A DNA stretch of 31,976 nt from a virus, in IMG/VR virus record IMGVR_UViG_3300012346_000177, positions 1-31,976 of that record. One strand, given 5' to 3'. Under the pieces are notes generated by a model. It made no database searches. It was not told where the DNA came from and was given only the letters and a program-made list of their open reading frames with translations. A program made the translations under genes and the position numbers. This document shows positions 1-31,976 of this stretch, piece after piece; within the stretch, counting starts at the first letter, position 1; every line of letters starts with the position of its first letter.

Positions 1-55
1 ATTTAAAACAAACAACTATGAAACTAACTGCTATGCAAGACTTAATTGATGATTT
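1..55. repeat. Terminal direct repeat copy 1 (assembly overlap of a circular or circularly permuted genome)
   Basis: Bases 1-55 (atttaaaacaaacaactatgaaactaactgc...gatgattt) are repeated verbatim at 31922..31976, giving a unit length of 31,921 bp. Confidence 0.9.
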
Positions 56-248
56 GGATAGATATTTAAAATTAGATATTTCACCATTAGCGTTAAATAT
101 GATTCAATTAATAAAAGAACGCGCTGAATCAAAACTTTTAATGGAAAGAAAGCAAATTGAAACTACTTACAACAACGCTAAAAACTATCCTGACCCAAAT
201 TGTGACGGTGGTAAATATTATTTTATGAATTATATTAGTAACGATTAA
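18..248 (+). CDS. hypothetical early protein (76 aa)
   Basis: ATG ORF in the + strand gene train. Its 5' end is duplicated at 31939..31976. No recognisable motif. Confidence 0.6.
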   Translation: MKLTAMQDLIDDLDRYLKLDISPLALNMIQLIKERAESKLLMERKQIETTYNNAKNYPDPNCDGGKYYFMNYISND

Positions 249-258
249 AACATTTAAT

Positions 259-426
259 ATGGCATATTCAACTTGTTGTGGCGCACACACTAATTATACG
301 GAATACGATATTTGCCCGGAATGTCGTGACCATTGCGATTGGGAAGACGAAGAAGACATTGAAGAACGTGAAGCTGAAGAAGCTGCACAAAATAAAATTG
401 AACAGGATAAAATAAACCGAATTTAA
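259..426 (+). CDS. small Cys-rich (zinc-ribbon-like) acidic protein, 55 aa
   Basis: Hand-translated ATG ORF below the track's 60-aa cut-off: MAYSTCCGAHTNYTEYDICPECRDHCDWEDEEDIEEREAEEAAQNKIEQDKINRI. It has CC..CPEC..C cysteines and fills the gap otherwise covered only by a minus-strand shadow ORF. Confidence 0.55.
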   Translation: MAYSTCCGAHTNYTEYDICPECRDHCDWEDEEDIEEREAEEAAQNKIEQDKINRI

Positions 427-432
427 ACTTAC

Positions 433-498
433 GCCGCCTGAAGGAATTTTAATATTTAATAACAAATAGTAATTCGGGGAACTTTGGGCGGCTTTTTT
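433..498 (+). terminator. possible terminator: GC clamp (gccgcc/ggcggc) around an AT-rich ~48-nt loop, followed by T6
   Basis: gccgcc 433..438 pairs with ggcggc 487..492; tttttt 493..498. The loop is unusually long for an intrinsic terminator. Confidence 0.35.
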
Positions 499-510
499 AA
501 AACAAACTTT

Positions 511-687
511 ATGTCAAAGAATCAATATTTAATGGGTCAGGAATATTTGCTTCGCCTTGAAAACGAATGCTTAATTGAAAGGATTGCGAAATTGGAAAAA
601 GAATTAGGGTTGAAGGAAAAGGAAATTAAAGATTTAAGAATTCAAATAAAAATGGTTAATTTAGCAATGGCAGACGTTAACCAATAA
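511..687 (+). CDS. hypothetical coiled-coil protein (58 aa)
   Basis: ATG at 511 is in frame with the track ORF 484..687, whose 'M' is a TTG lying inside the hairpin/T-tract. Heptad-like LLRLENECLIERIAKLEKELGLKEKEIKDL. Confidence 0.55.
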   Translation: MSKNQYLMGQEYLLRLENECLIERIAKLEKELGLKEKEIKDLRIQIKMVNLAMADVNQ

Positions 688-691
688 CATT

Positions 692-753
692 GTCCCCGTC
701 CAATTCAACAATCAATTATTAACAGGGGTGTTAGTTATGTCGCGGGCGGGGAT
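692..753 (+). other. nested stem-loop in the intergenic gap (10-bp GC-rich outer stem, 5-bp inner hairpin)
   Basis: gtccccgtcc 692..701 pairs with gggcggggat 744..753 (two G-U pairs). Inner taaca-gggg-tgtta at 720..733. No T tract follows. Confidence 0.3.
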
Positions 754-770
754 ATTTAAAAGCTTATACA

Positions 771-1130
771 ATGATTAAAAACTTTGAAGAAATTACCTGC
801 GAATTAACGCCGGACGAAAAAAGGTTAGTACCTGTAATTATCAGGGGGTTAAACCTGAAAAGCAAAGCCAACCCAATTAAAGGTGCGGAAATAGTCGCAG
901 CCATTAACGGTCAAAAAGAAAAGTACGGAATTAAACAATTTTCTGAACCGCGTTTGCGTAAAATTGTTAACTTTATAAGGTCAGAAGGAATATTGCCGGT
1001 TATTGGAACGTCAAACGGTTATTACATATCATACGACGCAGACGAACTAAATGGGCAAATTGAAAGCTTAACACAACGCGCCGACGCGATTATGTCAAGT
1101 GCAAACGGATTAAAAAAATGGATATTATGA
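771..1130 (+). CDS. hypothetical protein, possible winged-helix DNA-binding protein
   Basis: 119-aa ATG ORF. RLRKIVNFIRSEGILPVIGTSNGYYISYDADEL looks like a recognition helix plus wing. Family not identified. Confidence 0.6.
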   Translation: MIKNFEEITCELTPDEKRLVPVIIRGLNLKSKANPIKGAEIVAAINGQKEKYGIKQFSEPRLRKIVNFIRSEGILPVIGTSNGYYISYDADELNGQIESLTQRADAIMSSANGLKKWIL

Positions 1131-1438
1131 GAAATTCAATATTTGGTTTTTTTGCAAAGAAAAATACAGGAGTTCCAAAAATGGAAAATATGCCTGAACC
1201 TAAACTTGATATGGGAAGACGTGGTTGGGAAGAAGACATTTATGACCCAATGACAATAAAAGATTCAGTTGAAATTAGTTTAAGGAATACAAAATGGAAT
1301 ATTGAAAGTTTGGAAAACAAAATTAAACAAACTAAAATATATTTAGATTCGTGGCAAAAATGTTTAGATTCAGAATTAAAACAATTGGAAAATTATAAAA
1401 TTCAAAAAGAAAGGTTTGAAGAATTTTTAAATAAATAA
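1118..1438 (+). CDS. hypothetical protein (coiled-coil C-terminus)
   Basis: 106-aa ORF. The alternative ATG at 1127 would give an ATGA overlap with the upstream stop. Confidence 0.6.
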   Translation: MDIMRNSIFGFFAKKNTGVPKMENMPEPKLDMGRRGWEEDIYDPMTIKDSVEISLRNTKWNIESLENKIKQTKIYLDSWQKCLDSELKQLENYKIQKERFEEFLNK

Positions 1439-1629
1439 TGGATTACTACATAGAAAACGGCTTTAAGGTATTCACAGAAGAATATCATTTAAAAAGGGGG
1501 TATTGCTGCAAAAATGGTTGTCGGCATTGTCCTTATCAGAAAAAAGACTTAAATTTGAATTATGAAATGGAACGAATTGACCCTTTGGCAGTACCAACAG
1601 TTAATGCCAATACTGACAACGCCGAATAA
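1438..1629 (+). CDS. DUF5522-like cysteine-rich small protein
   Basis: TAATG overlap with the upstream gene. Motif HLKRGYCCKNGCRHCPY matches my memory of the DUF5522 family common in Bacteroidota. Confidence 0.6.
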   Translation: MDYYIENGFKVFTEEYHLKRGYCCKNGCRHCPYQKKDLNLNYEMERIDPLAVPTVNANTDNAE

Positions 1630-2236
1630 GGATTGGACAGAATTGGACAAAGAAGTTAAATTGTTATGCGTTATTACCGGATTGACGGAATACCAAATTG
1701 ACAGTTTAAGCATTGAAGACTTAAAAGAACTTCGCAAAGATTTGGCGTTTTTAGACGAACCAATTGAAGGGAAGCCTGTTGACTATATTACAACCAATGG
1801 TAAAAGATACCGAATAAACTACGATATTAAGAATATGCCGGCGGCGCGTTACATTGAAAGTAAGGTTTTCAGTAAGGAAACTTTGGCGAACCTTCATAAA
1901 ATAGCGGCTTCAATGGTAATACCGCAGAAGAAAAATTGGTTTGGGAAATGGGTTGACGATAAATACGACGCAAGCAAGCACGAAGAATATTCGCAGGATA
2001 TGCAGGAAGCGAATTTTATACACGTTTATCATTCGTTGGTTTTTTTTTATCAAGTTTACAGAAATTGGATAGAAGTTTCGCGGGATTATATGAGGGCGGA
2101 AATGACGACGGCGGGAATGACGACGGAGCAAGCGGATTCGGTTCTGTTGCTTTTATGCGAATCTATGGGTGGCATTATACCGCCAAACTTGTTGCCGAAC
2201 ACGAAAATATCAGAACTTCAGAAGCTTTTGAAATGA
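1562..2236 (+). CDS. hypothetical protein, possible tail assembly chaperone-like protein
   Basis: 224-aa ATG ORF. The N-terminus MKWNELTLWQYQQL resembles chaperone N-termini. It has an internal T9 tract with an open -1 frame, is the last gene before a terminator and sits directly upstream of the tail module. Confidence 0.4.
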   Translation: MKWNELTLWQYQQLMPILTTPNKDWTELDKEVKLLCVITGLTEYQIDSLSIEDLKELRKDLAFLDEPIEGKPVDYITTNGKRYRINYDIKNMPAARYIESKVFSKETLANLHKIAASMVIPQKKNWFGKWVDDKYDASKHEEYSQDMQEANFIHVYHSLVFFYQVYRNWIEVSRDYMRAEMTTAGMTTEQADSVLLLLCESMGGIIPPNLLPNTKISELQKLLK

Positions 2237-2322
2237 AGACGATTGAATTTTTGAATACAATGGCGTACCTGAAGTCAAAAAATGCTTACGACCGGGAACA
2301 GGCGAAGCGCATAAAATATTAG
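2065..2322 (+). CDS. -1-frame ORF overlapping the 3' end of 1562..2236: either a frameshift extension or an independent 29-aa ORF (ATG 2233..2322)
   Basis: The frame is open from 1963 to 2322. The T9 run at 2040..2048 sits in the overlap. ATG 2233 overlaps the upstream TGA (ATGA). The 86 nt after 2236 would otherwise be non-coding in a very compact genome. Confidence 0.35.
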   Translation: MDRSFAGLYEGGNDDGGNDDGASGFGSVAFMRIYGWHYTAKLVAEHENIRTSEAFEMKTIEFLNTMAYLKSKNAYDREQAKRIKY

Positions 2323-2353
2323 ATTTGGTTTTTATTGTAATAAGCGAAAATTA

Positions 2354-2379
2354 CCCTGTGTTTTTACACGGGGTTTTTT
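2354..2379 (+). terminator. rho-independent terminator
   Basis: ccctgtg 2354..2360 / cacgggg 2367..2373 (7 bp including one G-U), followed by T6 at 2374..2379. Confidence 0.75.
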
Positions 2380-2415
2380 ACGTGGTATTTAGAACCAATT
2401 TATCTATTTAAGGTT

Positions 2416-3144
2416 ATGAGTGAAGCCAAAGCACAGGCAAAAGCATTAAGGGAAGGTTTTTTAAAAACAATCGGTGACCAATACAACGTTATTGACCCGA
2501 CTGAATTTCCTATTGCTGAACAAATGCTTATTTTTTACGGTAAACAATTCAACGACGAAGTACAGAAGAACCTTAATAAAAGCGGTTCAATTGCTTCAGG
2601 CAAAATTGGCGATTTAGTAGTACCAAAGGTTAACAAATTTGGCAATGATTACGAAATGTGGTTAGGTTACGATAAGGATAACCCGGCTTCAGTTTATTAT
2701 AAATACATAAACAAAGGGATTAGGGGTGTTGGCGGAACAAATGCAAGACCAAAAAAAGTTTCTTCAGATTCCCCTTATCAATATAAGACACCATACCCAA
2801 ATAAAAAAATGGCAACGTCAATTTTGCAATGGTACAGATTAGGGAAGGCAAAGACGACAAGCGAAACACAGACAAAGAAGTTAAGCGCGACACAAAGGAA
2901 AAGCAAAAAGCTTAAACAGGCAGTAAATAAAGCGCCTTCATTAAAAACATTGGCTTACGCGACCGCTTCAGCAATAAAAAGGGACGGTTTACGTACGACT
3001 TCGTATTTTGACAACGCAGTTAAAGCGGTTTTTAATAAAGAATTCTTTACAACAATGGCAGAAGCTTTTGGCGGCGACGTTCAATTACAAATTAGACAAA
3101 TTGGCAATAAAATAGAATCAAGTAATGGCAATAACAATAAATAG
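2416..3144 (+). CDS. virion structural protein (function unassigned)
   Basis: 242-aa ORF, first gene after the terminator and co-oriented and overlapping with the following large structural ORFs. Confidence 0.55.
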   Translation: MSEAKAQAKALREGFLKTIGDQYNVIDPTEFPIAEQMLIFYGKQFNDEVQKNLNKSGSIASGKIGDLVVPKVNKFGNDYEMWLGYDKDNPASVYYKYINKGIRGVGGTNARPKKVSSDSPYQYKTPYPNKKMATSILQWYRLGKAKTTSETQTKKLSATQRKSKKLKQAVNKAPSLKTLAYATASAIKRDGLRTTSYFDNAVKAVFNKEFFTTMAEAFGGDVQLQIRQIGNKIESSNGNNNK

Positions 3145-4339
3145 TCAACCGGCTACGTTTCCGAGTATGCACGAAGACCTTTGGTTTGTGGCTTCTTCAA
3201 CAAATGTTGGGGTGACAAACTTTAAATTCGTATATGATATTTACATAAATGGCGCACAGGTTAGCCGAAATAAGGTATTCCCTTCGCCGTCGGCTGAAGG
3301 AAGTTACGGCGTATTTAATGCGTCGCCAATGGTGCGCGCATACGTTACAAATTATTTTGAACCTTCAGGAAGTACGGTTTTAATGGCTTCAAACGACAAA
3401 ATAAAGGTTGATTATCAGGTTCGTATTGGCGAAGAAGTAAGCGGTGCGGTTATTCCTAATTTGGCTTCAGGTTCTTATTCAGCGTACAATTATTACGCAC
3501 CTTTATTTAGCGACATATTTACGGAAAACGGCGAAGTACCTTTGGTATTATCTAATTACTACGATAATTTATTAATTGAGAATTACACGGACGATTGGTT
3601 AAGTGACCGAGACAATTCGGATATTACGATTGAATACGGCGACCAATTTTTTATTACATTCTTAAAGATTACCGGCGGCGCATATAAACTTTGGGTACAA
3701 CCTACAAACGAAGACGGAACGTTTGGAACTGCGGTTAGTGGTGACCTTACAATGAGCGGGCAATTTAACCTGTTCAATTTTCAGGCTGCGGCAATTAATG
3801 CGTGGGCGGGGTCAGATATAATTACACAAAATACCTACGGGTACAAAGTTTACATTACGTTAGGCGCTGCGGTTACAAGGGTATTAAATTTCAGACACGT
3901 TTGCAACCCTAAATACAGACAATATAACCTTCATTTTCTTAACAGATTGGGCGGTTATGATTCAATGGCGTTTAGATTGGTAAACAAGCGACGCAGCGAA
4001 TTTAACCGTGCTTCATATAGACGCAACCCGTACCAATTGTCAGGCGGTCAAATGAAAAATATTGATTCGTACAACAAATACAACGAAACGACGTACAACT
4101 TCGCGATTCAGCATACTGACTATTATATGTTAACAAGCGATTGGGTAAACGAACAGGATTACGCTTGGTTGGCGCAATTAATGGCGTCACCGATTGTTTA
4201 TATGGAAGTTCAAGGCGCGTATTTCCCGGTTACAATTAGAAACACGAATTACGAATACAAATACAGGGTTTCTGACGGCTTATTTAATTTTGATTTAGAA
4301 GTTGAAGTTGGTAAATATTTAAACAGTCAATACAGATAA
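3125..4339 (+). CDS. putative tail/baseplate structural protein
   Basis: 404-aa ORF, beta-rich and Asn/Tyr/Ser-rich, coupled to its neighbours in the tail module. Confidence 0.5.
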   Translation: MAITINSQPATFPSMHEDLWFVASSTNVGVTNFKFVYDIYINGAQVSRNKVFPSPSAEGSYGVFNASPMVRAYVTNYFEPSGSTVLMASNDKIKVDYQVRIGEEVSGAVIPNLASGSYSAYNYYAPLFSDIFTENGEVPLVLSNYYDNLLIENYTDDWLSDRDNSDITIEYGDQFFITFLKITGGAYKLWVQPTNEDGTFGTAVSGDLTMSGQFNLFNFQAAAINAWAGSDIITQNTYGYKVYITLGAAVTRVLNFRHVCNPKYRQYNLHFLNRLGGYDSMAFRLVNKRRSEFNRASYRRNPYQLSGGQMKNIDSYNKYNETTYNFAIQHTDYYMLTSDWVNEQDYAWLAQLMASPIVYMEVQGAYFPVTIRNTNYEYKYRVSDGLFNFDLEVEVGKYLNSQYR

Positions 4340-6399
4340 TGATTAGAACCGAAATTTATATTGAAGACAACGCAATTGACTTATTGAAGGATATTGGAAC
4401 GGATTTTACGTACACGATTGACGACGTGCGCGATTTTGGAAGCCGCAATACTTCTTTTAGCCGTACAATATCAATTCCTGCAACTGCGAAGAATAACCAA
4501 ATATTGGGTTTTGCTTTTGATTTAGGAATGGCGCACGAACATAATATGGATTTACCGAACGTTGCGACAAACTTTACGCCGTCACAGGCTGCGAAGTGCG
4601 AAGTCTATATTGATAAAATACAAATATTTAAGGGAGTTATCAGAATCCTTGAAATAGTAATGAATAAAGGTATCATTGAATACCAATGCGCGGTTTTCGG
4701 GGAATTGTCAGGTTTTATTACCGAATTGGGTAATAAGCGTTTAGAAGACCTTGACTTTAGCGAATATAACCATACTTGGAACGTGACTGCAATACAGAAC
4801 AGTTGGAATACAATTGCCGGGTCAGGTTATTATTATCCATTGATTGATTACGGTGACGTTTCAACCAATAAGGACGATTTCCACGTTTCAACATTTAGAC
4901 CGGCATTATACGTAAAGGAATATATTGAAAAAATATTTGAAGGTACTTCGTACAGTTTGAATTGCGACTTTTTTAATAGTGACTTTTTCAAAAAACTAAT
5001 TGTCCCAAACAATAGTCAGGGGATTCAGGGTACGAATGACAGATTTATTTTAGGCACGATTAATGCAACAAAAACAATATTAAACAGTAATACACCAACG
5101 GCGCGAAATGCAGATTTGTCTTTTGATAATACGACTTTACTTAATTTCACAGAAAATGCAGGAAAAAGTATTTTTACTTATACTGACGGCACAAAGACAG
5201 TTAATGCATTGGCTACAATAACAGGTATTTATCAGACTGACGCCGCTTCGTCAATTACTGCTACTTTATACGTTGCAGGTGTTGCGGTTCAGACATTGAC
5301 AGTAAATACCTTTTCAGCAAACAACCCTTTTACATTCAATATAAATTGGACGGGTGAAATTGCAAACACGAATCAGGTGCGTATTGAATTAAGCGTTCCG
5401 GTTACCGCGAATACTTATATCGTAAATGTTTCAAGTGCGAACTTTACATTTACCCAATTGGCTGCGCAGTTGACTTCAGTTGCTTACAATGGTACTGTTT
5501 CAATGAATAATAATTTGCCAAAGGGTATATTTCAAAAAGACTTCTTTTTGTCAGTTTGTAAAATGTTTAATTTGTACGTTTATCAGGATAACATAAACGA
5601 CAAACAAATAAATATTGCGCCTTATATTGACTTTTATTCGGACGCGGTTACAAATTCTTTGGATTGGTCACAAAAGATTGACACGGCTTCAACAATGTCA
5701 ATTAAACCAATGTCACAGTTAAACGCGCGTTATTATGCGTATAAATACACGCCTGATACGGATTATTACAATGATAACTATTTAAAAAAGTACGGTCAAT
5801 CATACGGCGATTTTATTTATGATTCTGAATTTGATTTTGTAAAGGATACGGCTTCAACGCAAATTATCTTTGCGCCTTCTGTATTAAAATTGCATTCAGG
5901 ACAGGACAAATACCATACAGATATTTATAAATTGTCAAATAACAATACAACTGAAGACCCTATGGATTCAGTAATTCGTATTTTAATGGCAAAGAAGTTC
6001 ACGGGTGTTTCACAATGGAAAATTGAAAACGACGGTGGAGGTACATTGGTTCAATTAACTTCATACGGTTATGCAGGACATTTGGACGACCCGACAAACC
6101 CGACTGTTGACTTAAATTTTGGCGCACCAAAGGAATTACAATTTCCTGCGTCAATTTACCCGACAAATAACTTATTCAATACGTATCATTTACCATACAT
6201 TTTAGAAATTACAGATATGGAAAGTAAATTATTGACCTGTCGCGTTTATTTAACGGCGGTTGACATTTACAATTTGGATTTCAGCAAATATATTTGGATT
6301 AATGGCGTATTGTTTAGATTGAACAGGATTGATTCATACGACCCGACAGATTACAGGACAACCCTTGTAAATTTATTAAAAGTAATAAACACTAATTAA
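4339..6399 (+). CDS. putative tail/baseplate structural protein (large)
   Basis: 686-aa ORF with TAATG coupling at both ends, adjacent to the tape-measure-like gene. Confidence 0.5.
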   Translation: MIRTEIYIEDNAIDLLKDIGTDFTYTIDDVRDFGSRNTSFSRTISIPATAKNNQILGFAFDLGMAHEHNMDLPNVATNFTPSQAAKCEVYIDKIQIFKGVIRILEIVMNKGIIEYQCAVFGELSGFITELGNKRLEDLDFSEYNHTWNVTAIQNSWNTIAGSGYYYPLIDYGDVSTNKDDFHVSTFRPALYVKEYIEKIFEGTSYSLNCDFFNSDFFKKLIVPNNSQGIQGTNDRFILGTINATKTILNSNTPTARNADLSFDNTTLLNFTENAGKSIFTYTDGTKTVNALATITGIYQTDAASSITATLYVAGVAVQTLTVNTFSANNPFTFNINWTGEIANTNQVRIELSVPVTANTYIVNVSSANFTFTQLAAQLTSVAYNGTVSMNNNLPKGIFQKDFFLSVCKMFNLYVYQDNINDKQINIAPYIDFYSDAVTNSLDWSQKIDTASTMSIKPMSQLNARYYAYKYTPDTDYYNDNYLKKYGQSYGDFIYDSEFDFVKDTASTQIIFAPSVLKLHSGQDKYHTDIYKLSNNNTTEDPMDSVIRILMAKKFTGVSQWKIENDGGGTLVQLTSYGYAGHLDDPTNPTVDLNFGAPKELQFPASIYPTNNLFNTYHLPYILEITDMESKLLTCRVYLTAVDIYNLDFSKYIWINGVLFRLNRIDSYDPTDYRTTLVNLLKVINTN

Positions 6400-8681
6400 T
6401 GGCAGAAGAAATTATTGGTATAAAGGTCACCACAGACGCCGCGCAGGCGACGCAGGACGTACAAAAATTAGACAAGGCGTTTGAAGAAACAGACAAGTCG
6501 GTTAAAAGTTTAAGAACCCAACTAAAGGAAGCACAGGCGGAAGTTGGTTTAATGGCTGACAAGTTTGGCGCGACTTCAAAAGAGGCGATTAATGCGGCTA
6601 AACGTGCGGCTGACTTAAAAGACCGTATTGGCGACGCGAAGGCGTTGACGGATGCGTTTAACCCGGATGCAAAGTTTAAGGCGGTTGCTTCTTCATTGGC
6701 AGGTGTTGCCGGCGGATTTAGTGCGCTTCAAGGTGCAATGGCTTTGTTTGGTAATGAGAATAAAGACGTTGAAAAGGCATTATTGAAGGTGAATGCTGCA
6801 ATGGCATTATCTCAAGGTTTACAGGCGGTTGGTGAAAGCGTGGATTCATTTAAACAATTAGGTGCGGTTATTAAAAGTACGACGGTATTTCAGGAATTAA
6901 ACAACGCTGCAACTAAAACCGCTGCGGTTGTACAAAAAGCATTTGGCGTTTCGGTTGAAACAACTTCATTAGGATTTAAAGTTTTAAAAGGTGCGATTAT
7001 TTCAACAGGTATTGGTGCATTAGTTGTTTTATTAGGGGAAATAATTGCTAATTTTGACGCCATTTCAGATTGGATTAAAAAAAGTCCTTTAGGTTCTTTA
7101 GCAAAAGGCGTTGGCGCATTAGTTGAACAATTTACAGACTTTATTGGGGTTACAAGTGAGGCGGAACGTAATTTAAATAAATTATCCGCTGCGAATAAAC
7201 GAGCAAACGAAGACATTGAAAACCGTATTAAAGTATTAAAGGCGCAAGGCGGTTCTGAAAAGGAAATTTACGAATTAAGCCAACAAAGGGTTAATAATGA
7301 ATTAAATACTTTACGTCAAAGCTTAAAAACAAAAGGTAAATTAACAGAAGAAGAAGCAAAGCAATTCAGGGATTTAAAGACTGAACAATTAGTTTTGACC
7401 GCTGACTATAATAAAAAGACGGCTGACGCTGCGGCAAAGGCGGCTGAAGAAGGTAAAAAGAAACGCGACGAAGCTAATAAACAAGCCATTGAAGACAAAA
7501 AGACGGCTGACAAAATGCTTTTGGATTTACAGAATGAAAAGGTATTGGCTGAAATTAAGTCTGAAGACGAAAAAGCAAAGAAACAGGCGGAAATAAATAA
7601 AAACGCACGTATTGCTGAAATTGACGCTTTACAAATTGACATAAAGACAAAGAACGAATTAAAAAAGGCAACTGAAGCGGCTTATCAATTAGAAGTAAAG
7701 GAAATTGACGATAAGATAAAAGAAAAGCGCGCTGAAAATGATAAAAAGTTTGAAGAAGAATTACAATCTACATTATCAGAAGCACGTATTGCTAAATTCA
7801 AGGAAGGCAAAGAAAAAGAAGTTGCCGCATTGGACGAAGCTTTAGTTGCTGAAACAAAAAAGGTACTTGACAACGCGGATTACACAGAAGAACAGAAGGG
7901 GTTAATGATTGCCGCATTACGTGAAAAATACGGCGCTGAAGTTGCTGAAATTGACGCTAAATATGTAAAAGAAGCTGACGACAAAGAACAGGCGCGTTTG
8001 GATTCTATTGTTAATAATGAAAACCTTTCATTTGCAGCAAGGAAACAAGGCGTTGACGACGCTTTGGCGTTAAATAAAAAGCTTTATAAAGAAGGTAAAA
8101 TTGATGCCGACGCATATAACAAAACAGAAAAGGAATTAAGCGACGCAAGGGTTGAAATTAGCAAAAAGGAAGCGGCTGCGAGGGCAGAAAATGCGCAAAA
8201 AATTAGTTCTACATTAAAGAACGCTGCAAAGGCAATTGGTGAACATACGGTTGCGGGTAAAGCTGCGGCGATTGCTGCGACGACTATTGATACATATATG
8301 TCGGCAACTGCGGCATTCAAGTCTTTAGCGGGTATTCCAATTGTCGGTCCGGTTTTGGGTGGTGTTGCTGCGGCGGCTGCAATTGCTGCGGGTTTAAAGA
8401 ACGTTAAAGCAATTTTAGCGGTTAAAGCGCCTGAAATTCCAAGCGGTTCTTCTGAACCGGGTTTTGTTGACATTCCTTCGCCTGGCGCACCTTCAACAGG
8501 TGGTGGTTCAATGCCGTCTTTAGGTGGTGGCGGAACACCGGATTTAGGTGGTGGCGGTGGTGGTGGCGCAACAGGTGGCGGTTCAGGTGGTGGCGCAGTC
8601 CGTGCATACGTTGTTGAACGCGACATTTCAGATTCTCAAAGACGTGAAGCCGAAATACAGAACAGGGCAACATTTGAATAA
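6399..8681 (+). CDS. tape measure-like protein
   Basis: 760 aa with a long K/E/A coiled-coil centre. Gly/Ala hydrophobic segments (SSLAGVAGGFSALQGAMALFG; GIPIVGPVLGGVAAAAAIAAG) and a poly-Gly tail. Confidence 0.65.
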   Translation: MAEEIIGIKVTTDAAQATQDVQKLDKAFEETDKSVKSLRTQLKEAQAEVGLMADKFGATSKEAINAAKRAADLKDRIGDAKALTDAFNPDAKFKAVASSLAGVAGGFSALQGAMALFGNENKDVEKALLKVNAAMALSQGLQAVGESVDSFKQLGAVIKSTTVFQELNNAATKTAAVVQKAFGVSVETTSLGFKVLKGAIISTGIGALVVLLGEIIANFDAISDWIKKSPLGSLAKGVGALVEQFTDFIGVTSEAERNLNKLSAANKRANEDIENRIKVLKAQGGSEKEIYELSQQRVNNELNTLRQSLKTKGKLTEEEAKQFRDLKTEQLVLTADYNKKTADAAAKAAEEGKKKRDEANKQAIEDKKTADKMLLDLQNEKVLAEIKSEDEKAKKQAEINKNARIAEIDALQIDIKTKNELKKATEAAYQLEVKEIDDKIKEKRAENDKKFEEELQSTLSEARIAKFKEGKEKEVAALDEALVAETKKVLDNADYTEEQKGLMIAALREKYGAEVAEIDAKYVKEADDKEQARLDSIVNNENLSFAARKQGVDDALALNKKLYKEGKIDADAYNKTEKELSDARVEISKKEAAARAENAQKISSTLKNAAKAIGEHTVAGKAAAIAATTIDTYMSATAAFKSLAGIPIVGPVLGGVAAAAAIAAGLKNVKAILAVKAPEIPSGSSEPGFVDIPSPGAPSTGGGSMPSLGGGGTPDLGGGGGGGATGGGSGGGAVRAYVVERDISDSQRREAEIQNRATFE

Positions 8682-8715
8682 ACGATAATTATTAAAAATT
8701 AAACTATTTAGTGTT

Positions 8716-9309
8716 ATGAATACAGATTTACCAATTTTTATGTTGGATATTACAGAAGACATAAACGACGACGCGCAGGTTGATTTTATTGCATTGGTTG
8801 ACCGTCCGGCAATCCAAAAGAATTGGAATGCGTTTAATAAAACCCAAAAATTTGAAATTGCAAATGAAGACCGTCGCATTATTAGTGGTGCTATTATGTT
8901 GGCTGACACTCCTATTTTTCGCAGCGATAGTACATACGGCGATTATTATGTTGCTTTTAGTGCGGACACTATTCTTAAAATTGTACAGAAGTTTTTTAAG
9001 AAGGGTTTTCAAAGTAATGTCAATTTAATGCACGATTCAAACCAACAATTTGAAGGCGTTACATTATTTGAAAGCTTTATTTCAGACCCTTCGCGCGGTA
9101 TTATGCCAATGAAAGGATTTGAAGACGCGCCGGTTGGAAGTTGGTTCGGGTCAATGATTGTTGACAATGAAGAAGCTTGGACAAAGGTTAAAAACGGTGA
9201 CATTGCCGGCTTTAGCGTTGAAGGTTTATTTAACTACAAACCACGTGAAGTAAATAAAGTTGCTTCAATGGTTGAGGAAATACAAAAAATATTGTCACAG
9301 GTTAAGTGA
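8716..9309 (+). CDS. prohead protease, XkdF-like (S78_2-type)
   Basis: FIALVDRPAI, GAIMLADTPIFR and GSWFGSMIVDNEEAWTKVKNGDIAGFSVEG fit the XkdF-like family pattern. It lies just upstream of the scaffold and capsid genes. Confidence 0.6.
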   Translation: MNTDLPIFMLDITEDINDDAQVDFIALVDRPAIQKNWNAFNKTQKFEIANEDRRIISGAIMLADTPIFRSDSTYGDYYVAFSADTILKIVQKFFKKGFQSNVNLMHDSNQQFEGVTLFESFISDPSRGIMPMKGFEDAPVGSWFGSMIVDNEEAWTKVKNGDIAGFSVEGLFNYKPREVNKVASMVEEIQKILSQVK

Positions 9310-9346
9310 TAAACATTTTATTTTTTAACTATATAATAAAAAAAGT

Positions 9347-9961
9347 ATGAACGCACAGGAAGCGATTTTAAAAATTAAGGCATTGTTTGAAGACAATGTT
9401 GCGCCTGTTGAAGTTGAAGCTGAAGTTGCACCAATGGTTGAAGAAACAAAGGTGGAAATGGCAGAATATTCTTTAATGGACGGAACTAAAGTTGAAATTT
9501 CAGCTTTAGAAATTGGCGGTTCAGTAAAGTTGGCTGACGGTACAAATGCACCGGCGGGCGACCACGAATTAATGGACGGCACGGAAATTACTTTGGACGA
9601 AAACGGTATTATTATCGGAATTGAAACTAAAGTTGAAGAAGTTACACCGGTGGTTGACACTGAAGTTGAAGCTTCTAAAGAAGAAGACAAAAAGTTGGCT
9701 GAAATGGCAGAACAATTTGAAGCAAAATTTGCTGAATTGGTTGAAGCTAAAGAAGCGGCTGAATTAAAAGTTTTGGAATTAGAAAATAAAGTTAAGCAAG
9801 GATTTGCACAGGTAGCCGAACTAATTGAGGCGCTTTCAAATACACCAAGCGAAGACCCAATTCAAAAGCCAAACGGATTTTCCGAATTTGTATCTAACAA
9901 AGATATTAAGGAAGAAAGATTGAGCAAATATAGAAACGCAATTTTAAACACTAAAAATTAA
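9347..9961 (+). CDS. scaffolding protein
   Basis: 204 aa, highly acidic and helical (E/V/A/K rich), between the protease and the major capsid gene. Confidence 0.6.
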   Translation: MNAQEAILKIKALFEDNVAPVEVEAEVAPMVEETKVEMAEYSLMDGTKVEISALEIGGSVKLADGTNAPAGDHELMDGTEITLDENGIIIGIETKVEEVTPVVDTEVEASKEEDKKLAEMAEQFEAKFAELVEAKEAAELKVLELENKVKQGFAQVAELIEALSNTPSEDPIQKPNGFSEFVSNKDIKEERLSKYRNAILNTKN

Positions 9962-9966
9962 TAACA

Positions 9967-10920
9967 ATGGGATTTAATGTATCAGCATTGGCAAACTATA
10001 CTGAAGAAAACGCAGCCTTATTGGTTACTTCTTCTGTATTAGGAGCAAAAACCGCTTCTTTAATTAAAAGCGCGGGTAACGTTATGGTAGGCGTAAAGTC
10101 TTCTGAAACGATTAATATTATGGACACAGACGCAATCTTCCAAAGCGGGGGTTCTTGCGGATTTACTGCGTCAGGTTCAACTACTTTCACTCAAAGAACT
10201 GTGACTGTTGGTAAAATTAAAGTAAACGAAGCTTTATGTCCTAAAGACCTTGAAGCAAAGTATTTACAAAAGGCATTACCTACGGGTTCAATGTACGATT
10301 CTATTCCTTTTGAGCAAGAATTTGCAGACAAAAAGGCAAAAACAATCGCTGCACAATTAGAAACTTCTATTTGGCAAGGTGACACAGATTCAGTAAACGT
10401 TAACTTAAACAAGTTTGACGGTTTAGTGAAATTAATCGGTGCGGCTTCAGGTGTTGTTGCTGCTAACGCTTCAACTTACATTAGCGGTGCGCCTTTAAGT
10501 TCAATTACTGCTGCTAACGTAATTTCAATCTTTGACGGCGTTTATCAGGCTATCCCTGCTAAAGTTGTTGCTGCTGAAGATATGACAATTTTCTGTGGAC
10601 AGGACACTTTCAGAACTTACACAATCGCGTTAAAGAACGCAAACAGTTTCCATTATTCAGTTGACGCGAAGGCAGACGGTGAGTTTGTTTTACCGGGTAC
10701 AATGATTAAAGTAATTGCAGTTGCAGGTTTGAACGGAACTAACAAAGTTTACGCTGCACGTTTAAGCAACTTATTTTTGGGTACAGACTTATTGAACGAA
10801 GAAGAAAAGTTTGAAATTTTCTACGCTAAAGAAGCTGACCAAGTACGTTTTGTTTCTGAATTCAAAATGGGTGTGAATATCGCATTCCCTGACGAAGTAG
10901 TGAAATTCGTATTGGCTTAA
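9967..10920 (+). CDS. major capsid protein
   Basis: 317 aa, follows the protease and scaffold, and is followed by a strong terminator. Confidence 0.8.
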   Translation: MGFNVSALANYTEENAALLVTSSVLGAKTASLIKSAGNVMVGVKSSETINIMDTDAIFQSGGSCGFTASGSTTFTQRTVTVGKIKVNEALCPKDLEAKYLQKALPTGSMYDSIPFEQEFADKKAKTIAAQLETSIWQGDTDSVNVNLNKFDGLVKLIGAASGVVAANASTYISGAPLSSITAANVISIFDGVYQAIPAKVVAAEDMTIFCGQDTFRTYTIALKNANSFHYSVDAKADGEFVLPGTMIKVIAVAGLNGTNKVYAARLSNLFLGTDLLNEEEKFEIFYAKEADQVRFVSEFKMGVNIAFPDEVVKFVLA

Positions 10921-10926
10921 TTATTC

Positions 10927-10952
10927 GGGGGGTGAAATATCCCCCCTTTTTT
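10927..10952 (+). terminator. rho-independent terminator after the capsid gene
   Basis: gggggg 10927..10932, loop tgaaatat, cccccc 10941..10946, T6 10947..10952. Confidence 0.85.
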
Positions 10953-10975
10953 AAAAATTATTTAAATTATTAACA

Positions 10976-11494
10976 ATGAGTTGTGCTTTAACACAAGGAT
11001 ATACTTTAGATTGCCGTGACAGTTTAGGCGGAATCGTTGAAGTTTATTTTACTGAAGCCGCAAACGTAAGTTCTACAACTGAAGCAAGTGGTGTAATTAC
11101 CGCTTTGACTAAAGCGACAGGCAAACGTTTTTGGAAATACGAATTAGTAAAAGATACTTCAATGTTCAACCAAACATTAAACGCTTCTGTTGCAAACGGA
11201 ACTGTTTTCTACGGTCAAGAACTTCAGATTGTCCTTAACAAAATGCAGACTAACACACGCAACGAATTGTTGTTGTTAGCGCAAAATTCTTTAGTTGCAG
11301 TTGTAAAAGATAGCAACGGAATCTATTGGTATTTAGGAAAAACACGCGGTATTGATTTGACTGCAAATGCAGCTTCAACAGGTACTGCGCAAGGTGACAG
11401 AAGCGGATTCACTTTAACTTTCACAGGTTCAGAACCTGCGTTAGCACCAAGCGTTTCTTCAGTTGTTGCAGACGCCTTAACAACCGCAGGATAG
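10976..11494 (+). CDS. abundant structural protein, possibly major tail (tube) protein
   Basis: 172 aa, beta-rich, bracketed by two strong terminators like a highly expressed virion component. Assignment to the tail tube is by position and size only. Confidence 0.45.
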   Translation: MSCALTQGYTLDCRDSLGGIVEVYFTEAANVSSTTEASGVITALTKATGKRFWKYELVKDTSMFNQTLNASVANGTVFYGQELQIVLNKMQTNTRNELLLLAQNSLVAVVKDSNGIYWYLGKTRGIDLTANAASTGTAQGDRSGFTLTFTGSEPALAPSVSSVVADALTTAG

Positions 11495-11522
11495 GTTTGT
11501 TTTTCAATAGGTTTATAGGTTT

Positions 11523-11555
11523 GCCGCCGTTCGTTAATTCGTTCGGCGGTTTTTT
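11523..11555 (+). terminator. rho-independent terminator
   Basis: gccgccg.../...cggcgg stem (11523..11549) followed by a T run at 11550..11555. Confidence 0.75.
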
Positions 11556-11602
11556 ATGTCACCATTTTTATATAAATACGTGACAAAAGTAAAGCTATAA
11601 TT

Positions 11603-11662
11603 ATACCTTTTCGCGTATAAATAAAGCTAATACTTTACTTTTATATCTTTTCGGGTATAAAT
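11603..11662 (+). promoter_or_regulatory. 20-nt direct repeat pair ATAYCTTTTCGSGTATAAAT, spaced exactly 40 nt
   Basis: ataccttttcgcgtataaat 11603..11622 and atatcttttcgggtataaat 11643..11662. A further tataaat lies at 11571. Confidence 0.5.
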
Positions 11663-11674
11663 TTTTTAAATAAA

Positions 11675-11752
11675 ATATGCATCAAATTGCACAAAATGCG
11701 GCGTATTTTAAACAGATTCGCCTTATTTGTCTATAATATGCAACAAATTGCA
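11675..11752 (+). promoter_or_regulatory. two copies of the 17-mer ATATGCAWCAAATTGCA (each with a TGCAW-N4-TTGCA inverted repeat), 61 nt apart
   Basis: 11675..11691 atatgcatcaaattgca and 11736..11752 atatgcaacaaattgca, one mismatch between them. Confidence 0.5.
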
Positions 11753-11773
11753 TTTCCTGCTATATATACGTAT

Positions 11774-12148
11774 ATGATTAGGTTAACGAAGGGCGCAACC
11801 CAAAGCATAATTTTAACACTAACTGAAAAACAGTTATTGACAAACCCAAATTACTTATTTGTTTTCACGAATAGAAGCGCGAATACAGAAGTAAAGTTTG
11901 TTAAGTTAAACGCTACGGATATAAGCCAATACAAAGACCGTTACAATGAATTTAGCATTGTGACGAACACGTACTTTGGAACTGCGTTAAACGGTCAATA
12001 TGATTATGAAATTTACGAGCAAACAAGTACAACCAACACAAACCCGACCGGCTTAAATATGGTTGAATCGGGGATAATGGAATTGGTTGGAACGCCTTTT
12101 GAATTTACGGAATATCAAACAACAGACACTTACACAATCAGACAATAA
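11774..12148 (+). CDS. hypothetical structural-module protein (124 aa)
   Basis: ATG at 11774 (MIRLTKGATQ...). The track ORF start 11687 is a TTG lying inside the repeat/operator region. Confidence 0.55.
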   Translation: MIRLTKGATQSIILTLTEKQLLTNPNYLFVFTNRSANTEVKFVKLNATDISQYKDRYNEFSIVTNTYFGTALNGQYDYEIYEQTSTTNTNPTGLNMVESGIMELVGTPFEFTEYQTTDTYTIRQ

Positions 12149-13944
12149 TGGATTTACGAGTACTAACATTTGCAGAAGCACGTCAGCCTGAATTTAAAGA
12201 AAAGAAGGGTGAAGGATATATTCAGTACGGCGACCGCAACGATTACCCTAATTATTTGGTTGACTTATTCAATAAGTCGGCTAAACATAACGCCATTGTT
12301 AAAAGCAAGGTGCATTATATAACCGCAAACGGTTGGAAGGGAAGTCCTGAAGCTGAAAGCTTTATTCAGAAGGTTAACCGAATGGAATCTTTGGACGAAA
12401 TTACAAGGAAGGTGAGTTTGGACGCTGAATTGTTTGGTGGGTATTATTTGGAAATTATTTGGTCAGTTACAAAACAATTGGCTGAAATATGGCATTTGGA
12501 TTATACGAAAATTCGTACAAATAAAGACAATACGCAGTTTTGGTACAAAGAAAATTGGGGTGACAGAAACGAAAAACAAACTGTTTATACTGCATTTAAC
12601 CCTGCAAACCCTGTTGGTAAGCAAATTCTATATGTTAAGGAATACCGCCCTAATATGGGTATTTATAGCCTGCCCGGCTACTTTGGTGCGCTAAATTATA
12701 TTGAATCAGATATTGAAATTAGCAAGCACGTTTTGGGAAATGCGCAAACAGGGTTTTCAGCGTCTAAATTAATTACATTACCTAACGGCGAACCTTCAGA
12801 CGAAGAAAAGCGCAATATTGAAAAGCGTTTTTCAAATAGATTTAGCGGTTCAGACGGTAAAAAGTTTATTTTGGCTTTCGTTAACGATAGCGCACGTAAA
12901 CCAATTATTGACGATTTAGGCGCTTCAGATATTACAAAAGAAGACTTTAATCGTGTTGATTCATTGATTCAAACAAATATATTTAGCGGTCACCAAATTA
13001 CAACGCCGTCAATTTTCGGGATTGCTGAAGCCGGTAAATTAGGTTCACGTTCTGAAATGCGCGACGGTTACGAAATATTTAAAAATACTTACGTAAATAG
13101 TAAGCAAATGCACCTTGAAGGGGTGTTTAATATGTTGGCTAAATTTAGAGGCGTACAAAACCCTGAATTGACTATTATACCAACAGAACCAATTGGTTTT
13201 GAATTCACAGAAAACTTATTGAAGGAAATTGCGCCTAAAGAATGGTTACTTGAAAAGGCGGGAATTGATATGTCTAAATACGAACCGGTTGAAGATACAG
13301 TTCCGGTTGTACAGGCTGCGCAGTTTAAGGACGATTTCAGCGCCTTTTATGAGTTTGGCGAAGCAAAGGACGGCTTTAATGTTTGGAAGCAAAAAACACG
13401 CTTTAACGACGATTCAGAATACCAAATGTTTGCAGACGTAAGTCAATTACAGGCAAACGTATTGGATTTAATGGCAAAGGACAAAAGAATAACGCCTGAA
13501 GTATTGGCGACAACACTTGACCAAAACGTTGACACAATCAATTTAGTGATTAAAACATTGGTTGAAAACGGTTATGTTCAGGTTAATGAATACGCAATTG
13601 GCGAAGGTATTGACGAAAACATAATTGTTGAACATACGCTTACGCAGCCATTGAATGAAATATTGGTTAAGGTTCAGCCGACAACAAAAGAATTATTAAT
13701 TCGTTATTCTTACGAATGGAAGCAAGGCTTCAATAATACGGACAAAAAGACAAGCCGCCCTTTTTGTGTTGCTTTATTAGATGCAAATAAAATGTATTCA
13801 CGTTCTGAAATTGAACAAATAAGCGCACGACTTGGATATTCTGTTTGGGATAGGGCAGGCGGTTGGTACACCGTACCGGGAACTGACAAACACGAACCAA
13901 GTTGCCGACACCAATGGGTTTCAAACATAGTAACACGAAAATAA
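12148..13944 (+). CDS. portal protein with a C-terminal MuF-like (head morphogenesis) segment
   Basis: 598 aa. The N-terminal 400 aa have portal-like motifs (YPNYLVDLFNKSAKHNAIV, GFSASKLITLPNG, FSNRFSGSDGKKFILAF). The C-terminus TSRPFCVALLD...EPSCRHQW resembles the MuF Cys/CR(C/H) signature. Confidence 0.7.
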   Translation: MDLRVLTFAEARQPEFKEKKGEGYIQYGDRNDYPNYLVDLFNKSAKHNAIVKSKVHYITANGWKGSPEAESFIQKVNRMESLDEITRKVSLDAELFGGYYLEIIWSVTKQLAEIWHLDYTKIRTNKDNTQFWYKENWGDRNEKQTVYTAFNPANPVGKQILYVKEYRPNMGIYSLPGYFGALNYIESDIEISKHVLGNAQTGFSASKLITLPNGEPSDEEKRNIEKRFSNRFSGSDGKKFILAFVNDSARKPIIDDLGASDITKEDFNRVDSLIQTNIFSGHQITTPSIFGIAEAGKLGSRSEMRDGYEIFKNTYVNSKQMHLEGVFNMLAKFRGVQNPELTIIPTEPIGFEFTENLLKEIAPKEWLLEKAGIDMSKYEPVEDTVPVVQAAQFKDDFSAFYEFGEAKDGFNVWKQKTRFNDDSEYQMFADVSQLQANVLDLMAKDKRITPEVLATTLDQNVDTINLVIKTLVENGYVQVNEYAIGEGIDENIIVEHTLTQPLNEILVKVQPTTKELLIRYSYEWKQGFNNTDKKTSRPFCVALLDANKMYSRSEIEQISARLGYSVWDRAGGWYTVPGTDKHEPSCRHQWVSNIVTRK

Positions 13945-13945
13945 A

Positions 13946-14542
13946 ATGAGCAAAAACACGTTATTTATATCAGTACAGTCAATAAAAGACAGAACCGGCT
14001 TACACGCGAACGTGGACGAAAAATTGGTTTTGCCTGAAATTAAAACCGCGCAGGATATGTATATTTTGCCGGCTTTAGGTTCAGCGCTTTACAACGAATT
14101 ACAGGACGCAGTTGAAGCAAATTCATTTACTGCATTACAGACGACATTATTGGACGATTACATTGTGGATTGTTTGATTTATTATGTTATGTCTGAATTA
14201 CCGCAAGGTTTATCATATCAGTTTTACAATAAAGGATTAATAAGAAAAACAGGTGAGAATCAGGAATCCCCTTCAATGCAGGATATGATTGACGTAGCGA
14301 ATAGATACCGCGCGCGCGCTGAATTCTACAAACAAAGACTTATTAAATACTTAAAACAAAACAACGCTTCATATCCAAATTACTTAAACTTTGGTTCAGG
14401 CATTGATTCAATCAAACCTGACAACGAAGGTTACACGGTTTCAATGTGGTTAGGCGACAATGGTTGTTGCGGTGACGGTTGGGACGGGAAAAGTAAAAAG
14501 TCTTTTGAAGAAAGGTATCAGGGTAATATAGGTTGTTGCTAA
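13946..14542 (+). CDS. putative head-tail adaptor/connector protein with a Cys-rich tail
   Basis: 198 aa immediately after the portal. The connector-like N-terminus is LVLPEIKTAQDMYILPALGSALYNEL and the protein ends in GCCGDGWDG...NIGCC. Confidence 0.45.
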   Translation: MSKNTLFISVQSIKDRTGLHANVDEKLVLPEIKTAQDMYILPALGSALYNELQDAVEANSFTALQTTLLDDYIVDCLIYYVMSELPQGLSYQFYNKGLIRKTGENQESPSMQDMIDVANRYRARAEFYKQRLIKYLKQNNASYPNYLNFGSGIDSIKPDNEGYTVSMWLGDNGCCGDGWDGKSKKSFEERYQGNIGCC

Positions 14543-14612
14543 AATATGAGTAAACAAGTAAACATTAAAAACCAAAATAAGCTTAAAGTTTATTTGGCAA
14601 AAGAAAAAAAGA

Positions 14613-15062
14613 ATGACATTAAACCAAATAGTCAAAGAACTGACAACGATAGGAAACGCACACGAACAAATTAATTTTGTTTATTTTGGTGACGTTTGGG
14701 AACGTTTAAGTAATGGTGAGGTAACTTATCCTGCAATGTTTTTCACTTTAACCGGTGCGAATGTTGCTGCAAAGGAAATTAGTTATTCGTTCAGTCTTTA
14801 TTTTATGGACAGAATGTTAATGGAAGAAACAAACGAAACTGAAGTATTATCAGATATGACACAGGTTGCCGGTGACGTTGTTGCGCAATTAAGGTTTCCA
14901 ATGGATTATCAAAAGGTTACTTGGACATTGAACCAAAATTTGCCTGTGACATTCTATACAGAAAGCGACCCGGATTTGTTAGCGGGCGTTAAATTAGATG
15001 CGATTTTAACAGTACCATTTATTAACAACAGGTGCGAAGTACCTTCAAATTATACTTATTAA
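14613..15062 (+). CDS. hypothetical neck/tail protein
   Basis: 149-aa ATG ORF between the adaptor and the tail fibre, TAATG-coupled to the fibre gene. Confidence 0.5.
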   Translation: MTLNQIVKELTTIGNAHEQINFVYFGDVWERLSNGEVTYPAMFFTLTGANVAAKEISYSFSLYFMDRMLMEETNETEVLSDMTQVAGDVVAQLRFPMDYQKVTWTLNQNLPVTFYTESDPDLLAGVKLDAILTVPFINNRCEVPSNYTY

Positions 15063-17143
15063 TGGAATCAAAGAAAATAAACCAATTAGCGACAGAACTT
15101 ACGCCGGCGTTGTCAGATTTGACAATTATAGGCGACCCGACAACAGGAATAAGTAAAAAAATTACGCTTTCACAAATGGCGTCTTTATTTACGGGTACTG
15201 TTGAGGAATACGCAAACCTTGCTTCGTTTCCTTTGGTTGGTGTTGCTGACACTATTTACATTGCTTTAGATACAAACGTTTTATATCGTTGGGACACGGG
15301 GTTAACTTCTTACGTTGAATTGTCGCCTAACATTATTAATTCATTGGTATTTAGTGACGCAAACGGATTTGACGGTACAATTAGTTTAGTTGGTTCAGTT
15401 GCAACGCTTACAATTACAACCGCTTTAACAACAGGTTCAGTTGGTTTTATTGGCGCTTCAGGCGCTTTATTACAGGATAATGCAAACTTCTTTTGGGACG
15501 ATACCAACAACAGATTGGGTATTGGTACAAACGCGCCAACAACTGCAATTGATACTTTTGGGTCAGGTATTATTACACGCGTAAACGGTACTTCAACAAA
15601 CAATGCATTTATTGGTTTTGCAAGCGCAGGAACTAATAAATGGTCAGTTGGTAATGTTCAGTCAGACCATAGATTTAGGATTTATAGTGAAGCAAATACA
15701 AGCGAATTAGTTTCAGTTTTACAAACAGGCGAATTTGGTATTGGTATTGCAAACCCAACAACAAAGCTACATATTGACGGCGGCGCAAATGCTTTGATTG
15801 CAAATTTAGACGCAAACGTTTCTGTTGCAAAAAGTATTTCGTTCCGTTCAGACAATAGCAATAGAATAAATTTAGAAGTTTCAGGCACAGAATCAGGTTC
15901 AAATGCAGGTGCTAACTTTTTTATTAGACGTTATTCAGACGCAGGTGCATTAATTGATACACCTTTAACAATTACGCGTTCAACAGGTGCAATTACTTTG
16001 GCGGGCGATTTAAGTGGTACAACTGCGACGTTTAGCGGAGCATTTACATTATCTTCATTAACAACAGGATATATTACAAAAGTTGGTACAAGCGGTTTAA
16101 TTACATTTAGTAAATTATATGAAAATTCATTTGGTGGTATTCAAATAAATAATACTGACACAAATGGAGCGCAATATTATACAACAAGATTAGGACCAAG
16201 AGGAAACAATGATGGGGTATCTTCTACTTGGTATATTCCATCAAATGCCGCACCAACTATTGGGTGGGGTACTTCTGCAACTTCAACTGCATTTAATATT
16301 TCAACTTTAGCCGACGACGTTACAAGATTATATATATCAAGTGGTGGTAACGTAGGGATAGGCGTTACACCAAGCAATTGGAATACATTGACACCTTTAC
16401 AAATACGAAACGTTTCTATTGCGGGTTATACTTCAGGTACAACACACGTTTTTTACGCTTCTTCTAATTTTTATTATGGTGAATCAGGCGGCGGCGATAA
16501 ATATATAACAAACGGCGCAGCTTCTTTATATAGTCAAAGTTTAGGTTCTCATAATTGGTATACTGCACCTGTTAATAGTTCAGGAGCTGGCGCAGCATTA
16601 AATTTTGTTCAAATTATGGGGTTGTCAGGTGGTGGTTTAACAGTTAGAGGATTAGATACAGATTTTTTAGTATTAACTAATACGACAGATACAAATAAAC
16701 AATTATTAATTGGATTTAATACAAGTTCAAACTATGCAAGAATACAAGCTATTTGGCAAGGCAATAGTTATAGGACGTTATATTTAAATAACGAAGGCGG
16801 CGCAGTTTATGCAGGTGGTGTAAGATTAGATACACTTTCGGATTTAAGAATGAAAGATAGTATACAACCAATTGAAAGCGCTTTAAATAAAGTTTTATCA
16901 ATTACAGGTAAAAAGTTTCATTTAAAAGATGAAGAAGAAGGTAAATTAAGATATGGTTTTATTGCGCAAGAATTAGAAGGTATTTTAGATGAATTTGTAA
17001 TTCAAACTGCATTGACTTATAAAGATGAAATTACAGGAAATGAAGTTAAAAATTTAAAGTCAATTGAAAATTGGGCGTCTTCTTGGGCAGCATTATTAGT
17101 TGAAGCGATAAAAGAATTAAATAATAAAATTGATTCAAAATAA
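15062..17143 (+). CDS. tail fibre with a C-terminal intramolecular chaperone (peptidase S74-like) domain
   Basis: ATG 15062 (MESKKINQLATEL...). Recurrent GIG(T/I/V)xxP motifs. C-terminal DLRMKDSIQPIESALNKVLSITGKKFHLKD...YGFIAQELEGILDEFV is the endosialidase-type auto-cleaving chaperone signature. Confidence 0.8.
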   Translation: MESKKINQLATELTPALSDLTIIGDPTTGISKKITLSQMASLFTGTVEEYANLASFPLVGVADTIYIALDTNVLYRWDTGLTSYVELSPNIINSLVFSDANGFDGTISLVGSVATLTITTALTTGSVGFIGASGALLQDNANFFWDDTNNRLGIGTNAPTTAIDTFGSGIITRVNGTSTNNAFIGFASAGTNKWSVGNVQSDHRFRIYSEANTSELVSVLQTGEFGIGIANPTTKLHIDGGANALIANLDANVSVAKSISFRSDNSNRINLEVSGTESGSNAGANFFIRRYSDAGALIDTPLTITRSTGAITLAGDLSGTTATFSGAFTLSSLTTGYITKVGTSGLITFSKLYENSFGGIQINNTDTNGAQYYTTRLGPRGNNDGVSSTWYIPSNAAPTIGWGTSATSTAFNISTLADDVTRLYISSGGNVGIGVTPSNWNTLTPLQIRNVSIAGYTSGTTHVFYASSNFYYGESGGGDKYITNGAASLYSQSLGSHNWYTAPVNSSGAGAALNFVQIMGLSGGGLTVRGLDTDFLVLTNTTDTNKQLLIGFNTSSNYARIQAIWQGNSYRTLYLNNEGGAVYAGGVRLDTLSDLRMKDSIQPIESALNKVLSITGKKFHLKDEEEGKLRYGFIAQELEGILDEFVIQTALTYKDEITGNEVKNLKSIENWASSWAALLVEAIKELNNKIDSK

Positions 17144-17550
17144 TGACAATATTTTTAAGCATAGTATTTTTAGTTCACTTAATTAGTTGGGTTTTATACC
17201 AAAAACACCAATTTAAAGAACGCGACCTTTATGCAACAGATTCGCATAATGCTTACGAACACAATAAAAAATGGCATATTTGGAAGGGAATAAACCATTT
17301 ATCAGTTTATGTTTTGGTTTGGTCACTTTATGGTTTCTTTTCAATGCTATTCTTTGCTACTGCATTTTGGTTTGGCTTTGATATTCTTTGCAATGTTATC
17401 GTCCTAAAAAGACCGGCATTTTATGTTGGTCAAACGGCGCAAACGGATTTATTTATTCGCAAGGTTGCAGAATTTATAAAAATAAAGCCTGAATATGCTT
17501 CGGCATTGATAAAAGTATTAATTTTACTAATATTATTTATCTTAAAATAA
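17143..17550 (+). CDS. integral membrane protein (about 4 TM)
   Basis: 135 aa with multiple hydrophobic helices, TAATG-coupled to the fibre gene. Confidence 0.55.
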   Translation: MTIFLSIVFLVHLISWVLYQKHQFKERDLYATDSHNAYEHNKKWHIWKGINHLSVYVLVWSLYGFFSMLFFATAFWFGFDILCNVIVLKRPAFYVGQTAQTDLFIRKVAEFIKIKPEYASALIKVLILLILFILK

Positions 17551-17556
17551 AACTTT

Positions 17557-17952
17557 ATGACTTACAAACAATTATTGGAATTAGTAAACAACCTAAACAA
17601 TGAAACTGTCAACCAACAGGTAAAAGGACAGGACACAAAAGTTTCGCAAAAGCTTGGAAAAATTGCCAAAAAACTTGAAAAATACGTTATTGAATATAAC
17701 GAACAGGTTGAGGAAATAAGAATTGATAACGCTTCAACAGACGACAAAGGGGTAATTTTAAAAGAAGAAAAAGGAGGTTACAAGTTCAGCAAAGATGGAT
17801 TGAAAAAGGTAATGAAACAAGTTAAAGAATTAGGCGAAAAAGAATTTACATACGAACCAATAAAAGTTGTTAATCCCGCAGGTTTAGAAGAATTTATTTT
17901 TCTAAAGGATTGGTTAACAGGCGTTGAATTTATAACAGAAGAAGAACTTTAA
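17557..17952 (+). CDS. hypothetical protein
   Basis: 131-aa ATG ORF, K/E-rich. Confidence 0.6.
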   Translation: MTYKQLLELVNNLNNETVNQQVKGQDTKVSQKLGKIAKKLEKYVIEYNEQVEEIRIDNASTDDKGVILKEEKGGYKFSKDGLKKVMKQVKELGEKEFTYEPIKVVNPAGLEEFIFLKDWLTGVEFITEEEL

Positions 17953-17955
17953 AAT

Positions 17956-18135
17956 ATGGCACAACATAGCGACCAAGCGGATTTTGGGGTATTAGTTAGC
18001 ACAATTGGTGCTATTGTAAGCGTTACAACAATTCAACCTATTGTCACGTTAATAGCGGGTTTGGTCGCTATTGTTTCCGGTATTATGGCGATTCGCTATT
18101 ATTACAATGCCACAAAAAAAGTAAAGAATGACTAA
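17956..18135 (+). CDS. holin-like small membrane protein (59 aa, 2 TM)
   Basis: Hand-translated, below the track cut-off: MAQHSDQADFGVLVSTIGAIVSVTTIQPIVTLIAGLVAIVSGIMAIRYYYNATKKVKND. Two TM helices and a basic tail; overlaps the next start. Confidence 0.55.
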   Translation: MAQHSDQADFGVLVSTIGAIVSVTTIQPIVTLIAGLVAIVSGIMAIRYYYNATKKVKND

Positions 18136-18670
18136 AAATATTTTGATAATTGTTTTATTGGCGATTATCGTTTTATTTTTAACAACGCAACCGCAGTACA
18201 AAGGCGCAAGTATTACGATTGTAACGGACACGCTTTATAAAGATACTGTAATTAAAAAATGGTATAAAGGTGATTCAATACCATACAAGGTAATTGACAC
18301 ATTCAGGGTTGAGGCGCAAAAGGTTGACACGGCTGAAATACTGAAGCGTTATTTTGAAGTAAAAGCGTATTCGGATAGTTTACGGATAGATACGAATAAT
18401 TACGTATATGTTCAGGACACAATAAGCCAAAATAAGATTGTTGGCAGGGGTTTTACGGCTAAAATAAGCGAAAAGACAATTTTCGTTACAAAGACGATAC
18501 AACCAAAAGACAGAAGTGCGCTTTATTTCGGCTTTATGTTTGATTTAAGACAGTCAAACAGACAATTGGGTGTTGGCATTGGCGGCGCATTTAAAACGGC
18601 TAAAAAAGGGATTGTAACGGCAAACGCGACAACAAACGGATATTCGTTAGGGTATTATTTAAAATTTTAA
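18128..18670 (+). CDS. envelope protein with an N-terminal signal/anchor and an OMP-like C-terminal beta-signal
   Basis: N-terminus MTKNILIIVLLAIIVLFLTTQ. The C-terminus ...NGYSLGYYLKF ends in Phe with alternating aromatics. Lies in the lysis cluster. Confidence 0.45.
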   Translation: MTKNILIIVLLAIIVLFLTTQPQYKGASITIVTDTLYKDTVIKKWYKGDSIPYKVIDTFRVEAQKVDTAEILKRYFEVKAYSDSLRIDTNNYVYVQDTISQNKIVGRGFTAKISEKTIFVTKTIQPKDRSALYFGFMFDLRQSNRQLGVGIGGAFKTAKKGIVTANATTNGYSLGYYLKF

Positions 18671-18671
18671 T

Positions 18672-18884
18672 ATGGCATTTGGTTGGAAACAATATTGGAA
18701 GCCTACGCCTAAAAATATTAGGAAATTCGCGGACGCTTTAAGCGCTGCGTCTTTGGCAATTTCGGCTTATTCTTTTATGTCGGATTATAAATTATTTGCA
18801 TATATTACATTGGTAACGACGTTTGTGGCAAAATTTTTATCAAACTTTTTTAGCGAAGAAAATGAAGGACGAAAAAACACTTGA
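18672..18884 (+). CDS. holin-like membrane protein (70 aa)
   Basis: Two hydrophobic segments and a charged C-terminus, immediately upstream of and overlapping the endolysin. Confidence 0.5.
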   Translation: MAFGWKQYWKPTPKNIRKFADALSAASLAISAYSFMSDYKLFAYITLVTTFVAKFLSNFFSEENEGRKNT

Positions 18885-19368
18885 ACGAATTAAGCTATTG
18901 CACCCGAAATTAAGGGATGAAGCTTTGGAAATGTACGACGATATTGTTGCAGCTTTAACAGGGTTTGCAGCCTGTCGTTTTGCTTACACTTTAAGAACAT
19001 TCGCAGAACAGGACGCGTTATATGCGCAAGGACGTTCAAAGCCTGGCGCAAAGGTTACAAATGCGAAGGGCGGTCAATCGTATCATAATTACGGTTTAGC
19101 AATTGACATTGTTTTATTGGTTGACAAAGATAAAAACGGGACTTTTGAAACTGCGAGTTGGGACACAAAAACAGATTTTGACAAAGACGGCAAAGCGGAT
19201 TGGATTGAAGTTGTAAATATTTTTAAACGATACGGTTACGAATGGGGTGGGGATTGGAAGTTTATTGATATGCCACATTTCCAAAAAACATTTGGGAAGT
19301 CAATAAAAGAACTTCAATTGTTGCACGCCCAAAACAAAGTTGACAAAAACGGATTCGTTCTAATTTAA
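18862..19368 (+). CDS. endolysin, peptidase M15 (VanY/L-alanyl-D-glutamate peptidase-like)
   Basis: Zn-ligand pattern SYHNYGLAIDI (H-x6-D) plus DMPHFQ. ATG 18862 is preferred over the TTG at 18823. Confidence 0.8.
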   Translation: MKDEKTLERIKLLHPKLRDEALEMYDDIVAALTGFAACRFAYTLRTFAEQDALYAQGRSKPGAKVTNAKGGQSYHNYGLAIDIVLLVDKDKNGTFETASWDTKTDFDKDGKADWIEVVNIFKRYGYEWGGDWKFIDMPHFQKTFGKSIKELQLLHAQNKVDKNGFVLI

Positions 19369-19375
19369 ACCTAAT

Positions 19376-20128
19376 ATGACAAAAACAAACCTAAAAACAA
19401 AACGCCGCAGACTATTCTTTGATATTGAAACTTCGCCAAACATAGGATTATTTTGGGAAGCCGGGTATAAAAAGAACATTACAACAGATAATATTATTCG
19501 GGAACGTGCAATTATTTGCATTTGTTATAAATGGGAAGACGAAAAAGAAGTTTATGCTTTACAATGGGACGCAAAACAGAATGACAAAAGAATGTTGGAA
19601 CAGTTTGTTAAGGTGGCAAATACTGCTAACGAATTGGTTGGTCACAATGGCGACAAATTTGATTTGGCTTGGATTAGAACCCGTTGTTTATTTCACGGTA
19701 TTGATATGTTCCCAAATTATCAAACAATTGATACGCTAAAGGTTGCGCGTTCTAAATTCCGTTTTCAATCAAACAGGTTGAATTACATTGCTGAATTTTT
19801 AGGTTTAGGCGGCAAAATTAAAACAGAATTTAATCTTTGGAAGGATATTCTATTGAACAAAGATAAGGTTGCAATGGAAAAAATGATTAAGTACTGTAAA
19901 AAAGACGTTTCATTATTAGAAGAAGTTTACAAGTTATTAGGCAATCATATTGCACCAAAGACGCATTACGGCGTTGTATTTGGCGAAGATAGGGGGAGTT
20001 GCCCGGAATGTGGCGCAGGTTCTGAAGACCTTATAAAAAATAATACAGTTGTCACCGCTTCAGGTTTAACCCGTATTCAATACAAATGTAAAGTTTGTAA
20101 TAAATTTCATTCTAAAACAGATAAATAA
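19376..20128 (+). CDS. DEDDy 3'-5' exonuclease (RNase H-like fold) with a C-terminal zinc ribbon
   Basis: Exo I FFDIETSP, Exo II GHNGDKFDLAWI, Exo III YCKKD, then CPECG...CKVCN. Confidence 0.7.
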   Translation: MTKTNLKTKRRRLFFDIETSPNIGLFWEAGYKKNITTDNIIRERAIICICYKWEDEKEVYALQWDAKQNDKRMLEQFVKVANTANELVGHNGDKFDLAWIRTRCLFHGIDMFPNYQTIDTLKVARSKFRFQSNRLNYIAEFLGLGGKIKTEFNLWKDILLNKDKVAMEKMIKYCKKDVSLLEEVYKLLGNHIAPKTHYGVVFGEDRGSCPECGAGSEDLIKNNTVVTASGLTRIQYKCKVCNKFHSKTDK

Positions 20129-20335
20129 ATGAGCAAAATTCTATATACTATTATTGACGATTTGTTGGCACGTGAAGACAAAGGAATTAAGGAATACGGT
20201 ACAACAATGGACAGAACAGACCTAACGGAAATTGATTGGTTGCAACACGCTTACGAAGAAGCATTGGACTTATCAATTTATTTGAAGAAACTTATAAAAC
20301 TAAAAAAAGATGCGAATGCCAAAGGGGTTCAATAA
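20129..20335 (+). CDS. small all-alpha protein, possibly a MazG-like NTP pyrophosphohydrolase
   Basis: KGIKEYGTTMDRTDLTEIDWLQHAYEEALDLSIYL resembles small phage MazG-like proteins (EExxD). Confidence 0.4.
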   Translation: MSKILYTIIDDLLAREDKGIKEYGTTMDRTDLTEIDWLQHAYEEALDLSIYLKKLIKLKKDANAKGVQ

Positions 20336-20498
20336 GTGGACATTGTCCCAACAGGAAGAATTTTTTACAAAAAAGCTTCAGGAATTATATAATATTGAAA
20401 ATGATATTCGCCAAAATTTAGCAAAGATTCGCGGCGGGAATAGGGTTGAATTTAAGGAAATAGAACGTCCTGACGAAGCGGAATTAAAAGGATTATAA
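20310..20498 (+). CDS. hypothetical protein
   Basis: 62-aa ATG ORF, TAATG-coupled to the next gene. Confidence 0.5.
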   Translation: MRMPKGFNKWTLSQQEEFFTKKLQELYNIENDIRQNLAKIRGGNRVEFKEIERPDEAELKGL

Positions 20499-20932
20499 TG
20501 AAACTTTTAAAAATATATAGCAAAGGCAAAATTCTAAACTTTGACGCTTATATTCAGCTTCAGGAATTAGACCGTACCAACCCAAATTTCAAGGGTTGCG
20601 GTAACGAGTTTAAACAGAATCGGGATTGGTGGGTTATATTAGATAAAAAGAAAACAATTGTTGCTTACTGCGGTTCTATTTATACGCAGGGAATTTGCAT
20701 ATTCAACCGCGCGTGGGTTGACAAAAGGTTTAGGGGTTTAGGAATACAAAAGAAGCTTATTAAAATAAGATTAAAAGCGGCTAAAGAAAGCTGCTATATT
20801 GCAATTACATACACTACAAAGGACAATTACCCGTCAGCAAACAATTTAATTGCCTGCGGATTTAAGTTTTATTTCCCCGAATACGCATACGGCGGGGACG
20901 AAATGTTGTATTTCCACAAAAATTTGGGTTAA
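20498..20932 (+). CDS. GNAT-family N-acetyltransferase
   Basis: Acetyl-CoA motif A-like VDKRFRGLGIQKKLIKIRL and a typical GNAT length of 144 aa. Confidence 0.65.
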   Translation: MKLLKIYSKGKILNFDAYIQLQELDRTNPNFKGCGNEFKQNRDWWVILDKKKTIVAYCGSIYTQGICIFNRAWVDKRFRGLGIQKKLIKIRLKAAKESCYIAITYTTKDNYPSANNLIACGFKFYFPEYAYGGDEMLYFHKNLG

Positions 20933-20968
20933 TTTTACCATTCATCAATTTATTTTACCGTTCGTCAC
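20933..20968 (+). promoter_or_regulatory. two direct 'TTTTACCRTTCRTCA' boxes 20 nt apart (operator-like)
   Basis: ttttaccattcatca 20933..20947 and ttttaccgttcgtca 20953..20967. The same arrangement recurs at 31342..31375. Confidence 0.55.
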
Positions 20969-20976
20969 TAAATAAC

Positions 20977-21008
20977 TTTGTTTACATTGTGTAAAACCTG
21001 TATATTTG
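20977..21008 (+). promoter_or_regulatory. Bacteroidota-type promoter (-33 TTTG, 20-nt spacer, -7 TATATTTG)
   Basis: TTTG 20977..20980 and TAtaTTTG 21001..21008, 18 nt before ATG 21026. Confidence 0.65.
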
Positions 21009-21025
21009 TTGTCTAAACAAACCAA

Positions 21026-21238
21026 ATGAATACAGAAACACAAACAACAATCGGTGAATTAATGCATAAGCCATTAAGCCGCGCCGCAGACTATGCAGGT
21101 GCATTGGGATTCAGTCGCGGTTCTTTGAATCTTATTTTACATTATGTAAAAGAAAACAATATTGAACGAATTGAAGAACTTGCGCATTCAGCTTTAGAAC
21201 ATATTGAAGACGTATTTATTAAACACCAAGTACAATGA
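21026..21238 (+). CDS. hypothetical protein (possible small HTH regulator)
   Basis: 70 aa, first gene after the promoter. Confidence 0.55.
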   Translation: MNTETQTTIGELMHKPLSRAADYAGALGFSRGSLNLILHYVKENNIERIEELAHSALEHIEDVFIKHQVQ

Positions 21239-21483
21239 ATTTAGAATTAAAGCTTTTTAAACTTCAGGAAAACGTACGTTATTTCCAATGGTTGTTTGAT
21301 ATTAGCAACGCGACAGATGCGCGCAAACGTATGGAAATGTTAAATTCAGCAAAAGAAAATTTGAAGAACTTTAAAAAGAAACATTACCCACAACTATTGG
21401 AGCAACCAAAAAACAATTTTCCAAAACAACCATTTGTCCCAATGTCAGATTGGACAGAAAAATTTGAAGAATACGAATTTTAA
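21235..21483 (+). CDS. hypothetical protein
   Basis: 82 aa, ATGA overlap with the upstream gene. Confidence 0.55.
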   Translation: MNLELKLFKLQENVRYFQWLFDISNATDARKRMEMLNSAKENLKNFKKKHYPQLLEQPKNNFPKQPFVPMSDWTEKFEEYEF

Positions 21484-21500
21484 AACCAAAAAAAACCTAT

Positions 21501-22052
21501 ATGAGTATTGTAAAAATTCAGGCAGAATTAAAAGCGCCAAAGGGTCAAGTAAATAAGTTCGGCAATTACAGGTACAGAAGCGCCGAAGACATTATTGAAG
21601 CCGTTAAACCTATTATTGCGAAGTACGGTTATTATTTAGTTATTTCAGACGCGATTGAACATTACGACGACCGATTTTATGTAAAGGCGGTTGCTGCGTT
21701 AGTAAATGAGCAAAACGAAGTAATTGTTCGTACTTCAGGTTATGCACGTGAAGAAGAAGTAAAGAAAGGAATGGACGCCGCACAAATAACCGGGTCAGCT
21801 TCTTCATACGCCCGTAAATATGCATTAAATGGATTGTTTGCGATTGACGATACAAAAGACGCAGACGCAACCAACGAACACAAAGACGAAGTTGGTGACG
21901 ATAAGCGTTTATATTTGCAAACATTATTAGAGAATACGCCATTCACAGAAGACAAAAAGAATAAAATGGCAATAAAAATTGAATCGTTTACAAAAGAAGA
22001 CGATTACAATAAAGCTTTGAAAGTATTACAAAATAATCAAATTAGTAAATAA
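21501..22052 (+). CDS. erf: ERF-family single-strand annealing protein
   Basis: FGNYRYRSAEDIIEAVKPIIAKYG and GSASSYARKYALNGLFAIDD match ERF superfamily motifs. Confidence 0.8.
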   Translation: MSIVKIQAELKAPKGQVNKFGNYRYRSAEDIIEAVKPIIAKYGYYLVISDAIEHYDDRFYVKAVAALVNEQNEVIVRTSGYAREEEVKKGMDAAQITGSASSYARKYALNGLFAIDDTKDADATNEHKDEVGDDKRLYLQTLLENTPFTEDKKNKMAIKIESFTKEDDYNKALKVLQNNQISK

Positions 22053-22447
22053 TGCGCGAATATACCATTGAAGAATTAACGAATAAGGCGGAAAAAATGT
22101 TGGATTTTTTACAGAAGCCATTACCTAAAAATGATTCGGCGGATTATCACGACGCATTGATAAAAAGATTGGACACGCTAAACGTTGCAATGACACAATC
22201 AGGTGAATACAGAACCGCCGCAGAATATAAAATTGAATGCGTTATTGATTTGGAAATTGGCGAAAAAATACACGAAATTATGGAAGGCAAATTAGCAACG
22301 TCAACTGTAAATATGTGGGTTAAAAGCAAGGCGCGTGAATGGTCACGTTTAAAAAACGCATTTGACAGAATAAACGCTTCTTCAGTTCACCAAATAGATG
22401 CCATTCGTTCAATTTTAAGTTGGGAAAAAGCCAAAATAAACCTATAA
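22052..22447 (+). CDS. hypothetical protein
   Basis: 131 aa, TAATG-coupled. Confidence 0.55.
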   Translation: MREYTIEELTNKAEKMLDFLQKPLPKNDSADYHDALIKRLDTLNVAMTQSGEYRTAAEYKIECVIDLEIGEKIHEIMEGKLATSTVNMWVKSKAREWSRLKNAFDRINASSVHQIDAIRSILSWEKAKINL

Positions 22448-22448
22448 T

Positions 22449-22658
22449 ATGAAACAAGAAACATATCAAGACCTTGAAAACGGAATGCAAAAATTGCTTC
22501 CAATGGAACGTCAAATGTTATTAGCTGAAGTTTACCATTATTGTTGGTATTCACCTGAAGCTTACGAAGAATTAAGAAAATTCTTAAATAAGTGGGAAAA
22601 AGAATGTAATTTTAAAGCCGTATTTTTTAAACCGGAATCAGAAGATTCCACAAATTAA
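22449..22658 (+). CDS. hypothetical protein
   Basis: 69-aa ATG ORF. Confidence 0.55.
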   Translation: MKQETYQDLENGMQKLLPMERQMLLAEVYHYCWYSPEAYEELRKFLNKWEKECNFKAVFFKPESEDSTN

Positions 22659-22663
22659 ACATA

Positions 22664-22912
22664 ATGTCAGAAGTAAAAAAAGAAAATTGGGGTGCTTGGA
22701 AAAAGACTACAAAAGACGGAAAAGAAGTAATTAATTTCGCAATTAACGGTAAACGTTACAATATGTGGGTTAATTCGTACAAAACAGAGGCAAAACACCC
22801 GGACTTCAAAATTTATGAAGATACTTACGTTGCGCCGACAGATGCGCAAAATAAGCCTGTAAATAACGAAGCAACCGGATTCAAACCTTATAATGACGAT
22901 TTAGAATTTTAG
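22664..22912 (+). CDS. small protein with an SSB-like acidic C-terminal tip (…YNDDLEF)
   Basis: 82 aa. The C-terminal DDLEF resembles the bacterial SSB tip DD(D/L)(I/L)PF. Located between ERF and the replication genes. Confidence 0.45.
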   Translation: MSEVKKENWGAWKKTTKDGKEVINFAINGKRYNMWVNSYKTEAKHPDFKIYEDTYVAPTDAQNKPVNNEATGFKPYNDDLEF

Positions 22913-22915
22913 ATT

Positions 22916-23347
22916 ATGCAAACATTACAAAGCGAAATTTTAGACTTTTATAAGTCGCACAGACAAAGTTTAAGACTGTTGCACAATATAATGAAAGCAA
23001 ACAATTTAATAAAAAAGGACGAAATTATTATTGATTCTGAATTGTCAAATGAAGCAAAGAAAATATCTTTGATTGTTGAAGAAATATTTGACGTTAATAT
23101 GTCAGTAAAAAGCCGAACTAAAAATATTGTTGACGCAAGGAAGGCAGCTGCGTATTTAATTAGAAAATACACAACTTTGTCATTAAGCGAAATAAGGCAA
23201 TATATTGGTGTTGGCGACCATACGACAGTTATGTACAATATCAATTCGGCAAAGGATTTAATTGACACCGCAGATTGGTTCAGAAATAAAATTGCATTCC
23301 TTGAAAAAAGAATTGAAAAAAGCATTATATTTGCAGACAGGAAATAA
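22916..23347 (+). CDS. DnaA domain IV-like HTH DNA-binding protein
   Basis: IVDARKAAAYLIRKYTTLSLSEIRQYIGVGDHTTVMYNINSAKDLI parallels the DnaA C-terminal motif (...RQIAMYL...SL..IG..FGGRDHTTVMHA..KI). Confidence 0.7.
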   Translation: MQTLQSEILDFYKSHRQSLRLLHNIMKANNLIKKDEIIIDSELSNEAKKISLIVEEIFDVNMSVKSRTKNIVDARKAAAYLIRKYTTLSLSEIRQYIGVGDHTTVMYNINSAKDLIDTADWFRNKIAFLEKRIEKSIIFADRK

Positions 23348-23358
23348 ATAAACGCGTT

Positions 23359-24147
23359 ATGGTACAACGCAATTACGAATATATTGGGTCAAAGGATTTT
23401 CGGGAAGTACCATTTCCCGGCGTCCCGCGACCCTTTTTTTATATGAAATATTTTTTACACGATAGCAATGCGTTTGAAGATGAAAAGGTTGCTTTGCTTT
23501 TTATGAAATACGGATATGAAGGTTTGGGGTTATTTTATACGATACTTGAAAAATTGGCAAAACAGGAAAAACCTGTAAATACAGAAGTTTTAAAAATGCA
23601 ATTAAAGGTTGGCAAAAAGCTTGAAAAATGTTGGAACTTTATGGAAAGTATTGACATAATATCTTCAAACAATGGTGAAACTTTTAACAAACAATTGCTA
23701 AACTTTAGTGAAAAGTACAAGATAAAAAAAGAAAAAAACCTTAAAAGAATTTCACAATGGCGTGAAAATCAAGACATTGCGGAAAATGTAACGCATTACA
23801 AAAGTGTTCGTAACGACCATAAAGAAAAGAAAAGTAAAGTAAATGAAAGTAAAGTAAATAATATTATTACTGTTCAACCTATGGTTGACCCACAAACAAA
23901 TTTTTTAATTTTAATTGAACCGTTTAAAAATACTTTGTCAGAATCTTACGAAGAATTTATTGCTTATTGGTGTGAACAATCAAAAAGTGGTAAATTGCGT
24001 TATGAATCAGAAAAGTTTTTTGACGTAAAACGCCGCGTTAACACGTGGTTACAAAACCGAATAAAATATGGAAATACAAAAAATACTGACCCAACCGCCG
24101 CAAGTCGCAAAAGAATGGAAGGACTATCCGATTGGGTTAATAGCTAA
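23359..24147 (+). CDS. DUF4373-like replication initiation/organiser protein
   Basis: N-terminus FFYMKYFLHDSNAFEDEKVALLFMKYGYEGLGLFYTILEKLA is typical of DUF4373 proteins in Bacteroidota phages. Confidence 0.6.
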   Translation: MVQRNYEYIGSKDFREVPFPGVPRPFFYMKYFLHDSNAFEDEKVALLFMKYGYEGLGLFYTILEKLAKQEKPVNTEVLKMQLKVGKKLEKCWNFMESIDIISSNNGETFNKQLLNFSEKYKIKKEKNLKRISQWRENQDIAENVTHYKSVRNDHKEKKSKVNESKVNNIITVQPMVDPQTNFLILIEPFKNTLSESYEEFIAYWCEQSKSGKLRYESEKFFDVKRRVNTWLQNRIKYGNTKNTDPTAASRKRMEGLSDWVNS

Positions 24148-24811
24148 AGAAGATTTACCAATTGTTGAAGCTTTTAAGGGCGAAAAATTAGCAGTTGTTG
24201 ACGTTCATAATTTAAAAAGTACGTTGGCTTATATTTTCACTTTGATTGGTTTAACAAGGTTACCGGACAAAATGGAATTGGATATTATTGAAGACTATAT
24301 TCGTACAACTTACCCGCATTTTACAATAAACGAATTCAGGATTGCGTTTAAAATGGCGGTACAGGGTCGTTTTGATTGCAATACAGACCATTTTGAAAAG
24401 TTTTCACCTAAATACATATCCCAAATAATGAATGCCTATAAAGCCAAAGCAAACGAAGTTCGTAAAAATATTCCGCCGCCGCCTGAACCGCCCGTTCCGC
24501 AATTGACAGACGACCAAATTGTTGAGTTTACAAAGAATGAATGGTTAAATGGTAAACGTGAGGACTTTAACAAGGTATTCAACGCGGATAAAGTATTTGC
24601 TATCTTATTGAAACAGAAGAAGTTAAACTTTACACCTGAAGAAATTTTGTACACGATTAAGGTAGTGCGCGAAGACAATTTGCAAAGGCTAAATAAAATG
24701 CACCCTTTGGACGCAAAACAATTCAGCAAAAACATAAAAAATGAAGATTTTATTGAAACACAATGTAAAAAATTAGCTTTAGTTAAATATTTTGAAAACT
24801 TATCAAATTAA
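24068..24811 (+). CDS. hypothetical replication-module protein
   Basis: 247-aa ATG ORF with an 80-nt overlap with the upstream gene. Confidence 0.5.
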   Translation: MEIQKILTQPPQVAKEWKDYPIGLIAKEDLPIVEAFKGEKLAVVDVHNLKSTLAYIFTLIGLTRLPDKMELDIIEDYIRTTYPHFTINEFRIAFKMAVQGRFDCNTDHFEKFSPKYISQIMNAYKAKANEVRKNIPPPPEPPVPQLTDDQIVEFTKNEWLNGKREDFNKVFNADKVFAILLKQKKLNFTPEEILYTIKVVREDNLQRLNKMHPLDAKQFSKNIKNEDFIETQCKKLALVKYFENLSN

Positions 24812-24937
24812 ATATTCTCATTACGGAACAATAAAATATTGTTATACCGATAATTTTACCGACTTTTACGCAAATTATCCTGAAGTAAAGACAAAGGAAA
24901 ACAGACTTGAATTAAAAAAAGAATTTTACGAAAAAGT

Positions 24938-25252
24938 ATGGACATATCGGCAAACGACTTGACAAAATGGGCAAAAACAAACCTTGAATGTATCGGGTAC
25001 AGGTTGAACAGGGTAAATAATATTCCATTTGGTAAACGTAAAGGTACGATTCAAAAAGGTTGGGCGGACTTACAAGGGTACACAGAAAACGGCGTTTATG
25101 TAGCGGTTGAAGTTAAAAAGATTGGCGACCGTTTAAGCGTTGAACAAAAAGAAAGGTTAAAAGATATTTACGAATGTGGTGGAATTGTTTATATTTGTAC
25201 TGAAGTGGATAATAAACCAACTTTAATTGAATGGTCAAAAATGAAATTTTAG
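24938..25252 (+). CDS. VRR-NUC domain nuclease (PD-(D/E)xK)
   Basis: WADLQGY...VYVAVEVKK...LSVEQKERLKDIYECGGIVYIC fits the D...ExK...Q VRR-NUC pattern. Confidence 0.7.
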   Translation: MDISANDLTKWAKTNLECIGYRLNRVNNIPFGKRKGTIQKGWADLQGYTENGVYVAVEVKKIGDRLSVEQKERLKDIYECGGIVYICTEVDNKPTLIEWSKMKF

Positions 25253-25731
25253 CGGAATATTGGGATTCAAAGGAAGTAAACGACGCCTTTGGGAAAATGC
25301 AACCTGAAGAATTGCAGTACGATTTGAAAGCTGAAGTTTTTTTGGTTCTTTGTGAAATGGACGAATCAAAGTTGGTTGGAATGTACGAACGAAACGAATT
25401 GAAATTTTACATTGTGCGAACTATGTTAAATATGATTAAAAGCGACAGAAGTACATTTTTTAAAAATTATAGGAATTACACGGAGTTTGTAGGCAATGAA
25501 GTAAACAGGGAATTGACACGATTAAATGAAGAACCGACAGAATTGTTTGAAAAACTTGAAAGGAATTTAGAGGATTTACATTGGTACAATAAGGAAATAT
25601 TGAAGCTTTATGCGATTGACTTTAAGAAGAACGCTAAAGAATTAAGTCGTAAAACCGGCATTCCATATATGTCAATCGTAAGGACTATAAATAAAACCAA
25701 AAAATTAATGAAAACAAACATACGCAAATGA
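25231..25731 (+). CDS. phage sigma-70 family (ECF-like) sigma factor
   Basis: Region-2-like FYIVRTMLNMIKSDRSTFFKNY and region-4 HTH ELSRKTGIPYMSIVRTINKTKKLM. Confidence 0.6.
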   Translation: MVKNEILAEYWDSKEVNDAFGKMQPEELQYDLKAEVFLVLCEMDESKLVGMYERNELKFYIVRTMLNMIKSDRSTFFKNYRNYTEFVGNEVNRELTRLNEEPTELFEKLERNLEDLHWYNKEILKLYAIDFKKNAKELSRKTGIPYMSIVRTINKTKKLMKTNIRK

Positions 25732-25967
25732 TTTTATCAATTATAACCGCCGTCTGTGCATCACTATTTATTAACGATATACATAACCTTCCCTTTAAAT
25801 GGAAGGCAAATTTCAAGCCATTTAATTGCGGAAGTTGCTTGGCTGCGTGGCTTGCACCAATACACTATTTCGCACCTGAATTAATCCAAAACATTACTTC
25901 AACAATGTTTATTGCCGGATTTTTAGCGCCTATCTTATCAAAATTAATTTGGAATTTATGGAAATAA
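25728..25967 (+). CDS. small membrane protein with a CxxC motif (candidate anti-sigma partner)
   Basis: 79 aa, ATGA-coupled to the sigma gene. Hydrophobic N- and C-terminal helices with FNCGSC between them. Confidence 0.4.
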   Translation: MILSIITAVCASLFINDIHNLPFKWKANFKPFNCGSCLAAWLAPIHYFAPELIQNITSTMFIAGFLAPILSKLIWNLWK

Positions 25968-26290
25968 AAGAAGAACACCGTAATTGGTTAGAAGCCAATA
26001 TTGGTAATTATGAAACTGCAAAGAACGGTTTTATCAGAAACCTTGAATTGTCAGAACTTCAAATGTACGAACATATTTACAGATTGTATTTAGACCCTAA
26101 TTTTTTATTGTCTGTTTGGTGTGGCGCTTGTAAGTACGAAATGATTATGCGTTTGTACAAATGGTATGAGCAACAACCAAAAAGTTTACCAACAGAAAAC
26201 ATTGAAGAAGGTAATTATTTTTATGAAACACCTGTTGAAATAGTTTTAAACCAACAACCAAAGAAACGCGGACGTAAACCAAAAAAATAA
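25958..26290 (+). CDS. hypothetical protein with a basic AT-hook-like tail (KKRGRKPKK)
   Basis: ATG 25958; the track start 25949 is a TTG. TAATG-coupled to the next gene. Confidence 0.55.
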   Translation: MEIKEEHRNWLEANIGNYETAKNGFIRNLELSELQMYEHIYRLYLDPNFLLSVWCGACKYEMIMRLYKWYEQQPKSLPTENIEEGNYFYETPVEIVLNQQPKKRGRKPKK

Positions 26291-26793
26291 TGGCTAATTT
26301 TATACACCCAACCGCCATAATTGGCGACAACGTTATTTTAGGCGACAATAATTACATTGGCGCTTATTGTATTATAGGCGACCCGGCTGAACACAAAAAG
26401 CATTGGGACGAAGAAAAAGGCAAAGTTTATATTGGCAATAACAATATTATTACAGGATTGGTTACCATTGACGCAGGGACAAAAGATATTACATTTATAG
26501 GGAATAATTGTTTTGTAATGAAACACGCGCATATTGGACACGATTGTTTAATTCAGGATAATGTGACGATAAGTTGCGGCGCAAAAATTGGCGGGCATTC
26601 AATTGTAAAAGAATATTCAAACATTGGATTAAATGCCGTACTTCATCAATTTACAACTATTGAACGCGGTTGTATGGTTGGCGCAAGTGCATTTATAAAA
26701 GGTGCAACAGAAGAATTTTCAAAATATGCAGGTGTTCCCGCACGTAAAATTGGAATAAATGAATATAGCCGTAATATTATTAACCCAAAATAG
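26290..26793 (+). CDS. LpxA-like left-handed beta-helix (hexapeptide-repeat) acyltransferase, truncated
   Basis: Continuous [LIV]Gxxxx repeats. KHAHIGHDC, GGHSIV and LNAVLHQF line up with E. coli LpxA NAHIAHDC, AGHVSV and MTAVHQF. It ends right after the beta-helix. Confidence 0.6.
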   Translation: MANFIHPTAIIGDNVILGDNNYIGAYCIIGDPAEHKKHWDEEKGKVYIGNNNIITGLVTIDAGTKDITFIGNNCFVMKHAHIGHDCLIQDNVTISCGAKIGGHSIVKEYSNIGLNAVLHQFTTIERGCMVGASAFIKGATEEFSKYAGVPARKIGINEYSRNIINPK

Positions 26794-27448
26794 GGCAGAC
26801 CTGACGAAACAGGTCATTGACAGGAATTTTTACAATAGCGGTCACGACGCGCATTGTTATCTTATTGACAACGGAAGCGACGACGAACAGTTTTCTGAAA
26901 TACAATCATATTATAATTGGCATTTTGCAAGTTGGTCACTACATAAAAGGGGGATTGCCGCAGGTGTTAATTTAGGTTTAGCCATTACACAGGAATACGA
27001 CGGCGTTTGTATATTGGCAAACGATATACTACTTCCTGACAATTGGCTTAAAAATTGGGTTATGTTTTCAAAACGTGTATCAAAAACAGGCATTATTGGC
27101 ATACATTGCGTTGAAGAATTGCCGCCATTGGTTGACGGAATACATAAAACGCATACACCTTTTGGAAATAACTTCCTTACAAGGGAATTAATTGACACAA
27201 TTGGCGGTTATAACAAAGAATACGACCCGTACGGAATGCAGGACAGGGATTACGGCGAACGCGCAACCATTGCCGGGTTTACTAATTACTATTTACCGGA
27301 ATTACGTTCTGAACATATAGGTCACGACGTTGGCAACGGGACAGAATACAGAAGAATGAAGGACGAAAGTTTAATGCGCGCACAGGCGGTTTGGGAAAAA
27401 TACCAACCAATTTATCATAAAGAAAAAAAGATTAAATGCGAATTTTAG
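26759..27448 (+). CDS. family 2 glycosyltransferase (GT-A fold)
   Basis: IAVILLTQNRADL, YLIDNGSDDEQ, ILANDILLP, YGMQDRDYGERATIAGF. Confidence 0.7.
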   Translation: MNIAVILLTQNRADLTKQVIDRNFYNSGHDAHCYLIDNGSDDEQFSEIQSYYNWHFASWSLHKRGIAAGVNLGLAITQEYDGVCILANDILLPDNWLKNWVMFSKRVSKTGIIGIHCVEELPPLVDGIHKTHTPFGNNFLTRELIDTIGGYNKEYDPYGMQDRDYGERATIAGFTNYYLPELRSEHIGHDVGNGTEYRRMKDESLMRAQAVWEKYQPIYHKEKKIKCEF

Positions 27449-28443
27449 CAATTACGAGCAAAACAAGTGGGGTTGGTTATCATAGAATTATGATGCCGTT
27501 GGTAAATATGAAGAAGGATTATTGTTTAATGACCGACACAGTAAGCGAAGAAACTTTTGAAGGTAATTATGATATTGTGGTTATGAATCGTATGTTGGCA
27601 AACATAACGCCCGAACAAATGTCTGAATGGCGAAAAAAGTACGGTTTTAAATTAATAGTTGACAACGACGATTATTGGCATTTAGACCCTTCGCATATAC
27701 TTTACGAACGATATGTTCTAAATAACGTCCCGCAACAGATTATAAATTGGATTCAGATTGCTGACCTTTGCACAGTTACGCACGAACGATTGGCTGAAGA
27801 AGTTTACCAATACAATCAGAATGTTGAAATATTACCAAATGCGATTCCATACGGTGAAGAACAATTTAAAGATTTTAAAACAGAATCAGACATTGTTCGT
27901 TTGTTTTGGTCAGGTTCGGGAACGCACGGTAAGGATATGGAAATACTACGTAACCCAATGAAGCGAATAAATTTCCCGGTTAAAACTGTAATTGCAGGAT
28001 ATAATGAAGGCGAAAAGCCAATTTGGGACGGAATGATTGCGGCATTTACTAACGGGTTGAAACTTAACCCTAAAATATACAATTACAACGAAGTTACTTC
28101 ATATATGGCGGCTTATTGCGATTCAGATATTTCACTTATCCCTTTATTAGATACTAAATTTAATTCAATGAAGTCTAATTTGAAGGTACTTGAAACCGCA
28201 GCAAAGAAGAACCCGGCAATTGTTAGCAACGTTCACCCGTACAGGGGGTTTTATCCCGCTTGTCACGTCAATAGCCAAAAAGATTGGTATTATTGGATTA
28301 AGTTGTTAACCAAAGACGCAGACGCCCGTAAAAGCTACGGAAATGCGTTGTACGACTATTGCAATAAGAACTTCAACTTGCACGAAGTAAACAAGCGCCG
28401 TTTTGCTATTTATAATAAACTAATTAGCAATGCCGGTAATTAA
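27436..28443 (+). CDS. GT-B-type glycosyltransferase (GT1/GT4-like)
   Basis: MRILAITSKTSGVGYHR N-terminus. C-terminal half FWSGSGTHGKD ... KSNLKVLETAAKKNPAIVS resembles the nucleotide-sugar binding half. Confidence 0.5.
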   Translation: MRILAITSKTSGVGYHRIMMPLVNMKKDYCLMTDTVSEETFEGNYDIVVMNRMLANITPEQMSEWRKKYGFKLIVDNDDYWHLDPSHILYERYVLNNVPQQIINWIQIADLCTVTHERLAEEVYQYNQNVEILPNAIPYGEEQFKDFKTESDIVRLFWSGSGTHGKDMEILRNPMKRINFPVKTVIAGYNEGEKPIWDGMIAAFTNGLKLNPKIYNYNEVTSYMAAYCDSDISLIPLLDTKFNSMKSNLKVLETAAKKNPAIVSNVHPYRGFYPACHVNSQKDWYYWIKLLTKDADARKSYGNALYDYCNKNFNLHEVNKRRFAIYNKLISNAGN

Positions 28444-28843
28444 ATGTTCAAACGGGAAATACAGAATTGGGTCAGGTGCTTGTATTTATGATACAGAAGA
28501 AAGCGCGCAAAGGGCGTGGGCGGCAATTAGGGTTTCAATGGTCAATTCATACAACGATTACCCAAAAGCGGCAATACTAAACGCGCAAAAGGCGTTAAAT
28601 ATAAGAAACGAAAACAATTCAACTTGCGGTACACCTGTTGGTTGGGCGCGTGCAAACCAATTAGCAAGTGGCGAAAACATAACACGTGACACAATCGCAC
28701 GAATGGCGTCTTTTGAAAGGCACAGACAAAATTCAAAAGGTGACCCTAAAAAAGACTGCGGTGCGTTAATGTGGTTGGCGTGGGGTGGCGACGAAGGTAT
28801 TGAATGGGCGCAAAGAAAACTAAAACAAATTGACAACCAATAA
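28430..28843 (+). CDS. conserved phage protein (domain often seen fused to MuF-like/virion proteins)
   Basis: GKYRIGSGACIYDTEESAQRAWAAI and GTPVGWARANQLASGENITRDTIARMASFERH...LMWLAWGG resemble a recurrent phage domain. I cannot name the family. Confidence 0.4.
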   Translation: MPVIKCSNGKYRIGSGACIYDTEESAQRAWAAIRVSMVNSYNDYPKAAILNAQKALNIRNENNSTCGTPVGWARANQLASGENITRDTIARMASFERHRQNSKGDPKKDCGALMWLAWGGDEGIEWAQRKLKQIDNQ

Positions 28844-29025
28844 TGGAATACTTTATTCAGTATGGCAACTTTAGGTTTTCGTTTCACATATTGCCGCGTA
28901 ATATATTGTTAGGCATAAATATAGGCGAAGCGGTTGACGAAAATAACGAATTCCATAATTCAATTGCAATTGGCTTACTTTTTGTTGCTTTCACCTTTGT
29001 ACTATTTGATGAAAAATTATACTAA
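28843..29025 (+). CDS. hypothetical small protein
   Basis: 60-aa ATG ORF, TAATG-coupled upstream, fills the space before the HNH ATG. Confidence 0.4.
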   Translation: MEYFIQYGNFRFSFHILPRNILLGINIGEAVDENNEFHNSIAIGLLFVAFTFVLFDEKLY

Positions 29026-29266
29026 AATTTATTTGGATTACTTTGGGTACGGAATTGAAGATTTTATACCCTGCGAAGTATGCGGAAACAAGGCGGTTGA
29101 CATTCACCACATAGAAGCAAGGGGAATGGGGGGAACTAAAGAAAAGGACAGGATTGAAAATTTAATGGCGCTTTGCCGTTATTGTCACGTCGTAATGGGG
29201 GACACAAAGACGCATTTGGAATATTTAAAAGATAAGCATAAAAAGGCATTAAATGGCAAAGATTAA
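29009..29266 (+). CDS. HNH endonuclease
   Basis: CEVCGNKAVDIHHIEARGMGG...ENLMALCRYCH. ATG 29009 is preferred over the TTG at 28934. Confidence 0.8.
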   Translation: MKNYTKIYLDYFGYGIEDFIPCEVCGNKAVDIHHIEARGMGGTKEKDRIENLMALCRYCHVVMGDTKTHLEYLKDKHKKALNGKD

Positions 29267-29375
29267 AGGCGACAGTCAAAAGACTAATTTCGGAAAAAGA
29301 AAGTGCGGACACGCGAAGAAAAGTTATAACAAACACAATCCACGACCAAAGGCGTACAAAGGTCAGGGAAGGTAA
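29253..29375 (+). CDS. very basic 40-aa peptide (possible)
   Basis: Hand-translated: MAKIKGDSQKTNFGKRKCGHAKKSYNKHNPRPKAYKGQGR. Overlaps the HNH stop and is followed by a hairpin. Confidence 0.35.
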   Translation: MAKIKGDSQKTNFGKRKCGHAKKSYNKHNPRPKAYKGQGR

Positions 29376-29379
29376 ATTT

Positions 29380-29406
29380 TTGTCGTTGGGTGAATAAGAA
29401 CGACAA
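29380..29406 (+). terminator. 8-bp hairpin (ttgtcgtt / aacgacaa), no T tract
   Basis: 29380..29387 pairs with 29399..29406, with an 11-nt loop. Confidence 0.4.
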
Positions 29407-29481
29407 GTATCTTAAAATAAGCACAGGTTTGACCATTTACACCCAAATAAGGTATTTATATCGTTGGCGTCCTTAAAAATG

Positions 29482-29490
29482 GTATCTTTA
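29482..29490 (+). promoter_or_regulatory. GTATCTTTA box (-7-like TAtcTTTa) upstream of terS
   Basis: One mismatch from TAnnTTTG, 18 nt before ATG 29508. The same 9-mer recurs at 29888..29896. Confidence 0.4.
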
Positions 29491-29507
29491 AAAACAAAGG
29501 TATTACA

Positions 29508-29888
29508 ATGGCAAAGGAAGTCAAACAAAAACACGGGGGGACATTAAAGGTTCTTCAGAAAGGCGAAACGGCAAACCCGAACGGGCGACCGCGTAAGTAT
29601 GTCAGCCTATTAAAAGAACAGGGGTACAAATTAGCCGAAATAAACGATTCAATTCAGGCGCTTATGTCAATGACACCTAAAGAGTTGGAAGCGGTTACAA
29701 AGAACCCGGACGCGACAGTACTTGAATTAACAGTTGCAAAAGCAATGGTTAAGTCAATGAATAATGGAAGTCTTTATTCAATGGACACTTTATTGTCACG
29801 TGTTTACGGTAAACCAAAAGAACAGGTTGACGTTCAACAGGACACGAAGATTGAAGTCGTATTTGTTGACGGCAAAACCATTTTGTAG
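29508..29888 (+). CDS. terS: terminase small subunit
   Basis: N-terminal GETANPNGRPRKY motif and an HTH-like segment, upstream of terL. Confidence 0.65.
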   Translation: MAKEVKQKHGGTLKVLQKGETANPNGRPRKYVSLLKEQGYKLAEINDSIQALMSMTPKELEAVTKNPDATVLELTVAKAMVKSMNNGSLYSMDTLLSRVYGKPKEQVDVQQDTKIEVVFVDGKTIL

Positions 29889-29896
29889 TATCTTTA
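29888..29896 (+). promoter_or_regulatory. second GTATCTTTA box upstream of the inserted small ORF
   Basis: Identical 9-mer, 14 nt before ATG 29910. Confidence 0.35.
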
Positions 29897-29909
29897 TAAA
29901 AATAAACCT

Positions 29910-30116
29910 ATGACACCAAAAGAAAAAGCAGAAAAGTTATTTAATGATTTTTATGTTGAAACATATGGGTTTCATAAATTTGAAGCGAAGAAATATGCTA
30001 TAATGTGCGTTAGTGAAATTTTAAAATATTGTGAAGAAAATGAATTTCAACCACAATTTGGTATGACATATGAACAATATTTTGATGAAGTAAAACAAGA
30101 AATAGAAAAACTATAA
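29910..30116 (+). CDS. hypothetical protein (AT-rich insert between terS and terL)
   Basis: 68-aa ATG ORF, visibly lower GC than its flanks. Confidence 0.6.
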   Translation: MTPKEKAEKLFNDFYVETYGFHKFEAKKYAIMCVSEILKYCEENEFQPQFGMTYEQYFDEVKQEIEKL

Positions 30117-31268
30117 ATGCGCATAGAACTTCCAACACCGCACGCGAATCAGGAAAAGATATTAAACGCCGACAAGCGTTTTATTGTCGTTATGTGTGGA
30201 CGTCGTTTTGGGAAGTCTGAATTGTCGCAAATATTAATAATCAAAGAAGCATTAAAGGGCGGACAGGTTGCATACATTACGCCAACATACGGATTGGCTG
30301 AAGTGTTTTTTGAACGATTGTCAAAGGTACTTCCATTTAAAAGCAATATTAAAAAGCTTAAAATATATTGTCCCAACGAAGGGTCAATTGAATTTTTTAC
30401 AGGTGAACGTTTAGACAACTTACGCGGTCGTAAGTTTCATTTGGTTATTGTGGACGAAGCCGCGTTTATTTCAGATTTAGAAGACGGTTGGAATAATAGC
30501 ATTCGCCCGACGCTGACCGACTACGAAGGGAAGGCGGTATTCCTTTCAACGCCACGTGGCAAAAACTTTTTTTATTCCTTGTTTATGAAACAAGGCGAAA
30601 ACGATTGGCAAAGCTTTAAATTTAGTACGTACGACAACCCGCATATTAACCCGCGCGAAATAGACGAAGCACGAATTCAATTACCTGAAGTTGTATTTGA
30701 ACAGGAATATATGGCGAACCCGTCCGAGAATAGCGCAAACCCTTTTGGTAACGCATTCATTAAACGTTGCGTAAAACCTATTTCAGCGCAACCTATTGTT
30801 TGTTATGGCATTGACCTTGCAAAGTCTGTGGATTATACAGTTATTATTGGATTGGACAAAGACGGCAACGTGGCGTATTTTGACCGCTTCCAAATGGATT
30901 GGCATAATACCAAAGAAACAATTAAAAGATTGCCGCCTGCGCCAATTGTGGTGGATTCAACAGGGGTTGGCGACCCTATATTAGAAGACTTGCTTCGCGA
31001 AGGGGTAAACATTGAAGGTTTAAAGTTTACAAGTCAATCCAAACAACAGTTAATGGAAGGTTTGGCTTCAGCGATTCAACAGGGACGAATCGGATTCCCG
31101 GAAGGGGTTATTGTGGACGAATTGGACGTTTTTGAATATCAGTTTACTTCGCACGGCGTAAGGTATTCAGCGCCTTCAGGATTCCACGACGATACCGTAA
31201 TGGCTTTGGCTTTAGCGTGGCAAAACCACAATATCAAACGCGGTTCAGGGCGTTATGCCTTCGCTTAA
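30117..31268 (+). CDS. terL: terminase large subunit
   Basis: Walker A MCGRRFGKSE, Walker B HLVIVDEAAF. Nuclease-domain acidic motifs YGIDLAKSVDYTV, VVDSTGVGD, FHDDTVMALALA. Confidence 0.85.
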   Translation: MRIELPTPHANQEKILNADKRFIVVMCGRRFGKSELSQILIIKEALKGGQVAYITPTYGLAEVFFERLSKVLPFKSNIKKLKIYCPNEGSIEFFTGERLDNLRGRKFHLVIVDEAAFISDLEDGWNNSIRPTLTDYEGKAVFLSTPRGKNFFYSLFMKQGENDWQSFKFSTYDNPHINPREIDEARIQLPEVVFEQEYMANPSENSANPFGNAFIKRCVKPISAQPIVCYGIDLAKSVDYTVIIGLDKDGNVAYFDRFQMDWHNTKETIKRLPPAPIVVDSTGVGDPILEDLLREGVNIEGLKFTSQSKQQLMEGLASAIQQGRIGFPEGVIVDELDVFEYQFTSHGVRYSAPSGFHDDTVMALALAWQNHNIKRGSGRYAFA

Positions 31269-31341
31269 CAATCATAAAAGTTTCACTTTAGTACAACATT
31301 TGACCCGATTATGATTGATATTCGGTTCATTTATGACCTAT

Positions 31342-31375
31342 ATACCATTTATCCTTATTATTTACCGTTCATCAC
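31342..31375 (+). promoter_or_regulatory. second copy of the dual TACCRTTYATC boxes (20-nt spacing)
   Basis: ataccatttatcc 31342..31354 and tttaccgttcatcac 31361..31375; compare 20933..20968. Confidence 0.5.
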
Positions 31376-31410
31376 AATTTTTAAAAAAAACTTTGCAAAA
31401 TGTCAGGAAG

Positions 31411-31435
31411 TTGTATAAAACCTGTGTTATATTTG
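31411..31435 (+). promoter_or_regulatory. early promoter: shared block TTGTATAAAACCTGT plus -7 TATATTTG
   Basis: TAtaTTTG 31428..31435, 22 nt before ATG 31457. The block ttgtataaaacctg matches ttgtgtaaaacctg at 20987..21000. Confidence 0.55.
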
Positions 31436-31456
31436 TGGAACAATAAAACCAACATT

Positions 31457-31720
31457 ATGACAACGATTACAAACATTACAGAAAAAGAACAAATTACTTT
31501 AAAAGAAGTTTGTTCATTACAAATGCAAGACGGACTTTCAGAATATACAAGCGTAAGCAACGCAAGTGAAAAAGGAATTTTAGGTTCATTAGTTAAAAAA
31601 GGATTAATTTACAATTGTCACGAAGGCGAATCATTTTATATGTATTGCCTAACAACTGAAGGACTTGAACTTTGTAAAGAATTAGGATTTAAGACAGAAC
31701 ACATTCATTTTTTTAATTAA
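31457..31720 (+). CDS. hypothetical early protein (87 aa)
   Basis: ATG 31457 (MTTITNITEKEQ...). The track start 31400 lies inside the promoter. Confidence 0.6.
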   Translation: MTTITNITEKEQITLKEVCSLQMQDGLSEYTSVSNASEKGILGSLVKKGLIYNCHEGESFYMYCLTTEGLELCKELGFKTEHIHFFN

Positions 31721-31774
31721 TTACTATCCCCCGCAGGGGTGCGACTGACCAACGCACATTTTAAAACTTATACA

Positions 31775-31927
31775 ATGGCAAACAGACTAAAAACCAAAGA
31801 AGACAAATTAAACGAGCATTACGCAGTAATGCAAAAGCAATACGCAAAAGATAGTATTAGCTTATTAAATGCCGGAATCATTATTTTAGCCTGCTTTATT
31901 ATAGCGGGAATCCTTGAAAATATTTAA
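31775..31927 (+). CDS. small tail-anchored membrane protein (50 aa)
   Basis: ATG 31775 (MANRLKTKEDK...). C-terminal TM segment GIIILACFIIAGIL. Confidence 0.45.
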   Translation: MANRLKTKEDKLNEHYAVMQKQYAKDSISLLNAGIIILACFIIAGILENI

Positions 31928-31976
31928 AACAAACAACTATGAAACTAACTGCTATGCAAGACTTAATTGATGATTT
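31922..31976. repeat. Terminal direct repeat copy 2
   Basis: Identical to 1..55. Confidence 0.9.

Follow-up and report, generated by a model that had tools for sequence, protein, structure and literature searches.

A conserved phage gene cassette encoding a short LpxA-like acyltransferase and two glycosyltransferases

In the Gtr systems of temperate enterobacterial phages, a flippase (GtrA) sits in the membrane, a bactoprenol glucosyltransferase (GtrB) is anchored to it, and a further transferase (GtrC) is an integral membrane protein that faces the periplasm. The acyltransferase Oac is likewise integral to the membrane. Clusters that glycosylate DNA work on a hydroxylated base, made through a C5-methyltransferase and a TET-like dioxygenase (5mYOX/TET) or through a thymidylate-synthase (ThyA) homologue (Pyle et al., bioRxiv 10.1101/2023.12.21.572611). 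In temperate and virulent mycobacteriophages, phage-encoded glycosyltransferases glycosylate capsid and tail-tube proteins, according to the summaries of Freeman et al. 2023 in PMC12619734 and PMC12363180. Here we compare these systems with a three-gene cassette from a small, very abundant freshwater phage.

The window is the whole stretch of DNA that was analysed, 31,976 nucleotides of the viral record IMGVR_UViG_3300012346_000177. It carries an exact 55-bp terminal repeat and therefore represents a phage genome that is complete, closed and circular; this genome is about 31.9 kb long and has every gene on one strand. Searches of PHROGs and Pfam matched no integrase, recombinase or repressor family in the genome, and the precomputed Pfam annotation of near-identical relatives likewise contains none, so the complete genome bears out the original prediction in having no recognisable lysogeny genes. 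The contrast that it drew with the cassettes of temperate phages is less sharp than it had put it: a distant relative of the module lies in an integrated element beside a tyrosine integrase, and glycosyltransferase clusters are also known from virulent phages such as phi92 and virulent mycobacteriophages.

Organization and conservation of the cassette

The three overlapping ORFs originally described are all present, and they stand within a longer run of closely spaced genes.

25231 to 25731, + strand: 166-aa protein, a cassette companion (homologues in lineages L010, L102 and L104)
25728 to 25967, + strand: 79-aa protein, two hydrophobic segments, KPFxCxxCLxxWL motif conserved, a cassette companion
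25949 to 26290, + strand: small protein, WCxxC motif conserved, C-terminal tail basic (TAATG junction with the acyltransferase gene directly downstream)
26290 to 26793, + strand: short LpxA-like left-handed β-helix acyltransferase, 167 aa (profiles, PDB matches, LpxA alignment)
26759 to 27448, + strand: predicted soluble GT-A fold (GT2-type) glycosyltransferase, 229 aa (Pfam, PHROGs, AlphaFold, Foldseek)
27436 to 28443, + strand: predicted soluble GT-B-like glycosyltransferase of the phage-rich family phrog_7162, 335 aa (PHROGs, phi92 homology)
28430 to 28843, + strand: 137-aa protein, its gene overlapping the GT-B gene by 14 nt (ORF, PHROGs match to phrog_2859)

The acyltransferase and GT2 genes overlap by 35 nt and the GT2 and GT-B genes by 13 nt. 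The translationally coupled run extends beyond the trio, with gaps all ≤30 bp across 22916 to 29266. The GC content of the trio is like that of the remainder of the genome. The cassette forms the end of the replication/regulation gene block (the early/middle block), with a 241-bp gap before terS.

The hexapeptide, GT2 and GT-B genes occur in the same order in all 83 related viral contigs with enough sequence. Their dN/dS values are 0.04-0.12 (0.07-0.12 for the acyltransferase), compared with 0.03-0.07 for the terminase. Four distant phage lineages (L010, L102, L104 and L108), whose terminase families differ, also carry the trio, at 30-58% identity. In L108 the acyltransferase and GT2 form a natural fusion protein (P0373), and in the other three lineages the GT2 homologues adjoin the hexapeptide gene. 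Judged by this conservation, the three genes form one functional unit under selection, in agreement with the sugar-modification unit originally proposed.

The setting of the cassette varies among lineages. In the window, L010 and L104 it directly precedes terS/TerL, the GT-B homologue of Streptomyces phage Zuko has the same position, and in L108 it is placed between the portal and Mu-F-like head genes. The L102 module is integrated beside a tyrosine integrase, among DNA methyltransferase genes (N6 and C5 genes flank it) and defence cargo rather than structural genes. Some sub-lineages gain a methyltransferase or exchange the GT2 allele, and the glycan would therefore differ among close relatives. 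One such methyltransferase is inserted at the acyltransferase/GT2 overlap and bears the same tail as the 167-aa protein, whose last ~10 residues are mostly the overlap region.

Several small genes accompany the trio. The 166-aa protein accompanies the cassette in four lineages; from its sequence it may be of sigma or regulator type, with a putative helix-turn-helix at the C-terminus, and its single PDB hint is FliA (E 0.25). The 79-aa and WCxxC proteins each accompany the cassette in three lineages, and the small membrane proteins p79 and p60 flank the trio enzymes. The gene of the 137-aa protein is an accessory part, missing from 9 of the 71 testable relatives. The core of this protein (residues ~40-135) is a domain that other tailed viruses carry within their head-morphogenesis, prohead-protease and capsid fusion proteins.

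Hydrophobic-segment prediction finds no transmembrane segment in the acyltransferase, GT2 or GT-B, and the three enzymes are predicted to be soluble and cytoplasmic. The cassette resembles gtrABC/Oac in that phage-borne genes combine glycosylation and acylation of a glycan. It differs in its soluble enzymes of unrelated fold, which share neither the Pfam families nor the hydrophobic segments of those systems, and in the absence of the membrane components. The integrase setting of temperate phages is also missing here; the distant L102 module does lie near an integrase.

The acyltransferase and its relation to LpxA

As the original prediction had it, the 167-aa protein is hexapeptide repeat from end to end (Pfam Hexapep, E 7.6e-21). 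Alignment with E. coli LpxA (PDB 1LXA; 31% identity) bears out the motif and coil-register match of the left-handed β-helix, both external loops included. The catalytic LpxA pair His125-Asp126 is matched by H84/D85, and His122, His144 and His160 by H81, H103 and H119; Q120 and N157 align with Q161 and N198. Residues H81, H84, D85, H119 and Q120 are invariant or nearly so among 145 family representatives. Among NCBIfam profiles the protein scores 116 bits with LpxA, 87 with NeuD/PglB, 46 with LpxD, 31 with WbbJ and 18 with LacA, and the PDB ranking concurs, with LpxA structures as the top named matches. Since LpxA scores above the generic acetyltransferases and the catalytic residues are kept, the protein does not fall among the generic LacA/WbbJ/PglD enzymes, the placement that the original prediction named as counting against it. 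On this alignment and profile evidence, the LpxA resemblance is genuine.

The LpxA-family label is another matter. The scores with NF003657 (116.4 bits, cut-off 226) and TIGR01852 (115.3, cut-off 231.05) are about half of the equivalog cut-offs. The phage protein is shorter than LpxA at both ends. It lacks the additional N-terminal coils in the alignment, covers positions 37-196 of the 254-264 in the NCBIfam profiles and stops where the C-terminal helical domain starts, as had been noticed from the sequence; a Pfam search found no PF13720 (Acetyltransf_11) match in it. P150, inside a G-x-P-A-[KR] motif, stands at the position of LpxA H191. The lpxD-fabZ-lpxA-lpxB context, as in E. coli, was not found: the neighbours in every phage locus are GT2 and GT-B genes, and the acyltransferase gene never adjoins lpxC/D/B or fabZ. 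Membership in the LpxA family is ruled out by the low scores, the missing PF13720, the lack of a lipid A gene context and the proline at H191. The protein is a member of a broad family of short LpxA-like proteins; of the 145 cluster representatives nearest to it, just 19 have PF13720.

Solved and cellular relatives share the short architecture. The best solved relative is PDB 8E62 (E 1.1e-36), a 189-residue chain deposited as 'UDP-N-acetylglucosamine acyltransferase', which is 47% identical to the phage protein across an aligned fragment of 156 residues. It too ends right past the helix and has the catalytic His-Asp, GGH and HQ motifs and the G-x-P-A-K end, but carries a tyrosine at the position of the first histidine (phage H81, LpxA H122). 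In the loci examined, the nearest cellular relatives (182-190 aa, 44-47% identity) lie in Bacteroidota Wzx/Wzy/DegT polysaccharide clusters, not in lipid A operons. These short forms (L011, L012, L014) have the domain architecture of the phage protein and, like some phage variants, have a glycosyltransferase and a methyltransferase beside them. They differ from the phage system in one more N-terminal coil, in a neighbouring glycosyltransferase without homology to the phage GT-B, and in the flippase, polymerase and DegT aminotransferase of their loci, none of which the phage has.

The cassette could in principle contain a true auxiliary lipid A gene, as the automated 'lpxA' calls of virome surveys would imply. 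Its product would transfer an R-3-hydroxyacyl group from acyl-ACP to the 3-OH of UDP-GlcNAc, so as to keep up or change the lipid A made by the host. In profiles and among solved structures no named family matches better than LpxA, whose four active-site histidines and N198 are conserved, the JGI name of the phage protein is UDP-N-acetylglucosamine acyltransferase, and lpxA is among the listed viral AMGs. We nevertheless regard this reading as extremely improbable, given the half cut-off scores, the missing terminal regions, the proline for H191, and the glycosyltransferase to which the gene is coupled in every case and fused in some. In addition, a true Bacteroidota LpxA with PF13720 (L016) has 38% identity, and the short forms from polysaccharide loci are closer to the phage protein. 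Virome surveys already list 'lpxA' among viral auxiliary genes, by automated annotation only, and PHROGs contains a related family of unknown function, phrog_5353; both weaken the earlier statement that no LpxA-family enzyme is known as a tailed-phage gene.

The two glycosyltransferases

The assignments of the two glycosyltransferases draw on different kinds of evidence; that of the GT2 was confirmed, and the GT-B fold of the other is probable. The GT2 protein scores marginally below the Pfam cut-off for PF00535 (23.2 against 23.3 bits) and matches phrog_2456 'glycosyltransferase' (E 3.8e-9). Its AlphaFold model has a pLDDT of 92.6, and the top 50 Foldseek matches of this model in the PDB are all GT-A enzymes (best E 2.7e-10). 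Residues D37, N88-D89, D162 and D164, which cover the nucleotide-binding Asp and acidic motifs, are invariant. The closest solved structures are WrtF, an O-polysaccharide fucosyltransferase, and TarP, a GlcNAc transferase of wall teichoic acid (PDB 6H4F and others). TarP, from an S. aureus prophage, is also a phage-encoded GT-A enzyme. At 15-18% identity and a query-normalised TM-score of 0.61-0.66 its likeness to the GT2 is generic to GT-A, and its acceptor, ribitol phosphate, is a Gram-positive wall component. A tblastn search of the phage collection found one GenBank phage record with a GT2 relative. In this metagenome-assembled freshwater phage the relative lies in a glycan-tailoring cluster right behind the major capsid gene.

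For the GT-B protein, the AlphaFold model has a pLDDT of 36.7, and the Pfam (E 0.0035-0.02) and PDB (GT4 structures; MshA, 0.013; PglA, 0.016) matches are marginal. Its assignment comes from phrog_7162 'glycosyltransferase' (E 7.7e-60) and from phi92 gp164 and gp163, each with a GT-B fold annotation, with which it shares 31% and 28% identity across 95% of its length. Homologues were found in the phi92/rV5-like coliphages (two copies each), in Streptomyces phage Zuko and in L010, L102, L104 and L108, with 143 tblastn records in the phage collection. Phages that carry the family infect Enterobacteria, Bacteroidota and Gram-positive Streptomyces, and at the distances searched both this family and that of the GT2 are phage-specific. 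In the virulent phage phi92 the GT-B genes also follow a ~228-aa GT-A protein, in the glycosyltransferase run gp166-gp163 of phi92-like and rV5-like coliphages. However, this GT-A (gp165) and gp166 have no significant similarity to the GT2 and acyltransferase of the window, and phi92 has no LpxA-like gene. We found no stated function for the phi92 genes in the papers searched.

The structural neighbours of these transferases raise the possibility that the enzymes modify undecaprenyl-phosphate-linked intermediates of host O-antigen or capsule at the inner membrane face by adding acylated sugar residues, so that the altered surface blocks superinfection or the adsorption of progeny to infected cells and debris. 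WrtF and the prophage-encoded TarP fit such a role, as do the lipid-linked acceptor of PglA, one of the weak GT-B matches, and the Wzx/Wzy/GT/methyltransferase/DegT clusters that house the closest cellular acyltransferases. The allele swapping and methyltransferase insertion recall the diversification of surface-glycan loci, p79 and p60 could provide membrane proteins beside the enzymes, relatives integrated like L102 could alter lysogenic cells, and virome papers discuss a surface role for phage LPS genes. Against this, the GT2 relatives whose context was examined (46-53% identity) are again in phages or prophages. The presence of GT-B relatives in phages of three bacterial phyla, Gram-positives included, fits poorly with a host-specific lipid-linked acceptor. 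Flippase, ligase and membrane glycosyltransferase are all absent by Pfam and hydrophobic-segment searches, a dN/dS close to that of the terminase is unusual for a conversion gene in a 32-kb genome that appears virulent, and the cassette is found repeatedly in or beside head genes. Modification of the host envelope is thus rather unlikely in our judgement.

Possible acceptors and a proposed pathway

Of the acceptors offered in the original prediction, namely virion proteins, the host envelope and DNA, the evidence mildly favours the first and speaks against the last. Since phages of Enterobacteria, Bacteroidota and Streptomyces all have members of the GT-B family, an acceptor confined to a single envelope type is unlikely. 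As circumstantial evidence we counted toward a phage-intrinsic acceptor the repeated position of the cassette beside or inside packaging and head genes, and the domain, otherwise found in head-morphogenesis and capsid proteins, that is encoded by the GT-B-coupled gene. Our tentative reading is that the cassette glycosylates virion head proteins rather than serving lipid A synthesis.

During infection the enzymes would draw on host nucleotide sugars and assemble a short glycan, to which each of the two transferases may contribute one sugar. The acyltransferase would decorate one of these, its probable substrate being a sugar of the UDP-HexNAc type, either as such or once transferred. The acyl donor is probably a short acyl-CoA and not acyl-ACP, because in place of LpxA H191 the protein has the G-x-P-A-[KR] end that is usual in hexapeptide acetyltransferases dependent on CoA; donor and chain length are both read from this one motif. 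Transfer of a long acyl chain, which would give a lipidated virion glycan, is highly improbable. The acceptor would be the phage's own head or virion protein, which is the weakest step and would parallel the virion glycosylation of mycobacteriophages.

The mycobacteriophage system (Che8 gp110, Corndog gp38) shares with the cassette its soluble phage-encoded glycosyltransferases. It differs in its Gram-positive host, and we know of no LpxA-like acyltransferase in mycobacteriophage virion glycosylation. The tblastn matches in the phage collection, 1 record for the GT2 and 143 for the GT-B, include no Mycobacterium phage and so no homologue of these proven enzymes. The major capsid protein of the window has no Ser/Thr-rich C-terminal tail resembling the mycobacteriophage acceptor sites.

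Other observations on the setting point away from a head acceptor. The cassette closes the replication block, a gap separates it from terS, and it does not clearly belong to the late structural operon; adjacency to packaging genes may merely mark a common site for accessory genes. The cellular kin of the acyltransferase in O-antigen-type loci and the GT2's nearest structures point the same way, as does the L102 module, which has no structural neighbours.

The position of the cassette just ahead of the packaging genes, closing the replication block, would also suit glycosylation of DNA, in which the two transferases and the acyltransferase would hypermodify the genome shortly before packaging and help it to evade restriction. 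Known DNA-modifying phage glycosyltransferases resemble TarP (GT-A) and MshA, BshA and PglH (GT-B), the same generic neighbours as here, and N6 and C5 DNA methyltransferase genes flank the L102 module. However, the clusters of Pyle et al. always come with makers of 5-hydroxymethyl- or 5-hydroxy-pyrimidines. No thymidylate-synthase homologue, C5-methyltransferase or TET-like dioxygenase was found in this genome by PHROGs, Pfam or the annotation of relatives, and its only DNA polymerase part is an exonuclease subunit. Similarity to the T4 glucosyltransferases was not detected, and the phi92-like/rV5-like phages, with two GT-B homologues, are reported to be exceptionally susceptible to restriction-modification. 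DNA as the acceptor therefore appears very unlikely.

Three soluble enzymes with no identifiable acceptor, encoded in the early/middle gene block, could alternatively act on metabolism. The trio would then consume a nucleotide sugar such as UDP-GlcNAc or make a small glycoconjugate, reprogramming envelope synthesis or countering defence with no macromolecular acceptor. Two glycosyltransferases with tailoring enzymes and allele swapping point to a defined glycan rather than a drain on a sugar pool, and PADLOC, which holds few anti-defence genes, gave no match to known defence or anti-defence models. We consider a soluble product quite unlikely.

Returning to the head-protein reading, its fuller form is a system that attaches an acyl-decorated glycan to head proteins, built on a phage-specific GT-B family common to abundant freshwater Bacteroidota phages, phi92/rV5-like coliphages and Streptomyces phages and on a previously uncharacterised short LpxA-like enzyme. 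This form is possible, and we hold it with even more reserve than head-protein glycosylation as such. If true, it would be the first virion glycosylation system outside the phages of Actinobacteria, and one with an acyl-decorated glycan.

The cassette and its genome

The genes of the window all lie on one strand and make up a tailed-phage genome, with PHROGs matches to portal, prohead protease, capsid, tape-measure-like, tail fibre, endolysin, exonuclease, Erf, replication initiator and terminase proteins. Head genes occupy 9967-10920 and 10976-11494. An exact 55-bp direct repeat at its ends (1-55 and 31922-31976) indicates that the window is a circularly closed assembly, and thus a complete phage genome of ~31.9 kb. 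No tRNA genes were found in it, and megablast of the region against GenBank phages gave no DNA-level match. The original prediction described three overlapping genes in a genome devoid of lysogeny genes. Integrase, recombinase and repressor families were indeed absent, both from family searches of the window and from the precomputed Pfam annotation of near-identical relatives. The three ORFs are also present as described, with overlaps of 35 nt (acyltransferase and GT2) and 13 nt (GT2 and GT-B). The cassette and its surroundings are as follows.

25231-25731, + strand, 166-aa regulator-like protein
25728-25967, + strand, 79-aa protein with two transmembrane segments and a KPFxCxxCLxxWL motif
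25949-26290, + strand, small protein with a WCxxC motif
26290-26793, + strand, acyltransferase, 167 aa
26759-27448, + strand, GT2 enzyme, 229 aa
27436-28443, + strand, GT-B-like enzyme, 335 aa
28430-28843, + strand, 137-aa protein
28934-29266, + strand, HNH endonuclease
29508-31268, + strand, small (DUF5681-like) and large terminase genes

The trio is part of a longer coupled run (22916-29266) without any intergenic gap above 30 bp, in which the 137-aa ORF and the GT-B gene share 14 nt. A 241-bp gap separates the end of the run from the terminase genes. The HNH gene lies immediately upstream of these, the same HNH-then-terminase arrangement as in HNH-assisted packaging systems. The GC content of the cassette (37.7%) matches that of the genome (36.1%). 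Promoter and terminator scans of the window stayed at chance level, a scan for the Bacteroidota-type TAnnTTTG motif showed only a modest excess between genes (5 of 22 hits) with no copy adjoining the cassette, and a PADLOC scan of the gene block gave nothing meaningful. Two copies of this -7 motif stand 28 bp apart at 20973-21008, in a 568-bp gap upstream of the Erf/replication block, and would fit a Bacteroidota host. Elsewhere, the early region carries a second, unrelated acetyltransferase gene (20498-20932; GNAT family, 144 aa) that is kept in relatives, and the tail fibre (15032-17143) ends in an intramolecular chaperone domain of the Peptidase_S74 type, as annotated by Pfam in near-identical relatives.

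A Chitinophagaceae MAG bin includes one relative, and a Chitinophaga contig carries another lineage. Many source samples appear to fall within the JGI identifier range of Lake Mendota MAGs. The phage is probably an abundant freshwater Bacteroidota phage.

The proposal that the three genes form one unit was borne out. In an IMG/VR scan, relatives of the acyltransferase were encoded at 496 viral loci, and the protein clusters of this enzyme hold hundreds of member sequences. The order acyltransferase-GT2-GT-B was kept in all 83 close relatives that could be assessed, namely those of the 88 fetched with at least 2.4 kb of downstream sequence. The dN/dS values are 0.07-0.12 for the acyltransferase, 0.05-0.11 for GT2 and 0.04-0.11 for GT-B, compared with 0.03-0.07 for the terminase; selection thus acts on the trio as strongly as on the terminase. 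Two kinds of variation occur within this frame.

L075:8474-9094 (also L076, L079, L083, L084, L089 and L095-L101), 206-aa SAM-methyltransferase-like gene inserted between acyltransferase and GT2
L094:8480-9061 (also L072, L090, L092 and L093), 193-aa GT2 allele, only 31-34% identical, in place of the usual one

The methyltransferase-like insert, found in 13 loci, ends in a C-terminus (...SRNIINAK) that duplicates the tail of the 167-aa protein; the main function of this tail is therefore to provide the overlap ahead of GT2. The divergent GT2 allele occurs in five loci of an otherwise closely related sub-lineage, and its presence looks like a cassette swap within a conserved frame.

The same three enzymes recur at 30-58% identity in four distant lineages.

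L010, within a Chitinophaga MAG, on a contig of 202 kb
L102, inserted into a chromosome of 5.18 Mb, next to a tyrosine integrase, Thoeris and an MmeI-like system
L104, on a 123-kb contig
L108, on a 29.6-kb viral contig

The large terminase is of the Terminase_3 type in L010 and L108 and of the Terminase_6N type in the window, indicating that the module moves between backbones. In L108 and in the representative protein P0373, acyltransferase and GT2 are fused into a single 423-aa polypeptide. This natural fusion is strong evidence for joint action of the two enzymes. The hexapeptide domain is fused to other domains in three further representatives. The 166-aa regulator-like protein accompanies the trio in L010, L102 and L104, and the two small Cys-motif proteins do so in L010 and L104. 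A sigma-factor identity for the 166-aa protein was considered and was not confirmed, with no Pfam or PHROG match and a PDB profile match to FliA at E 0.25.

Two of the loci deserve separate mention. After the module, L102:10773-19708 carries a C5 DNA methyltransferase, an MmeI-like type IIL restriction-modification gene, a Thoeris pair (ThsB TIR and ThsA Macro) and a Bacteroidota-type tyrosine integrase, and is a defence island at a prophage end. The 63,203-bp contig IMGVR_UViG_3300043436_001856 holds two sequence-divergent copies of the whole region (L027 and L037), with acyltransferases 96% and 90% identical to that of the window. It probably represents two related phages joined in a chimeric concatemer, not a larger genome or a prophage.

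A short LpxA-like acyltransferase

Pfam finds only hexapeptide repeats in the 167-aa protein. Among NCBIfam models, two LpxA equivalogs rank first (116 and 115 bits), followed by NeuD/PglB/VioB (87), LpxD (46), WbbJ (31), maltose O-acetyltransferase (19) and LacA (18); all of these scores are far below the cut-offs, which for LpxA are 226-231 bits. The best PDB sequence match is 8E62 (E 1.1e-36), a 189-residue chain deposited as 'UDP-N-acetylglucosamine acyltransferase', on which a literature search turned up no relevant paper. It is followed by ~17 genuine LpxA structures (E 1e-23 to 5e-10), LpxD, and then PglD-/WlbB-type enzymes. The motifs on which the original prediction relied align exactly with E. 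coli LpxA, taken from an annotated genome, and so do both external loops. H81, H84, D85 and H103 of the phage protein align on LpxA H122, H125, D126 and H144, and H119, Q120 and N157 align on H160, Q161 and N198; H84 is thus the counterpart of the catalytic base, H125. With the LpxA residues kept and the LpxA models ranked best, the protein does not fall among generic acetyltransferases that lack such residues. The resemblance to LpxA is thus real.

The protein differs from LpxA in several respects. As had been predicted, it lacks the C-terminal helical domain: PF13720 is unmatched and the LpxA profile match stops at position ~196. The extra N-terminal coils of LpxA are missing as well. LpxA H191 is replaced by P150, within a G-x-P-A-[KR] motif that is typical of CoA-dependent hexapeptide acetyltransferases. 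We rejected a true LpxA, as defining features of that family were looked for and not found: the score stays below the cut-off, and the C-terminal domain and a lipid A gene context are missing; despite the shared catalytic residues, a genuine LpxA function is extremely unlikely.

When 1.84 billion cluster representatives were searched exhaustively, 99 proteins matched at E < 1e-30, and the best 150 matches are mostly 160-240 aa long. PF13720 occurs in only 19 of the 145 nearest representatives, across which E34, H81, H84, D85, H119, Q120, P150 and N157 are invariant or nearly so. In a scan of species-representative genomes, relatives were found almost only in Bacteroidota. These cellular forms (182-190 aa, 44-47% identity) share their gene clusters with Wzx flippase, Wzy-like polymerase, glycosyltransferase, methyltransferase and DegT aminotransferase genes. 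A Bacteroidota protein with PF13720 is more distant (38%). The short length, the rarity of PF13720, the conserved residues and the relatives in Bacteroidota polysaccharide loci place the 167-aa protein in an uncharacterised family of putative short LpxA-like sugar acyltransferases of polysaccharide pathways. Some variants of 185-191 aa, among them P0059, P0099 and P0106, have 18-24 extra residues after HKKYW, within the first external loop, aligned with the LpxA loop just after K76.

The original prediction knew of no LpxA-family enzyme among described tailed-phage genes. Virome papers do already count 'lpxA' among viral auxiliary genes, solely on the strength of automated annotation. For short proteins of the present type this label is probably misleading.

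The two glycosyltransferases

GT2 matches phrog_2456 and scores 23.2 bits against Pfam PF00535, just under the cut-off of 23.3. Its AlphaFold model is confident (pLDDT 92.6) and has only GT-A neighbours in the PDB, including the O-polysaccharide fucosyltransferase WrtF, PcManGT, the prophage teichoic-acid enzyme TarP, SpsA, ppGalNAc-transferases and K4CP, with query-normalised TM-scores of ~0.6-0.75 and identities below 20%. The structural likeness of the predicted model is generic and does not point to an acceptor.

The GT-B protein matches phrog_7162 (E 7.7e-60) and shares 28-31% identity, across 95% of its length, with gp163 and gp164 of phage phi92, homologues of which occur in ~140 phi92-like, rV5-like and Klebsiella phages, mostly as two copies per genome. 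The positional counterparts of GT2 and the acyltransferase in phi92, gp165 and gp166, were considered as homologues and showed no significant similarity. Solved GT4 enzymes gave only marginal PDB sequence matches to GT-B, even with a more diverse profile, and its AlphaFold model, built from an input alignment restricted to sequences at least 82% identical, has a pLDDT of 36.7. The glycosyltransferase next to a cellular short LpxA-like gene, in a Bacteroidota polysaccharide locus (L011), showed no homology with the GT-B of the phage. Papers searched gave no stated function for most glycosyltransferase clusters of phages, those of the well-studied phi92-like coliphages included.

GT-B is also 28% identical to gp5 of Streptomyces phage Zuko. 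There, a UDP-glucose dehydrogenase gene and the GT-B homologue (gp4-gp5, L106:1319-3384) form a pair just ahead of the terminase, which suggests that the GT-B family is able to transfer glucuronic acid in Zuko. This pair is a tractable cultured system.

The acceptor of the glycan

Known targets of phage-encoded glycosyltransferases are DNA, the surface glycans of the host and, among mycobacteriophages, the virion itself. Our tentative preference, held at somewhat less than even confidence, is that the trio glycosylates virion proteins. The GT-B family is common to phages of Enterobacteria, Bacteroidota and Gram-positive Streptomyces, and relatives of GT2 down to ~50% identity were again in phages or prophages in the contexts examined; both observations lean towards a phage-intrinsic acceptor. 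Gene neighbourhoods lean the same way. The cassette lies just upstream of the terminase genes in the window, L010 and L104, as does the GT-B homologue in Zuko, and between portal and Mu-F-like head genes in L108. In the sole GenBank phage record matched, a metagenome-assembled freshwater podovirus, the GT2 relative belongs to a tailoring cluster directly after the capsid gene. The adjacency to packaging genes may simply mean that accessory genes tend to settle there.

The 137-aa protein coupled to GT-B also leans towards a phage-intrinsic acceptor through its head-protein domain. It has no match among PDB sequences. Its core is up to 61% identical to head-protein segments of haloarchaeal tailed viruses, and is a very widely shared head-associated domain: it is found in the annotated prohead protease of HGTV-1 (61% identity), between the portal and Mu-F domains of a portal-MuF fusion in HRTV-28, as the N-terminal part of a capsid fusion of 816 aa in Roseobacter phage CRP-811, and in Synechococcus phage capsid fusion proteins. 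A precedent that leans towards the virion itself comes from temperate and virulent mycobacteriophages, in which virion glycosylation by phage-encoded glycosyltransferases is established (PMC12619734, PMC12363180). Against a virion acceptor, the cassette of the window belongs to a replication/regulatory gene block, and no convincing Ser/Thr-rich tail was found on the structural proteins, with the capsid protein having none.

Both the cellular relatives of the acyltransferase and the enzymes structurally closest to GT2 act on surface polysaccharides, which also argues against virion proteins and in favour of a lipid-linked host surface glycan as the acceptor. We consider this rather unlikely given the host range of the GT-B family, which spans Gram-negative and Gram-positive hosts. 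A Gtr/Oac-type system was rejected, as its defining features were sought and not found: no transmembrane segments are predicted in any of the three enzymes, and their predicted solubility excludes such a mechanism. A soluble product or a metabolic role for the trio is improbable. Glycosylation of DNA is more improbable still. Described phage DNA glycosylation requires a co-encoded thymidylate-synthase homologue, or a C5-methyltransferase together with a TET-like dioxygenase (10.1101/2023.12.21.572611), and all of these are absent from the complete genome of the window. In addition, phi92-like and rV5-like phages, with two GT-B homologues each, are reported to be exceptionally susceptible to restriction-modification.

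Phage glycosyltransferase cassettes are already known, including in virulent phages. What is uncharacterised is a short LpxA-like acyltransferase coupled or fused to GT2 and a phage-specific GT-B, recurring across lineages. The cassette matters because it is very abundant, strongly selected and recurrent, and carries an enzyme type, a shortened LpxA-like acyltransferase, that virome surveys routinely mis-assign to lipid A auxiliary functions. For this cassette the usual 'lpxA / lipid A' label is probably incorrect. Identifying the acceptor would correct this annotation and give a function to a large protein family of Bacteroidota polysaccharide loci. Cultured relatives (phi92, the phi92-like isolates of BASEL, and Zuko) make the GT-B part directly testable. 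If virion proteins are indeed the acceptor, virion glycosylation would be extended to phages of Gram-negative hosts, with effects on stability, adsorption and recognition.
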